Below are positions 1-61,031 of a stretch of 61,031 nt of DNA, piece by piece; positions within the stretch are counted from its first letter, which is position 1, and each line of letters begins with the position of its first letter. Below the pieces are notes generated by a model. The model was not told where the DNA came from. It saw only the letters and a list, made by a program, of their open reading frames with translations, and made no database searches. This DNA comes from a virus (taxonomy: Duplodnaviria; Heunggongvirae; Uroviricota; Caudoviricetes): the IMG/VR virus record IMGVR_UViG_3300018411_000017; one strand, written 5' to 3'. The position numbers and the translations under genes are program-made.

Positions 1-813
1 ACTTCTACTAGTGGATTGATTGGAGGATGGAAAATAGATTCGAATAAAATAAAATATGAAGTATATGACGGCGAAGGAGTTTTGTCAAATTATATACATC
101 TAGATTCCTCTTTAGGTAAAATAGAACTATTTAGTGATCAATATTATGATCCTAATGGATCAGTTTATAATAATTCAAATGCTAAAATCACATTAACTTC
201 ATATGATGGATCTTTACAAATTATAGATCCATCAACTTCAAACCAAGTCAATATGAGTCCAGCGGGGATGTATGTTAATGGGGTTGGATCATCTTATATA
301 TCAGCTTCTACTGGTTTTGACTGGAGATGTTCTATTGGCGGAATGGGGTTTGTTTCTACCGTAAGGAATTCATCTGATATGAATAGAACTATACGTTCTG
401 CTATATCTGGGAAAATATCAAATTCTTCATATGACCCATGTCCTTCTTTTGGTGGGCATTTTGAAAGATTAAGAGTTGATGGGTTAAATTTGAATACAAA
501 ATATCAAACATCATCTGGATTGTATGTTTCTGAAATAGATACGTTCATACAGTGTACTTCTGGTGATATATTGGTAAATTACTTACCAAATACGAGAATA
601 GTTGGTACAACTATTTTAATGAAATGCAATGGTTCTGGCGCTTTAAGGACTTATGTATATCCTGGTGGTGGTTATTATATATATGATGATAATAGTTCAA
701 ACTCTTATTACGATACAGACACCGGATGGCTATCTGTATTTATTTTATGTCAAGGTATAGATGGGTATCCTTCTAGATATTATTGGAGTGTTAATCAAAT
801 GTCTTATAGGTAA
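1..813 (+). CDS. Tail fibre / receptor-binding protein, C-terminal part (5' truncated by window)
   Basis: Frame is open from base 1 (TSTSGLIGGWKIDSNKI...), so the TTG at 16 is not the true start. IGGWKI motif and S/T/G/N/Y-rich beta-type sequence resemble Bacteroidota phage tail fibres; lies upstream of chaperone-like and spanin-like genes. Confidence 0.55.
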   Translation, partial: TSTSGLIGGWKIDSNKIKYEVYDGEGVLSNYIHLDSSLGKIELFSDQYYDPNGSVYNNSNAKITLTSYDGSLQIIDPSTSNQVNMSPAGMYVNGVGSSYISASTGFDWRCSIGGMGFVSTVRNSSDMNRTIRSAISGKISNSSYDPCPSFGGHFERLRVDGLNLNTKYQTSSGLYVSEIDTFIQCTSGDILVNYLPNTRIVGTTILMKCNGSGALRTYVYPGGGYYIYDDNSSNSYYDTDTGWLSVFILCQGIDGYPSRYYWSVNQMSYR

Positions 814-1229
814 TGATAACTTTAGGGAAAATAAATGATAAAAATTGCATCGAAACAAAAGTTTTTGATGAATCAGAAAATGATTTAATGAATTTGTTTT
901 TAAAAGAAAACAAAGACTGGTATTTAGTAGAAGAGATAGATCATTCAAAAATATCCGTAGATCAAAATAGCTATACCGATATAATACCCTATTTTGATGA
1001 AAAAGAAAAAATGATAAGATACAAATATAAGTTAGTAAAAAGCAATAAAGGAGTAATTAAAAGTATTTCAAAACTTCAAGATCAATTAGCTTCTTCGGAT
1101 TATAAAATTATAAAATGCTATGAGTTATTTTTATTGAATAAAGAGATGCCTTATGATGTTACAGCCCTGGCGGCAGAACGTCAATCTTTACGAGATAGCA
1201 TAAACGATTTAAAATCTCAATTAATATGA
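813..1229 (+). CDS. Putative tail-fibre assembly/chaperone-like protein
   Basis: 138 aa, coupled to the fibre stop (TAATG). C-terminal SDYKIIKCYE...MPYD...AERQSLRDSINDL pattern is typical of small proteins found after phage tail fibres. Confidence 0.45.
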   Translation: MITLGKINDKNCIETKVFDESENDLMNLFLKENKDWYLVEEIDHSKISVDQNSYTDIIPYFDEKEKMIRYKYKLVKSNKGVIKSISKLQDQLASSDYKIIKCYELFLLNKEMPYDVTALAAERQSLRDSINDLKSQLI

Positions 1230-1774
1230 CAAAATACTTAATAGGTATTATAGTATTGTTATTATTGACGGTATCAATTGGATATCGTCAATATGACAAT
1301 CTATTAAAAGAGAAAAATAGACTATCTATGAATAATACAACGCTTATGAATTCTAATAAAGAATACAAGGTTAGAGATAGTCTAAATGTATATGAAATTG
1401 GTCGTTTGCAATTGACAAAAGACGAATTTAAGGAATATAAAAAAGAATCAGAGAAACTGATTAAAGACTTAAAAATGAAAAAGTCAGATATTGTAACTAT
1501 TACAAATACTGAAATTAAAACTGTAGAAAAGATTAGATTTATATTAAAAGACAGTTGCCTTAATTATCATTCAAAATGGGCTGATGTTTCAGGGTGTATT
1601 GGTGACACTCTTACAGTTAAGACTAGAGATAGTATCTCTCAGGTTGGAGTTATAGAATATAAACATAAATTCTTATGGTGGAAATGGAAAGTAAAAGGTG
1701 TTAAACAGGTTATTATTAATCATAACCCCAATAGTAAGATCTCTTTTTCTGAGTATATTGAAATAAAAGATTGA
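1226..1774 (+). CDS. Putative spanin-like membrane-anchored coiled-coil protein
   Basis: N-terminal TM helix (YLIGIIVLLLLTVSIGY), coiled coil, and C-terminal KHKFLWWKW..NHNPNSKI segment; ATGA overlap with the previous gene. Confidence 0.5.
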   Translation: MTKYLIGIIVLLLLTVSIGYRQYDNLLKEKNRLSMNNTTLMNSNKEYKVRDSLNVYEIGRLQLTKDEFKEYKKESEKLIKDLKMKKSDIVTITNTEIKTVEKIRFILKDSCLNYHSKWADVSGCIGDTLTVKTRDSISQVGVIEYKHKFLWWKWKVKGVKQVIINHNPNSKISFSEYIEIKD

Positions 1775-1832
1775 AAAATATAGTTAATTTTAAAAAATAA
1801 TTAAATAATTTCTTTTATAAATAAAAAAGAAG

Positions 1833-1841
1833 TATATTTGC
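1833..1841 (+). promoter_or_regulatory. Bacteroidota sigma-A -7 element (TATATTTGC) upstream of the capsid operon
   Basis: Matches the TAnnTTTG consensus and sits in the 1775-1861 intergenic gap; same 9-mer at 21404 and 53322. No clear -33 TTTG. Confidence 0.6.
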
Positions 1842-1861
1842 GGAGAAATTAATCAAAATTA

Positions 1862-2161
1862 ATGTTTATGGAATATGTAGTATGTAACAGAAAGACTTCT
1901 ATCTTGAAAGACGGTAAGTCTAAATTGACTTACTTTGACATTTTGTCTAATGTCTTAGAAAAAGTACCAGCAAATGGATTGACTCTTGCTGAAATGAAAA
2001 AAGATTTTGAATTGCTAGATAAGCTTAATAATAAAGAAGAAAACGCTGTGCTAAATGGCGATGAATACGATAGACTGTCTGCTCTGATAGATGATACTAG
2101 GTGGTCTGTTAAGCATCGTGATCTTATCGAGTTTGATTCTTATTTCAAGTCTTTAAAATAA
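1862..2161 (+). CDS. Hypothetical protein (first gene of capsid operon)
   Basis: 99 aa ORF directly after the promoter; no motif recognised. Confidence 0.7.
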   Translation: MFMEYVVCNRKTSILKDGKSKLTYFDILSNVLEKVPANGLTLAEMKKDFELLDKLNNKEENAVLNGDEYDRLSALIDDTRWSVKHRDLIEFDSYFKSLK

Positions 2162-2167
2162 TGATCT

Positions 2168-3250
2168 ATGAGTGAATTTGATGATTTATTTGATGATGTA
2201 ATAGATGCTGATGGGGAGTCTGAAAATACTGATAATGAGTTTGCATTTGACGAGTCTCAGTTTGAAGATAAACCAGAAGAAACCACTTCTGAGAAAGCTG
2301 AAGAAAAACAGGAAGAATCAAATCCTGAAGACGGCGAAGCCGATTATATTAAATTTGAAGAAAACGATTATATAAATTATTTGTTATCAGCAAAAGGCGT
2401 TGATCCTCATGCTCTTTTATATGAAGATGAAGATGGCACCGAAAAGACTGTGAACTTCTACGAGTTAAGTCCTGAAGAGCAATTAAATATTCTAAACTAT
2501 AATCCAACAGCTCATGAGCTGGAAGATGATGAAATAGAAGTTATAAACTTTCTGAGAGAAAATAATATTACATTAGAAGAGTATACCGAATATGTAAAAA
2601 ATGAAGCTTTAAAAGATTTATCTGTACAGACAGCTCCTTTAACAGTCGATAGTATTTCTAATGAAGATTTATATGTAGAAGTATTAAAAGATCAATATCC
2701 AGACCTTACTGATGAAGAAATTGCTTTTGAATTAGAAAAGGAAAAAACAAATATAGATTTATTTAATAAAAAAGTTAATCAGATAAGATCTTTTTATAAA
2801 GAACAAGAAACTACCCTTGCAGCTCAAAAAGCTGAAGAGGATAGAATTAATAAAGAGAATGAGTTAAAAGAAGCTCAAACTCAAGTTGCGAGCGCTGCTG
2901 TAAGTACTAAAGATTTCTTTGGATTCGAGCTAGATGATGATGATAGAGAGGACGTGATGAAATATATTTTCAACCAAGGCGTCGATGGCAAAAGCCAATT
3001 TTTTAAAGCTCTTGAAAATCCAAATGTATTATTTAAAGTAGCGTTATACGCATTGAAAGGAGATGAAGCTCAGGGTATCCTAGAGCAGGAACTTAAAAAG
3101 ATTAAAAATAATAACAAACCACCTATTATTAAAAGTCCAGAAACTCCAAAACGCCCTAGAGTAACCTCAAGAGATGGATCTTCTAAACCGAATCAATCAT
3201 CGTCTACAAAGACAATGACGATTGACGATTTACTAAAGGAATACATTTAA
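2168..3250 (+). CDS. Acidic capsid scaffolding-like protein
   Basis: 360 aa, extremely D/E-rich, helical, basic low-complexity C-terminus, immediately upstream of the MCP as in crAss-like gene order. Confidence 0.6.
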   Translation: MSEFDDLFDDVIDADGESENTDNEFAFDESQFEDKPEETTSEKAEEKQEESNPEDGEADYIKFEENDYINYLLSAKGVDPHALLYEDEDGTEKTVNFYELSPEEQLNILNYNPTAHELEDDEIEVINFLRENNITLEEYTEYVKNEALKDLSVQTAPLTVDSISNEDLYVEVLKDQYPDLTDEEIAFELEKEKTNIDLFNKKVNQIRSFYKEQETTLAAQKAEEDRINKENELKEAQTQVASAAVSTKDFFGFELDDDDREDVMKYIFNQGVDGKSQFFKALENPNVLFKVALYALKGDEAQGILEQELKKIKNNNKPPIIKSPETPKRPRVTSRDGSSKPNQSSSTKTMTIDDLLKEYI

Positions 3251-3263
3251 GGTTATTTAAATT

Positions 3264-3815
3264 ATGCTTATTTCTAATTATTCAACTATTCGTCCCAATG
3301 AACTTGGGACAAGAACCGTCGAGGATTTTTCTAAGTTTTTAGGTGCAAAACCACATCGTTTAGGTGTTGTTGCAAGACAAAATCCCGATTTAACAACTTC
3401 GTTTTTAACGGACGCATTGATGAACATTTATGACGTACCGAGTAAAAACAAATTTCAATCAGTTAACTCATTCGTGATTGAATGGGAAATTGAGCAAAGC
3501 TTTATTAAACGTATTGAATTTGCGTCTACTCCTACCTCTTCTGGTAAGTATGGTGCTCCGGTATCGTTTGTTTTTAAAGAAGCTTATTTTGGTAAATATG
3601 ATACTTTCAGAATCGAGAAAACTCGCCAGCAAGGTATTATAGTTTCCAATCCAAATAGAGTTAGAGATAATGCCTTTGAATATCAGGTTCAGCTTGTTAC
3701 AAACAACGCTGACGAAGAGTTCGACCTGACAGGATGTGCCACTGGTGATAAAGTTCGCTGGATTGGTAATGCCCATCCTGAAATGAGTGAGGAAGGCAAT
3801 GTCAAAAATCAGAGT
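3264..3815 (+). CDS. Major capsid protein, exon 1 (184 codons; spliced product about 468 aa)
   Basis: crAss-type MCP N-terminus (TRTVEDFSKFLGAKPHRLG...IEWEIE...RIEF). Ends at U3815 (..CAGAGT), which pairs U.G with the intron guide GCTC at 3827-3830. Confidence 0.9.
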
Positions 3816-5158
3816 AAAGAAATATTGCTCCTTGCAGCTTAAAGCTGTTCGAAAAAGTTTTTTAATTGCTGGAAAATCCTATAAGTTTTATGAATTTATT
3901 TATAGGACAATCAGCAGCCAAGCTCAAGAGTGTACAAACATTTTAATGTAGTACTTGAGAAGGTTCAACGACTATCCCGGAAGGGAGTACATCTTTAAAT
4001 AGATGGAAAAGGAAACTAACTTAAAAAAGTATAAAATGAAATACATTGTTTATCAGACAATCAATTTAGTAAATAACAATATCTATATCGGAGTTCATGG
4101 GTGTGAAAACCCTGATATTTTTGATGGATATATAGGATGTGGAGTCGTAATAACAAATCCATCTTCTTATAACAAGCCTCAAACAACATTCCAATATGCA
4201 GTAAAAAAATATGGTACTTCAAATTTTAGAAGAACAATATTAAACATATTTGACACGTCAGAAGAAGCATATTCTCTTGAAAAGCAAATAGTAAACAAAG
4301 CTTTTATTAAAAGAAAAGATGTTTATAATGAAAAAGAGGGAGGGCTCTGTGGAAGTTCTTATAGTGTTAAAATAAATCAGTTTAATAAAAAAGGTGAATT
4401 CTTAAAAGAATGGAATTCCATAATTGAAGCTGCGGACTTTTATAATATAAGTCATACTGCTATACATAATGCTTATAAATATAAAAGTTGTTGTAAAAAT
4501 TTCTTTTGGTCTAAAGAGAAAAGTATTAATATTGATGAATACACATATAAAACTGACTCGAATCCAGTTATATGTTATCAATATAATTTAAGTGGGAAAT
4601 TAGTTAATACTTATAATTCTATAATAGAAGCTTCAAAAGAGAATAACACAACTGCTCCTCAAATTAGAAGAGCTATTTATGGTGGATATAGAGTTGGCGA
4701 TTATTACTATTCTTCTAAAATATATGAAAACTATACTGGTCAATCAAAAGTTTCATTAAAAAAACAACCAATATATATTTATACATTAAATGGAGAATTT
4801 GTTACTAAATTGAAAAATTCAGAAGAAATATATAATTTCTTCAATATTAAATCAACAGGAGTTGTTACTACTGCAATAAGGAATAAAAAACCTTATAAAG
4901 AATATCAGATTTCTTTAGAAAAACTAGATTCTATGCCTGAAGTAATAAATAAAAGAAACATACCAAAGAAAGTTGGTCGATACTCTTTAACTGGAGATTT
5001 ATTAGAAATGTTTGATAGTGCTACTAAAGCATGTGAAAAATATGGTAAAGTAGTTCAAAAAGCACTTAAAGGCCAACAAAAACAATGTAAAGGATTTATA
5101 TTTAAGTATATAAGTTAATGATATAGTCTACTCCTATTAGTAATAATAGGTATTATGG
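3816..5158 (+). mobile_element. Group I intron (IA2-like) 1 in MCP gene, 1343 nt
   Basis: P AATTGCTGGAAA, Q AATCAGCAGC, R GTTCAACGACTA, S ATGATATAGTCT. P7 is GACTA 3970-3974 / TAGTC 5124-5128; P7.1 TCCC-GGAA-GGGA; P8 TAACTTA/TAAGTTA; P9 CCTATTA-GTAA-TAATAGG. The guide ATATTGCTC (3822-3830) pairs GAGT|AATAT. Ends in G5158; the splice is in frame (QS|NMEIHR). Confidence 0.92.
4036..5118 (+). CDS. Intron-encoded GIY-YIG (Seg-like) homing endonuclease with NUMOD1-like repeats
   Basis: MKYIVYQTINLVNNNIYIGVH..FDGYIGCG N-terminus and repeated QF/Y..G.F..W.SI.EA units; lies in the P8 loop. ATG 4036 is preferred over 4003, which overlaps core RNA and lacks a counterpart in HEG2. Confidence 0.85.
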   Translation: MKYIVYQTINLVNNNIYIGVHGCENPDIFDGYIGCGVVITNPSSYNKPQTTFQYAVKKYGTSNFRRTILNIFDTSEEAYSLEKQIVNKAFIKRKDVYNEKEGGLCGSSYSVKINQFNKKGEFLKEWNSIIEAADFYNISHTAIHNAYKYKSCCKNFFWSKEKSINIDEYTYKTDSNPVICYQYNLSGKLVNTYNSIIEASKENNTTAPQIRRAIYGGYRVGDYYYSSKIYENYTGQSKVSLKKQPIYIYTLNGEFVTKLKNSEEIYNFFNIKSTGVVTTAIRNKKPYKEYQISLEKLDSMPEVINKRNIPKKVGRYSLTGDLLEMFDSATKACEKYGKVVQKALKGQQKQCKGFIFKYIS

Positions 5159-5419
5159 AATATGGAAATTCATAGAAATTATATCACTCGTCATCGTGCT
5201 GATATAGAATTTTCTTCTGATTTCGAAGCTCTTGAAGATACTTATATCTCTCTTGGAAAAAATGATTCAGACACTGGTACAGTTTATAAAATGAACAAAA
5301 AAGAACAGCAAGTTCTTGAATCGTTTATGATTGGTAGAAACCAGATGAATCTTATGTCGAAATGCAATGTAGACAAGAATGGAAAAGCCAGGAACTACGA
5401 TCCTGCAACAAATAGACCT
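5159..5419 (+). CDS. Major capsid protein, exon 2 (87 codons)
   Basis: NMEIHRNYITRHRADIEFS...DPATNRP, in frame with exon 1 after splicing. Ends at U5419 (GACCT), pairing with guide GGGTC 5453-5457. Confidence 0.88.
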
Positions 5420-6819
5420 AGAAAATTTAAGTTGTCAGCAGCTTAATACAATGGGTCGCATAACAGTGATGTTATGAACAATAGATTTCTCTGAATTGCT
5501 GGGAACTCTTAAGTGAAAACATAAGACAATCAGCAGCGAAGCATTGGAAAAGACAAGCTAATAAGTAGTCCCAATGAACGTTCAACGACTAGCCGATAGG
5601 CGTACACCCGAGTGGGTGGAAGTGGAGAATAACTTATAAAATATTTAAAAAAAATGAAATATATTGTATATTTGACCACCAATAAAATAAACAATAAGAT
5701 TTATATTGGTGTCCATAAAACTGAAATTGTTGAATTTGATGATTATTTGGGATGTGGTGCTTTTGCTAATTCTCCAAAAACATACAATAAAGGCAAAACT
5801 CCTTTTCATTCAGCAATATTAAAATACGGTCCAAAAAACTTTTACAGAACAACATTAAAAGAGTTTGATAATAAAAGTGATGCTTTATCTCTAGAAAGAG
5901 AGCTTGTTAATGAAGACTTTATTAAAAGAGTAGATACATATAATATCTGCTTGGGAGGAGGCGACCCACCATTATTATCAAAAAAAATATATCAATATGA
6001 TATTAATGGAAATTTTATAAAAAAATGGGATTCCATAAAGTCTATAACAACTTTTTACAACTGTAATAAAGATAGAATTACAATGGTTATTCATGATAGA
6101 AGGTCTTTCAAAAATTGCTTTTGGAGTTATGAACATTTAGATAACATTGACTTGTCTAATTATAAAATAAGCTTTCATGAAGGGACTATAAAACAATTTT
6201 CTAAATATGGAGTTTTACTTAATGAATTTAATTCATTAGAAGATATTTCTATTAAATTGGATGTTGATAAAAGAAGAGTGTCTAATGCTATTTGCGACGG
6301 AAGACTTTTGATGGACTGTTTTTTTACAAAAAATGATGATATAGATATTTTAATGGCTAATAAAAATAATAGGCAATTAAACTTGAAGAAAAAAATTTAT
6401 AGATACTCAATAGATGGAATATTTGAAAAAGAATATGATACTATGGAAAGTGCTATGAAGGAATTAAAAATAAAATTTAGTTTAATGAGCAGGTCATTAA
6501 AAAATAATGGTATAATAAAAGGGTATAGATGGAGCTTTGATAAAAAAGAAAAATTAGATGTCAAATCTAAAAACATTAAAGCAACCCCAATAGACCAATA
6601 TTCAATAAATGGTGAATTTGTAAAATCATGGAATACAATGTATGAATGTAGGAAGGAGTTTCCGTCTCTTTTAAAAGTATTGAAAGGGGATATTAAACAA
6701 ACAAAGGGATTCGTTTTTAAATATAAAGAAGTTAAAGATATAGTCTAAACTTATATGAAAATATAAGAAGTTTTATAAAAACTGATTAGCAGGTAACGTG
6801 GCTAATTTAATATTAATTA
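5420..6819 (+). mobile_element. Group I intron (IA2-like) 2 in MCP gene, 1400 nt, apparently ending in A
   Basis: P AATTGCTGGGAA, Q AATCAGCAGC, R GTTCAACGACTA, S AAGATATAGTCT. P2 CATAACA-GTGA-TGTTATG; P7 5587-5591 / 6741-6745; P7.1 GCC-GATA-GGC; P7.2 CACCC-GAGT-GGGTG; P9 CTTATAT-GAAA-ATATAAG. The guide ACAATGGGTC pairs GACCT|ATTGT. The 3' boundary is inferred from P10 and reading frame. Confidence 0.85.
5654..6748 (+). CDS. Intron-encoded GIY-YIG (Seg-like) homing endonuclease with NUMOD1-like repeats
   Basis: MKYIVYLTTNKINNKIYIGVH..FDDYLGCG; repeated IYQY..NGNFIKKWDSI-type units; ORF ends within the S/P7 element (KDIV*). Confidence 0.85.
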   Translation: MKYIVYLTTNKINNKIYIGVHKTEIVEFDDYLGCGAFANSPKTYNKGKTPFHSAILKYGPKNFYRTTLKEFDNKSDALSLERELVNEDFIKRVDTYNICLGGGDPPLLSKKIYQYDINGNFIKKWDSIKSITTFYNCNKDRITMVIHDRRSFKNCFWSYEHLDNIDLSNYKISFHEGTIKQFSKYGVLLNEFNSLEDISIKLDVDKRRVSNAICDGRLLMDCFFTKNDDIDILMANKNNRQLNLKKKIYRYSIDGIFEKEYDTMESAMKELKIKFSLMSRSLKNNGIIKGYRWSFDKKEKLDVKSKNIKATPIDQYSINGEFVKSWNTMYECRKEFPSLLKVLKGDIKQTKGFVFKYKEVKDIV

Positions 6820-7413
6820 ATTGTTATTGGGGATGGAGTTATCCCTCAATTGGAAAGATTTGCTGACAAATATGCTTATTCAAAAATGTCTACAGATATT
6901 TTTGATACAATGCTTTCTTCTATGAGACAAAAATCTAAGAAATCAATGGGTAACAAATACGTATTTGTTGCTAACGAAATGCTTTGGGATGATATCCAAA
7001 AAGCTCTTAGAGATTACCTCAAGAATTGGAAGACAAACGGAACTACTTTCTTCTCTAAAGCAGGTGGTAAAGATATTGAAATTGGAGGCTTCTTTGAAAC
7101 TTATAACATGGGTGGAAACCAGTTAACCTTTATGGTTGATAAATCTCTGTCTTTGGAGTATGATCAAAAACCTTATGGCTTCTGTCTTGACCTTACCGCT
7201 GATTTAGCATCAGGAAAACCAGCGATGGCTTCTTATGCTTTAGCAGGAAAAGAATACAAACAGCACATCCTTCGTGGTGTTGGTTCTAGTTCTGTAGAAG
7301 TTAGCTCTGTTGTAGCTGCTTCTAGAATTATAAATATTGGATATTCTTCTGTGTGTGTATTCTCACCGCATAAGAGTTATATAATTGAAGGAAACAAACC
7401 AAATAAATATTAA
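6820..7413 (+). CDS. Major capsid protein, exon 3 (197 codons plus stop)
   Basis: IVIGDGVIPQLERFADKYAYSK...YVFVANEMLWDDIQ...GGFFETY is a crAss MCP-like C-terminus. An in-frame TAA at 6814-6816 limits how far upstream the exon can start. Confidence 0.85.
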   Translation: MVIGDGVIPQLERFADKYAYSKMSTDIFDTMLSSMRQKSKKSMGNKYVFVANEMLWDDIQKALRDYLKNWKTNGTTFFSKAGGKDIEIGGFFETYNMGGNQLTFMVDKSLSLEYDQKPYGFCLDLTADLASGKPAMASYALAGKEYKQHILRGVGSSSVEVSSVVAASRIINIGYSSVCVFSPHKSYIIEGNKPNKY

Positions 7414-7425
7414 GATAACAATATG

Positions 7426-7455
7426 AGATGGGGAGCATAAGCTCCTCATCTTTAC
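7426..7455 (+). terminator. Intrinsic terminator after MCP
   Basis: AGATGGGGAGC-ATAA-GCTCCTCATCT stem followed by a short T run. Confidence 0.7.
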
Positions 7456-7475
7456 TATAAAAAAGGAAATGTTTT

Positions 7476-8315
7476 ATGACTAATGATGGTACAATTATTC
7501 GATTAAGAAACGTATACAAATTACCAAAATGCAAAATGGAGCCCTCTATCGATCCAAAAACAGGTAGACTGCCAGAACATATTATTGAATTAAAACCTGA
7601 TGGAAGCACATTTAGGGAGGCTGAGACAGAAAAAAAAGCAAAACAAATGAATCTTATGCCATTGATGGCAAACATGAATGTAGATCTCTATGATGGGATT
7701 ACGTTTGATTTAGAAGATATTTATGACCGATCCGTATGGGAAGCTATCAAGCATTCTCCATTAATCGCAGAAGAAAGATATTCTAAAGATTCAACTGGTA
7801 GATATGTGATTGATGGTGACGCAAGCCGTTATGGTTATGCAGACTGGTATATAGAAAGACCAGACAGAGAAGCTCAATCATATAATTCTAAAGTTCAACT
7901 TGTTCATAATGCTCAAGCTTATTTATTTAATGATTCTAAAGATAATCTTTATATCAAATCAAGATTGCTTGGATCAAGAATGGATGGATTGTCATATGAC
8001 GAAGTGTTAAATTGGCTATTAGAACAAGCTTCTAAAAAACCGGAACGCATTATTGATTTGTATACTGGAGCTGATACAAGATTAAAGATTATTCTTGTTA
8101 CAGCTATAGATAGAGGCGTAATTCGTAATAGCAATGGTGCTTATACGTATGGTAATATGAATATAGGGATGACTGAGGAATCTGTTATACTTTGGATGAA
8201 ACAAGCTGTTAATGCTGAATATGTTAAATCTATTGAGTTTGAAACGTTTCCAGATGCTACTACTAGTTTAGAAAGTAAAAAAGATACGCCTGCAAAGGCT
8301 ACTGTTAAAAAATAA
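7476..8315 (+). CDS. Conserved crAss-like protein downstream of MCP, function unknown
   Basis: 279 aa ORF in the usual post-MCP position; no catalytic motif recognised. Confidence 0.6.
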   Translation: MTNDGTIIRLRNVYKLPKCKMEPSIDPKTGRLPEHIIELKPDGSTFREAETEKKAKQMNLMPLMANMNVDLYDGITFDLEDIYDRSVWEAIKHSPLIAEERYSKDSTGRYVIDGDASRYGYADWYIERPDREAQSYNSKVQLVHNAQAYLFNDSKDNLYIKSRLLGSRMDGLSYDEVLNWLLEQASKKPERIIDLYTGADTRLKIILVTAIDRGVIRNSNGAYTYGNMNIGMTEESVILWMKQAVNAEYVKSIEFETFPDATTSLESKKDTPAKATVKK

Positions 8316-8325
8316 ATAACATAAA

Positions 8326-9321
8326 ATGACAGCTAGAGATGTTTATGAAGCTGTAGGTATAGAACTTAACAAAGCAAAAGCTCCTTCATTAATGTTGGAT
8401 GACTTTAATTATTTATTTAACAAGGCAATTCTTCAGACAATAAATAAATTTTATAATCAGTATGACATTAGTCAGCAAACTACTGACGATATTAGGGTTT
8501 TAAAATCATCTGTCGTATTAACGCCGACTCTTATTGATAGTACTAATACTTTGAAACTATTTGGTGCGGCGTATGAAGCATACTTGCCTACAGATTATTT
8601 TCATTTGCTAAATGCTGTTTGTGAGTTTATACCTAATAGAAATTTTAAATGCTGGGTTAAGAATGTGCCTATCTACGTTGGCGCAAGAAGATTGTCTGCC
8701 GATCAATGGCCAGCTATAATTACAAATATATATAATAGACCATCAATTAAGATGCCTTACTATTATATACATAATAGAAATTCTGAAAATAGAGTTTCTA
8801 CAAATCCATACGAAGCTTATAATGGAACAACCAATACTCAACCATTAGGCACTGGAACAGACTTCAATGGAACTTATAATGTTACTGCGGATGGAGTTAC
8901 TGATATTAGAAACTTGGCTAGTTCGATGCCTGTAAATGACGGAACTACGAGCGTGAAGCTTGCTGATTCAGAGAAGGTTGCCGCATATAGATATGGCAAT
9001 TCATCTTCTGTAAGATTAGAAGTTAGATATGGCAAAGACTCTAGTTTATTCTCTTTAAATAGTATATTAATAGATTATGTTAAAACGCCTCAATTTATCG
9101 TATTAACGGAAGAGCAGATAGATAGGACTATCGATACCTCTCAAGTTATGGAGTTCCCTGATTACGTTATATTTGAGATTATAAACAATCTTGTAATGCT
9201 TATATTAGAAAATACTAGTAATCCTAGATTACAGACTAATATACCTATTCAACAGAGCATTGCTCCTGCTCAAAATCAAATACAAATGCAGCAAGCAAAG
9301 GAGCAGATTAGAAACATGTAA
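8326..9321 (+). CDS. Putative tail ring / head-tail connector protein
   Basis: 331 aa; helical N-terminus (ELNKAKAPSL..DFNYLFNKA), DYFHL and EFPDYVIFEII segments, and position match crAss ring proteins. Confidence 0.55.
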   Translation: MTARDVYEAVGIELNKAKAPSLMLDDFNYLFNKAILQTINKFYNQYDISQQTTDDIRVLKSSVVLTPTLIDSTNTLKLFGAAYEAYLPTDYFHLLNAVCEFIPNRNFKCWVKNVPIYVGARRLSADQWPAIITNIYNRPSIKMPYYYIHNRNSENRVSTNPYEAYNGTTNTQPLGTGTDFNGTYNVTADGVTDIRNLASSMPVNDGTTSVKLADSEKVAAYRYGNSSSVRLEVRYGKDSSLFSLNSILIDYVKTPQFIVLTEEQIDRTIDTSQVMEFPDYVIFEIINNLVMLILENTSNPRLQTNIPIQQSIAPAQNQIQMQQAKEQIRNM

Positions 9322-9369
9322 GATCTGTAATATACAGATAGATATGAATAAAACAAAAAAAATATTATT

Positions 9370-10242
9370 ATGCAATTTCAAACTGAAAGTATTTTAAATT
9401 CTCTTAGCACTCTAAAGACTGCTGCTGACATTGGCTTAACTGCTGGTTCAGGTTTCCTTGTTCGTAATGGAATGTTTTACAATGTAGCTAATATTGTAGA
9501 CAAGAAAGTTACTAAAACTGTTTATAGCGCTGGTGCACTAGAAAAATGGCAAGTTGCCATGCCTCTTGTAGCTGCTTATGCTGGTAAAACATTTAGATTT
9601 TTGGTAGACGTAAGACTTTCTGGTGAAGTCAGAAGTGATTACGATCGTTATGACATTTATAAAGGCAAGCCATTCTATGTAGAATTTGCTACAGAAGAGA
9701 TTACTACATCTGCTGCTTTAGCTGATATCGTTAATCAAATTAATAAAGGCCTTAGTAAAGGTGGTTATAAAGACCTTAATGTAACTTTTGTTGATGGAGT
9801 CGATGCAACCGATGGTGGCTCTTTGGTTGTCGAAGCTACATTCTACGGACAAAGGTTTGATGCTCTTTTAATTCAAGAATTGAAAGATACTTCAACTTCT
9901 TCTTATTCTCATGATCTTGATTTTATCACTATTGCCACTGGAACAAAACTAGTAGCTGGAGCTGAAGATTTTGGTTCTGCTTGGTATATTACCAGAAACC
10001 TTCGTCTTCCAAGTTCAAGCAATACTCGTTTTATGGCATTGAATGGTGATGAAAAACCGATTGATGGAGCAAATTACAACATGTATAGTTTCAACTATCT
10101 TGTTGAAAGAGATATCACTGGTGTTGGCGCTGTAGGTCAGGTTATGACTTCAAAGACAAACCATATTCTCTATGTTAAATCAGATTTATCTAGCGCTTTT
10201 GAAACGCTATTACTTACTGCAACAGGTCTTACCATTGTGTAA
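9370..10242 (+). CDS. Putative auxiliary capsid / high-copy structural protein
   Basis: 290 aa, A/G/T/V-rich like abundant virion proteins; followed by a strong terminator; position matches the crAss auxiliary capsid gene. Confidence 0.5.
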   Translation: MQFQTESILNSLSTLKTAADIGLTAGSGFLVRNGMFYNVANIVDKKVTKTVYSAGALEKWQVAMPLVAAYAGKTFRFLVDVRLSGEVRSDYDRYDIYKGKPFYVEFATEEITTSAALADIVNQINKGLSKGGYKDLNVTFVDGVDATDGGSLVVEATFYGQRFDALLIQELKDTSTSSYSHDLDFITIATGTKLVAGAEDFGSAWYITRNLRLPSSSNTRFMALNGDEKPIDGANYNMYSFNYLVERDITGVGAVGQVMTSKTNHILYVKSDLSSAFETLLLTATGLTIV

Positions 10243-10260
10243 ACGTTGACCTTTTTTATA

Positions 10261-10296
10261 AGGCAGATGGAAGCAATTCTGTCTGCCTTTTTTTTT
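10261..10296 (+). terminator. Intrinsic terminator
   Basis: 12-bp stem AGGCAGATGGAA-GCAA-TTCTGTCTGCCT plus T8. Confidence 0.85.
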
Positions 10297-10312
10297 ATTA
10301 ATACTAATAAAT

Positions 10313-10993
10313 ATGACAATAGAACAACTTTCAAGCGTAATATATAATAACGTTGTCTCTGGGATAGAAGGAAATCATGTTGATCGCAAGTTTTCTCAAG
10401 CTCAAATAGAAGACGATATTGTAAATGAAAGACTTACTATAATAAAAGAATATGCTTTAAAAGGTATTCTTCCCGCTAATGATTTAATGATAAAGATAAA
10501 TTGTGTAACTTTGGACGATGAACCGATTAATAGGGTTGGTGAATTTGAAGAGTTTGATGGTTATTACGTAAAGCATTTTCAGATTCCACAAGTTGCTTTT
10601 GTTTATGACAAAGAGTCAATTGGTTATATTGGAAATATAAACGGAAGAGACTCCTTCCCTATTTACGTAGACAGACACGCTTGGTTTAACCACAGATTTA
10701 AAAGATTCGTAAGACAAAGGCCTCATGTATTTGTTGATTTTGCAACTAATACTAATAACATGTATGATGGTTGGATTGTATCAAAAACTGCGCTACCAGA
10801 GGATATGTTAATTTCCGTTATAGCTATATGGAAAGATCCAAGAGATCTGATTAATTTCCAATGTTGTTCAAACGAAGAAATAAACAACTGGACATTTATA
10901 TCTACAGAAATCATTAAACGTTTAACAGAGAAATATTTAAGATATTACAGGATGTTTTATCAACCTCCTACACCAACTTTAGTAAATCAATAA
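10313..10993 (+). CDS. Putative tail ring protein
   Basis: 226 aa ORF in the tail module; inferred from position and size. Confidence 0.45.
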   Translation: MTIEQLSSVIYNNVVSGIEGNHVDRKFSQAQIEDDIVNERLTIIKEYALKGILPANDLMIKINCVTLDDEPINRVGEFEEFDGYYVKHFQIPQVAFVYDKESIGYIGNINGRDSFPIYVDRHAWFNHRFKRFVRQRPHVFVDFATNTNNMYDGWIVSKTALPEDMLISVIAIWKDPRDLINFQCCSNEEINNWTFISTEIIKRLTEKYLRYYRMFYQPPTPTLVNQ

Positions 10994-10994
10994 T

Positions 10995-11687
10995 ATGAAA
11001 TTTTACCCATTATATACAGCTTTAGCTGACTTATATGATATGCATGGTTTAAGTTTGAATAATGATGAATTTGAGACTTATGCATATAAAGCTTTGGAGT
11101 TTATTGGTAATATATATGGAGAAACAGTAACTGTTCCTTTGGATATTATTGATTATAAAGCTACTATCCCGGATGATTGTCTTTATATAGAACAGGTTAC
11201 TTCTACAAAAGAAGACTTTCAATTAAAAGATAATTTGTATAGAGAGAATTACGAAAATGCTATTTTAGAAGATTATATAGAGGCTAGAAAATCTGGTAAT
11301 AATAATACGCTATATCAAAAAGGAGGGTTTCTCAATTACGAAACAATAGATGATTCAATTATTAAATTTACAATTCCATCTGGCATTGCGTTATTGCAAT
11401 ACAGAAAAAGGCTTGTAGATGAAAATGGTCTTCCACTGATTACTCATAAAGAGATTACCGCAATATCTTCTTTTTGTATATATGTGTATAACAGCAAGAA
11501 ATTAAATATAACAAAAGATACTACAATAGCTAATCTATTGCCAATGTATAAACAGGATTGGGAAAGAAAATGCCAAAACGCTAGGATGCCAGAATACATG
11601 TCTCAGAACGATATGGATGAATTGGCAAATGTTGGAGTTTCTTGGGATAGAAAAGCTTATAACATTTCATATAAACCAGTAAGATGA
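10995..11687 (+). CDS. Putative tail ring / tubular protein
   Basis: 230 aa; FETYAYKALEFIG...IPDDCLYIEQV...DENGLPLI pattern resembles crAss ring proteins. Confidence 0.5.
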   Translation: MKFYPLYTALADLYDMHGLSLNNDEFETYAYKALEFIGNIYGETVTVPLDIIDYKATIPDDCLYIEQVTSTKEDFQLKDNLYRENYENAILEDYIEARKSGNNNTLYQKGGFLNYETIDDSIIKFTIPSGIALLQYRKRLVDENGLPLITHKEITAISSFCIYVYNSKKLNITKDTTIANLLPMYKQDWERKCQNARMPEYMSQNDMDELANVGVSWDRKAYNISYKPVR

Positions 11688-12673
11688 TAGAATTAAAACC
11701 GTTGCCAACTTATTCTGGTATATGGCTTAGGAATGGATCTATATTAAACTTTTATAAAGCAACAGAAATAAATAAGGAGAACTTAACGAAAAAGTTCTTA
11801 GCAGAGTTCGGTAAGATGGCTTCTTTTTTTCCTGTTTATTCTTTTACCAATAACGTTGAAATAAGAATGAACAGTGGAGATATTTGTGTATTGTTTAAGA
11901 ATCAAAGTATATCAAGAGAATATATTTCATCATTAAAAAAGAACGGGTTTTATATGAAGATAGATGTTGTTGAACATCCTATTGGGTTTGCTCCTTTTGT
12001 GTTACTGGAAGATAGATATAATAAGGGATTCTTTTTTGAAAAAAGAATATTTTCGTATAGAATACAAAATGAGAATGTGCAAAGAATAAATAACGGAGAC
12101 AAATGGTTTTGCAGTAAAATAGTTTACGCTAGAGATTTATATGATGAATATATTAAAACAAAGAACTCTAAGATCACATACGAAGAATATTTAAAATATA
12201 CAAAATTATTCAATCATATTATATCATATATACTTAGGACTGATCATATTTGCGATTTTAAATCTCCTCATTTAGGATCTGATACGCATATATTTTATCA
12301 GGACAACGAAAACAATAAAAGAGTTGGTGAGATAAAATATTGGGAAGATAGAATGAGGGCTGTGCTGCCATTAAGGTATAATAAAGATAATCCTATATTT
12401 GCCCATCATTTGTATTTCTTCGCCATACCTTTAAAGGATACAAAAGAAAAAGGATTTGATATTAATAAATATAATAAGGAAATTAGATTATATAAATACC
12501 CAGAAATGGCTGTAAAGAAATATGAAAAAAGCACTGTTTATGCATGTAGAGCTTTACTTGATCCAGTTGTGATAAAAGACAGTAGGGTTCGTTACGTCGA
12601 AAATGTGCAAGAGATATTTGTTAAACAGCGCTCAAATGAGCGATTACCACATAAAATACTTATCAATGAATAA
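11684..12673 (+). CDS. Hypothetical protein, possibly with an IHF/HU-like domain
   Basis: 329 aa basic, aromatic-rich ORF where crAss phages carry IHF-like genes; only weak motif resemblance (FNHIISYIL...FKSPHLG). Confidence 0.3.
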   Translation: MIELKPLPTYSGIWLRNGSILNFYKATEINKENLTKKFLAEFGKMASFFPVYSFTNNVEIRMNSGDICVLFKNQSISREYISSLKKNGFYMKIDVVEHPIGFAPFVLLEDRYNKGFFFEKRIFSYRIQNENVQRINNGDKWFCSKIVYARDLYDEYIKTKNSKITYEEYLKYTKLFNHIISYILRTDHICDFKSPHLGSDTHIFYQDNENNKRVGEIKYWEDRMRAVLPLRYNKDNPIFAHHLYFFAIPLKDTKEKGFDINKYNKEIRLYKYPEMAVKKYEKSTVYACRALLDPVVIKDSRVRYVENVQEIFVKQRSNERLPHKILINE

Positions 12674-15600
12674 AGCCGCAGTAAATACATTTTCGGATGG
12701 CTTAATTACAGATTTAGCCCCTTTGTCAACGCCAAAAACCGTTTTGACAGATTGTTTGAATGGAACAATCATAACATATAATGGCAATGAATTTTCATTG
12801 CAGAACGATATGGGAAATGTTAAAATGGATAATATATATTTCCCAACCGGATATGTGCCAGTTGGAATGAAAGAATATGGAGGAGTTATATACGTTGCTT
12901 TATATAGCCCTTCTGATAATAAATGCGAGATAGGAAGCTTTCCTTCTCCTAAAACTATTACATTTGGAGAGAATGAGACCAAACAAGTTGTTTCTATATT
13001 AAACACGGATGTTATAGATCAAGTGAATCATGAAGGTATTAAGATTCTTAAGCCTTTATTTGAGATGATCGATAAGTTGAATCCTGGTGATCAGTTTAAG
13101 ATTGAAATACTAAAAACAGGAACTTCTCAATCCTTGTTTGACGAGTCATCTCCTTCAAGTATGTTTGATATTAAATATTTTTATCAAACAGAAGACGGGA
13201 AGATTACTCCGGTTGAAAAAGCTGATATTAATATAACTGATTCAAATGGTTTATTTTCTTATTTCAAAGGAACATCCGGATCTATTATATTGGTATCTTA
13301 TGAAATAAAAAGACCTGAATATTTTAATGTTAATATAACAGCTCCAGATTCTCAAACAATAAATATATCAGCTAAAGGATCTCATAAAACAGCTAATGTA
13401 TTTAAAGGTTTTGAATTAAAAGTTAAATATGCATCTGAAAGTGTTTACATAACAAAAAATTATGAATTACCTATTGGTACTTATAATCATGTATTATCAG
13501 GTGCTACAATAGAGAATATAGCAGCAACTGATGATGTGAATATAGAAATAACACCTTATTCTGACTACTGTTATTATAGAGATATGACAGTGAAAAGATC
13601 ATTCTCACCTGAACAGATACAACAAATGTCTTCTTCTCTTAATAATATCTTTAAGTATTATATAGATGGAACTAATTTAAAGATAGATTTTAATTTCTTT
13701 TATCCAATAAAGAATTTGGATTTGTTTGTAGAGGTATACGATCCATGGTCTGATTGTTCTACGGTTAAGAAGATAGACGATCCAACCGCTTATGGATTAA
13801 ATACTGTTTTATTTGATTTGGTTGATATTGCTAGAAAAAAGGAAACAGCTCCTACTAGAGGTGGAATCCCATTGGATAATTTAGATATTAAATTGTCTAC
13901 CGATTATCAGCAAGAAAAATATCACGCAAAGATACCAACAGGCGAAAGTGTATATGTTACCAAAACAACCGATATAAGAAAGAATCACTTTTATATAGTC
14001 AGAATTTCATGCGTTGAATTAAATCCTGATAATACTTATAAGTATAGCGATTTCTTTAAAAGTTTGTACACTTCAACTATCATGAACAATTATTATAATA
14101 CTGTTGATGATTTTGAAACTATTAAGTTAAACCTATCTAATATTATAGCATTTAATTATAAAGTTAATTCAGATTCTATTATTCAAGAAAACAACAACTA
14201 TGGATATGATGAATCGACTAATTTATTAATGACAGATGGAAATCCTTATAAAATAAGCGATACCGAAATCTCTAGTTCTTATTTTTACTATAATGAGTTT
14301 ATAAATAAAAAGAAAGTAAATTTTGATATTACATATAACTCGGAGTCTATGTTTGGAGATTTTAATGAATCGTTAATATCTACAACTTCAAAAGACGATT
14401 TAATTGCAAACGCTAATCAAGAAATAACTCTTGGTTATTCTGATGATTTTAATTACGTATCAAAGATAGGAGCTAGCGTTTCTTCACCAGATAAAGAGCA
14501 AGGCAAATCTTCTATTTATATAAATAGTGATGATATAACAAAAACTGGATTAAACTATGATATTAATATAAATTATAAGACCTATAGAAACATAAGTTCA
14601 GAACCAGTTCATACTTATAATAGTATAACATCTTTCAAAGAGATACCAATCAGAAAAACTTTATTAACAGCAGATGATATTTCAGAATTGTTAAGGTTTG
14701 ACTCTAACTATATAAATACTAAATTCAACTATCCATCTGTTGCTAGATTAGATACAGGAAGTACTGGAACTTATTACGTCGGTAAATCTCCTACATTCCC
14801 ATATTACACTATTAATCACTATGGCAGTTTTGATGACGACTTAGACGATTTAATTACTTATTGGAGGAATAATTTCAGATCAAATATATGCGCATTTATA
14901 TCTAATATAACTGTTACGACTATGCATTTTAAGAGTACATTCCAAGAAGAGACTCTTGATGGAGAGAAGTATTTGGCCTCAAAATCAGACCCAAATACAT
15001 CTGCTGGATCTTGGAAAAAATGCATGTTATCAATAATGAGGCCATCTGACAAAATTACCACATTTTTAAGAACGCATTCATATGCTGATATATTAGAATT
15101 CTTTAATAATGTCTATATTTGTAGCATTAATAGTGGAAATAAAAATATGTACAGTCCTGGAACTATAAATAATATAACATCAGGAACAACTTCATATAGC
15201 CATAGTTTAAAGATTTCTGCTAGCTTAATAGGAGATAATGTTAATATATTTAATTTTTCGTCAGCTAAAGACGGTTTTGCTACTACAAAAGCTTTTAATG
15301 CCACTGGGATTTCTTCATTTATATCACATTTAGATAAATTATCTGTAGTTGGTAATCAGTTAGGATCAAATATAGAATTATACCCAATACTTAATTCTTC
15401 TAATAGCGTATCAACTACTATTGATATACCTATTTCTGATTATAAAATTACTAAATCTTCTAATCCTGTTGTTAATAATAGCATTTTAGATATAGTAAAT
15501 ACATGGTCTAGAGGAGCGGATTTATTGACTAATGCAATATCCTCTAATGCTCCGGCCGGTCATGGAGAATTATATATTAAGGATAATAAAAATATAAAAT

Positions 15601-15782
15601 TAAAGAATTTAATAAATAATATTCGAGTTTCAGGTTTGAATGATAATTCTTTAGAAGGGATAGAAATAACTGATACTAACTTTTGGATTTATTATGAACC
15701 AAGAGATAAAGTGACTCATTCTGGAACTTGGCATGAAGACTCTGGAGCTCCAAACATGATAGATGATTATATATATTCATAA
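12666..15782 (+). CDS. Large tail protein (tail stabilisation/muzzle-related N-terminus)
   Basis: N-terminus NTFSDGLITDLAPLSTPKTVLTDCLNGTIITYNGNEFSLQNDMGN is a crAss tail-protein signature. ATG 12666 (ATGAATAA overlap) is preferred over 12603. Confidence 0.65.
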   Translation: MNKAAVNTFSDGLITDLAPLSTPKTVLTDCLNGTIITYNGNEFSLQNDMGNVKMDNIYFPTGYVPVGMKEYGGVIYVALYSPSDNKCEIGSFPSPKTITFGENETKQVVSILNTDVIDQVNHEGIKILKPLFEMIDKLNPGDQFKIEILKTGTSQSLFDESSPSSMFDIKYFYQTEDGKITPVEKADINITDSNGLFSYFKGTSGSIILVSYEIKRPEYFNVNITAPDSQTINISAKGSHKTANVFKGFELKVKYASESVYITKNYELPIGTYNHVLSGATIENIAATDDVNIEITPYSDYCYYRDMTVKRSFSPEQIQQMSSSLNNIFKYYIDGTNLKIDFNFFYPIKNLDLFVEVYDPWSDCSTVKKIDDPTAYGLNTVLFDLVDIARKKETAPTRGGIPLDNLDIKLSTDYQQEKYHAKIPTGESVYVTKTTDIRKNHFYIVRISCVELNPDNTYKYSDFFKSLYTSTIMNNYYNTVDDFETIKLNLSNIIAFNYKVNSDSIIQENNNYGYDESTNLLMTDGNPYKISDTEISSSYFYYNEFINKKKVNFDITYNSESMFGDFNESLISTTSKDDLIANANQEITLGYSDDFNYVSKIGASVSSPDKEQGKSSIYINSDDITKTGLNYDININYKTYRNISSEPVHTYNSITSFKEIPIRKTLLTADDISELLRFDSNYINTKFNYPSVARLDTGSTGTYYVGKSPTFPYYTINHYGSFDDDLDDLITYWRNNFRSNICAFISNITVTTMHFKSTFQEETLDGEKYLASKSDPNTSAGSWKKCMLSIMRPSDKITTFLRTHSYADILEFFNNVYICSINSGNKNMYSPGTINNITSGTTSYSHSLKISASLIGDNVNIFNFSSAKDGFATTKAFNATGISSFISHLDKLSVVGNQLGSNIELYPILNSSNSVSTTIDIPISDYKITKSSNPVVNNSILDIVNTWSRGADLLTNAISSNAPAGHGELYIKDNKNIKLKNLINNIRVSGLNDNSLEGIEITDTNFWIYYEPRDKVTHSGTWHEDSGAPNMIDDYIYS

Positions 15783-15793
15783 ACCTTTAAAAG

Positions 15794-18700
15794 ATGATAT
15801 TAGGAGGAACTAATTCAATCGTTGGAGATCCAACATTTACAGCAGTAGATTACTCTTGTACTTATACTCCCATATTTAAAAAGCTAGATATGGAAGGCGA
15901 TATGGCTTATGAATATAATCCTTTTTACAATTTACAAGCCGACGATGGTTCTTTAAAAGCATTTAATACAGATAAATTGGGATTTGATCTGCAACATCCT
16001 GTTGATATAACGGTTCAACCTTCATATGATGGAACAGCTAATCTGATATTAAATGATGATAAAAACCCACCAAGATTAATCAATTCTCGTTTTACGTTAA
16101 CAGAGAATAAGACATATAAAAGAATAGATAGGAAAGGAGTAAACGATACTAACATTTATAAAGAACGGTATTTAGATATAAATACTAGACTTTTTAAAAC
16201 TACAAATAAAATACCGTATGTAAAATTTGAAAATTTAACAGAAGGTGGTTCTTTACAAGTAGGTAATTATTCGTTTTATTTTAAGTATTCAGATGCAGAT
16301 ACCAATGAGACTGACTTTATTTGCGAAACAGGAGAAATTCCTGTTTATATGGGTAATGTAAATGATCCGAAATCTATTAGAGGCGGATTAGCAAATGAGG
16401 TTAGTAATAAAATAATTAACATAAAGCTTTATAATTTAGATGAATCTTACGAATATATCAATATATATTATTCTAAAAAGACGTCTGATGTAAATGGTTT
16501 GGTTGTAGAATCTGCTTATAAAATCAAGAACAGCAAAAAGCTTAACGGTCCAGAGTTGTTAATTGCTATTAATGGATTTGAATCTGTAGAAGAAATTTCC
16601 ATTGACGACATTAACATGGAGTATAATATAGTAGATAAAGTAAAAACACAAGCTCAAGCTCAGAATACTTTGTTTTTTGCTAATGTAGATAAAGAAGAAA
16701 TACCTTATTCAGAATTGGCAGATTTATCTTTACGTATATTACCTTCAACTGTAAACGAACATAATATTGGTAAGCTAAACCATTTATATGAACCTGTTTT
16801 ATTGGATGATTTATCAAATAAATACGGATATTACGATGCTAAGAATGTCTATGACTATACAGGATATTGGGAGAAAGAAATATATAGATTTGGTGTTTTT
16901 TATATCATGAAAAATGATACACTGTCTCCAGTCTTTGATATTCGAGGTAGGGATAATTTAAGTTCATTTGGTTCAACTACATTTACCGATTTCCCTATAT
17001 ATAAAAATAACAAAAGGTATATGATTCCATACGATGACGATTTCTTTATAAATTCTAATAATGGAATATTGGAAAACGCAAAAGGAACGGTTAGGATAAT
17101 GCACAACGAATCATTATTGGATAAATCCGGTTCTAATGGAGTATATCCAGTTGGAATTAAATTTCATATACCATCAGCGCTATTGACTGAGTTATCTAAA
17201 TATGTAAAAGGATTTTGCTTTGTAAGGCAGAAGAGAGTACCAACGATATTAGCTCAAGGAGTTGCGATAGGTGTTGATTCTGGAAGTTATTTGCCGATGT
17301 TGTATGCAAAATTAAATATGGCAACAGCTCCAACTTATATAACGGAGTCTTTTATAAATTCAGAAAGAGAGTTTGTTCACGATTTTAATGCTAGAGTTAT
17401 AAAGAATACTCATGCTACAATGAATGGACTGTTATGTCCAGAAGCATTGTTTAAGATTGACTCTTTTGCTCCTTTGTTTACTGGTAGCGATTTCAATGTT
17501 AGTAGGTCGAAAATAAATATAGCAAATACTAATATGTATTTTAGCAGAAATGAGCTAGCTGATCCAAGACATTTCTATATAGAAAATTATACATCATTCG
17601 TCACGCCTCCAACTACGTTAACTAAGAATGTTAAAATGACTTTAGTAGAAGGTGGAATGTCTACGAAGTATAGTGGAACTAAATATTTTTCATCTAAAGC
17701 TGGGATGGCTGAAGAGACTATAAGATTCAAATTTATTGGAACGGAAAACAAATCATCCACTGCTACTAATCTAGCTAGAGGGTTATACACTGGCTTTATT
17801 GGTATTGAAAATATTAATACCTCTGGTGGAATTTATGATATTCATACTCCTGGGTATAGTACTGAAAATATGAAAGATTATTTTATAATTAGATTCAATT
17901 CAGTTAATCCATATTACTCTATTTCTGATAGATACGATATCAACCACTTAAATAACACTTTAAATCAATATGATAATTATGAAAAAGATTCTAGTTATTA
18001 CAAATTAACATGTTATAGAGGGGATTGTTATATATCAAATGTAACAATGAGAATGCAAAGAAATTTTCAAGATCCATCTACTCCTATAAATGATGATGTT
18101 ATTGATTCTAAAGGATGGAAGACTAACTATAAAGGATACATGGCGAATGGAGCTTTAGATACAGATTCTATGGCTAAAATAAACAGATCTGATGTTAATG
18201 CTATAAGAATTGGTCATTGGGCTACATTTATGATTATGTCTAATATGAATTTATGTTATAGATCTAATGATGAAACAAATTCAAATGAGTACGCTTTAAC
18301 TGGTAATCCAAAATCTTTTTATCCATTATCAACAATGAATATTAGAGGTTCTAATAAGATAGATGAGTCTTATTTATTTAATGCAGGATATAATACATCG
18401 GTGAATAATAAGACTTATAATATAGTACCTGACGTACCTTATATTAACACATTATTTTCTAATAGAATTATGTATTCCGATATAAGCGTTGATAATTCAT
18501 TTAAGAATGGATATAGAGTGTTCCAGGGATTAGATTACAAAGATTTGACTTCACAATATGGATCTATAACCAAGTTGTACGAGTTTCAAAGCCAATTAAT
18601 TATTGTATTTGAAAATGGAGTTGGTTTATTGCCTGTCAACGAAAGAACTCTTATTACAAGTTCTTCTGGAGGCGATGTGTTTATAGAAAGTCCAAATGTA

Positions 18701-19804
18701 ATTAATAAAGTCATCAAAGTTTTATCATCTAATTACGGATCTGCGTTTCCGGAAGGGATTAAGATAACAGCTAACTATGTTTACGGAGTTGATACAGATG
18801 CTAAAAAGATATGGAGAACAGATGGCGCTTCGTTTGAGGTTATATCAGATTTTAAGATACAGAAGTTTTTAAATGATAATATTACATTATCAGAAAAAGA
18901 TAAGTATGTTGATTTAAAAAGATTAAACGTTAAGATACATTATAATGCATTTAAGCAAGATTTAGTATTTGTATTTTATAACAACATTGGATTAAGTACC
19001 GAAAATAGATTTGCTGTTACATTTAATGAACAAACTAATAATTGGGTTTCATTCAATAGCTGGTATCCATTCTTTACGGAGAATATAAATAATATATTCT
19101 TTTCTACTAGTTTGGATAAGTCTATATCCATAGCAAATAAGGCTGCTGTAGATCTAACAATTGATGATAGGATATATGTATATAAACATGGTCAAGCTGG
19201 TATATTTGATGAAACAACAGTTAGGAGTAAAATAAAACCGTGTTATTGGTTTGATACTCAACATAATTTTGAATACGAGTTTATAGTTGCGGAAGATCCT
19301 TATATGCATAAGATTTTTGATAATCTAGTTATATTATCTAATAACGCAGAACCTGATTCTTTGGAAATAGAAGTAATCGGAGATGCTTATGAGTTTGATA
19401 AAACTATTAATGGTAGCGAAGAAAGTATTTTAAATGGATATAACGAAGTTTCTAAAGATATAGAACTATCATTAACCGAAACGATAACAAATGGCTATAA
19501 AACTACTATAACAGAAGACTTTATTGTCAATTACCAAAAATGTATTGATATGGATAAGATCAAATCAAGACGAATTGGCAATATGAGATACTTAGAAGAT
19601 GTTTGGAAAATAGAGTTGAAACCTATTAAATTCAATCACATGCTTTATGTTAAAGACCCATCAGATATCACTACTGGCATGGAATTTAGACGCAAAGAAG
19701 CCCGTATAAGGGATAAATATTGTAAGATCAAAGTTAGATACAAAGGAGATAAATTAGCTATTATAACGGCTTTAAATACGTTATATAGCGATAGTTATGC
19801 TTAA
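15794..19804 (+). CDS. Tail stabilisation / muzzle-like protein
   Basis: 1336 aa, beta-rich. YRFG..YI..D, NRIMYSDI, YGSITKL, YGVDTDAKKIWR and C-terminal RIRDKYCKIKVRY motifs fit P22 gp10-like crAss tail proteins. Confidence 0.7.
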   Translation: MILGGTNSIVGDPTFTAVDYSCTYTPIFKKLDMEGDMAYEYNPFYNLQADDGSLKAFNTDKLGFDLQHPVDITVQPSYDGTANLILNDDKNPPRLINSRFTLTENKTYKRIDRKGVNDTNIYKERYLDINTRLFKTTNKIPYVKFENLTEGGSLQVGNYSFYFKYSDADTNETDFICETGEIPVYMGNVNDPKSIRGGLANEVSNKIINIKLYNLDESYEYINIYYSKKTSDVNGLVVESAYKIKNSKKLNGPELLIAINGFESVEEISIDDINMEYNIVDKVKTQAQAQNTLFFANVDKEEIPYSELADLSLRILPSTVNEHNIGKLNHLYEPVLLDDLSNKYGYYDAKNVYDYTGYWEKEIYRFGVFYIMKNDTLSPVFDIRGRDNLSSFGSTTFTDFPIYKNNKRYMIPYDDDFFINSNNGILENAKGTVRIMHNESLLDKSGSNGVYPVGIKFHIPSALLTELSKYVKGFCFVRQKRVPTILAQGVAIGVDSGSYLPMLYAKLNMATAPTYITESFINSEREFVHDFNARVIKNTHATMNGLLCPEALFKIDSFAPLFTGSDFNVSRSKINIANTNMYFSRNELADPRHFYIENYTSFVTPPTTLTKNVKMTLVEGGMSTKYSGTKYFSSKAGMAEETIRFKFIGTENKSSTATNLARGLYTGFIGIENINTSGGIYDIHTPGYSTENMKDYFIIRFNSVNPYYSISDRYDINHLNNTLNQYDNYEKDSSYYKLTCYRGDCYISNVTMRMQRNFQDPSTPINDDVIDSKGWKTNYKGYMANGALDTDSMAKINRSDVNAIRIGHWATFMIMSNMNLCYRSNDETNSNEYALTGNPKSFYPLSTMNIRGSNKIDESYLFNAGYNTSVNNKTYNIVPDVPYINTLFSNRIMYSDISVDNSFKNGYRVFQGLDYKDLTSQYGSITKLYEFQSQLIIVFENGVGLLPVNERTLITSSSGGDVFIESPNVINKVIKVLSSNYGSAFPEGIKITANYVYGVDTDAKKIWRTDGASFEVISDFKIQKFLNDNITLSEKDKYVDLKRLNVKIHYNAFKQDLVFVFYNNIGLSTENRFAVTFNEQTNNWVSFNSWYPFFTENINNIFFSTSLDKSISIANKAAVDLTIDDRIYVYKHGQAGIFDETTVRSKIKPCYWFDTQHNFEYEFIVAEDPYMHKIFDNLVILSNNAEPDSLEIEVIGDAYEFDKTINGSEESILNGYNEVSKDIELSLTETITNGYKTTITEDFIVNYQKCIDMDKIKSRRIGNMRYLEDVWKIELKPIKFNHMLYVKDPSDITTGMEFRRKEARIRDKYCKIKVRYKGDKLAIITALNTLYSDSYA

Positions 19805-19814
19805 ATATAAATAA

Positions 19815-20789
19815 ATGGCTGAGGAAAAAGTAAAAATAACAAATGGTCAAGCTATGCAAAACTTCCTCAACTCCAACACAGGCCAGGGTATAATGAGCGG
19901 AATAAATGGATTAGGTTCTATGACTTCCGCCATTGCCTCTGGTAATTCAGCTAATATAGCTACAGCAGGAGTTGATACAGCGGCTAATATAGCTTCTAAT
20001 TTTGGACCTTATGGACAAGCTATAGGAACCGGGTTAAAAGTTGTTAATACGTTAGTTAATACATTCGCTAAACCTGTTACGGTTAAAGAGAATAAAGCAG
20101 TCACTGACAGTGGAGCATTTGGCGGAGTTAAAGCTAAAACATTCTCTGGAGGATGGGGTTCTATGTTTAATAGAAGCAAGCAGCGTCGTGCCAGAGATAC
20201 GTATTACGGTCAAACTAGAGCCGCTCAAGAGATGTTAAACACGTCGTCTACTTCTTTAGATGCAGCGAATCAATCATCTGGAATGGTTGACGCTAGAACT
20301 AGAATGAGTCTATACGGTAATGCCAATAGAAATAGTGACCAAGTTACCATAGGAGAAAAAGGTATGAGTTTATCTACTATAGTAAAACATAAAGAAGTCG
20401 TATTGCCTGATAATTTAAAAAAGATTATTAAGATTGATAATACAAAAGTTATCAAACATCAATCCGGTGGTGTACTTGGCAAAAACGTTATCGTTTCTGG
20501 ATCATTTCACTCTAGGAAGCATAGTCTCAAAGATTTAGAGGCTTTTAAAGATACTAAAATGACTGAAAAGGGCGTTCCTGTTATAGCTTTAAAAGATGGC
20601 GGATCAATAGAGCAATTAGCTGAGGTTGAAAAGAATGAAATAATCTTAACAAAAGACTTAACAACAAAGCTAGAATCTTTAGCAAAAGAAAACACAAAAG
20701 AATCTCAATTGGAAGCCGGAAAGCTTTTGTCTTATGAAATAGTTAAGAATACAATAGATAGTTCAGATAAAGTATTAAAGAATTCGTAA
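19815..20789 (+). CDS. Putative cargo/ejection protein
   Basis: 324 aa; G/A/S-rich amphipathic N-terminus; KHQSGG and KDGG motifs; lies between the tail and giant RNAP genes. Confidence 0.5.
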   Translation: MAEEKVKITNGQAMQNFLNSNTGQGIMSGINGLGSMTSAIASGNSANIATAGVDTAANIASNFGPYGQAIGTGLKVVNTLVNTFAKPVTVKENKAVTDSGAFGGVKAKTFSGGWGSMFNRSKQRRARDTYYGQTRAAQEMLNTSSTSLDAANQSSGMVDARTRMSLYGNANRNSDQVTIGEKGMSLSTIVKHKEVVLPDNLKKIIKIDNTKVIKHQSGGVLGKNVIVSGSFHSRKHSLKDLEAFKDTKMTEKGVPVIALKDGGSIEQLAEVEKNEIILTKDLTTKLESLAKENTKESQLEAGKLLSYEIVKNTIDSSDKVLKNS

Positions 20790-21373
20790 TGGGTAAATGT
20801 AAAATAACTATAGGGAATAAATCATATCAGGTATCTCTTGCTGAAACAGAAGAAGAGCAAATGAAAGGATTACAAGGTGTACATACATTACCAGAAGATG
20901 AAGGAGTTTTGTTTGTATTTGAAGAGCCAGGAGAAGTTGGTTTTTGGATGAAAGATACATTGATCCCATTGGATATAATATATATAAATGACGATGATGA
21001 AGTCATTGCAGTTGAACAAGGTGTTCCAGGAGACGAGACTATATTAGAACATTCGGATGTTAAATATGTATTAGAAGTAAATAAAGATTCTGGCATTAAA
21101 ATCGGCGATGAACTAGATATTGAGGATGAAGAAAGTAGCGAATCTGAAATCATCGGAATGTATGTGATTGGCCCAAAAGGAGAAATTCAGATGGAGGTTG
21201 ATGGTAAAGAGCGAATCTTTAGTATAGAACACACCAAAACTATTATAAGACTATCTAAAAAAGCATATAAAAGCAAATTGGATTCTGATTATATAAAGTT
21301 AGGCAAAAAGATATTTAAGTATATAGAAAAACAAGATAATCAAGCAGATGATTTTGTTGAAATAAAAGATTAA
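20789..21373 (+). CDS. DUF192-family protein with C-terminal extension
   Basis: LAETEEEQMKGLQG..LPEDEGVLFVF..FWMKDTLIPLDIIYI..VLEVN matches the DUF192 signature. Confidence 0.8.
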   Translation: MGKCKITIGNKSYQVSLAETEEEQMKGLQGVHTLPEDEGVLFVFEEPGEVGFWMKDTLIPLDIIYINDDDEVIAVEQGVPGDETILEHSDVKYVLEVNKDSGIKIGDELDIEDEESSESEIIGMYVIGPKGEIQMEVDGKERIFSIEHTKTIIRLSKKAYKSKLDSDYIKLGKKIFKYIEKQDNQADDFVEIKD

Positions 21374-21403
21374 CAATCAACGGTATATAATATATTTTTT
21401 TAG

Positions 21404-21412
21404 TATATTTGC
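21404..21412 (+). promoter_or_regulatory. Bacteroidota sigma-A -7 element (TATATTTGC)
   Basis: TAnnTTTG match in the intergenic gap ahead of the 113-aa gene. Confidence 0.6.
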
Positions 21413-21456
21413 GCTGCAATTAACTATATTTTTAATTTCTAAAAAATTTATTAACT

Positions 21457-21798
21457 ATGAAACTTAAAAAGTTCCAAATGGGTGGTGCTATGCCCGAAGA
21501 ACAATCTACAGCACAGGTTCCGGTAGAAGAAACAGCTCCCGCTGAACAGCCTCAAGAAGGTGGCGATCCTATCCAGCAATTAGTTGCTGTTATTATGCAG
21601 TTAGGCGATATGGCTGCTCAAGCATTGCAAAGCCAAGATCCTAATTCAATGAGTCAGGTTTGTGAAGCGCTTGCTCAATTCGCTAATGAAATATCACAGC
21701 AAATGGGTGGTGCTGCCCAACCTAAATTTAAAAAAGGCGGTAAATTTGCAGGAAAGAAAATGATTCCCCAAAAAGCCTGTGGTAGCAAGATGAAGTAA
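21457..21798 (+). CDS. Small low-complexity putative internal virion protein
   Basis: 113 aa Q/A/E/P-rich, with KKFQMGG at the N-terminus and KFKKGGK near the C-terminus. Confidence 0.55.
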   Translation: MKLKKFQMGGAMPEEQSTAQVPVEETAPAEQPQEGGDPIQQLVAVIMQLGDMAAQALQSQDPNSMSQVCEALAQFANEISQQMGGAAQPKFKKGGKFAGKKMIPQKACGSKMK

Positions 21799-21802
21799 TA
21801 AT

Positions 21803-21833
21803 AAGGGGAAGAGAAATCTTCCCTTTTTTTTTT
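21803..21833 (+). terminator. Intrinsic terminator
   Basis: GGGGAAGA-GAAA-TCTTCCCT stem followed by a long T run. Confidence 0.8.
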
Positions 21834-21846
21834 AAACCTACATGAT

Positions 21847-24800
21847 ATGAGTTTGATAAAGAAATATCAAAATGGAAAGAAGATTAATCTTTATGCGGAT
21901 AAAGAACGAAGCATTGATGCCAGAAAGGATTTTGGAGATGTTTATAACTCTGCGTTAGAAGGATTAAATGATGAAGAAAGAGCAATAGCGAAAAGCTATA
22001 TAGATACAAAATTAAAGCCAGCTATTGAGTCTAGTGGTGCTGAATTTAAATATGATGATTCGGGATTTTTAATGAATTTACCCGAAGGAGTTGACCTTGG
22101 TCCTGAGAATAAAAAATACACAAGAGCTCAAGTCAAATCAATGTTTGATAACAAATCGGATAGAGATTCTTTTATTAAACGTCAAAACATTATAGCTAAA
22201 GTCAATAAATCTGTTTTAGATAAGATTGGTTCAAGTATATCTGGACTTTCAGACCAAGATAAACAGACCGCCGAAATAAATAGAACATCTGCTATTATTA
22301 ACCGATTTGAGGAATTAGGCAAAACTTCTAAATTCATGAATCATTATACTGGTCAGAATTTAAAAAGCGGATTAGATGTTTCTGTCGCTAATTTGGATTT
22401 CGCTAAAAAAGACGAATCAGAACGCAGCAAAGCATTGATTGATTGGACAAAGAAACACGCTTCTAACATATTAAATATTAACCCATCAGATAAGGATGAA
22501 GTAAATGCTTTTAAAGACAAAACTGGATTGGATTTAAATGATGTTCAGTCTAAGTTAAAACAATATAAATCAGGTCTAGATATAGAAGTTAATAAAGAGA
22601 ATCTTAATAATATAGCTTCTATCATAGGAACTAAGATGACTGTTGATACTTATTCCAATAAAGAAAATATAGCAAGATGGTTGAAATCTGATGAATCTAC
22701 AAAAGCAAATATCGGTGGAACTGAAGGCTTAGTCAATACATCTATTAGCGGAGGTCAAACGACAGGAGCTGTAACTAGTCAACAGGCAGAAGAGGCTAAG
22801 GCTATCAACCCCAATGCTTATTCTCCTATTGTGAATCAGCAAGAGACGAAAGAAGAGACGAAGAGTATTGCTGAAACTCCATATGTAGTTCAAATGGGTG
22901 AATCATTACCATCGGCGCCTAAAAATGGATCAACACCTTCTGATATTATTAATAAAATTAAAGACAAAGACATTGATCTTAGCGATTCTGATTGGGCTGA
23001 TTTAACTGAATTAGGTCTTAATGTTGCTAGTGCTATTACTGGAGTTACAGGATTCTCTCCGGCTGCGGCTGGACTTGGTGCTGCTGCAACTACATCTGGG
23101 TTATATTCCGCTATATCAAAAGGAGAAGATACCTGGTCTGCAATAGGAAACGCTGCTTTAGGATATGGTTTAGATGCATTAAGTTTAATCCCATATGCAG
23201 GAACATTGGCTTCTACAGCTAAAGTAGGCAAGGTCATATCTAAGTCTGCTAAAGCTTTAAAGACATTAGGATCTATAGCAACTGCGGCTGGTCTAATGGA
23301 ATTATCCAGTACTATATCAAAAGCAATTAAAGATCCATCTTCTATGACAGTTAAAGACTGGGGTGCTCTAGCAAATGGTATTACAACTTTAGCTGCTGGA
23401 AGAAGGGGCGTTGGATTGTCTCCAAATAGAAGATTAAGCGCTAACATTGGAGGAAAACAATCTACTATTACATTAAATGCTGACGAAGCAAAATTATTAT
23501 CTAAATCAGCAGATAAGGTAAATGATGCAAAACTTATTATATCAAAAAAATTGAAGATAAAACCTGATGATGTAGATTTAGAAACTGCAAAAAAACTGAC
23601 AATGTCAAAAGGTAAATGGAATATGCCAACTATAAAAAAACAAGATGTTCCTAAAACTGGAGCTGGATATATTAACCCAGATGAAAAAGCTGGCAGAAAT
23701 ATTTTAAGAAGAGCGGTTAGTCCTAATTTTGTTTATAAAAGTAATTATAACAAATGGCAAAATGCCCTAAACAAAACTACGCCAGTGAAAAAGAATGGAG
23801 GTATCTTATTAGAAGATAAAATAATGAAAGACAATATTAAAGAACCAAAACTTATATTAAAAGCTCAATTTGGTGCAAGTACATTAGTGGGTCCATTAGC
23901 TAGTATATTAAAAAAGCCAAACACCTCAGCATTGGATGCTAATAATGAGAATAAAAGCAAATTAGCCAGTATGAAGAAGCCTACAAATATATCTAATATT
24001 AAAACTGCTAATATAAAGAAATGGCAAGGATTAAATACTGAAACAATTGCTCCAGAACAACCTAAAAAGAGTTTATTTGATGCAGTGAAAGGCTTAGATC
24101 CTGTATTTATGGCTGATTTAGGACGTTTGGCATTAAACCAAGCTGCTGTTGCAAGTTACGATAAAACTGTTCATACTCCAAGTTATTCTCAAATGGCTGA
24201 AGTTTATTCAGCGCCTATTGATACTTCTACTAGGGATTTTTATACAAATGAAGCTGGAAAAGTTATGTCTGGATATAAACCTCAGACATCTGATGCTTTA
24301 ATGAATGATAGAATATTGAGAGCAAGGCAAGCAGAATCTAGAAACTTAAGATATCAAGGACAAGCTGATTACGCTTCTAAAGTAGCACAGAAACGAGCTA
24401 CAGATTTGGAATTAGCTAAAGGATATTCAGAGGCTAGAAATAAGATTGCTAATATGAACCTAGATGCTGCAACTCAAGCCGCTAATCAAAGAGTTCAATT
24501 AAAGAATTTAGTCGCTGGGCAATCTGCAACAAATCTGGACACATTTATATCAAGATGGCAGGCTAAAAAGCAGCAAGATGATTTAGCGAATAAATCTCTT
24601 AATCAACAAATGGCTTTATCGGATATAGATACTCAAATGAATGCAGATATGCAATCTCTTCAGAATAAGATGAATCAATTAATGTCACAAGAGCAAACTC
24701 CAGAAGTTATAGCACAAAGAGCTAAGTTAAATGAACAATATTCTAAACTTATGGGCTTGAAAAAGCAAGCATCTTATTCTGCGTTGAAAAATCCGAATAT

Positions 24801-25002
24801 GAAATTTGATTATATGGCAGCAAAACAACAGGCTGGAATCAATGCGTTTAAAAAAGGCGGATCATTGGTGAATTATATTACTAGATTAGATCGTTTTAAT
24901 GAAAGGCAAATTTCTAAGATAAATAGCAATATGGATAAGAAATATCTTATGAATGTTAAAAATAATCTGGAAATATTAAAAGAAATATTAAAAGGTAAAT
25001 AA
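21847..25002 (+). CDS. Large cargo/ejection protein with hydrophobic G/A-rich hairpin region
   Basis: 1051 aa; central LGLNVASAITGVTGFSPAAAGLGAAA...GLDALSLIPYAGTLAS segment; Q/A-rich coiled-coil C-terminus. Confidence 0.55.
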   Translation: MSLIKKYQNGKKINLYADKERSIDARKDFGDVYNSALEGLNDEERAIAKSYIDTKLKPAIESSGAEFKYDDSGFLMNLPEGVDLGPENKKYTRAQVKSMFDNKSDRDSFIKRQNIIAKVNKSVLDKIGSSISGLSDQDKQTAEINRTSAIINRFEELGKTSKFMNHYTGQNLKSGLDVSVANLDFAKKDESERSKALIDWTKKHASNILNINPSDKDEVNAFKDKTGLDLNDVQSKLKQYKSGLDIEVNKENLNNIASIIGTKMTVDTYSNKENIARWLKSDESTKANIGGTEGLVNTSISGGQTTGAVTSQQAEEAKAINPNAYSPIVNQQETKEETKSIAETPYVVQMGESLPSAPKNGSTPSDIINKIKDKDIDLSDSDWADLTELGLNVASAITGVTGFSPAAAGLGAAATTSGLYSAISKGEDTWSAIGNAALGYGLDALSLIPYAGTLASTAKVGKVISKSAKALKTLGSIATAAGLMELSSTISKAIKDPSSMTVKDWGALANGITTLAAGRRGVGLSPNRRLSANIGGKQSTITLNADEAKLLSKSADKVNDAKLIISKKLKIKPDDVDLETAKKLTMSKGKWNMPTIKKQDVPKTGAGYINPDEKAGRNILRRAVSPNFVYKSNYNKWQNALNKTTPVKKNGGILLEDKIMKDNIKEPKLILKAQFGASTLVGPLASILKKPNTSALDANNENKSKLASMKKPTNISNIKTANIKKWQGLNTETIAPEQPKKSLFDAVKGLDPVFMADLGRLALNQAAVASYDKTVHTPSYSQMAEVYSAPIDTSTRDFYTNEAGKVMSGYKPQTSDALMNDRILRARQAESRNLRYQGQADYASKVAQKRATDLELAKGYSEARNKIANMNLDAATQAANQRVQLKNLVAGQSATNLDTFISRWQAKKQQDDLANKSLNQQMALSDIDTQMNADMQSLQNKMNQLMSQEQTPEVIAQRAKLNEQYSKLMGLKKQASYSALKNPNMKFDYMAAKQQAGINAFKKGGSLVNYITRLDRFNERQISKINSNMDKKYLMNVKNNLEILKEILKGK

Positions 25003-25003
25003 T

Positions 25004-26935
25004 ATGAAGTTAAACATACAAAAATTTCAAGGTGGAGGGCTTATGGCCTTCCAACCTTTACCTCTAGCTACTTACCCAACCAATCCATCTAATGTTTCTG
25101 ATGAAAGTGATAGCAAATCATCTTCTAAAAAAGAATCAGATGATAGCGCAATCTCTAAAAGTCTATTAAAAGAAATGATAGGCAAAGGAATTACCAATGA
25201 TGTTATGGCGTTTAAAAATATGGTAGACAGCGCTAATCAGACTTATTTATCTATGACTGATTTAGAACGAAATACATTACAGGGTAAAAGATTAGCTTCT
25301 ATAATTGCAGGGAATGATTGGTCTACAATAAATGCTCTACTAAGAAATGGGGAAACGTTTAAAAACAGCATAGAAACTGTTAAGACTAATAAAGCATATG
25401 ATGAATTAGCAGTTTCAGATAACGGAGTCGTTGTGTTAGATCAAACAACCAACAGGCCTACTGTTATATCGGCGGAAGAGTTTGCTGAAGAAATGAGGAA
25501 TGATAAAAGCAAGTATAGATCTATTACGAATGCTGAATTGGCTAATTTAAGAGAAACAAATCCGTATATGGCCAATGACACTAGTTCTTTTAGGTATTTA
25601 AATAATGCCAGAGGGATGGAATATATTAGATCTGAAGTAGATAAATATACAGATTCTCTTGGTGCTATTTCAAGTTCTTATTCGTCTAATGAATTCAAGA
25701 AAGCAGAATCAAAAGAAATATTAGGAGCTATATCTGAAATAAAGGATAAAGTTAAAGATGGAGTATTTTCTGTTGATGAATTGGTAGAGCAATCTAGCAA
25801 TTCTAGGCAAATAAAAGCGGCTATTGAAGGAGCTTGGCAAAATCTATCTAGCGCATCAAAACAGGTGTTAAAAGCTAGAGCTGCTAAAGAAGGATACGAT
25901 CCAAAAGATTTGGAATCTGCTGCTAAAAACTATGTAGTTTTAATGTTTGCTGGATTAAGCTCTGATAGCATTAAACAGGATAAAAAAATAAAGTATGAAG
26001 GTGACTTGACAAAAGGTATTGTAGACGGAACCGCAAATGTGTTGACAGGAGAATTTGGTTACACAGAAGCTTTAGTTAGTGGAACCGGGACCAATTCCAT
26101 ATTAAAGATCAATCAAGGATATAACACTCAATATGAAGTTCCAGCGCAAACATTTGGCGGGTATATGGAACAAGGGAAAATAACAGGCCCATCTATGCTC
26201 TCTGATATGAATTCTCTTATGATGATTGTTGATAAAAATAATATATCAGTTGGAGGCAATCCAGTTGATTTTGATAAGAAGAATTCTATTATGTATAATG
26301 GAGGTGATATCGGAAGAGCAGTGTTACCATATAAATATGTCACAGATGAAAAGACTAAAAAAACAAATATAGTACCTGATTACAACCTATCTGAGAGATT
26401 AAGGGTAGCTCAAAAAGAAATCAATAGTTTGTCAAATAAGAACAGCGTAATAGACAAAGAACGGATTTATAGAAAGTATGAGATAAGTACTGATGGATAT
26501 GGTAATTTAGATCAGAGTAAATTTAAAACATTTTTAATGTTTTATGGAAATATTGGTAGTGAAGCTTTAAAAGATAATGCTAATAAAGGATTGTTACTTG
26601 AAGAAGATGATGAAAATGTTAAAAAACTATTTAATCAGAAATACCAATACGGGAATGAAGATATATCAAAATCAAAAAAGAAATCTGTTGAAGATAGAAC
26701 ATCTTCCTGGTATAGTTTTGGACTAACAGATACTGGTGATATCTATAAAGGCGTTGTGGCGATACCATTAACTGATACTGGTCAATCTGCTAGATTGGCA
26801 GATAAAAACTCTTTTGCTATTCCTAAATCAGAAACTACTCCACGTTATTATAGAGAAAACGCACAAGATTATTCAGGGTCTGGATACTTTGATAAAAGTA
26901 AAGGGACTAAAGCGGTTAGTGCTGATAACTGGTAA
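25004..26935 (+). CDS. Putative cargo/ejection protein
   Basis: 643 aa; starts MKLNIQKFQGGG; adjacent to the giant virion genes. Confidence 0.5.
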   Translation: MKLNIQKFQGGGLMAFQPLPLATYPTNPSNVSDESDSKSSSKKESDDSAISKSLLKEMIGKGITNDVMAFKNMVDSANQTYLSMTDLERNTLQGKRLASIIAGNDWSTINALLRNGETFKNSIETVKTNKAYDELAVSDNGVVVLDQTTNRPTVISAEEFAEEMRNDKSKYRSITNAELANLRETNPYMANDTSSFRYLNNARGMEYIRSEVDKYTDSLGAISSSYSSNEFKKAESKEILGAISEIKDKVKDGVFSVDELVEQSSNSRQIKAAIEGAWQNLSSASKQVLKARAAKEGYDPKDLESAAKNYVVLMFAGLSSDSIKQDKKIKYEGDLTKGIVDGTANVLTGEFGYTEALVSGTGTNSILKINQGYNTQYEVPAQTFGGYMEQGKITGPSMLSDMNSLMMIVDKNNISVGGNPVDFDKKNSIMYNGGDIGRAVLPYKYVTDEKTKKTNIVPDYNLSERLRVAQKEINSLSNKNSVIDKERIYRKYEISTDGYGNLDQSKFKTFLMFYGNIGSEALKDNANKGLLLEEDDENVKKLFNQKYQYGNEDISKSKKKSVEDRTSSWYSFGLTDTGDIYKGVVAIPLTDTGQSARLADKNSFAIPKSETTPRYYRENAQDYSGSGYFDKSKGTKAVSADNW

Positions 26936-26965
26936 GATAATACAAATACAATAATATTATATAAA

Positions 26966-29900
26966 ATGGCTGATACTTTACAAAATAAAAACAGCGATTG
27001 GATTGGTTCTATAGTTAAAAATCCAGAGACAACTATGGACCAATGGATCTATGAAGAAGGTTTAAATGCTAATAATACAACTATATACGACAAAGAATTT
27101 TATAAGTCTAAAGACACTATAAAGAAGATGTTTACAGATTCATCTGGAAAATTTAAAGAAAAAGAATTTGACAACTTTTACAACCAATCTGTTGCGTCTT
27201 ATAATGAGTTAATGCAAAGGACTTATAATGAAGATCTTGAAGTAAGTAGATCTTTCCTCGACAACGAATTACATGTTCCAAAAGATGCTAAAAAAATATC
27301 ATCTAAAGGTAAATTTACAAAAGTGATGAATCCCGAAGGGGATTTAACTAGTTTTGAGGGTTTTAATGTTACTACCAAAGGTAAAAAAAGCAAATATGAA
27401 TTAGCTCAAAATAACGAAGTTCTAGATTATGCCACAGGAGAATCTAAGGGGTGGAAACCAAATGATGATGATCGAAGTGGAATACTTGATTTTATATTTA
27501 AAACAGAGCCAGTTGTTTTTGCGCAATACGATGAAGATGGATTCCATTCTGATCCGATTACTGGTAAGCAAATCCCACACAGTAAAGGTCAGCCTAAATT
27601 AAATTCTGATGGTAATTTCTATTACGAAACATTGGGTAATAGAGAATCTACTGGCAAGACATTTCTAAGTATAGGCGATACCGTTACTGATGATGGTTCA
27701 TTTGCAAACAAGTTTGACTTTATTGATTCAGATGGATTGGATAAAAGCATAACTGGCAGTGTCGTTAAGAATGCTGCTAAAATAGCACCTTATTTTATCC
27801 CATATGTTAAAAATGTATATACCATAGCTAATACGGTTTTGGATCTTGCTAACGCAACTCCTGAACTAGTAAAAGCTATGGCTTCTATGACTGGGACTGA
27901 TCTATCTAATAGTAAAACGTTAAATCAGTTAAAAGGTCAAACAGCTAGACTTTACACTGGAACATCTGAGTATGCTAAGCAGAATACGTTTGGTGTTGAG
28001 AATGTATTAAATATGGTCTCTCAGACATTTGACCAATTGAATTCGCAACGAGCAATAGCATCAATACCTTCTTTGCTAGGATCGAAAGCTAATAGTATTA
28101 GAAAATATGAGAATCTAATAAAGAAAACGTTAGGAGAAGAGGGTTTCGCTCAATTTGGGGTTCTCGATAAATCTCAAAAGATGTCTACTATAAATAAACT
28201 ATCATCTTATAATGCAACTATTAAAGCATTGCAAAAGAGACAGGAATTTTGGCAGACAACAGGAGCTAAAGCATTGTCTAGTTTATATATGGCCGCTACG
28301 TCCGCTACATCTGCATATGAAGATGCTAAAAGTTCGGGGCTAAGTACTGAACATGCATCTGCCTATTATATGGGAGTGCTAGCTAGCTATTATGGATTAA
28401 TGCAATATACGGATATTGGACATTGGGCTTTAAAAGGTATAGGAGTTGATGATGCTTCAAAAGCTTTAAATAAGATGGTAAAAACAGAGTCGGAAACAAT
28501 GACTCAGTCTTTATCTAAACTAATGAAAGCTTATGAAACAGTTGGACAAACTGAAGCAGTAAAATCTTCTATGTTTATAAGAGCTTTTAATGCTGGGAAA
28601 GAAGCTTTGAAAAATGGCTCAAAAAAATTGTTTTCCGGAGAAATAGATACAACCGTCAAAGCAATGGCGGCGGAAGGTCTTGAGGAAGTTTCAGAAGAAG
28701 CGATGCAAGATGGATGGAAAAGCGTTTATAACACATTAAATCAAATGGGTTATATACCAGACGCCACAAGAGAAAAAAAGTTCCAATTCGATATGCAAGA
28801 TATTGTATCAAGATATGGAATGAGTCTATTTGGTGGTGCACTAGGTGGAGCTGTTTTCCATTTAAATGATAAATTTATAAACAAGACAGGGTTTTCTGAT
28901 GATAAAGATATGCTATGGTATATATCAAATGGGCATAAGGATAAAGTAATTGAGAGCATCAATAAGCTTGAATCTAAAGGCTTTTTTGGATCTAAAGCAT
29001 TAACCCCTAATGCTATATACGCTCCAGCATCAGAAGAAGATGTTCCGGTTTATGAACCAACAAATGACCCAAATAAAAGCCAAAATTCATATATTGCTAA
29101 CCTTTTAAAAGCTAAAGTTAATCAACTTAGTACAATAGTTGATTATTACAATATACCATCTGAAATTAAACTAGGAAAAGACTATACTAAGATGGTAAAC
29201 GGGTTGATTAATGTAGGAGTCAACTCTTCTATATCAGATGATATATATGAAATATCTTCAGATTTATTTGACGATATCAAAGATCTTAGAGGTTTAGAAA
29301 AACCTTTAGATACGGCTACTGATGAAGAAATATCTATATATAAGAATAAACAATCTGAATTAAAAAAGAAGATTGATGAAAAGAAAAAAGAACTTGTAGA
29401 AATATCTGAAGGCAAAAAGCTTGAGAAATATTTTGGAGAGGCTTACTTTTCTACTAGAGCTGGTATGTATGCTCCATTTGGAGTTAAAACAGTGAATGAT
29501 TTTGCTGAATCAAAATTCAACAAAAAGTATAAAGATTTAACTGATGAAGAAAAAGTACAAGTAGAAAAAGCTAATTTAGAATACAAAGAGTTCTCTAGAA
29601 GAAATCAGTTAAGAATTTCAAAAGGGATATTTGATAATTACGTTGATCATTTTATAAAGAATTCAGCAAAATTAAAACAGCCTAAGATAATAGACGTAGA
29701 CAGGTCTAAGCTTGATAATTATATAAAAGAATTGTCTATTAATGATAAACTAAAAGATAAAACTTTTGAGGAAATTATAGACGATTATGATCAACTGCTG
29801 AATTCAGAAATTACAAATGTCAATCAAACTCCTATAAAATACGAGGCTAAGTTGTTGCAAGACGACATAGAAAAAGATTTAAGCCCTTTAAAAGATAACA

Positions 29901-32900
29901 CTGAAGTGAAAGACAGCTTAAAGAATGTTATTAATTCTTTTTTATCTACTATAGTAGACTCGCCTGCATCGTATACGACATCTGATGTTGAAAACATATC
30001 AAATGCAATATCTCCTATATCACTTATTGAAGGCGTTAATCCTGAATTAGATAAATCACAAGTATCTTCTATTTTAACAAAACCTTTAAATAATTATACA
30101 ATTGAAGATTATGATGCATTAATAGCTGCTGGGTTGTCAAATGATAAGGCTGAAAAACTAAAATACATAATAGAGAACAAGGATCTTATAAAAGATTCAT
30201 TTAATACTATTATTGGGAAACAGTTACTAAGCGCAAAAACACCTTCTACCGTTTTATCAGTATTAAAAGACTTAAGCCAAACAATAGCTGAGTCAGACGA
30301 ATTAGATGATACATTCGATGTATTTTCTATATTAGAAGATTTGGACTCTAAAACAAATAAACAAAGTTTTAATATTAGTGAATTTGTTATAAATACTCAA
30401 ACTGAAGAAGACAAGATAAAGAAGGCTATACAGGTGTTAGATCGCGCAGCTACAACCATTAATGCATTAACAATATACGATAATAATAATAGAGCTACTT
30501 ATGGAGATGCTTTAAATAGTGTTTTAAAAGACAATAAGTTAGATTCTAAATATGACGGCAATCTGTTTAGCCAAGAAGAATCATCCAATATATTAAAAGA
30601 GTTAGAGTATCATAGATCAAAACTTACATTTGCTTTAGAAGTTTCAAAACAAAATAAAGGGAATAAGGTCAGATATGATAAAATAGCTTCATTAAACTTT
30701 AAAGCCAGAAATATCTATAGCTTATTTGATAATGGAGAGGATAATAGATGGATGCATGATCAGTATTTTGATGGCTTATATGAAGGTAAAAACGACTTCT
30801 TTGAAGATGATTCGATTAAGGATTACATAGACTTTATTAGGCTATCTATGGGCGGATTTGACTCTGAGCAGATAACAACTAACGCTTACATGCTTAATTT
30901 AAGCGATGAAGACGCTATTAAGTTTGAAGAAGCTATCATGCATATAGAGCAATATATATATGATAAAGTAAATGAATCAGAGGATACAAAGAAAAAGTTT
31001 GGAGAAAATCTAAAAACAATTACTGGTGATAAAGTTTCATTTTCTTCTTTATATCAGTCAAACGATAAACAACAGGTTAAATTTGATCCTAAAGTTACTA
31101 ACTATGGAATGTTAGATACTTTAAATCATATGCTTGTAACAGTCTCTTATAGCCCTAAAAAGCTTAATTCTTTATTTATAGGATCTACTGTAGACGGCAA
31201 AACCGATTTTGAAAACTCTAAATATGCTCCATTGCAATCTCAAGAGACTGCCATGAGATACGCCTTAGCTTCTATTCTATCTAATGTAAATGGATATAAT
31301 ATAATAGCAGATGTTTATAATCAGTTATATGCTGACGTTTATAACAAAGATTCTGATGACCAAAACAAGGCTATTCGATTGGCTTATGCATTTCAAAATC
31401 TTGTTCAGTTAACAGGTTATCCAGGAACTGGTAAAAGCACTATATTGGACACTATTTCAAGGTGTCTAGAAAATGCAGGTGTAAAGATTGGTGCTTACGC
31501 TCCTTCTGTCGACCAAGGGTCTAATCTTATTGGCATATTAGGTGAAAGAGATAATTTAGTCAACAAAGCAGAGAATTCTACTATAGATGACTTGATGGGT
31601 AAAGTCATAGGCGAAGAATTATACAATAAGATGTATAAAGAGGTAGAGTCCAAAGAATGGTCTGTTTATGATATGACAAACAATAAGTCATTCCCCGAAG
31701 GGAAAGAAGACTCTCCTTTAATTAACTTTGTTTCAAATAAACCTGATTATTATCCTGGTGGTATATTTAAATTAAACGAACAACATCCGTTAATATTAAA
31801 ATGGATAGAAAATATAAAACCAATAGATGAAGATGTTATTGTTATTGATGAGTATACACATGTAAGCCCTGTAGTATTAGCTGTGTTAGAGTTATATCAA
31901 AGAGTTTACAATTCAAAGTTCGATAAGAAAATCTCGTTATTATTTACTGGCGACATGTATCAGGATGGATATTTAGTTGATGCTAATAAAACTGGAGAGT
32001 CTTATAAAACATACGTCGGTGACATATATTCTTTAAAATCTCCAGAATTAACTGACGTTATACGGTCTGGCTATAATAATAAGACGGACAATATAATAAA
32101 GACTCACGCTTTGCTAAATACGATGATGGACACTCCTAGCAAGTCCTATGACATTCTTAAAAATAATGAAATGTATTATTCGTATTTTGAGAATGATAAA
32201 GAGCTTATTGGAGATAAAATAACTGAAAGTGTTAGTAAATCTGACTTGGAAAAATTGGCAAAAGATTCAACTGGCAAAGTCGGAGTAGTTGTTAGTTCCA
32301 TGGATTCAAAAGTTGTTAAAACTATCAATTCATTACCTGAAGCGATTAAAAGCAAGTTTGATATACGTATAGAATCTAAGGTTCAGGGAAAAGAATACGA
32401 ATATGTGATTGTTGATGTTGATTTGGAAAAGATACAGCCAGGTGATTACTCTTCTTTATTCTATTTAAGAAAGATGTATACTTATATGTCTCGTTCAAAG
32501 AAAGGATCAATTATCACAAATGGATCAATTAATCAACCCGCTACATTTATTAGTAATAAAAACACTGATAATTCTAAAGCTCAATTTAATAGCGATCAAA
32601 TAGAGAAGTATAAGGAATTTAGATTTAAAATTCTCAATCTATTAACAGATAAGGATTTTCAAAAAGAGATTAAACCTTCTAGCGCTAAAGAATATAAACA
32701 GGATGATGGATCTGGATATAAAGAACCAGAAGAATGGACTGATGATAAGGTACTAGCTTTATATGAAATGTCTATTGACGAAGAAGACAAATCTCCTTAT
32801 GATACAAGTGATAGCAAGGAAACGTCTAAAAAGCCTAGCGAGTTTACTCAAGATATGCTGTTTATGTACCCGTTTCATGAGCGGGCAACGGCTTCGTTTG

Positions 32901-35900
32901 ACGAAGATGATGGACTGTATTATCATGTGATAGATGCTGACGAGTCTGCATTAATGGATAGATTTGGTTTAGAAGGAGTTCCCGAAAAAGCTTATAAAGA
33001 GATTTTATCAGATTTAAAGTTGTTAAAGAACTCAATTTTATCTGCTGGATTATATCATCCCGATAAGAGTTTAGACGAAGTTATACCGGAACATATATTG
33101 AAAAAATACAATATAAAAGATACTGAGATAACTTTAAAAATCGAGAGTAATATTGATTATGAAAAAGATCCAGAAATAGCTATAGATATGTCTCCTGTTA
33201 CTAATGGAGATTATGACGCTGAAAAAAATCTTGTTAAAATCGCTCATTTTTTGGTTGCAACTATAGATGGGATAGATATTACGTTAGCAGCTTTGCCTAA
33301 TATAAACAATCCAAATGTTGCTATACAACCTAATATTTCACGTTTAATAAACGATCTTAATAAGATAAATGTTATAGATGAAAAAGGTAATAAAACTACT
33401 AAAATGGTTGATGGAACCTATTATAGGACTATTAAAACAGATAATCCATTAGGTTTAATAAAAAAGCTTACAAGGCATAAATTTGTTAAAAGAGAAAAAC
33501 CTGTTAATTTAAAACAATTTAGAGCTGAAAATCCTGAGTTAATTGTTTCAAAAACTTATATTTCTACTAGAGAAATTAATTTTGATGAAACAGATGAAAA
33601 TTTAGAATTAAAAAATAAAAAACGTAGTTACAATGGTAAACCTCTTGTCTTTGTCTCCTTTGATCCAACTCTTAGCCCAGGAGAGTTAAAAGATGAATAT
33701 CTAAGACAATTACAACATAAGTTAGATGATCCAGAATATTCTATGTCTGTAGGGATTATGTTTGTTAGTCCTAAAAAGGTAAAATTCTCAAATTGGTTAT
33801 TAGAAAATCATAACAGAATTAAAGCTTTTAGAAACAAAGAACAAATTGATCCTTCGAATGTGGCTTATGAAAATCACTTTTTAGCAGCTAGGTTGATTAC
33901 TAATATTATATCAAATACTATATATTATAAGAATCTACTTGATAGAGGCGTTGATAAATTAAGTTCTGCTAAACAAAAAGAAGCGTATAAGAAGTTCTTT
34001 GACACAGGAGACCAATCCACAAACGAGTTAGCTACTGGTTTGATTAATACTTTAAAGATTAGAATAGACGGATTATTTGACTGGAATGAATTAACAGCGG
34101 CATATAAATCAGCCGTAGAAGCAGGTCAAGGTAGTGCAGAATCGTATGATAATGCAAAACAAATAATCTTTGATAAGTTAATACAAAAGGTTAACGAAGC
34201 TTATAATTCTAAAGATTTGACAAAAACTAAGTTGTTTAAATTTTTGGAATCTGTTCATGGTGCTGATGTTAAAAACTTATTTGTAGATTTAAACATTGCA
34301 AAACATAAAAAATATTCATCTGTTTTAGATGCTTTATTTTCTAAATTTACTGGACATGATGATGAAATATTGGCAGACCTTGGTAATATAGTAGATTTAC
34401 TGCCAGATAGACTTAATCTTCTTGTTGAAAGAATGTCTTATAACGAATTTAAAGATGGTATGGTCCCTATGAATATGGGTATCAGCAAGAAAGGGACATC
34501 TAACCAAGTTCCATATTTCTGTGAATCTGTAAATAGCGAAGATGATATTATGGTGAATAATCATTTAATTCATCCAAATATATATATAGATCTGGAATCG
34601 TTAAGTGAACTGGATGAGGATTCTGAAATTAAAATAAATTCTGAATATATTGAGAAATTTAAAAAAGGGATAGATTCCGTGATTGCTAAGGCTAAAGAAT
34701 CTGATGCATCTCCATCTTACATTAAAGAAATAGAAAAAATTGGGAATAAGTATTTAAAAAATGTAAATAAAAGCAACCACGATAAACTCGCGAATCTTTT
34801 TATAGATGAATTAGATAAAATTCCTATAGACATAACTCCTGGATATAAATTTTTTTACAATGTTAGAGAGGGCGAATTTTTTACTTTTAAAGATGGAGAA
34901 TATAGTTATGCTCAAAATCACGAAGGGTTAAAAACTATTCAAAATGTAATAAAACTAACTCCAGATAATTTAAATAGGACAATTACTATTGAAACTGATA
35001 AAGAAATTTATATTCATGATCTAAAAACAAAAGAGTTTAAGTTATTAAATACAAAGCCAGAAACTACGGTCCCAAATTCGTTAGTTAAGGAAAATTTTAA
35101 TAACTTTGCAGATGTTTTAACAGCTATTGATTTTCCTAATAAAGATATCGCTTTGAATGATTTTAAGCAGGTTTTTGAATCTAATAAAAACATGACAAAC
35201 GAAGAATTGCTAAATAGTATTAATGGAATTATTACTAGATATGGATTGCAATTAGAAGCGTCTTTAAATGATGGCATAATTAACATATCAAAAATCTCAA
35301 CCATTGAAGGTAAGACAACTCCAATTTCATTTGGAATAAATGCTGATAAATATATGCATAATCCAACTACAGACAAAGATGTTAAAGTGTTTGACGCTGA
35401 AGTTGATGAAAATGGGTTAGGAACTTATACTATTACTTCTCTGAAAAGGATAAAGAGTTTGGATGGACTAGATGCCTCAGTCCAATTATCTGGATCAGCG
35501 ATAGAAGATGCCGTTGATTATAGGATAGTAGAGAAAGGTGTTATTAAGAAAAACGATCAAGGTGTTTTTGAGATTGTGAAACCTTTAAAAATAGAACTAT
35601 TCTCAGATAAAGAGAGCAAAAATACAGCTCCTATTACACAGGAAGAACCGCCTGTTATTAAAGAAGAAGTAAGGTCTGTGAAGGAATCCAAGTCTTATAT
35701 AGAACAGAGAACTGATTTCTTGTCTGATATTAAGTCCCAGATTGTTTCCGTATTGGAGAATATACCCGAGTCAGAAGATAAAGCAATTATATCAGAGACT
35801 TTGGCTAATATAATTCAATCTATAGATGATGGATCTTCTACTTTATTATCTAAATCAAAAGATCTTTCAAATTATATGTTTAATCCTAAGTTTATTAAAA

Positions 35901-35989
35901 GCTTAGGTAAAATGGATGATAGTGTTAAAGCAATTATAATGAATGATATATTAAATACATTATCAGATAACCAATTAATAAAATGTTAA
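26966..35989 (+). CDS. Giant virion protein with ejection-protein-like N-terminus and internal SF1 helicase-like domain
   Basis: 3007 aa. Walker A GYPGTGKS (31415-31438), Walker B VIDEY (31841-31855), TGDMYQ (31946-31963), VQGKEY (32381-32398), YTYMSR (32477-32494). Confidence 0.75.
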   Translation: MADTLQNKNSDWIGSIVKNPETTMDQWIYEEGLNANNTTIYDKEFYKSKDTIKKMFTDSSGKFKEKEFDNFYNQSVASYNELMQRTYNEDLEVSRSFLDNELHVPKDAKKISSKGKFTKVMNPEGDLTSFEGFNVTTKGKKSKYELAQNNEVLDYATGESKGWKPNDDDRSGILDFIFKTEPVVFAQYDEDGFHSDPITGKQIPHSKGQPKLNSDGNFYYETLGNRESTGKTFLSIGDTVTDDGSFANKFDFIDSDGLDKSITGSVVKNAAKIAPYFIPYVKNVYTIANTVLDLANATPELVKAMASMTGTDLSNSKTLNQLKGQTARLYTGTSEYAKQNTFGVENVLNMVSQTFDQLNSQRAIASIPSLLGSKANSIRKYENLIKKTLGEEGFAQFGVLDKSQKMSTINKLSSYNATIKALQKRQEFWQTTGAKALSSLYMAATSATSAYEDAKSSGLSTEHASAYYMGVLASYYGLMQYTDIGHWALKGIGVDDASKALNKMVKTESETMTQSLSKLMKAYETVGQTEAVKSSMFIRAFNAGKEALKNGSKKLFSGEIDTTVKAMAAEGLEEVSEEAMQDGWKSVYNTLNQMGYIPDATREKKFQFDMQDIVSRYGMSLFGGALGGAVFHLNDKFINKTGFSDDKDMLWYISNGHKDKVIESINKLESKGFFGSKALTPNAIYAPASEEDVPVYEPTNDPNKSQNSYIANLLKAKVNQLSTIVDYYNIPSEIKLGKDYTKMVNGLINVGVNSSISDDIYEISSDLFDDIKDLRGLEKPLDTATDEEISIYKNKQSELKKKIDEKKKELVEISEGKKLEKYFGEAYFSTRAGMYAPFGVKTVNDFAESKFNKKYKDLTDEEKVQVEKANLEYKEFSRRNQLRISKGIFDNYVDHFIKNSAKLKQPKIIDVDRSKLDNYIKELSINDKLKDKTFEEIIDDYDQLLNSEITNVNQTPIKYEAKLLQDDIEKDLSPLKDNTEVKDSLKNVINSFLSTIVDSPASYTTSDVENISNAISPISLIEGVNPELDKSQVSSILTKPLNNYTIEDYDALIAAGLSNDKAEKLKYIIENKDLIKDSFNTIIGKQLLSAKTPSTVLSVLKDLSQTIAESDELDDTFDVFSILEDLDSKTNKQSFNISEFVINTQTEEDKIKKAIQVLDRAATTINALTIYDNNNRATYGDALNSVLKDNKLDSKYDGNLFSQEESSNILKELEYHRSKLTFALEVSKQNKGNKVRYDKIASLNFKARNIYSLFDNGEDNRWMHDQYFDGLYEGKNDFFEDDSIKDYIDFIRLSMGGFDSEQITTNAYMLNLSDEDAIKFEEAIMHIEQYIYDKVNESEDTKKKFGENLKTITGDKVSFSSLYQSNDKQQVKFDPKVTNYGMLDTLNHMLVTVSYSPKKLNSLFIGSTVDGKTDFENSKYAPLQSQETAMRYALASILSNVNGYNIIADVYNQLYADVYNKDSDDQNKAIRLAYAFQNLVQLTGYPGTGKSTILDTISRCLENAGVKIGAYAPSVDQGSNLIGILGERDNLVNKAENSTIDDLMGKVIGEELYNKMYKEVESKEWSVYDMTNNKSFPEGKEDSPLINFVSNKPDYYPGGIFKLNEQHPLILKWIENIKPIDEDVIVIDEYTHVSPVVLAVLELYQRVYNSKFDKKISLLFTGDMYQDGYLVDANKTGESYKTYVGDIYSLKSPELTDVIRSGYNNKTDNIIKTHALLNTMMDTPSKSYDILKNNEMYYSYFENDKELIGDKITESVSKSDLEKLAKDSTGKVGVVVSSMDSKVVKTINSLPEAIKSKFDIRIESKVQGKEYEYVIVDVDLEKIQPGDYSSLFYLRKMYTYMSRSKKGSIITNGSINQPATFISNKNTDNSKAQFNSDQIEKYKEFRFKILNLLTDKDFQKEIKPSSAKEYKQDDGSGYKEPEEWTDDKVLALYEMSIDEEDKSPYDTSDSKETSKKPSEFTQDMLFMYPFHERATASFDEDDGLYYHVIDADESALMDRFGLEGVPEKAYKEILSDLKLLKNSILSAGLYHPDKSLDEVIPEHILKKYNIKDTEITLKIESNIDYEKDPEIAIDMSPVTNGDYDAEKNLVKIAHFLVATIDGIDITLAALPNINNPNVAIQPNISRLINDLNKINVIDEKGNKTTKMVDGTYYRTIKTDNPLGLIKKLTRHKFVKREKPVNLKQFRAENPELIVSKTYISTREINFDETDENLELKNKKRSYNGKPLVFVSFDPTLSPGELKDEYLRQLQHKLDDPEYSMSVGIMFVSPKKVKFSNWLLENHNRIKAFRNKEQIDPSNVAYENHFLAARLITNIISNTIYYKNLLDRGVDKLSSAKQKEAYKKFFDTGDQSTNELATGLINTLKIRIDGLFDWNELTAAYKSAVEAGQGSAESYDNAKQIIFDKLIQKVNEAYNSKDLTKTKLFKFLESVHGADVKNLFVDLNIAKHKKYSSVLDALFSKFTGHDDEILADLGNIVDLLPDRLNLLVERMSYNEFKDGMVPMNMGISKKGTSNQVPYFCESVNSEDDIMVNNHLIHPNIYIDLESLSELDEDSEIKINSEYIEKFKKGIDSVIAKAKESDASPSYIKEIEKIGNKYLKNVNKSNHDKLANLFIDELDKIPIDITPGYKFFYNVREGEFFTFKDGEYSYAQNHEGLKTIQNVIKLTPDNLNRTITIETDKEIYIHDLKTKEFKLLNTKPETTVPNSLVKENFNNFADVLTAIDFPNKDIALNDFKQVFESNKNMTNEELLNSINGIITRYGLQLEASLNDGIINISKISTIEGKTTPISFGINADKYMHNPTTDKDVKVFDAEVDENGLGTYTITSLKRIKSLDGLDASVQLSGSAIEDAVDYRIVEKGVIKKNDQGVFEIVKPLKIELFSDKESKNTAPITQEEPPVIKEEVRSVKESKSYIEQRTDFLSDIKSQIVSVLENIPESEDKAIISETLANIIQSIDDGSSTLLSKSKDLSNYMFNPKFIKSLGKMDDSVKAIIMNDILNTLSDNQLIKC

Positions 35990-35992
35990 CTT

Positions 35993-38900
35993 ATGAGTAA
36001 ATGTTTTGGAGATATAAGGGATGAAGCTTTCAAGCTTCATTCCTTTATCGCACATCAAATGGCTAATAAAGTTAGTAAGGCTGATTTTATAAATAGTTTA
36101 AATGAACAGATTGAAAAACTATCTCAATCTTATTCGACGACGCCTTCTAATATAGAATTAAAAGAATTCTATGACACTATTATTAGCTCTGTTAATTCTT
36201 TATACAATAAAGGGTCAAGATTTAAAATTGCAAAAGTTGATTTAAAAGATTATCCGACCTCTTTTGTCGAGCAAGAAGTACAGTTTAAAATGCAAGATCA
36301 AGTGTTAGCTTCTAAATCTTCTACTGTAGCTGCCGTTGAATCAAGAAGCGAAGATCAAGTTAATTTAGATACATTAGAAAATATTGTCCATTTACTTAAT
36401 ATATTTGGGAACAATACGGATCTAATGGATAAATTTCTACAGAAATTCAAAAACGATATACTTGATTTAGTTTTATTTTCAGAGGGAAATGATCCGTCTT
36501 TTAATCAGTCTACAGAAGTTATGAATACTAATATATCTAACTGGAAATTAGATGTAGCAAGCGATTTAAAAACTAATAACAGATTGATTGGATTATCAAA
36601 TTCGGAAATAGCTTTATCTTTAGCTAACCCTACGGATAATGGCGTTGATAGTATTTATAGATTGTTTGTTTCAAAGCATTTTGATATGCTTCTTTCTCTT
36701 TCCGATAACGTGATGGTTAAAAAGACTAAAAACGGATATATCCCGGCCATAACAACGTCATTAAGAAAAGGATGGACCGATAATGAGTTTATAGATTATC
36801 TAGATGAAATGGGTGATTTTACAAAAGAAATTATAAAATCAAGAAAAGTCATTGGCTTAAATGGCAATTTCACAGGAGAATATATGCAAATAGATCATTT
36901 GTTTAATGTAATCGGTAAATTGCAAGATGCTTTTGACAAAACAAATCCAGATCATTTAAAATCTATTATAGAAGATGTTTTAAAAGTAAAAACCAATAAA
37001 AGAAGCTTAGGAGTAGTTGATGATGGCGTTAATCAAGATAAAATAAACTCTCTATCAACCAGAGACTTAAATATGTTATTATCTTTTTATCTACACTTTT
37101 TAAAACCTGAAATCAATGAAACTCATTGGTTGTATAAAAATGGGATTCTAAAACCTGGTTCTGAAATAGATAAAATAGCTTCATTTTATTTAAGATCTAA
37201 AAATACCTTCAAAAAAGGAATATCTTCTTCTAATAAAATAGATTATTATGATTTAATAGTTTATAACGTAGAAAAACAATTAGGGAATTCATATACTCAA
37301 GTTGTATATGATAATAATAAGAAAAGCTTTATATCAGAGGATTTAAATACCAATAAGACTAATAAAAAGAAAAGACAACTATTAAACAATATCTCTTTTT
37401 ATATGAGATCTATATTCAGGTACGATAAAATACCTGACATATTAAAATCTTATGGATTTGAATTAACTGAAAAAGATGGAGTACCAACTAAGATAGAGGG
37501 CAATGGATTTATTTTGGATTTAGAAAATTATAATCATACCATACCAGAATCTATCAACGAAGATGATAAATTCCTGCAATTGTTTAATTATATAGTAAAT
37601 CAAAGCCAGCTAATAAAGCCTTATGATTATTTAAATTGGTATAAAGAATCTTATTCTGAATCTAATTTTAAAAACGGATTAAACTCTTTGGCGAATATAC
37701 TATCTAGGTCTATATCTCTTTCTAATGAAGCTTATACTGATGATAAAAGAATACCTCGTTTTATCGAAGATAATGAAATGAGTGAAGTTAGACATATTAA
37801 TAGAGCTTTACAAGATTACAGTACATGGCTTACTGTTATATCTGGAGAATCGGTAAAATCTGTTACTATGACAGCAAATGACACATTTGTCCCATCGTAT
37901 GGTTTGCCAAATATGATTAAGAATATGTTTACCCAAATTTCATTCTTTTCTAAATATTTCAAACGAAACAAAAAGTCTAAATCACCATTAAGGGACAATA
38001 TATTATATAAAAATAGAAAAGCTATATTAGATCCGGTAACTAATACGTTTATTAGTTATAAAGGTAAAACAACTCCAATAGCTAAAGCTTCATCTCAAGA
38101 GATATTCTTTAACAATTTTATACTGCAATATCTACAAGGTATAACACCCCAAAGTTATATTGTGGGATTTCAGCCAACCACTTATTCTGATAAATCGAAA
38201 CAAACAGCTATTAGAATAGATGGTAGCAAATTTAAATATGGAAGACATAAATCTTTGAGAGAAATGAAAGAATATGATCTTGAGGAAATGTTTTATAACC
38301 AAACAATGGACTATTATAGCGACGCAAAGGATCATGTTATAGACACATTAAATAAAACTCTAGATACTGATTTTAAAAAGCTGTCAGAAATACAGAATTA
38401 TATAAATAAAAATAGTATAAAAGTAAATGATATCATCAGCATAGCGGATTCTAAAGGCTTGCAAATCTTTTCTACTATGTTTTTTACAAAGAACAATATC
38501 AATTCATTCTTTCTAAAGTTCGAAGAGAATCCTGCGTTATTTAGAGAATTATTAGAGGATGACATGGCGAATTCTATAGGTTTATTAAAAGCTGAAAACA
38601 TATATATAGATTATAAAGACGTAAAATCAACTATTGATACAGCGATACAAGGACTAGGTTTGAATATAGACTTTGAGAAAGACTGGGTTGATAGTTCCAC
38701 TGGTAGAATATTATGGGATAAAAAAGTTGGTAATATAGTTACGGTAAACCCTTTATATTCAAGATACTTTTATGAAAAGAACTCTTTTTCAGAGGCTTTT
38801 CAGCACTTAATTGCGGGAGGCGTATTTTCACACCCAGCAAAAGGGGCGGGGAAAGACTTAGTAGAAGAATTTTCTAGAAGATATATTGCAATGACCAAAA

Positions 38901-41900
38901 GAACTGTTGGTATACAGGCAACAATGCATCCATATCGACTTGGCTTATATAATGGTGTTTCCTACTATGATAAAATAGCTTTTGTATTTGATCCAAAGAT
39001 GGATCTGTATAATCAATTAGGAAATACTAAAGATCAAGAAATCACTGACGGTTCTTCGTTTTCTAATTATCTATCAACTATATTGAAGAATAACTCTTTA
39101 ATGGATCAAGGCGGACAGGTTCACCATAAGTCAATTGGCATGATGGTAGATCCTGAATCTGGTTGCTTTATGTTGATGAAACACGCAGATCATACCATGA
39201 CAAATGAACGTATTAGAAATTCTAAATATGCTCCATATAACCTTAAAAAGGTTGTTCAGAAAATGTTGGATATGCCATTTAACCAAGAGATAGATATAAC
39301 AAAAAACTTTGATGGATATGATATTTTAAAGTCATTAAAATTGAAAGTTAAATATAAAACAGATCAAGGTTCAGAGACTATTGAGAATATCATATACAAA
39401 GGAAATAATACATATGATATAGAATATACAAAGTATAATTCAGATGGTACTACTGAAAAAGATATAAAGAAAGACATTCCAATCAATTCATTATATGAAT
39501 TATGGCTTACATTAGGTGGTGAGAGGTCAGCTTCATTTGATCCTGAATCTAGAAGAATGGTTTATGATGACAGTTCCTGGTTTAATCTAGCTGAATTTGT
39601 TAATCATGTTGGTTTTAGAAAGAATTCTAAAAACACAAGAACTCAAGAATATATATCTAAAAATAATATAGATTATAAAGCTTTTAGAACTTTAGCAAAT
39701 GATTCTAGGTATGATGATGATAGTAAAATAGAATATGATGATACATTAAGACCGAATGCTGATTCAATCTATCAGCCTTTAAAGGATAAATTCATTACTC
39801 AGATAACATTTGCATCCGCTCAAAAAGTAGGTTCTACTAATGTTAATAGCGTTGAAGCTTTGAGAAACGATGAACCATTAAAGTATTATCCTAAGTATTC
39901 CAATATGTATACAGGGTTACAGTTAGATCATGAACATCATATAGACGATTCCGAAGTAACAGAACCAACTCAGATTATATCTGCTATATTTTTCAATGGA
40001 GATGCTAGCGCTTATAATTCTCAGATTTCTTCTGCTATTAAAAACTATATAATAACTAACATTGCTAATTATCTCGGATCAAATCAATCGGTTAGTGATA
40101 TTCCGATAGATTCCATACGAGAAATTATTGGTAATCAATTAATAAAAGAATTAGGTAAAAAAGATGTTAATGGTTTGGCTGTCAAAGTGACCAAAAGTAT
40201 TGAAACTGAAATTCAAAAACTATTAAATGAAGCGAATGAAAAACTAAAAGCTGGAGACGAAAAGGCTTATAATTCCAAGATTAATCAAATAAATAAAATA
40301 GATAAAAAAGATGTGCCTTTCAGTGATCCAGGAATATATGATATATTCGTAAACTCAATGAGTAATATAATGACTTCATTGGGTATTAGACGAAAATTGG
40401 AAGGTGCTATGAATGTTTTATCTCCTCAGAACTATTTTATTACTGTACATGAAAAAAATGGTAAGGTTGGACTTGCTGAAGACTTTGATGGATCTATTGA
40501 TCTATTGGAGACTAGTAAATTAAACATAAAACCTTTTGACGTAATACGTATTATAGAGAATGATAAAGAAGAAAGAATCGAGTTAGATACTTATGAAAAA
40601 TGGACAGATTATTTACAGCGCGATTTAGATAATGCTCAAATATTATTAGAGTCCGGAGCTCCACGGAGGCTATTACCTCATAGAGTTCAATTCGATATAG
40701 AGAATGAAAATATATCAGCTTCTAAAGATTGTTTTGGAGTTGACTTCTCTAAGCTTTTAAATTATGTAGAATTAATTAATAAATATAATAAAGATGAAAA
40801 CACAAAAGATAAAGCTAAATCTCTAATCTACGAATGGGATTATGTTATTAATAGCAACTTTATAAGACTTAATATACCAACACAAAGTGAACTTTATTCT
40901 TCTTTAATGGATAAAGTAAAACAAGCTTTGAATGGAGAAGAGATTTCTCTTTCTAGTAAAGACTTTAATACATTAAAGAATATTGAGTTGTCTAATTATA
41001 AACTTTTAAAAGAAAAAAGTATATCATTTTATTCGGTAGAAGATGTTAGAGATATGATTAGGAATGGTAAGATTCAAAACGTTATAAGTGATCCTAATTT
41101 AGTTGAAGAACTAATTAATTCTTATAATGATCCTGAAGCTTTTTATTCAGCATTATTAGATGCAGATTTATCAGTGAAAATATCTAATTACAAAGAACTT
41201 GAAGCGGAAGTTGTAATGCCTGCTAATTTAGGTAAGAAGTTTTTTGTTGCTAAGGGGATGAATGTTGGGGACGTTACACTAGATTATTTAAAAGATAAAA
41301 TAAATAATTTGGTAGATAGATCAGAAACTCCGTTTAATTATTCATATCAGCTTCTAGAAGATTCAGGTGATAATATCTTTGTATTAGATGAAGACGCGTT
41401 TGCTAATCTAAATAAAAAGAATATTAAACTAAAACCATTATATAGATTTAATGGATTTTCTAATGCAAAAACACTTATTGCTAAACGAGAAGAAGACAAT
41501 CATTATGTTGGATCGACAATGTTTTATTCGTTTAGAGATCCTGAGACAAAAAAGCAATATAGAATAGCTGTAGCAAAAGACTCTGACGTGCAATATTTAA
41601 ATGGATTCAAAGATGGAGAGCATAATTATAGATTAATGGTACCGAATGCGGATGTTGATAGCGAAAAAACAATTGATAATTATGTTAATGAATTATATTC
41701 CAATTATGAGGTTTCATTAAAAGGCATGATGTGTCGTATTCCATCTCAATCAAAACAGTCTGGAATGCCGTTTAAAATCGTTGGGTTTTTAAATACAGAG
41801 AATAATATATCATTTGTTCCAGCGGAGAACTTATGGTTAACTGGTGGCGACTATGATATTGACAAAATTGTACAAGTGTTATTCTCTTTTGGGAATGATG

Positions 41901-44812
41901 GATTAATTTATAAAACATCTTCATTACATAACAATTCTAATTCTCATATGATACTGGAAAGCATGGCTTTGCCGTTGTCAAATGGTATAGGATTAGAAAG
42001 AGGTAATGATTATGTAGTTAATGAAGACTTAATAAATAGAGTTTATAATATAAATGGATCTATTTACAATGAGATTTCTTTGGACGATTTTAGAGAGTTT
42101 GTTGTAGAACTTAATAACATTGCAAATGCTAGATCTATCAGTGTTAAAGATGAGAATGTCTTTAATTTTTTAAATGATTATTTTAAAGATACGACTTACA
42201 TTAGAGATACTAAAGCGTTGGAAAATGCTATTGTAGGAGCTATGTATCATGCTTATAGAGATGGTAGAAATGCGATTCATACGTATGCTCCAATGGATTC
42301 TGATTTGGTAAATGACGTTTTAAAGAAATATCCGTCACCGAAAGAAAAGAAAATGAAAATATTTTCTCCTACTAATACAATGACTGATATTTTAATGCAA
42401 ATTACCAACATGGTAGGTAAAGATGGTATCGCCATTGCTGCTACTGGTCAAAAAGCTTTAGCTGTAATAATAAATAGATTTTTACAAATTGGGAAAGGTA
42501 AATTTGATAACATAGTATTAAACACAAATTTAGCATCAGAAATAGCTGATGTTATTGGAGAAAAAGCTGATACGATTAGAATCATAAATGGCTTTGATAC
42601 TAAAAATATAGCACCTCAAATTCAAGAGTATTTAAATAATATGTTTTATGATGAAATGTTTCTTTCTGGTAAATCAGGTAAGGAAGAATTTATTAAAAAC
42701 TATATGGATAATTTATATGGAGAAGGGGACTCGTCTTTAATTGTATCGGAAATTTTAACAAAAGCAACTGACAACGCTAAAGAACTTGCATTGGATAAAA
42801 TGAACGCGTCTATTAATACATTGGGAATGTATATTTATGCTATTTCAATGGGCGTTGACTTATCGCATTTCACCAGATTTATGACAAGTCCTGTTATTGA
42901 TAAGATAATTGAATTAAGTATTCCCAATTTAATAAATAAAGATAAAGAATCAGCTAATATAGATTCAGCAATTAGGGAAGTCAGAAATGGTTATAGAGAT
43001 GCTTTTAGATATGATAGAAGACTTGCTTCTGAAATAAGCTTAACTAAAGCCATCTCTAAGTCTTTAAATATTGATATAGATAAAAAAGATTTAAAAGAAC
43101 ATTCTTTATTTCATCAAATTATATATGGAGATGGTAAGTGGAGCGAAATAAGAAGTCGTCTTTTAAATGATAGACCTGATATAAAATATATAGAAATATC
43201 TAGATCTTCCGGAGATGAATTTTCTGATATTGGGATTGATGATGCCCTTTCTGAATTCGATGAAGATCGTTCTTCTAGGCCTAGAAGCATAAAAGAACCA
43301 TTCTACAAATGGCTTGATGATAGTATAACTTTAAAGAATTCGTTATACATGGTTGACAGTAATGAAAGAATAAGAATTGCTAATTTATTTGAAAGAATAA
43401 AAAAAGAGGCTGGTTCTTTAAAGGTTTTAGGACAAATGCTAGGCATTAATCAAAGGATTAAATCTGATGCATTTGATTTATATAAGTATAACTCTGTTTT
43501 ATCAAACTTTATAAATGAAAAAGTGTCTGAATTCGATAAAGCTAAAGAAGCATATTATAAATCACAAAAGGTTAAATATCCTGGATTGAAAATCTTTCTA
43601 CCTATATTAAAAGATGGATTTGATTTTAATAGATTTATGATGGATCAAAACTATAGAGAAAGTGTTATAACGGAATATAACACTCTTACTGAATTGAAAG
43701 AATTAAATATATTAGAAATGCTATCTTCTTCTGATCATTTTATGGAAATGATTAATGTTGTAGTTAATATGAATAATTTTATAAATAAACCTAATTCAGT
43801 AAAACATCGAAGTTTATCTTCTCTTATATCTAGAATTGAGAAATCTTTAATATATGGATCTTATGGTAATTTACCTAAAAGCATTTCCGAAGAAATCTAT
43901 AGAGGATTGTCTAATTTAATAGATGATTCTATTGTTCAAAGCTTTTTAAATACAAACAAGATTAGAGTAAAAGCGGTAAACAATGATATATACCAAGATT
44001 TTGAATCTAAAAAACATTTGCAAGCTAATATGTTTACAGCTCCATTTAATTTAAATACGTTTGAAGGACGTTATAGTTTTACTTCATGGTTTGAAGGAGT
44101 TGTTTTATCAATGAAGCAATCTGGTATTGTTAGAGATGAAAACGGTAATGAAGTAAGAGTTCAAGGATTGCAATCTAATCTATTTATACAAAATATACAA
44201 GTAGATGCATCTGAAGACAGATTAAACGGTATGGAATATTATTATATAAAACCAGCGTTAAACTACGACCCAAAGTTAAGCGATAAAGATAAACTTATAC
44301 TTAATGAAATGGTTAAAGGACTGAAAGATTTAAAAGATATAAGTTATGCTGGATATAAATTCCACGATCTCTTATTCTTGTATGACCTTATTACTAATAG
44401 AAACAAAAAGAATTTCAAATCATTTTCTTATTTCACGTCAGAAGCGTTTGATATATCAGATAATAGACTATTAGCTAATAAATATATGAAGCATATAAAC
44501 GCTTTAGATCAGTCAGACGAAGTATTAAATATATCTGATGATGATTTAAAGAACCGAGGTATTGCTCCAAAGCGATTCGGAGATGCTATTGAGGGACAGA
44601 TGTCTTATAAGCTTGTATATAATCCATCTTCTAATAGAATGGAGAAGATTTTCTATGATGGAAAAGAAGAATATAAAATATCAATGGTTGATGCATTTAC
44701 TAAGAATATACCTTTATCTACTACTAGGCAAAGTAACGATATCAACTTGAAGATTATAAATAAGATGTTTAAAAGCCTCGGATTTGATGGCGAAGTTAAA
44801 ATAACTTGTTAA
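35993..44812 (+). CDS. Virion-packaged DNA-dependent RNA polymerase (crAss-type two-barrel, single chain)
   Basis: 2939 aa; CRIPSQ and GGDYDIDK (DxDxD at 41849-41863), plus upstream beta-like motifs ITDGSSF and LMKHA; TEPTQI and KATDNAKEL segments typical of crAss RNAPs. Confidence 0.9.
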   Translation: MSKCFGDIRDEAFKLHSFIAHQMANKVSKADFINSLNEQIEKLSQSYSTTPSNIELKEFYDTIISSVNSLYNKGSRFKIAKVDLKDYPTSFVEQEVQFKMQDQVLASKSSTVAAVESRSEDQVNLDTLENIVHLLNIFGNNTDLMDKFLQKFKNDILDLVLFSEGNDPSFNQSTEVMNTNISNWKLDVASDLKTNNRLIGLSNSEIALSLANPTDNGVDSIYRLFVSKHFDMLLSLSDNVMVKKTKNGYIPAITTSLRKGWTDNEFIDYLDEMGDFTKEIIKSRKVIGLNGNFTGEYMQIDHLFNVIGKLQDAFDKTNPDHLKSIIEDVLKVKTNKRSLGVVDDGVNQDKINSLSTRDLNMLLSFYLHFLKPEINETHWLYKNGILKPGSEIDKIASFYLRSKNTFKKGISSSNKIDYYDLIVYNVEKQLGNSYTQVVYDNNKKSFISEDLNTNKTNKKKRQLLNNISFYMRSIFRYDKIPDILKSYGFELTEKDGVPTKIEGNGFILDLENYNHTIPESINEDDKFLQLFNYIVNQSQLIKPYDYLNWYKESYSESNFKNGLNSLANILSRSISLSNEAYTDDKRIPRFIEDNEMSEVRHINRALQDYSTWLTVISGESVKSVTMTANDTFVPSYGLPNMIKNMFTQISFFSKYFKRNKKSKSPLRDNILYKNRKAILDPVTNTFISYKGKTTPIAKASSQEIFFNNFILQYLQGITPQSYIVGFQPTTYSDKSKQTAIRIDGSKFKYGRHKSLREMKEYDLEEMFYNQTMDYYSDAKDHVIDTLNKTLDTDFKKLSEIQNYINKNSIKVNDIISIADSKGLQIFSTMFFTKNNINSFFLKFEENPALFRELLEDDMANSIGLLKAENIYIDYKDVKSTIDTAIQGLGLNIDFEKDWVDSSTGRILWDKKVGNIVTVNPLYSRYFYEKNSFSEAFQHLIAGGVFSHPAKGAGKDLVEEFSRRYIAMTKRTVGIQATMHPYRLGLYNGVSYYDKIAFVFDPKMDLYNQLGNTKDQEITDGSSFSNYLSTILKNNSLMDQGGQVHHKSIGMMVDPESGCFMLMKHADHTMTNERIRNSKYAPYNLKKVVQKMLDMPFNQEIDITKNFDGYDILKSLKLKVKYKTDQGSETIENIIYKGNNTYDIEYTKYNSDGTTEKDIKKDIPINSLYELWLTLGGERSASFDPESRRMVYDDSSWFNLAEFVNHVGFRKNSKNTRTQEYISKNNIDYKAFRTLANDSRYDDDSKIEYDDTLRPNADSIYQPLKDKFITQITFASAQKVGSTNVNSVEALRNDEPLKYYPKYSNMYTGLQLDHEHHIDDSEVTEPTQIISAIFFNGDASAYNSQISSAIKNYIITNIANYLGSNQSVSDIPIDSIREIIGNQLIKELGKKDVNGLAVKVTKSIETEIQKLLNEANEKLKAGDEKAYNSKINQINKIDKKDVPFSDPGIYDIFVNSMSNIMTSLGIRRKLEGAMNVLSPQNYFITVHEKNGKVGLAEDFDGSIDLLETSKLNIKPFDVIRIIENDKEERIELDTYEKWTDYLQRDLDNAQILLESGAPRRLLPHRVQFDIENENISASKDCFGVDFSKLLNYVELINKYNKDENTKDKAKSLIYEWDYVINSNFIRLNIPTQSELYSSLMDKVKQALNGEEISLSSKDFNTLKNIELSNYKLLKEKSISFYSVEDVRDMIRNGKIQNVISDPNLVEELINSYNDPEAFYSALLDADLSVKISNYKELEAEVVMPANLGKKFFVAKGMNVGDVTLDYLKDKINNLVDRSETPFNYSYQLLEDSGDNIFVLDEDAFANLNKKNIKLKPLYRFNGFSNAKTLIAKREEDNHYVGSTMFYSFRDPETKKQYRIAVAKDSDVQYLNGFKDGEHNYRLMVPNADVDSEKTIDNYVNELYSNYEVSLKGMMCRIPSQSKQSGMPFKIVGFLNTENNISFVPAENLWLTGGDYDIDKIVQVLFSFGNDGLIYKTSSLHNNSNSHMILESMALPLSNGIGLERGNDYVVNEDLINRVYNINGSIYNEISLDDFREFVVELNNIANARSISVKDENVFNFLNDYFKDTTYIRDTKALENAIVGAMYHAYRDGRNAIHTYAPMDSDLVNDVLKKYPSPKEKKMKIFSPTNTMTDILMQITNMVGKDGIAIAATGQKALAVIINRFLQIGKGKFDNIVLNTNLASEIADVIGEKADTIRIINGFDTKNIAPQIQEYLNNMFYDEMFLSGKSGKEEFIKNYMDNLYGEGDSSLIVSEILTKATDNAKELALDKMNASINTLGMYIYAISMGVDLSHFTRFMTSPVIDKIIELSIPNLINKDKESANIDSAIREVRNGYRDAFRYDRRLASEISLTKAISKSLNIDIDKKDLKEHSLFHQIIYGDGKWSEIRSRLLNDRPDIKYIEISRSSGDEFSDIGIDDALSEFDEDRSSRPRSIKEPFYKWLDDSITLKNSLYMVDSNERIRIANLFERIKKEAGSLKVLGQMLGINQRIKSDAFDLYKYNSVLSNFINEKVSEFDKAKEAYYKSQKVKYPGLKIFLPILKDGFDFNRFMMDQNYRESVITEYNTLTELKELNILEMLSSSDHFMEMINVVVNMNNFINKPNSVKHRSLSSLISRIEKSLIYGSYGNLPKSISEEIYRGLSNLIDDSIVQSFLNTNKIRVKAVNNDIYQDFESKKHLQANMFTAPFNLNTFEGRYSFTSWFEGVVLSMKQSGIVRDENGNEVRVQGLQSNLFIQNIQVDASEDRLNGMEYYYIKPALNYDPKLSDKDKLILNEMVKGLKDLKDISYAGYKFHDLLFLYDLITNRNKKNFKSFSYFTSEAFDISDNRLLANKYMKHINALDQSDEVLNISDDDLKNRGIAPKRFGDAIEGQMSYKLVYNPSSNRMEKIFYDGKEEYKISMVDAFTKNIPLSTTRQSNDINLKIINKMFKSLGFDGEVKITC

Positions 44813-44813
44813 T

Positions 44814-47800
44814 ATGGCTTGTAAATTACATATAAATATAGGAGGCACTCCGGTTAGTTTTGAACTAGCTGGAGTTCGCTCCGCTGAAGAGGCTACTAAT
44901 AAAGTATATGAAGCTTTATCAGAAATAGCAGAAGGAGATTTTGATAGTACTCCAAATTCAATAAAAGAATCTGTTGTGAAAGCTTATAGAGCTATTCAAA
45001 AACAAGAAGAAACACCTGAATCAGATGTTGATCAATCTGTGGAATTAGATAAAGAACCGGATTTAAAATATGAAAACTTTGATAATGCGTTTGATTATTT
45101 AAGTGAAAGTATTCAGAAATCTACAGCTTCTATGTTCCAAGGGCAGCCTATGCCAAAATTGCATATATCTTATGAAGACCAAAGCAGAGAAGCATATTTT
45201 TCATCAGAATCAAATACTATAACTGTTAAATTAATGCCAGAAGACAAATCTAATGATCCTGGCGTAAAAGTTATGAAAGAAAAATTTGTCATACATGAGC
45301 TTCTCCATTCTGTTTTAGATAAAAACTTCATGTTTGCTAATACTGAAATAGAGAACTTATATAATGACATTAAAAAACTTTTACCTAATTCAGAAACGGA
45401 TTTAATAGAAAATATGTATGTTGATCAATACATTAGAGTTAGGGAATATTTAACGTCTGCTTTAACTGAGCAGATACTTAAAAAAGAATTAAATAGCAAA
45501 ACTGTTACTTTATTATATAATAAAATATCTTCTTATGTCGCTAGTAATACCAGCGAGTCGTATGACAGCCTTCCATTCTATAAATTCATGGCATCTACAG
45601 AATTTGAAGATGTAGACAAATCCGATATATCAACTAACGTTAAATATGGCAAAGTTGACTCGGCTAAAGTTCAGTCTTCTTTAAAACAAGTTTTCGACGA
45701 ATTTGAACATAATAAAGGGATATATGAAAGGGTTAGTTACGATGCAACGTATGGCAGATTTGTAAGAGCTGAAAATGAGACTCCAATCAATTTAAGGCTT
45801 AAATTGGGACGTTTACAGACTGGTGATATTATTTATATACCACCGATGAAATACGATGAAACGCTGAAAGAAATGGTTCCTGATAAGGATTCTAAATATA
45901 AAGATAAATATCTTCCATTAGTGTATTCGTATTTTGATAAAAAGAAGAATGACCAAGTCTTAGTATTAGCTGTTAAGAAGAAAGACAATAGTTATACAAC
46001 TGTTAAGGTTTTAGCTAAAAATGTATTAGGATTTAGAGACAGTGTTGGCGTCTTAAAAGTTAGAAAAATATCTAAATCAGAACTCGATGAAGTTAAATCC
46101 AGATACAGTAACGATCTCATTTTTTCTAATATAGAGAAAACTTCTACAGGTGATAAAATCGTCGAAGACGATGGATTACAAGGAGATATGATTACTATTT
46201 CTATTAGTAAGTCTGGAGTTAAAACTAAAATAAATAAAGATGCTATAGAGTTTAGAATGGGAGATTCTGAAATAAACAACAATCACTTAATCCATTCTCT
46301 TTCTAGAAATTCAATTATATCTTATGAAGCAAAAATAGATGGCAAGTCTAAAACTATTCACGCCCCATTAGTTAGAGCTTTAGCTAGTGGCGTAGAGTTA
46401 CTATCGACTAAAGGAGAAGTTTATTTTGTTCCTTTTTATAAAGTAAAATCAGTAATTGCTTTAAAAGAAGATATGTTATCTGATTTTGATTATGATAAAG
46501 AATATGCTGACGAATCTGTTTATACTGATTATTATAAAAACAAAAGAATTTCACATTCTAATATGATGTTTACTGATAATAAAGGAATTTTTAAATCAGT
46601 ATCCAATTCTAAGTATGATTATAACCAAGTATATGGCACTATATCAAACTCGTCAAGAAAAGACTTAGACGATCTATTATTAAATGCTTATAAAGAAATA
46701 TACAAAGAGAATAGCAATAGCACATTAGAAAGCTATATAGGGTCTATGGAAGAGGGTTTTGGTAAAAGATTACTAACTGTTTACCTTAATAGAAAAAACC
46801 TCTTAAAAACGCTTAAAGCAGACAATACTTATGTTATATATGATTATATAGATTCTAATAATAAACAGTGGACTGCAAAGGGTAAAATCGTTCACGTTTC
46901 TAGTGATATGATATATGTTTATACACAAACAAAGGATGGAGGGTTTGTTCAGAAAATAAACATCCGAGACGCAACCCCAAGCAGATATAGCCCTTCTATT
47001 AGAAGGATACTATATGATAATTCTTTAGAATATAATTTAGCCGATCAATTTTCAAAACAGAAAAAGAATATCAGAGAGAATTTCGAACAGTTGTCTCAAT
47101 TATTTTCAGGTAAAAAGACTGGTGATTTAAAATCTAAACTTAAAAAAATAGAAGAATCAAATAATTCCTCTTTTTCTATAGAAGGTAAAATACCAACTAA
47201 CTTATCTGATTATTACTACTATGAGTATTTTAATGAAGATCTTGGTAGTAATACTGAAAATTATAAGGCTTTTTTATTGTCTAAACTACAACCAGGCGAT
47301 ATAGCCTTTAGAAAAGTAGATGGATATACAAACGCGGTAATGATCACATCTATTGATGAAACAACTGGAGAGGTGATCGCTGCAAATATTATATCAAATG
47401 CTTCTGGAAAGAAATCTTACATGAATGGCAATATGATTAAATCAGTCCTAAAGCCAGAAGAAATAGAATATATTGGATATAATATATATGATAATCCAGA
47501 GTTGGGAATCAAGGCAAATGCGCATTTCAAGAAGAAATATAGTGTATTTAGTAAAAAGATATCAGAATTTAATCAATATAGATCTTTTGATAAAAAAGAA
47601 ACAGCGGATAAGCTAATTTCAAAATGGAAAAACAAATCTAATGTTAATACTATAGAACTATTAAAAGTTACTAGTTTAAAGACGAACACAGAGTTTTATG
47701 TGCCTAAAAAGGATATAAATAAATATAAAGATGAATCTAAATTCAAAGTTTCGGAAACTGATATTAAATTTGGTATATCTATAGATTATGATGGAGGTTC

Positions 47801-48914
47801 TTTTGGATTAAGAAATAAAAGCAATTACTATGACATAGATATTAATTCTTCTAAAAGCGAAAAGGCTTTCAATCTTTTAAAGGAAGGGGATGTTATTACT
47901 ATGGGTGCGAATACCAATAATTGGTATGATATGGTAATCACAAATGTAATCCTAGGGAAAGATGGAGTTCGTAAGTATAAAGTAGAATCTTTTTATAAAG
48001 ATGCAGATGGGATTACTCGTAATATATTTAAGACTATAACTTACTCAAATAAATCAGATATTAGAAAGTTGTATTTTGATAGATTTGATAAAGATAGAGT
48101 GGAATCTAATAAAGATGTTTTCAATTACACCTCTGAAAATGCTCATAAAAAAGAATATACTAAAACAAAATCTCCAAAACGTAGATACTCTAAAAACACT
48201 AGTGGTTATAATAAATCCGTTGATAACTATATATATATACAGACTATGGCTGAACGATTAGCTAAGTTATATGATGTTGATTTTAAACTATTAACTACTG
48301 TTGAAATAACTAACATGTATGATAATGGAATTGGTAGATTTTCTAATAAAAGAGCTTTTGTTATTGGTAATGAGATAGTTATCAACTCTGATAAATCATC
48401 TATAGCAGAACCGTTGCATGAGTTAACTCATATTATATTGCCTCTAATAAAGAGACAGAGCGCATCAGAGTATAATACATTGCTTATGTCTATTAGAAGT
48501 CATCCTGATTACAATAGTATAGCTGATAACTATCCTGAGCTTAGTGGATTCGATTTGGATGAAGAAGTATTTTGTACTATCTTTGGAGAATATTATGCTG
48601 GTAAAATGAGAACCAAATTTTCATCCGAATGGAACAACTCAAATAAGTCATTTATATCTAGAATATTTGATGCTATTAAAAAGATATTTGCTAATATTTT
48701 GAATATAGATTCAAGAGCATTTAGGAATATAAATGATAAAATGCTTATGAATATGTCTTTAGAAGATATATTTAGACAGTTTGGAGATAATGTTGTTTCT
48801 GGGAAATATGCAAATCTCATACCTTCTTATAATGATAATAAGGCTAAAAAGATAGATGAATTGATTCAAATATTGTTTTCAAAAGAATTAATAACTAAAG
48901 AATGTTATGAGTAA
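44814..48914 (+). CDS. Giant virion protein with two zincin-like HExxH motifs
   Basis: 1366 aa; IHELLH (45294-45308) with downstream EYL, and LHELTH (48417-48431) with downstream DEEVF. Confidence 0.65.
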   Translation: MACKLHINIGGTPVSFELAGVRSAEEATNKVYEALSEIAEGDFDSTPNSIKESVVKAYRAIQKQEETPESDVDQSVELDKEPDLKYENFDNAFDYLSESIQKSTASMFQGQPMPKLHISYEDQSREAYFSSESNTITVKLMPEDKSNDPGVKVMKEKFVIHELLHSVLDKNFMFANTEIENLYNDIKKLLPNSETDLIENMYVDQYIRVREYLTSALTEQILKKELNSKTVTLLYNKISSYVASNTSESYDSLPFYKFMASTEFEDVDKSDISTNVKYGKVDSAKVQSSLKQVFDEFEHNKGIYERVSYDATYGRFVRAENETPINLRLKLGRLQTGDIIYIPPMKYDETLKEMVPDKDSKYKDKYLPLVYSYFDKKKNDQVLVLAVKKKDNSYTTVKVLAKNVLGFRDSVGVLKVRKISKSELDEVKSRYSNDLIFSNIEKTSTGDKIVEDDGLQGDMITISISKSGVKTKINKDAIEFRMGDSEINNNHLIHSLSRNSIISYEAKIDGKSKTIHAPLVRALASGVELLSTKGEVYFVPFYKVKSVIALKEDMLSDFDYDKEYADESVYTDYYKNKRISHSNMMFTDNKGIFKSVSNSKYDYNQVYGTISNSSRKDLDDLLLNAYKEIYKENSNSTLESYIGSMEEGFGKRLLTVYLNRKNLLKTLKADNTYVIYDYIDSNNKQWTAKGKIVHVSSDMIYVYTQTKDGGFVQKINIRDATPSRYSPSIRRILYDNSLEYNLADQFSKQKKNIRENFEQLSQLFSGKKTGDLKSKLKKIEESNNSSFSIEGKIPTNLSDYYYYEYFNEDLGSNTENYKAFLLSKLQPGDIAFRKVDGYTNAVMITSIDETTGEVIAANIISNASGKKSYMNGNMIKSVLKPEEIEYIGYNIYDNPELGIKANAHFKKKYSVFSKKISEFNQYRSFDKKETADKLISKWKNKSNVNTIELLKVTSLKTNTEFYVPKKDINKYKDESKFKVSETDIKFGISIDYDGGSFGLRNKSNYYDIDINSSKSEKAFNLLKEGDVITMGANTNNWYDMVITNVILGKDGVRKYKVESFYKDADGITRNIFKTITYSNKSDIRKLYFDRFDKDRVESNKDVFNYTSENAHKKEYTKTKSPKRRYSKNTSGYNKSVDNYIYIQTMAERLAKLYDVDFKLLTTVEITNMYDNGIGRFSNKRAFVIGNEIVINSDKSSIAEPLHELTHIILPLIKRQSASEYNTLLMSIRSHPDYNSIADNYPELSGFDLDEEVFCTIFGEYYAGKMRTKFSSEWNNSNKSFISRIFDAIKKIFANILNIDSRAFRNINDKMLMNMSLEDIFRQFGDNVVSGKYANLIPSYNDNKAKKIDELIQILFSKELITKECYE

Positions 48915-51900
48915 TTGTGGATTTAAATTAAAAGTAGGAGAAGATGTGATTGAGTTTGATGATATTAAAGCTCTAAGATCATTTCTTAAAAATAACTACC
49001 ATAGAATTAAACATATGGATTCAGTTTTTAATGTTCGATTTAGTAAAAGTGGCTCTGATAGATTTTCAGAGTCACAAGCTAAAGTCGAATCTATTATAAA
49101 TGAATCGATAAAACTTACTTCCGAATTTAATGAAGAGGGAGAAAGAAAAATAACAGCATCAGGATATACTGGTGTGAATAAGTTTATGGAGTCAGTAAAA
49201 TCAATGGCTGGCAAGCAACTAGTAAATGTATTTGACGCTGATAATTATGTTAAAAACTCTTTGCCTAAAAAGATAGCAGAACTTCAATCTGATCCATTAT
49301 TTAGCAATCTAAATGAACAAGAATTACAGAAGGAAGCTACAGCTCAATTGTATAATAATGTTAAAGAATTTAAGCAACTTGGTAAGTTTGGTACTGAGTT
49401 ACATTATGTTTCTGACTTGTTTTATAAAGACGGAGTAACGGAACCTCATATTGTGTTTGAGAAAATTAAAGAGAAATTTCCTGATAGTTTATTTACTGAA
49501 ACAGTTGTCGAAAACATGTTGAAATATGTAAAAGACACAGCTAATGAGTTATATAAAAGGCATGGCAATGGCGCTAAAATATACAGTGAGTTTGTTATAC
49601 ATGATCCTGAAACTAAAATCGTTGGTATTATAGATTTACTTGTTTTAGACGAAGATGGTAATGTTCATATATATGATTATAAAACATCTCATAAAAAGGC
49701 TTATGACTGGGATAATGATAAGTTAAATCGCATGAAATACCAGATGGCTTTTTATAATCAGTTAGTAGGCAAAAAAGGATTAATTGCAAATTCTATTAAT
49801 CTATTACCCATAAACTTGTCAGAAGTCGACTATGCTACTGGAGTTGTTAAAGGAATAGATACCGACCAAGAATGGATTGACGTTACTGATGCTATCAAAA
49901 GCGGTTATTATCAACAAGAAGCTAACGCTCATATTCCTGTTACATTAGCTTCATTGATGGATAAAGCAATAACAAACGATGATATTAAAAAAGAGCTGGG
50001 AGACGCGTTTGGTTATAGCATTCAAACAAACATAAATATAGAGTCTTTTAAAATTCGTAAAGATAGAAACGGGAAAGAATACTTCTTTAACATGTTAACT
50101 GGTAAGCAAGTCTATTTAGATGGTACAGAAGAGGAGAACCAAGCAAAAGTAGATGCTTATAAAAAAGAATATATGGCTTCCGAGAATCTTGCCGTATCAC
50201 AGATGAAGCATAATGCTAAACAATACCTATCTATTGAAGAAGACGGTAAACGTGTTTTTTATCCTGGAAATGATTCTAAGCAGCTTGCATTTGAAAAACT
50301 TTTAAGGCCTTATAAAGACAGCAACTGGCAAATAGTAGAAGACGATGACTTAGATGCTCTAGGTATTATAGCATTTCAAAATACTCTAACTAAAACAGTT
50401 GATTTTATTTCCTTAACTAGTAACGATATTGATTCTTATTTAAAATTAAATAAAGGAAAAACTATCTTGGGTAATTTTTATGCAGATAGATATATAGAAG
50501 AAGATTTCAAACTTATGAAGTCTCAGACTAAAAATATAGAAGCATTAAAAGTTGCCATGTGGATGAATTCTAAAGCCGATATGTTTAAGTCATATGGATA
50601 TAACATTGGTGATATAAGAATAGCATCAACCAATTTAAGTAAGATAGATGGCGTTAAAACATCTTCTATATTATACAATTATAATAAACTCTGTAAAGAG
50701 ACTGGAATAGAATATAAATTGTCAGGCATAAAACAAGCAAACCCTTATGACATTTTATTATCTCGAGTTTTATCTATTATCATGTCTGATGAAAAGTTGG
50801 AAAGTTATGGCTCTGCTAAAAACACAATTAAGAATATTGGAAAAGAGTTAGAAGGCCAAGAGGTTGGCAAAAGTTTCACAGAAAACTTATCAGCAGAACA
50901 AATACAAGATAAACTCGATGAATTAAAAAAGATATCAGAATCTATTAGAAATATAGATAAAGAAAAACTGGATTTTGGCAATGAAGTACATTATTTATAC
51001 TCATTAGTACAATCAGCTATTGTTTATTACGAAGGCCTTGAAGTTGCATATGTAGATGATATAAAAGATGCAGCTTTTAATGAATCTAGGTTATTTACTT
51101 CTATTAATAATTTTGCTAATGAGACTATTCAGATGTTTAAAAATGTTATCTCTAGAGCTAGAAGTAATATTAATTATATATATAATCAGTTTGATACTAG
51201 AATAAACAATTTATTGCTTGGTTATTTTAGAGAGGCTGGATTTACTAGAGATCAACAAATTATATATGGTAAAACAACTCAAGTTTATGACAATCTTTGG
51301 TTAAAAGATGACAATGGTAATGTTACTCAGGACTTTAGATTAAAAGACCCAAGAGATGGTTCTTTAAAGGAATACGAAAAGAGGTTCTTAGAATCATTTT
51401 TGGAAGAATTAAATGCTTATCGTTATACGTCAGAAGAAGCCATATCAGAAGCTAAGTTGAATGGGAATTATTATAAGATGCCTTTAATAAAGGTTAGAGG
51501 TGTTATGCGATTAAAGCAGAAAGGCGTTTGGAATGCAACTAAAGAATCTTTTATTAATTCTATTGATTTTAATAACTTCTTTGACGAGGAGTTAGCTGAC
51601 CATACTAGGCATTTAAAATCTATGGATTCCGTATATAACCAATTTACAACTCAAGACAATTCTCTTAAAAGAGAAAACATGATAATAGAACATGGAATTG
51701 AAGAGTTTGAGCAAGATTTACAATCTATTATAAAATTATATGCTTTAACTCATATTAGGACCAAGGAATTAAACAAAATATTACCAGTAATAAATGCTGT
51801 TAGGGTTACTAATGAGTTTAAAAACGCTGGATTAGCTACTAAAGTTACTGACCATATAGATGAGTTTATAAAGAACTATGTAAAAGTTAATTTATTTAAT

Positions 51901-53298
51901 GAAAAATTAGTCGAACCTCATCATGAAAAATGGGTTAGAAAGGCTAGCAAGGTTAAAGAGCTAGTGTCTGTCGCATTGTTAGGTTTTAACTTTTCATCCG
52001 CCGCAAGGGACTTTTTACAAGGAGTATTAAGTAATACTATCATGACAGCTTCTAAAGCATTTGGATATAAGATTAGCAAAACAGCCCTGCTAAAAGCTTA
52101 TGGATTTCTATTTGCGGAATCAAAACAAATGTTTAACAACATCACTCTTATAGATGAGTTTAACAAAGTTTATGGAATATCTATGATGGATGTTAATAGA
52201 TTAAATGAAAGAAGTATGATTGCTCAAAACGGGTTATTTACATTCAGAGGGGAACAGATGTTTGCTTTTAATAGTTTATCCGATTTCTATAATAGGATGA
52301 GTTTGTTTTTAGCAAAGATGATAGAAGATGGATCTTTGGAAGCTCATAGAATGGTTAATAATAAGCTTGTTTATGATTGGAAAATGGATAAAAGATTTAA
52401 CGTATATTCTAAAGGACCAAAATATAAAGATAATCCTGATTATGATAAACAAAGGGGATTGTATCTTTCTTTGATGTATGATTTTAACAAACAGAAACTG
52501 ACTGATAAACCGTTAAAAGAAGGAGATGATCTTCCTCAAGCTTATACTTATGAAGATATAAACTCAGTAAAATCATTCTCTAATATCATACATGGTTATT
52601 ATGATAAGAATGACCAGATCATGTTTCAACATACATGGTTTGGGGTTGCTTTTATGCATTTTAGAATATGGCTAACAGCTAAAAAAGATCAATATTTGTT
52701 ATCTAGAAATATATATAGTATAGGAGAGCGCAAGCAAGGTAAAACACCAGACGGACAATTGCTCTGGTTTAAAGCTGGAGACAACGGAGAATCAGAAGTT
52801 ACTACTGAAGAAACTGGTGTTCCATATTATCCTCTTGAGGGTTCTGTAATGGAAGGTATGTTAGTTTCTATTGGTAGGTTCTTCAAGAATGTTCATGAGT
52901 CAAAATACAGCATTAAAGAAATGGCTAGAATGATAAAAGACGATAAACTATTTAGATCTAATATGTTAGCGTTTAGTTCTAATACATTGGTTTATACTTT
53001 GATTATGGCTATGATAGCCAATATAGATTGGCCTGAATTACAAGAGGACAGTCCTGTTTTATCTAAAATAGCATGGACTTTAAGTAAGTCTGGAGAAGAC
53101 TTGTTTATAATCAATAACGTAAGCATGATTACTAATCCCACCAGTATGATTCCAATTGTTAGTTATACTTATGGCGCTGTGGAAAACATATCTAACTTAG
53201 CAACTGATAAAATAAAAGCTTCGAGAGCTATTTTAAACTCTGTTGGTATGACTAGACCTTTTTCTGGATTATTAGAAGTAACAAATACAGAAGATTAA
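48907..53298 (+). CDS. Giant virion protein with PD-(D/E)xK nuclease domain
   Basis: 1463 aa; FGTELH...VGIIDLLV...IYDYKT (49390-49686); hydrophobic helical C-terminus like other phage internal proteins. Confidence 0.7.
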   Translation: MSNCGFKLKVGEDVIEFDDIKALRSFLKNNYHRIKHMDSVFNVRFSKSGSDRFSESQAKVESIINESIKLTSEFNEEGERKITASGYTGVNKFMESVKSMAGKQLVNVFDADNYVKNSLPKKIAELQSDPLFSNLNEQELQKEATAQLYNNVKEFKQLGKFGTELHYVSDLFYKDGVTEPHIVFEKIKEKFPDSLFTETVVENMLKYVKDTANELYKRHGNGAKIYSEFVIHDPETKIVGIIDLLVLDEDGNVHIYDYKTSHKKAYDWDNDKLNRMKYQMAFYNQLVGKKGLIANSINLLPINLSEVDYATGVVKGIDTDQEWIDVTDAIKSGYYQQEANAHIPVTLASLMDKAITNDDIKKELGDAFGYSIQTNINIESFKIRKDRNGKEYFFNMLTGKQVYLDGTEEENQAKVDAYKKEYMASENLAVSQMKHNAKQYLSIEEDGKRVFYPGNDSKQLAFEKLLRPYKDSNWQIVEDDDLDALGIIAFQNTLTKTVDFISLTSNDIDSYLKLNKGKTILGNFYADRYIEEDFKLMKSQTKNIEALKVAMWMNSKADMFKSYGYNIGDIRIASTNLSKIDGVKTSSILYNYNKLCKETGIEYKLSGIKQANPYDILLSRVLSIIMSDEKLESYGSAKNTIKNIGKELEGQEVGKSFTENLSAEQIQDKLDELKKISESIRNIDKEKLDFGNEVHYLYSLVQSAIVYYEGLEVAYVDDIKDAAFNESRLFTSINNFANETIQMFKNVISRARSNINYIYNQFDTRINNLLLGYFREAGFTRDQQIIYGKTTQVYDNLWLKDDNGNVTQDFRLKDPRDGSLKEYEKRFLESFLEELNAYRYTSEEAISEAKLNGNYYKMPLIKVRGVMRLKQKGVWNATKESFINSIDFNNFFDEELADHTRHLKSMDSVYNQFTTQDNSLKRENMIIEHGIEEFEQDLQSIIKLYALTHIRTKELNKILPVINAVRVTNEFKNAGLATKVTDHIDEFIKNYVKVNLFNEKLVEPHHEKWVRKASKVKELVSVALLGFNFSSAARDFLQGVLSNTIMTASKAFGYKISKTALLKAYGFLFAESKQMFNNITLIDEFNKVYGISMMDVNRLNERSMIAQNGLFTFRGEQMFAFNSLSDFYNRMSLFLAKMIEDGSLEAHRMVNNKLVYDWKMDKRFNVYSKGPKYKDNPDYDKQRGLYLSLMYDFNKQKLTDKPLKEGDDLPQAYTYEDINSVKSFSNIIHGYYDKNDQIMFQHTWFGVAFMHFRIWLTAKKDQYLLSRNIYSIGERKQGKTPDGQLLWFKAGDNGESEVTTEETGVPYYPLEGSVMEGMLVSIGRFFKNVHESKYSIKEMARMIKDDKLFRSNMLAFSSNTLVYTLIMAMIANIDWPELQEDSPVLSKIAWTLSKSGEDLFIINNVSMITNPTSMIPIVSYTYGAVENISNLATDKIKASRAILNSVGMTRPFSGLLEVTNTED

Positions 53299-53330
53299 TT
53301 TGATGGATGAAAAATTATTCATATATTTGC
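53299..53330 (+). promoter_or_regulatory. Full Bacteroidota sigma-A promoter (-33 TTTG, -7 TATATTTG)
   Basis: TTTG 53299-53302, 19-nt spacer, TATATTTG 53322-53329. Confidence 0.75.
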
Positions 53331-53361
53331 ATTATATTATTAACTAAAAAATATTAAAATT

Positions 53362-53970
53362 ATGAATGATTTAAACAGCAATGATGTTAGAGTATCTAAC
53401 GAGGGAACAATTTTTATTAACGGTAATGCTCTAAACGGTTCTATTTATGTTTCCGGGATCGGTCCAGTAATCGAAGAGACTAATAAGGTTTATTTGTTTA
53501 CTGCTTCTGGTACATCTGACAAAAGTCCAGCATTGGCGGAAAGTAAAGCTAAAGCTAATGGCAATATTCTTGGTCTTAAAAAAACTAGAATAGAAATCCT
53601 AGATCTTACTAATAAAGAAATAGTAAATGAAAAGCCTGGCTTTCTTTATAATGAAGTGACTCATGGGTCGTATAGAATGAATTATATTTCTTGTAGTGGA
53701 AGATTGGATGAGGATGAATTTTTATCATCAGCAGTAGGAATATTGGAGTTGTCAAGAAATAATGGACCAGGCAAAATCGGTATATGCTTCTTTGCTACTA
53801 GTACAATAGATGACTTTGATGGCATTAGAGCTTATATTACAGATTCTTTAATAGAGTTATATAATGAAGCTTTTAGTTCTGATTATACAATTGTAAACTT
53901 TCATACGGCCATTGAAGGTCTTGATTTAACTAAAGAATTTGGAACTGTTGTTGCCGCTATAGTAGACTAA
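53362..53970 (+). CDS. Hypothetical protein in its own transcription unit
   Basis: 202 aa ORF between a consensus promoter and a terminator; no family recognised. Confidence 0.7.
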   Translation: MNDLNSNDVRVSNEGTIFINGNALNGSIYVSGIGPVIEETNKVYLFTASGTSDKSPALAESKAKANGNILGLKKTRIEILDLTNKEIVNEKPGFLYNEVTHGSYRMNYISCSGRLDEDEFLSSAVGILELSRNNGPGKIGICFFATSTIDDFDGIRAYITDSLIELYNEAFSSDYTIVNFHTAIEGLDLTKEFGTVVAAIVD

Positions 53971-54022
53971 AAAAAAATAACCCCCTACCATCTCGCATAA
54001 AGCTTGACGATAGGGGGTTTTG
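53971..54022. terminator. Bidirectional terminator at the convergence of the two genome arms
   Basis: AACCCCCTA...TAGGGGGTT inverted repeat with an A run on the left and T run on the right, between convergent genes. Confidence 0.75.
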
Positions 54023-54304
54023 CTATGTTATAATAGCATTAACAATGTTTGATTTTTTATCTTTTACAAGAGTTATATCAACTCCATAGGAATCTTTGTC
54101 TATAGCGATCTTTTTTATAGTTTCATAAGGATCAAATATTCCAATTTGGAATCCTGTTGCTATTTGATTTAACTCTTTTGTCGTTGGATCTTTTCCTCTT
54201 TTAATATTAAAGCAATAAGTTAAAAACCAAAAGAATTCCTCCTGAGACGAAATTTCATTTAATATGATTTTTCTTAATATGATTTTAAACTTCTCTTTAT
54301 CCAT
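54023..54304 (-). CDS. Hypothetical protein
   Basis: 93 aa ORF, last of the minus-strand run; TAATG-coupled to the upstream gene. Confidence 0.7.
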   Translation of the reverse strand: MDKEKFKIILRKIILNEISSQEEFFWFLTYCFNIKRGKDPTTKELNQIATGFQIGIFDPYETIKKIAIDKDSYGVDITLVKDKKSNIVNAIIT

Positions 54305-54468
54305 TATTTTAATGTCACTATTATAGTATTAATATCGTAATCATATAGGATATTTATAATACTATAAGTTCTATCTGCTATTTTTACGGTAGCAGACAAT
54401 ACTTCTGGAAATGGGACATTATACTTTTCAAGTATAATTTCTCCTGTTTTTACAAATTGTATTTTCAT
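54304..54468 (-). CDS. Small hypothetical protein (54 aa, not in supplied ORF track)
   Basis: Translated by hand as MKIQFVKTGEIILEKYNVPFPEVLSATVKIADRTYSIINILYDYDINTIIVTLK*. Fills the gap exactly, with ATGA and TAATG couplings. Confidence 0.75.
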   Translation of the reverse strand: MKIQFVKTGEIILEKYNVPFPEVLSATVKIADRTYSIINILYDYDINTIIVTLK

Positions 54469-54791
54469 GTTGTTTTTATTTGTAAATTATTTATATAATC
54501 TTTTACTTTTAGATAAGCTTCATCTGTTATAACCGAATCCCAGAATTTATCATTCGATTCTTTATTAAATGATTTTTCCATTATGGCACTATGACAATCT
54601 TTCCCCCAATTAAATCCGCCTTCACATTTCAATGCTCCAAATTTTCCTACAAATACATTTATATCCATTGGATTAACTTCCGACTGTTCATATAACATAT
54701 AAACCATAAGTGGTTTTGACTTATTACGTATAGCGCCCGTCATAAATGGTGACATAAAATCATAAGTCCTTTTCTTAGGAGTTATTCTCAT
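54465..54791 (-). CDS. Small paralog family A member (GGF[DN]W...FW motif)
   Basis: YMLYEQ..DINVF..EGGFNW..KFWDSVI. Confidence 0.75.
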   Translation of the reverse strand: MRITPKKRTYDFMSPFMTGAIRNKSKPLMVYMLYEQSEVNPMDINVFVGKFGALKCEGGFNWGKDCHSAIMEKSFNKESNDKFWDSVITDEAYLKVKDYINNLQIKTT

Positions 54792-55051
54792 GGTTTATAT
54801 TCTTTGAAAAAATAACTAAAATCTTCTTTGCCTATAACTCTATCCCAAAAGTCAAATCCTTGAGATGTAGCATTCCAGTCAAACCCTCCATGTGATGCAT
54901 CGCGAGACTTAAAGCACTGAAAAACTCTAACATCGCTAACATTGCCTTGTATAAGTTGTTCTCTAATCATAGCCTTTATAATTTCTATGGGAAATCCTGT
55001 TAAATCGCGTATTGCATCATCATTTTCAATTACCTTATATCCTATCTTCAT
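54788..55051 (-). CDS. Small paralog family A member
   Basis: AMIREQ..DVRVFQ..HGGFDW..DFWDRVI. Confidence 0.8.
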   Translation of the reverse strand: MKIGYKVIENDDAIRDLTGFPIEIIKAMIREQLIQGNVSDVRVFQCFKSRDASHGGFDWNATSQGFDFWDRVIGKEDFSYFFKEYKP

Positions 55052-55302
55052 TCTCTATATTCTCTAAAAAACATCTCAAAATCTTGATCCATTATAACTT
55101 TACTCCAAAAACTGCGACCATTTTTAGTAGCAGACCAGTTAAATCCTTTACCATATTGACTAGCGCTAGGTCTTTCTATGAATACAGAGATGTCTCTATA
55201 CCCAATTTGCCTTTCTTGTTCAATTAGCATAGCTTCTATAACTTGTTTTGGGAATGTTTTAATCTCTTTTAAATCTTCGTTTTGCTTTTGGCCTATTTTC
55301 AT
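55048..55302 (-). CDS. Small paralog family A member
   Basis: AMLIEQ..DISVFI..GKGFNW..SFWSKVI. Confidence 0.8.
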   Translation of the reverse strand: MKIGQKQNEDLKEIKTFPKQVIEAMLIEQERQIGYRDISVFIERPSASQYGKGFNWSATKNGRSFWSKVIMDQDFEMFFREYRE

Positions 55303-55450
55303 TTTCTTGAGATTTTATAAAAGATTTAAATGCTTCATCTACTGTTGTTGCACTAAATATAGAGTATTTTGATATTGACATTGACGCCATCCATTCTTTG
55401 AATTCTTCAAACGATCTGCTAAAGTCTTCTTCTTTTTTCTCTATTTTCAT
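55259..55450 (-). CDS. Small hypothetical protein with MKI start
   Basis: 63 aa; overlaps both neighbours; lacks the family A motif. Confidence 0.6.
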   Translation of the reverse strand: MKIEKKEEDFSRSFEEFKEWMASMSISKYSIFSATTVDEAFKSFIKSQENENRPKAKRRFKRD

Positions 55451-55775
55451 AATTTTCTAATTCTCGTTTAACTATTTCAAACTCATTATCATATATACAG
55501 TTTTCCCAAAATTCCATAGAATATTCGTCAAATTCATATACATATTGTCCAATTTCTATTCCAAAGCGCACTTCATTCCAATCAAACCCTCCATTTTCTT
55601 CGCTTGCATAAATGCACTGTTGAAAAACAAATGGATCAACACTATGATTAAATAGCCACTGATTATAAAACATATAAACAATAAAAGAATCGAATAAACC
55701 TTCTAGATCTCCCGTTTTATACTTTTGAATAAAATCATAGTTTCTTTCAGTGTTATATTTTTTAACAATTTTCAT
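55419..55775 (-). CDS. Small paralog family A member
   Basis: GDLEG..YMFYNQ..DPFVFQ..NGGFDW..EFWENCI. Confidence 0.8.
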   Translation of the reverse strand: MKIVKKYNTERNYDFIQKYKTGDLEGLFDSFIVYMFYNQWLFNHSVDPFVFQQCIYASEENGGFDWNEVRFGIEIGQYVYEFDEYSMEFWENCIYDNEFEIVKRELENYENREKRRRL

Positions 55776-56103
55776 TTATATATTTCTTTATTGTATTATA
55801 ATTCCTATCAGTAACAGCGCCTTCCCAGAACTCTGACCAGTCTTTATAACTTCTGTCATTATTATCAATATATCGAATGATTTCATCCTCATAATCTGTA
55901 TTATGCCAATTAAATCCTCCTTCATAAACTGAAGCGGCGATGTCTTGTTGAAATATGGAAGGTCTTATAAACGTTTGAGTTTTTAGCTGTTCATTTAACA
56001 TAAATACAATAAAAGACCCATCAAAATAAATAAGATCACCTACTTTGATTTTATTTAAAAAACTATAATCTCTAGTAAGATCTTTTTTCTGCTCTATTTT
56101 CAT
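55762..56103 (-). CDS. Small paralog family A member
   Basis: GDLIY..FMLNEQ..SIFQ..EGGFNW..EFWEGAV. Confidence 0.8.
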   Translation of the reverse strand: MKIEQKKDLTRDYSFLNKIKVGDLIYFDGSFIVFMLNEQLKTQTFIRPSIFQQDIAASVYEGGFNWHNTDYEDEIIRYIDNNDRSYKDWSEFWEGAVTDRNYNTIKKYINENC

Positions 56104-56416
56104 CTTCTAAATATTGTTTAATATCTAAATATTCATAATAAGGAACAACATCTTCCCAATTTCCTTCTTTACGGTTAAATCCGCATATTTGATTTGAAAT
56201 TAAATACTCAAATTCAGGGAAGTAACTCCAGTCAAATCCACCACCATGTGTGCTTCGTGAAATGCATTCCTGAAAAACTCTTATATCATATTTATGATGG
56301 ACTATTTTTTGGAAATGAAGTAGTGCAAATATGAAGCTATTATCATCAATGCGTAAATCCCCAATCTTATGAGGTTTTAAGCATTTATAATCTCTTTTAG
56401 ATATTCCTATTTTCAT
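56072..56416 (-). CDS. Small paralog family A member
   Basis: GDLRI..LLHFQ..DIRVFQ..GGGFDW..NWEDVV. Confidence 0.75.
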   Translation of the reverse strand: MKIGISKRDYKCLKPHKIGDLRIDDNSFIFALLHFQKIVHHKYDIRVFQECISRSTHGGGFDWSYFPEFEYLISNQICGFNRKEGNWEDVVPYYEYLDIKQYLEDENRAEKRSY

Positions 56417-56958
56417 TTTACTGTATTTTTTAAATCTAACCCTTCAAATGACCATGATTGATCTTGTATAAGCCTTAACGTTTTAACTTCTGCCCATGAA
56501 GTTATTTTAAAACTTATTTTATTTAACCCATAATCAACGCTTTCAAGTTCTTTTATTACATCGTACTCCAATGCCTGTATGTTAATCTCAGATCTATTAT
56601 GAGCCATTATGTAATCCGCTATTTTGCTCATTACTATTGCTGATAAAGTTGTATCTGGATGAGATATAGTGTTATATAATTTATATATATCGTTAATAGC
56701 ATAGTTCATGACTGACTTTATAGTGATTGTTTTTCCGTCTTTTGTTGATATGGTTTGTATAGGCATATCAATTGCTCTAAGTCTTATTGATTGAAGATAT
56801 ACTTGGTCTATGAATGGGACTTTAAAATAAAATCCTCCATGCAAAACTTTAATGTTTTTTCCCAATCTAACGAATACAGCTTGCTCCCATGGCGTCACTA
56901 TGAACCACCATGAGAACAACTGTTTGATAAATTGTATAATTTGATTAACGGCTTCCAT
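56413..56958 (-). CDS. SPFH / band 7 domain protein
   Basis: IVTPWEQAVFVRLGK..GGFYFKVPFIDQV..RAIDMPIQTISTKDGKTITI matches the SPFH signature. Confidence 0.85.
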   Translation of the reverse strand: MEAVNQIIQFIKQLFSWWFIVTPWEQAVFVRLGKNIKVLHGGFYFKVPFIDQVYLQSIRLRAIDMPIQTISTKDGKTITIKSVMNYAINDIYKLYNTISHPDTTLSAIVMSKIADYIMAHNRSEINIQALEYDVIKELESVDYGLNKISFKITSWAEVKTLRLIQDQSWSFEGLDLKNTVK

Positions 56959-57565
56959 TCATCCACATCTTTACATTAGAATTTTCTTTTATTTGTTTAT
57001 CTACTCTAAATATAACTTCTTCATGACTTATAGGTTTATATTCATTTAAATCAACTCCAACGTCGTATTGCGTTGGCAACATAAATTCAGCCCTAGGTGT
57101 ATCAAGCCCTGTTGAATTAGGAGCTAAATGCAAATGACCAAATAATTGGATTTCATTTCTATAACTTCCAGCATAGCATAAATACGGATAATGGTGCATA
57201 TGTATAATCCGATTGTTTATTCTAATTGTCTTATGAGTTGTTACTTCTTCAAATAACAAACTTTTAAAACCATTAGCATGAAACGCTTTTGGATCATGAT
57301 TCCCTAATATTAAATAGATTTTTCCATTTAATTGGCTTCTAATATCTATCCAATCGTTCATAGAACATTTCATTGCAAAATCTCCTAAATGAAAAACTAT
57401 ATCAGACGGTTTTACTACTGAGTTCCAATTTTCTATAAGTTTTTCATTCATATCTTTTTTGTCAACAAAAGGTCTATAACAAAATTTAATTATAGCTTCA
57501 TGATAAAAATGGGTGTCTGATGTGTAAAATACTCTATCTCCGTCAAATTCTTCTATTTCTCCCAT
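56945..57565 (-). CDS. Calcineurin-like metallophosphoesterase
   Basis: SDTHFYH, HLGDF, LGNHD, HYP and FGHLH motifs. Confidence 0.9.
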   Translation of the reverse strand: MGEIEEFDGDRVFYTSDTHFYHEAIIKFCYRPFVDKKDMNEKLIENWNSVVKPSDIVFHLGDFAMKCSMNDWIDIRSQLNGKIYLILGNHDPKAFHANGFKSLLFEEVTTHKTIRINNRIIHMHHYPYLCYAGSYRNEIQLFGHLHLAPNSTGLDTPRAEFMLPTQYDVGVDLNEYKPISHEEVIFRVDKQIKENSNVKMWMNGSR

Positions 57566-58467
57566 TGCAATTCAGGAATTAGTTTTAATATTAAATCAGC
57601 AACATATCTAGCATCTTTATGAGCACTTTTATCCGTTCTAAGCTTCAAAAACTTAATCCAGTTATCTTTTGTTGCAGTCATAACCAAAGGTGAATAAAGG
57701 CTAAAAGAAATAGCATAGCGAGCGTCTTCTTTACTATACCCTTCTGATAACATTTGATAATAATAGTCTTCAGAAGATATACATGATTTTATCCATGTTT
57801 TATCAGCTAGAAACTCTAGACTATCTTCTTTATTGATTATCATACCTTCAGGATAATCGGATTTGAGTCCTGTTGGTATAATAAACGATACGTTATTGTC
57901 AAATTTGTCTTTTCTGAAATCACAATATCTTGTTGATTGTCTTGCGTAAGAAAAATCGGTATCATGCAATATGGCCACTTCTAACGGTGCTTGGTCTTGT
58001 GCAATCGTTCTATGTCTTAAAAAAGACTCACCCGTTATTCTATCAGTATGAACTAATAAAGTATATACATCTTTATGGTACTCGGTTTTATCACTTATGA
58101 ATTTAATATCATCATCAAACCAATCATTCTCTATTAAAACTCGTAAGTTTGTCGTTATGTATACACATTCATTATTATACCATATATAAGAATATGGATT
58201 CTTATCATACTTTTCAGCTATTAAAACTGAACTATATTCTAATGGATCTAAATTTTTGGGATCTATTTTTAAATAAACGGCAGCATGCTCAAGCATACCG
58301 TGATGGCCTGATTTAATCATTTTTTGAGTAAATGCGCTAGCGCTTTCTTTAGTCATGTTATCATAGCTAAAATAACAAGTTCTACCAGCCATTTCTACCT
58401 GCTTAAATATACCATGTAATTTAGGCTCTTGCTTTATCCACTCTACGTTATGATGTTTTAATATCAT
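57553..58467 (-). CDS. thyX: Flavin-dependent thymidylate synthase
   Basis: AGRTCY, GHHGMLEH, FLRHR...QSTRYC, EDARY and LKLR..AH.DAR motifs. Confidence 0.88.
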   Translation of the reverse strand: MILKHHNVEWIKQEPKLHGIFKQVEMAGRTCYFSYDNMTKESASAFTQKMIKSGHHGMLEHAAVYLKIDPKNLDPLEYSSVLIAEKYDKNPYSYIWYNNECVYITTNLRVLIENDWFDDDIKFISDKTEYHKDVYTLLVHTDRITGESFLRHRTIAQDQAPLEVAILHDTDFSYARQSTRYCDFRKDKFDNNVSFIIPTGLKSDYPEGMIINKEDSLEFLADKTWIKSCISSEDYYYQMLSEGYSKEDARYAISFSLYSPLVMTATKDNWIKFLKLRTDKSAHKDARYVADLILKLIPELQWEK

Positions 58468-58485
58468 TTAAAATTAAATTTAATA

Positions 58486-58839
58486 TTATTTGTAATCATC
58501 TAAACCCTTTACTATCTTTTCTTGATTTTTATATAAATAATCCAATAATATAAGGCATTGTTCTTCTGTTTTTGCGTAAGGCCATTGCCCTCCATAATTG
58601 TATCCAAAAAGATGTTTAACTATATGTGATTTACGATCATCTGATATACCTAAATGTTTAAAAAGAATATCATTTGAACCTTCAAATGATAGAAAATATG
58701 CAGATGGTCCATCGTCGCTTAATCTAAATATGTATAAATTACTAATCTCTTTTGATATTTCTATAGAAAGAGTCCCTCTATTCATATATTGAATATATTC
58801 ATATCTAAAATTTGGATATATTTTTTTAACTATTTTCAT
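58486..58839 (-). CDS. Small paralog family B member
   Basis: GGQWPYAKTEEQCLILLDYLY. Confidence 0.75.
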   Translation of the reverse strand: MKIVKKIYPNFRYEYIQYMNRGTLSIEISKEISNLYIFRLSDDGPSAYFLSFEGSNDILFKHLGISDDRKSHIVKHLFGYNYGGQWPYAKTEEQCLILLDYLYKNQEKIVKGLDDYK

Positions 58840-59272
58840 TTTTATATTGACTTATTATAGTTTTCAATAAAAGTATTTTTTCATCCTCATCACAACATTG
58901 ATTTTGTATTATATTATATATGTCATTTTGTAAATCGTATAACATTTTCAGTATTATCAAACACTCTTCGGCTGTTTTACACCATGGGAAAGTCCCATTG
59001 GAATCTTCAAATATAGGTTTTCTTTTTAACAGTCTTGAAGTAATAAAAGGACTTATTTCTTTTTTCCATTGATATATAAAACCTTTAGCCATTTTATCTA
59101 TCATGTATGGATCAATATATAAAGCTGTTTCTGATTCAAGTATAATAAGCTTTATAGGTCTCAGAATCTCATTTGTATATGTTATAGTTCCGATCTCAAG
59201 ATCTCCCCATTTATTGGTAAATATAGCATCCAAAGAATATTCAAAAACCATCTTTTTTTTTACTATTTTCAT
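58826..59272 (-). CDS. Small paralog family B member
   Basis: NGTFPWCKTAEECLIILKMLY; closely similar to 59241-59711. Confidence 0.8.
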   Translation of the reverse strand: MKIVKKKMVFEYSLDAIFTNKWGDLEIGTITYTNEILRPIKLIILESETALYIDPYMIDKMAKGFIYQWKKEISPFITSRLLKRKPIFEDSNGTFPWCKTAEECLIILKMLYDLQNDIYNIIQNQCCDEDEKILLLKTIISQYKNENS

Positions 59273-59711
59273 AATTGTATTTTGATATTACTCTTTTTAT
59301 AAAATAGACTTTTTGATCATTATCATAGCATATGTTATGAGCTATATTATATATATCGCTTTGTATGTTATATAACATTTTTAAAACTATAATACATTCA
59401 TCTACATTCTCGCACCATGGAAAATTTCCTGGAGATCCCTTCTTTAAAGATGGTCTGTCAAACAATTGATTAACTATAAATCCACTTATATAAGTTCTCC
59501 ATTCAGTGATGAAATTAATGCCGATAAGTTTATCTAATAAATCATCTGCCTCAATGTATAAGTCTCCACTAACTGATCCAACGACTAACTCGCTAGTTGT
59601 TGATTCGTCAGAAAGCTGAAGGCGTCCTATCTCTGTATATTCCCTATTTTTTTTAAACGGATTATCATACAAATAATATTCAAATATTTTTATTTGTTTT
59701 GTTATTTTCAT
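59241..59711 (-). CDS. Small paralog family B member
   Basis: PGNFPWCENVDECIIVLKMLY. Confidence 0.8.
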   Translation of the reverse strand: MKITKQIKIFEYYLYDNPFKKNREYTEIGRLQLSDESTTSELVVGSVSGDLYIEADDLLDKLIGINFITEWRTYISGFIVNQLFDRPSLKKGSPGNFPWCENVDECIIVLKMLYNIQSDIYNIAHNICYDNDQKVYFIKRVISKYNYENSKKKDGF

Positions 59712-59720
59712 TTTGTTTTA

Positions 59721-60071
59721 TTATTTATCATGCAGCCCGGGTCTCTCACACATATAGTCGATTAACTTTTCTAAATCTTCTAATGAATAGGTTTCTGGCC
59801 ATATACAAACATCAACACTCCTAACGACTCCCAAATCCAATGTTTTAACTAATTTTTCCTTTTCGTCTAATGATAGATAGTCATAATAGGCTAAAGATCC
59901 TCCGTCTGGTTCTTTCTTTAGATAAAATCCATAGTCATTTTTTAATATTTTAAATTGGTTAGTTTTTATATCATTTAGGAACTCTTCAGCTTTTTTATTT
60001 AAAGGATTGAATGTGTATATATCACCTTCTTTTGTATATGTAAAATTTACTTTTCTTTTTGTTATCTTCAT
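59721..60071 (-). CDS. Small protein, divergent family B member
   Basis: CIWPETYSLEDLEKLIDYM resembles the family B C-terminal motif. Confidence 0.6.
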   Translation of the reverse strand: MKITKRKVNFTYTKEGDIYTFNPLNKKAEEFLNDIKTNQFKILKNDYGFYLKKEPDGGSLAYYDYLSLDEKEKLVKTLDLGVVRSVDVCIWPETYSLEDLEKLIDYMCERPGLHDK

Positions 60072-60086
60072 GATCTATTTTTTTTT

Positions 60087-60132
60087 AAAAAAAAAAGAGG
60101 GAGATGCAAGGTTTGACCCAAACACCTCCCTC
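60087..60132 (-). terminator. Intrinsic terminator after the lysozyme-like gene
   Basis: GAGGGAG...CTCCCTC stem with a 10-nt A run on the plus strand (U run on the minus strand). Confidence 0.65.
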
Positions 60133-60155
60133 ATGGACTTATTAACAATTAACAA

Positions 60156-60749
60156 TTAAATATTTTCAAAATCTTTTAAGTATTTGAATAAGGATACTTG
60201 ATTGGCGTCTTTTACGTCACTTTTTTTCCCTTCTAATACATTAATAAGATCTCCTTTACCGATTAAATGAGCTGCTGCTGCTAGATTATATGGAGAGAGT
60301 TTTATCCCATTTATGGTTTTTCCATAATATTTACTTAATCCTTTATTATTCATATTAGCAAGCTTTAAAGCGGCTTCATGTTGTAACATCGAATTAGCCA
60401 TATAATCATCTCTGGATATGTTTACTGCGGATAATGCGGACTTCCCAAATTGGTACAATCCTGAATACCCAAATCTATTAACTATATCAGGTTGAAATCC
60501 AGATTCTTTTTTCGCTAATAACTTGAGATAATTTTTATCTCTATCGCCTATTTCCAAAGAATCAATTTCTTGTGTTATTTTGTTTTTATCTTTTATGACC
60601 AATTTATCTTTCTCTTCTTGTTTGGGTTTTATAGAAGCCAGATAACTTTGTTCTTCTGCTTTGTAAGCGTCTTGGTCTAACGCTTGCTGTTTTGTCCATA
60701 GATCTATCTTTTCTTCAGGAGATAGATCGTTATAAAGTTTATCACTCAT
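60156..60749 (-). CDS. Lysozyme-fold / lytic transglycosylase-like protein
   Basis: LAKKESGFQP..YSGLYQFG..QHEAA..AAAHLIG pattern (catalytic Glu plus GLYQ motif); charged coiled-coil N-terminus. Confidence 0.7.
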   Translation of the reverse strand: MSDKLYNDLSPEEKIDLWTKQQALDQDAYKAEEQSYLASIKPKQEEKDKLVIKDKNKITQEIDSLEIGDRDKNYLKLLAKKESGFQPDIVNRFGYSGLYQFGKSALSAVNISRDDYMANSMLQHEAALKLANMNNKGLSKYYGKTINGIKLSPYNLAAAAHLIGKGDLINVLEGKKSDVKDANQVSLFKYLKDFENI

Positions 60750-60994
60750 AATAGAGAAAATGAAAATCCATATTCTATATTTTTTATAGATTTCATGAAT
60801 TGTAAATTGTTTGCTTGATCTGATATAGGGAATAAATAAACATCCCCATTGTTTACGCTAATAGTTAATACATGATTATTCTTTTCTACGTATTTAATAA
60901 TACCTTCAAAAGGCGTATCATGAACGTGATTTTTAATTAACACTTTATCACCTATAGCTAAATTAGCGATGCTTTTAACTTTTGAAATATTCAT
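60746..60994 (-). CDS. Hypothetical protein
   Basis: 82 aa; IGDKVLI...FEGIIKYV suggests an SH3/KOW-like beta fold (weak); ATGA-coupled to the lysozyme-like gene. Confidence 0.6.
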   Translation of the reverse strand: MNISKVKSIANLAIGDKVLIKNHVHDTPFEGIIKYVEKNNHVLTISVNNGDVYLFPISDQANNLQFMKSIKNIEYGFSFSLL

Positions 60995-61031
60995 TTCTTA
61001 TATAATCTATTATTTTTTCTTTATCATATAA

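Follow-up and report, generated by a model that had tools for sequence, protein, structure and literature searches.

Ala-Ala before the first in-frame stop of phage group I introns: a possible templated ssrA-like degron in a split capsid gene

Introduction

Early in-frame stop codons in bacterial group I introns bar ribosomes from the intron core (PMC3073962). The T4 td intron and other bacterial and phage group I introns likewise stop soon after the 5' splice site and before the ribozyme core (PMC3073962, PMC8565351). Early stops in bacterial group I introns have so far been explained only as keeping ribosomes off the ribozyme core.

Alanines at a free C-terminus are known from two systems that deal with unfinished proteins. 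The ORF of the E. coli ssrA tag ends in GCA GCU UAA UAA and includes the 9-mer GCAGCTTAA, which also ends both read-through tails described here; the alanine tails that RqcH attaches are degrons, marking a protein for proteolysis. ClpX binds the C-terminal residues of the ssrA tag (PMC8138137), and RqcH adds polyalanine tails (PMC8373112). In our literature searches the early in-frame stop was found to be known already while the Ala-Ala degron idea was not found described, and no intron-encoded degron was described for bacteria or phages, an absence that is no proof of novelty.

This study concerns a window of 61,031 nt of phage DNA (the whole stretch analysed) and relatives of the two introns found in it.

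Results and Discussion

A capsid gene split by two group I introns

Rfam matches and homologue junctions confirmed the claim of an earlier note on this DNA that two group I introns interrupt the major capsid protein (MCP) gene (Table 1). Homology of exon 1 to L001 and L002 ends precisely at residue 184. In the intron-less homologue L001 the exon 1/2 junction reads ...YQS/NIERHRGYIT and the exon 2/3 junction ...GRP/IYIGDG (in protein sequences a slash marks the junction), and the relative L003, which is without intron 1, reads QS/NMEVHR. Contigs from public runs have the exons joined at the same two places as in the homologues, with the exon 2/3 form reading ...CCT-AT(C)-GTTATTGGG. Exon-joined contigs are present in both RNA-library and DNA runs, and intron-less DNA alleles occur too. 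The evidence for the joints consists of contigs only, the joined forms from RNA libraries are indistinguishable from intron-less DNA alleles and, because such alleles exist, the joints do not prove splicing or expression. The 5' splice sites are fixed by protein homology, and thus both tails are 27 nt measured from the splice site.

Table 1. Features of the split capsid gene (window coordinates).
Feature	Position	Strand	Basis or description
Major capsid protein exon 1, 184 codons	3264..3815	+	ORF; weak Crass_capsid match
Group I intron 1, 1343 nt	3816..5158	+	RF00028, fold, exon junction
Read-through tail 1, KEILLLAA + TAA	3816..3842	+	AAAGAAATATTGCTCCTTGCAGCTTAA; in frame with exon 1
GCAGCTTAA copy 1	3834..3842	+	5' strand plus loop of intron 1 P2 hairpin
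GIY-YIG-type homing endonuclease ORF, intron 1	4003..5118	+	NUMOD1 and I-HmuI_NUMOD-like domains
Capsid exon 2, 87 codons	5159..5419	+	L001/L003 alignment; contig joints
Group I intron 2, 1400 nt	5420..6819	+	RF00028, fold, junction from homologues and contigs
Read-through tail 2, RKFKLSAA + TAA	5420..5446	+	AGAAAATTTAAGTTGTCAGCAGCTTAA; in frame with exon 2
GCAGCTTAA copy 2	5438..5446	+	3' strand of P1a hairpin inside P1 loop, upstream of guide GGGUC
GIY-YIG homing endonuclease ORF, intron 2	5654..6748	+	GIY-YIG and NUMOD1 domains
Capsid exon 3, IVIGDGVIPQ... to stop	6820..7413	+	L001 IYIGDGIIPQ homology; Crass_capsid match

Rfam run on the whole window (gathering and E-value modes) gave no match, both introns being lost to filters. 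A 3.5 kb search against RF00028 (gathering score 50) matched intron 1 at 3806-4038 (53.5 bits), with a 3' piece at 5116-5148, and intron 2 at 5434-5682 (52.5 bits). No further introns were found in the window beyond these two. The P1 of intron 1 pairs GAGUAA with UUGCUC, with a U-G wobble at the 5' splice site (U3815-G3827); the guide GCUC lies at 3827-3830, the P2 hairpin at 3834-3848, and the terminal (omega) G is present (G5158). The P1 of intron 2 pairs GACCU with GGGUC (guide 5453-5457), again with a U-G wobble at the splice site (U5419-G5453), a P1a hairpin at about 5427-5446 and P2 at 5459-5476; ACAAU (5448-5452) pairs with 6820-6824 to form P10. This P1 covaries with that of L003 (GUCCU with GGGAC), and P10 covaries too. 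Infernal proposed a different P1 for intron 2, GCAGCUUAA with AUGGGUCGC, implying a splice site after 5443 and an exonic tail; it was rejected because intron-less homologues read GRP/IYIG and because P1 and P10 covary with L003.

Homology, P10 and the joined contigs fix A6819 as the final base of intron 2, not an omega G. No G occurs anywhere in 6802-6822, and L003 and L128 have G at the corresponding last position. Variants without the endonuclease ORF exist among the contigs for both introns (3844 joined to 5112 in intron 1, 5640 joined to 6729 in intron 2). The endonuclease of intron 1 likely starts at the ATG at 4036 (MKYIVY), its N-terminus paralleling that of the intron 2 ORF.

Read-through tails in the window

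The exon ORFs run on into the introns (3264-3842 and 5162-5446), and sequence, ORFs and splice junctions all agree with the earlier reading of two tails of equal length that both end in GCAGCTTAA. Both thus present a free C-terminal Ala-Ala followed by a stop, preceded at position -3 by Leu in intron 1 and by Ser in intron 2. Tail 1 is missing from the intron-less L001 and from L003, which has no intron 1, and tail 2 from L001 (GRP/IYIG). The closest orthologue of intron 2, at the same site in L003, encodes KLLSA-stop, then TGA TAA, and keeps the P1a hairpin.

The 9-mer has only two copies in the window, with 0.57 expected and at least two found in 13 of 100 shuffles; this count is not significant and therefore proves nothing alone, and the excess over chance is shown at family level. 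The folds bear out that the 9-mer sits in a different RNA context in each intron. The same note judged a shared RNA-structural role unlikely; the roles do differ per intron, but each 9-mer forms a helix strand, and RNA constraints therefore also act on both.

Ala-Ala enrichment in the intron family

Relatives with the core AATTGCTGG...ACAATCAGCAGC were taken from viral, metagenome and genome collections irrespective of their tails (tail-blind sample). Ala-Ala was the commonest read-through ending (13 of 148 distinct ORFs), and of the 374 out-of-frame stops in their 5' regions only 1 follows it (Fisher 5.5e-7, with kinship only partly corrected); the enrichment of Ala-Ala-stop on which the earlier note had made its idea depend is thus present. 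Internal Ala-Ala in host ORFs amounts to 0.39%, and ordinary ORF ends at the same loci to 1.2%. Weighted by host-protein cluster, Ala-Ala endings amount to 7.6 of 143, and they were found in nine of the 143 clusters. Analysis by position revealed 23 alanines at -1 and 26 at -2, against 7-17 elsewhere (average about 10), and 13 Ala-Ala dipeptides end at -1, against 0-3 at any other offset. Leucine is maximal at -3 in this sample, and acidic residues are scarce at -2 and -3.

Among 49 distinct Ala-Ala tails, position -3 is occupied by L (17), I (8), A (5), V (4), F (3) and others, so that about 90% are hydrophobic and 35% leucine; a polar or basic residue occurs there in only five, and Ser, as in the intron 2 tail, in none of 49 other distinct tails. 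At the level of sequence the intron 1 tail (...LLLAA) matches the family consensus well and the intron 2 tail (...LSAA) less so. The host genes code for proteins that assemble or form oligomers: capsid proteins of five families, portal, DnaB and the RNR large subunit.

Only about 5-9% of core-sharing introns carry the ending, so that a degron function, if real, would be optional. The host cluster of exon 1 (cluster 1, the site of intron 1) has Ala-Ala in only three of 15 members, and in the tail-blind sample that of exon 2 (cluster 3, the site of intron 2) has it in none of four relatives. A second core family, AATTGCGGG, has it in two of 36, both at one site, which is too few independent cases.

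Reading frame and RNA context among relatives

A complete scan of IMG/VR for GCNGCNTAA upstream of the intron core showed that GCNGCN-stop is the stop first met in frame in 26 host-protein clusters; in four clusters it is not, and three are mixed (binomial against 1/3, 2e-9). Counting the three mixed clusters with the 26 purely in-frame ones, Ala-Ala tails occur in 29. Related introns keeping the motif out of frame, the outcome that the earlier note had set against its own idea, are thus the exception. All four bases occur at the wobble positions of the Ala codons, and all three stops occur. Which RNA element holds the Ala codons varies: it may be the 5' strand of P2, the P1 loop or the actual guide sequence; the automatic P1 finder misplaced some P1s, that of window intron 2 included, and serves only to illustrate this variety. 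At single insertion sites (PRFW/, PAILS.IWV and GRP/K) tail sequence, length and hairpin register vary and Ala-Ala-stop is kept.

It was also considered that the CCGU/GCGG lineage keeps Ala-Ala in frame by a loop length matched to the codon phase. This was rejected: the argument is ascertainment-biased, because most tail-blind introns with a CCGU/GCGG P1 stop within the P1 loop.

Alternative explanations

The strongest alternative, which we consider rather unlikely, is that only the early in-frame stop is selected and that the neighbouring GC-rich helix strands (P2, P1a, guide) happen to read GCN GCN, leaving Ala-Ala without function. Both window 9-mers are indeed helix strands, P2 hairpins of the form GCNGC-GUAA-GCNGC carry compensatory changes, and in the lineage with a GCGG guide the guide itself supplies the first Ala codon; moreover, L003 has kept its hairpin without Ala-Ala, and most family members have other endings. 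But an RNA feature would be expected to fall outside the reading frame in some two thirds of cases, which the frame split in the IMG/VR scan contradicts, as does the split of 13 in frame to one out in the tail-blind samples. The remaining GC-rich codon pairs before stops show no enrichment (eight in frame, 14 out, near the 28% baseline), and the hydrophobic preference at -3 and the depletion of acidic residues find no explanation in helices that vary among the introns.

A second alternative is that Ala-Ala, with tRNA-Ala in the P and E sites, gives especially fast or accurate termination and release at UAA, which shields the ribozyme core and frees P1 to fold. The tie of the signal to the in-frame stop does imply an action through translation, and splicing is known to suffer from ribosome entry (PMC3073962). 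TAA provides 102 of the 148 stops in the tail-blind sample, and several tails are followed by two stops in a row (TAATAA in L128, L115 and L156, TGATAA in L003). Yet the low rate of Ala-Ala at ordinary ORF ends of the same loci, the leucine at -3, which is not predicted, and the TAG and TGA that also follow Ala-Ala tails make this explanation improbable. In published studies of how the nascent peptide affects termination, it is basic residues at -2 and not Ala that stand out, which counts against it further.

Very unlikely is a coincidence in which chance or sequence exchange gave two paralogous introns the same self-complementary 9-mer (AGCU, UUAA) and the family trend reflects a few successful lineages: the non-significant count in the window, the core common to both window introns and the origin of several Ala-Ala tails from few host families (e.g. 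cluster 0 with 15 members) fit it, but an alignment of the introns puts the two 9-mers at non-homologous positions, and the tails recur across the clusters counted above with varied P1 sequences, insertion sites and structural positions.

A putative hard-wired degron

Translation of the unspliced message halts at an in-frame stop eight codons into the intron, and Ala-Ala before that stop, with a hydrophobic residue (usually Leu) ahead of it, occurs in the sequences compared far above every control. A hard-wired ssrA-like C-terminal degron is our best reading of the tails, one to which we give an even chance of being right. The proposal of the earlier note, that the introns tag products of unspliced or half-spliced pre-mRNA for destruction, finds partial support in these results. 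With slightly less assurance, our analysis suggests that mobile group I introns in phages and bacteria may repeatedly evolve a templated minimal ssrA mimic (hydrophobic-Ala-Ala-stop) at their 5' end, by which products of unspliced transcripts would enter the host's ClpXP quality-control pathway. A ribosome on unspliced capsid pre-mRNA would pass from the exon into the intron and meet its first in-frame stop there; the free C-terminal hydrophobic-Ala-Ala would imitate the end of the ssrA tag (...LAA), and the truncated capsid fragment would pass to a putative ClpXP-type host protease. Fragments of assembling proteins would then neither build up nor poison assembly, making the intron cheaper to carry.

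If the Ala-Ala codons are selected, the intron also governs the fate of the truncated protein. Such a fail-safe would make introns less costly in the genes for capsid, portal, helicase and RNR proteins and would constitute a new layer of accommodation between intron and host, with a bearing on the tolerance of introns in self-assembling proteins that are highly expressed, capsids among them. It would also offer minimal degron tails, already tuned by nature, for use in intron-based switches (e.g. td-intron tools) and a simple sequence signature by which to annotate intron 5' ends.

Comparison with known systems

The T4 td stop is described at intron +1 to +3, so that the td intron encodes no tail, unlike the window introns. 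For stops of the td type the literature covers the stop alone, whereas here the two preceding codons are non-random, reading Ala-Ala after a hydrophobic residue at -3. Yeast HAC1 resembles the window introns in that a short C-terminal tail is encoded at the 5' end of its intron too, and this tail has been proposed to bring about destruction of the protein made from the unspliced mRNA (Hac1u; PMC8002603); its intron is eukaryotic, Ire1-spliced and non-catalytic, and neither the sequence of its tail nor its degradation pathway is related to what is proposed for the phage introns. The tails made by RqcH/RqcP in bacterial ribosome-associated quality control are likewise C-terminal alanines on an unfinished protein, but they are untemplated and added on the split 50S subunit, whereas the intron tails are templated. 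With the ssrA/tmRNA tag (...ALAA) and the natural substrates of ClpX with LAA-like C-termini the window tails have in common a free C-terminal Ala-Ala, preceded by a hydrophobic residue in intron 1 and in most family tails, and the tag, like the proposed intron tails, labels incomplete translation products. Unlike the ssrA tag, the intron tails are encoded in cis and end by ordinary termination, without tmRNA, an SspB-binding part or a stalled ribosome.

Capsid gene and its two introns

Analysis of the window revealed a crAss-like major capsid protein encoded by one gene in pieces (ORFs 3264-3842, 5162-5446 and 6850-7413, with weak Crass_capsid matches). When 3.5 kb was searched, the Rfam group I intron model matched at 3806-4038 (53.5 bits) and 5434-5682 (52.5 bits), with an additional 3' piece at 5116-5148; neither intron was picked up when the whole window was searched. 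Junctions and coordinates are based on homology and on contigs of public wastewater runs, in which the exons are joined at identical points. A 473-aa homologue without introns, in MT835470 (L001), reads ...YQS/NIERHRGYIT... and ...GRP/IYIGDGIIPQ (slashes mark junctions). The closest orthologue of intron 2 (L003, an 80%-identical relative) has no intron 1, reading QS/NMEVHR, and carries intron 2 at the identical site.

Features of the split capsid gene
Feature	Coordinates	Type or position	Basis
Exon 1	3264-3815	capsid	junction by homology
Intron 1	3816-5158	group I	junctions by homology
GIY-YIG/NUMOD homing-endonuclease ORF	4003-5118	between first two capsid pieces	
Exon 2	5159-5419	capsid	junctions by homology
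Intron 2	5420-6819	group I	junctions by homology
GIY-YIG/NUMOD homing-endonuclease ORF	5654-6748	between last two capsid pieces	
Exon 3	6820-7413	capsid	junction by homology

The endonuclease ORF of intron 1 probably starts at its second ATG (4036, MKYIVY...), which agrees with how the intron 2 ORF begins; its first ATG (4003-4038 region) falls in ribozyme P3'/P8. Wastewater runs X12, X14, X15 and X17 contain intron-less capsid alleles, with joints near 3815/5159 and 5419/6820, and mini-introns without endonuclease ORFs, with joints 3844>5112 and 5640>6729 (TGGT between); these populations are therefore polymorphic for both introns and for the ORFs within them.

Intron 2 was found to have no terminal G (window 6800-6832): its 3' end reads ...AATATTAATTA/ATTGTT, with A6819 as the last base. 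Three lines agree on 6819/6820 as the 3' splice site: homology, in which IVIG aligns with IYIG, pairing in P10, and the contigs with joined exons. There is no G in 6802-6822, and an upstream 3' splice site is excluded because of the in-frame TAA at 6814-6816. An independent wastewater run has the identical 3' end, and orthologues end in G (L003, ...TATG/ATT; L128, ...AACG/ATT). Intron 2 either ligates after A or represents an allele that splices poorly.

Ala-Ala endings in read-through tails

Translation from the exons into the unspliced introns gives KEILLLAA-stop (3816-3842) for intron 1 and RKFKLSAA-stop (5420-5446) for intron 2, and the earlier note's description of two 27-nt tails closed by a shared 9-mer was reproduced from the sequence and the ORFs. 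The 9-mer, GCAGCTTAA, has no other copy in the window. The note had also argued from differing RNA contexts that a shared structural role is unlikely. The settings do differ, but the note is to be corrected on one point, as each copy has a helical role of its own: in intron 1, where P1 is GAGUAA/UUGCUC, it supplies the 5' strand of P2 together with the hairpin loop; the intron 2 copy lies within the P1 loop, ahead of the guide GGGUC, and makes up the 3' side of a hairpin there.

Introns sharing this P4/P4' core (AATTGCTGG...ACAATCAGCAGC) were collected as relatives from viral contigs, metagenomes and genomes, irrespective of the 5' end, and a long upstream ORF running into the intron was taken for the read-through. 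Among the 148 distinct, confidently framed cases, from which the window was left out, Ala-Ala was the commonest C-terminal dipeptide (13/148), and the enrichment for which the note had proposed a test was observed: of 374 stops lying out of frame in these 5' regions, one was preceded by Ala-Ala codons (Fisher 5.5e-7). Within the host ORFs the frequency of Ala-Ala is 0.39%, and at ordinary ORF ends of these loci it is 1.2%. With weighting by host-protein cluster, the Ala-Ala count becomes 7.6 of 143. The signal is restricted to the extreme C-terminus. Alanine was counted 23 times at position -1 and 26 times at -2, against 7-17 (mean about 10) over -3 to -12; the dipeptide, found 13 times at the end, occurred 0-3 times at any other offset. 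Leucine was at its maximum at -3, and acidic residues were depleted at -2 and -3. Tails of this kind are a minority, about 5-9% of the intron family.

A complete IMG/VR scan for the same core with GCNGCNTAA 18-48 nt upstream yielded 92 loci, in the great majority of which a long upstream ORF meets its first in-frame stop at the motif. Counted by host-protein cluster, related introns hold the motif in frame in 26 clusters, out of frame in four and mixed in three (binomial against 1/3: 2e-9). As an empirical baseline, 28% of all stops in these 5' regions are the in-frame one. The outcome that the note had named as refuting, related introns keeping the motif out of frame, did not occur. In about 90% of the 49 distinct Ala-Ala tails, position -3 is occupied by L (17), I, A, V, F, W, Y, C or M.

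Some further tails were recorded. WVAAA is a recurrent tail end in crAss-like capsid genes (...PAILSNIWVAAA before the stop; L200, L211, L140); it is reportedly the non-polar C-terminal pentapeptide of classic E. coli studies on C-terminal degradation signals. Tandem stops, TAA TAA or TGA TAA, follow the tail in several introns at the capsid GRP/ site (L128, L115, L156, L003). At L370 (genome_contigs), an intron in a capsid gene of host cluster 1, the family of the window's exon 1, an early stop gives ...SEEGYSKF, and in-frame GCAGCTTAA persists 27 nt beyond it, as if the Ala-Ala tail had been pre-empted by a newer stop. Unusually dense group I introns, up to 8 core copies in 8 kb, were seen on two Lachnospiraceae MAG contigs (dense loci L323, L374 and L387 on CAJOGN010000001.1; CALAEX010000129.1/CALAEX010000100.1).

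Interpretation of the Ala-Ala excess

The link to the in-frame stop means that the excess acts through translation. Ala-Ala in particular is favoured, together with leucine or another hydrophobic residue at -3 and an avoidance of acidic residues, and not GC-rich codons in general: other GC-rich codon pairs were not enriched ahead of stops (8 in frame, 14 out). The most economical reading, to which we give an even chance, is that the tail is a putative ssrA-like degron: products of unspliced mRNA would carry it, templated by the intron, as a signal for degradation.

A less likely reading is that Ala-Ala is a by-product of placing stops beside helices. Introns with a CCGU/GCGG P1 mostly have their stop within the P1 loop. 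Between intron 2 and L003, RNA structure is kept more tightly than the Ala-Ala ending: L003 retains the P1a hairpin and ends in ...KLLSA followed by TGA TAA. P1 covaries in this pair (GACCU/GGGUC against GUCCU/GGGAC), as does P10 (ACAAU/AUUGU against GGAAU/AUUCC). On the other side, the RNA elements that hold the Ala codons vary: they include P2 hairpins, in the 5' strand (GCNGC-GUAA-GCNGC, where changes are compensatory), the guide sequence itself and the P1 loop. Every wobble base and each of the three stop codons was seen, and at the single insertion sites PRFW/..., PAILS.IWV... and capsid GRP/K... (the intron 2 site) the Ala-Ala-stop is kept despite changing tail length, sequence and hairpin register. 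An argument for Ala-Ala from loop length was rejected, since the CCGU/GCGG-P1 introns exposed a bias from how cases were found.

Selection for a favourable termination context is an unlikely explanation; ordinary ORF ends have Ala-Ala at the low rate given above. Coincidence or lineage effects are the least probable. The two copies of the 9-mer in the window are no proof on their own, and kinship was treated by clustering host proteins only. Some counts weaken the preferred reading: tail-blind samples of the exon 1 host cluster, which holds the site of intron 1, and of the exon 2 host cluster, which holds that of intron 2, had Ala-Ala in 3/15 and 0/4, and a second core family had it in 2/36, both at a single site. 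Among the host genes are those for capsid proteins, from five Pfam families, as well as for a portal, DnaB-like helicases, RNR large subunits and an AAA_24 ATPase.

Comparison with known systems

In the literature searched, no description of a degron role for introns in bacteria or phages was found. L9, A10 and A11 are the ssrA residues involved in ClpX binding. According to reviews, an in-frame stop lies just past the 5' junction in most bacterial group I introns and serves to exclude ribosomes from the core (PMC3073962); the td intron stop serves likewise in engineered switches (PMC8565351). The putative degron of the preferred reading, a hydrophobic residue at -3 followed by Ala-Ala, has the same pattern as the ...LAA end of the ssrA tag, whose C-terminal residues are bound by ClpX (PMC8138137), and as the Ala tails that RqcH attaches (PMC8373112). 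Its nearest analogue is unspliced yeast HAC1, for which an intron-encoded degron has been proposed (PMC8002603).

Follow-up and report, generated by a model that had tools for sequence, protein, structure and literature searches.

A putative omega-A group I intron interrupting a crAss-like phage major capsid gene, within an intron family ending in G, A or C

Group I introns almost universally terminate in a guanosine (ωG), which is taught as a requirement for the second splicing step. Introns of subgroup IA2 are marked by P7.1 and P7.2 helices between P7 and P3 and by a P9-P9.2 tail; the T4 td intron, which encodes the GIY-YIG endonuclease I-TevI, is a phage representative, and such introns end in G. 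The second splicing step is reportedly slower in the Coxiella burnetii intron Cbu.L1917. This intron, located in the 23S rRNA gene, is reported to lack ωG (Raghavan et al. 2007, J Bacteriol 189:6572). The hexacoral mitochondrial intron ND5-717 ends in ωA within an essential protein gene; its exons are joined exactly, and it ligates less efficiently than an ωG intron of the same genome (PMC8146996, PMC6545197), with more than 70% of the precursor left unspliced in vivo (PMC6545197). Group I introns are also present in the capsid genes of Delta and Zeta crAss-like phages (Yutin et al. 2021, PMC7886860), in an account whose passages covered here are silent on terminal bases and splice junctions. 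A search of part of the literature found no account of non-G ends in phage introns.

The window considered here is a stretch of 61,031 nucleotides of viral DNA (IMGVR_UViG_3300018411_000017), and all features described lie on its + strand. It contains a gene for the major capsid protein of a crAss-like phage, identified by a match to the Pfam family Crass_capsid, which is interrupted by two group I introns; this capsid region was met in freshwater and wastewater sequencing runs. Exon 1 (3264-3815), which agrees with natural intronless alleles of 468 amino acids (P0291 and P0293), is followed by intron 1 (3816-5158), an ordinary ωG intron ending in G5158 that carries a GIY-YIG-like/NUMOD1 ORF (4003-5118) and serves as an internal control. 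Alleles without intron 1 exist. Exon 2 (5159-5419) closes with the codons R-P and the base U5419, and exon 3 (6820-7413) opens with I-V-I-G-D-G. Between them lies intron 2 (5420-6819), which is IA2-like, 1400 nt in length and has A as its 3′ terminal base. Neither intron was detected when the whole window was scanned with Rfam at gathering thresholds; a local scan recovered intron 2 through two matches to RF00028, of 52.5 bits at 5434-5682 and 28.6 bits at 6663-6767 (gathering score 50). Intron 2 is absent from the annotated phage records examined, and searches of viral contigs with exon 3 and with P9.2 gave no matches. In a close relative (L534:688-4200) the corresponding gene contains at least six group I introns and has very short exons.

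The helices of intron 2 from P1 to P9.2 can be paired straight from the sequence, and these pairings together with Rfam give a group I core of P3, P4, P6, P7 and P8 with P, Q, R and S elements. The 5′ portion of the catalytic core (5487-5629) comprises P3, in a register read directly (5487-5492 with 5624-5629), P4, P5, P6, the 5′ strand of P7 (5587-5591), P7.1 and P7.2. The last two lie between P7 and P3, and a tail of P9, P9.1 and P9.2 hairpins (6750-6807) is retained with base changes in L534, L529 and L533; by these helices, as read from the sequence, the intron is IA2-like. The 3′ strand of P7 (6741-6746) supplies C6745, which pairs with G5587 to form a canonical guanosine site with bulged C5586 and an A-U pair below. 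Within the internal guide (5448-5457), for which compensatory changes occur in relatives, 5453-5457 pair with exon 2 to form P1 and 5448-5452 pair with 6820-6824 of exon 3 to form P10 (five of five pairs). The splice-site pair of P1 is U5419.G5453, the usual U.G, and L531 preserves P1 through a compensatory double change. The P1 loop folds into a hairpin of 8 bp (5427-5446), similar to one in sister introns, that contains the stop (5444-5446) ending read-through from exon 2. The P9.0 pairing proposed in the first-pass annotation stands, with its register refined: judged by 49 ωG controls, the helix is better placed between the second and third bases after P7 and ω-1 and ω-2, which here corresponds to 6748-6749 with 6817-6818. 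Covariation in relatives is seen for both the 5-bp P10 and the 2-bp P9.0. A putative homing endonuclease ORF of 364 amino acids (5654-6748) occupies the P8 loop; its GIY-YIG match (19.1 bits) falls below the cut-off of 22.6 bits and its NUMOD1 match (26.5 bits) lies above the cut-off. The frame reads on through J8/7 and P7 to a stop at 6746-6748 that overlaps P9.0. Ribosomes reading the ORF would be expected to interfere with core folding, and the folded core with translation.

An assembly error at the terminal base of intron 2 (6819) was a concern of the first-pass annotation. A6819 is no such error, since it recurs in ten other assemblies (L506-510, L525-528 and L530, although some at 100% identity may trace back to the sample that gave the window, or to its sampling campaign) and in two independently assembled runs. 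A freshwater contig (run X3) spanning 6206-7600 has no differences to the window, a wastewater contig (run X15) with an ORF-less form of the intron spans 6729-7001 and differs solely at 6918, and one of the ten assemblies, L526, has flanks 96% identical to the window. Intron 2 thus departs from the near-universal ωG and, combining a terminal A with an unchanged G pocket, is filed among the ωA exceptions and not as a canonical group I member.

The 3′ splice site can be placed by the protein. Joining U5419 to A6820 gives a product 99% identical to P0291 and P0293, with four to five substitutions and no indel. If the U.G pair of the 5′ site is kept, each G-ending site from P7 to 6857 introduces a stop, shifts the frame or removes residues in frame: in-frame stops at 6808 and 6814 bar in-frame 3′ sites upstream, and use of the nearest in-frame G, G6831, would delete I-V-I-G. 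Capsid position 276 is I, V or L in 48 of 49 full-length homologues and the first G of G-D-G is kept in 45 of them; no full-length homologue missing the four residues was found. A one-base slide of both ends of intron 2 keeps the protein and yields a terminal U or A, never G. Because no G-ending site or slide gives an intact capsid, an intact protein from this allele would need ligation at A6819. The view of the first-pass annotation that the intron ends in ωA, with its 3′ site before 6820, is well supported, and the positions it gave for the guide (5448-5457), P10, A6819, the stop at 6814 and G6831 all hold, as does its reading of the P7 guanosine-binding pair as normal. It did not notice a cryptic G at 6823, whose P9.0 is intact and as good as that of A6819, and which would be a frame-shifting competitor leading to a stop after 33 codons. 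When the correct 3′ site is aligned, G6823 is base-paired within P10. No spliced exon 2/3 junction was found in the contigs of four runs, and contigs cannot show absence; contigs joined across both introns carry the codons of intronless alleles (compare L511 and L519). A product spliced at 5419/6820 would read AGA for the Arg ahead of Pro and ATT for the Ile behind it, unlike all intronless DNA alleles encountered, which have CGT-CCT or AGA-GCT. Among strains, 29 exon differences are synonymous and 1 is non-synonymous, in a count that mixes intron-bearing and intronless strains.

Pattern and protein searches recovered 15 intron lineages at the exact site of intron 2. Nine of these end in G (L254, L256, L275, L306, L319, L341, L008, L291 and L535), five in A (the window intron, L534, the five contigs L520-522/529/531 referred to as type B, L269, and a gut group of about eleven contigs around L086), and L533 alone in C. 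L269 is a single contig in which a homopolymer error is conceivable, yet type B has the same ending in five contigs. Identity to intron 2 reaches only 75-79% in its closest non-G relatives, so the non-G end is an old and stable trait. Type B, 75% identical, is a second intron found at this site within one and the same phage population, and its ORF may be full, truncated or absent. The C-ending sister intron (L533:2570-2640) has a G one base upstream. Elsewhere in capsid genes, 38 distinct introns received a G call and two gave ambiguous ends; this ωG control set was picked by its G calls and is curated, not an unbiased estimate of frequency. Introns of L128 and L342 (residue 271) and L351 (residue 322) that P10 would place as ωA were not counted, as a G three bases off fits nearly equally. 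A 5′ exon of L259, around capsid residue 180, apparently has A and not U as its last base, opposite the guide G.

A single origin of all non-G ends was rejected (AU p = 2e-6 to 3e-4), a result that rests solely on the L086 group having G-ending introns as its sister group. A clade of the four closest non-G introns received 96/96 support, which was lost upon adding L535, and is not rejected (p = 0.40). The deeper tree is poorly resolved. A G-ending intron close to the ωA L086 group lies two bases downstream in L107, L170, L272, L279, L296 and L301, a possible case of intron sliding. Many intronless alleles (among L513 and the cluster members P0287-P0313) have Ala or Val for Pro at the insertion site (N-R-A-I-V-I-G); these replacements would break P1 and may resist homing.

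The comparison within the family bears on how a non-G end could be accommodated. An altered P7 pocket was considered and rejected: the pocket, its flanks and the R element do not differ between introns with and without ωG, so there is no sign of altered nucleoside specificity. P10 covaries with exon 3, pairing being retained in four guide/exon-3 variants. P9.0 in the called register has its first pair in all six non-G lineages and both pairs in five of six, with A-U, C-G and U-A all in use, and it is weakened or lost in type B, L533, L269 and L086 once their ends are shifted onto an adjacent G; the enrichment of both pairs against ωG controls is not significant (5/6 versus 21/49, p = 0.09). 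A long second guide segment is present in most introns at this site, where the median duplex is -11.7 kcal/mol versus -4.7 kcal/mol elsewhere; the comparison is limited by the relatedness of the sequences and by the greater chance pairing of longer loops. In L254, L256, L269, L275, L306, L319, L341 and L086 the extra segment makes P10 bipartite, the second guide in the P1 loop pairing with the G-D codons of exon 3. An unusually strong P10 as a means of rescue holds for the family and not for the copy in intron 2 (-6.8 kcal/mol), which is without a long second segment and whose loop folds into the hairpin instead. By strengthening P10, the second segment may have eased the loss of G in the family, although it is absent from intron 2.

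It is likely, in our judgement, that ligation at A6819 proceeds independently of protein, with the site set by P10 and P9.0 and with reduced efficiency, in a group IA2-like mobile intron family whose need for ωG is relaxed. The first step would be ordinary: free guanosine would bind the P7 pocket, which is seen to be unchanged, and cut after U5419. In the second step the 3′ site would be placed by pairing on both sides of A6819, by P10 on the exon side and by P9.0 on the intron side, so that the exons could be joined exactly though A suits the G pocket poorly. P10 and P9.0 are the helices known to define 3′ splice sites (PMC6155759). The probable cost, by analogy with known systems, would be slower or less complete ligation, with some leak to the cryptic G6823 that the phage would tolerate. 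Such a leak is to be expected from an IStron library, whose alternative 3′ sites were all G-ending and located within 10 bases of the usual one (PMC13521648). The ωA would then represent a relaxed constraint in a selfish element, neither a changed pocket nor a demonstrated regulator.

A bolder reading, which we regard as unlikely, is that the family self-splices efficiently and accurately with an A, C or G end through a structural solution so far undescribed, ignoring a cryptic G four bases away; parts of such a solution could be, for example, the P1-loop hairpin and the P9.1/P9.2 tail common to the closest non-G members. If so, this would be a naturally occurring ribozyme that ligates exons without recognising ωG.

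The first-pass annotation suggested that the intron could need a protein cofactor. Exon ligation at ωA might depend on a host chaperone, a phage protein, or the endonuclease acting as a maturase in trans, and many group I introns do require proteins in vivo (PMC3984707); the weakness of P10 in the intron 2 copy and the competing cryptic G would be in keeping with such help. However, the core is canonical and the non-G end is kept in ORF-less copies of both type A, the kind of intron in the window (L526 and run X15), and type B (L529), so the intron's own protein in cis is not needed. A host or trans cofactor is possible, and ligation that strictly requires one is rather improbable. The same annotation proposed that ωA throttles capsid synthesis. 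A throttle selected to delay or limit the capsid would suit an essential late gene and the persistence of non-G ends in several lineages, and intron retention has been proposed as regulatory for ND5-717 (PMC6545197). Against this, intron-free alleles are common in the same phage, this phage or close ones also harbour ωG introns, one sister intron ends in C (L533) and no regulatory input is seen, so the proposal finds no support and we give it very little credence. Slower splicing of intron 2 is plausible, and the intron-free alleles and the C-ending sister point to tolerated relaxation, not regulation.

Slighter still is the chance that a nearby G is used with a shifted 5′ site, or G6831 with four residues deleted. 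A one-base slide does preserve the protein in type B, L533 and L269 (G at -1) and in the L086 group (G at +1), and the related ωG intron of the L107 group lies two bases downstream; intron 2 and L534, however, reach no G by a protein-preserving slide, slides lose the U.G pair and break P9.0, and the four residues are present in every full-length homologue. Least probable is an allele dead for splicing and kept by homing and by complementation from co-infecting phages, for which intronless alleles are available in the same samples, or an A that is a sequencing error: the error is excluded by the many assemblies, ORF-less copies persist though unable to home by themselves, L526 retains an identical exon 3 protein despite its diverged flanks, and the helices carry compensatory changes.

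Where annotation rules insist on a final G, exon boundaries of crAss-like capsid genes will be set wrongly. The short ORF-less alleles (about 316 nt) can be transcribed directly, making the share of ωG in the rate and accuracy of ligation, and its substitution by P10 and P9.0, measurable.

Compared with described systems, intron 2 shares with introns of the T4 td type the P7.1/P7.2 helices, the P9-P9.2 tail, a GIY-YIG-like ORF and a stop just inside the 5′ end; unlike these it ends in A, and its ORF lies in P8 and overlaps P7. The capsid introns of Delta and Zeta crAss-like phages lie in the same host gene family, with several endonuclease-bearing introns per gene (PMC7886860). Cbu.L1917 resembles intron 2 in being a natural group I intron without ωG and differs in its rRNA host gene, its subgroup (IB2) and its LAGLIDADG protein. 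The precedent for ωA is wider than the Coxiella case named by the first-pass annotation, as it extends to ND5-717 (PMC8146996, PMC6545197), which like intron 2 has a terminal A and an essential, protein-coding host gene. ND5-717 is an obligatory, vertically inherited intron of animal mitochondria that carries genes in P8, whereas intron 2, known from DNA, is an optional intron of a phage, carries an endonuclease-like ORF and has relatives ending in G, A or C at one site. Intron 2 is a rare but precedented ωA case and not, on present evidence, a new mechanism; the published exceptions to ωG are few and consist of single fixed lineages, whereas here a G/A/C series of related introns occupies one site in an essential phage gene.
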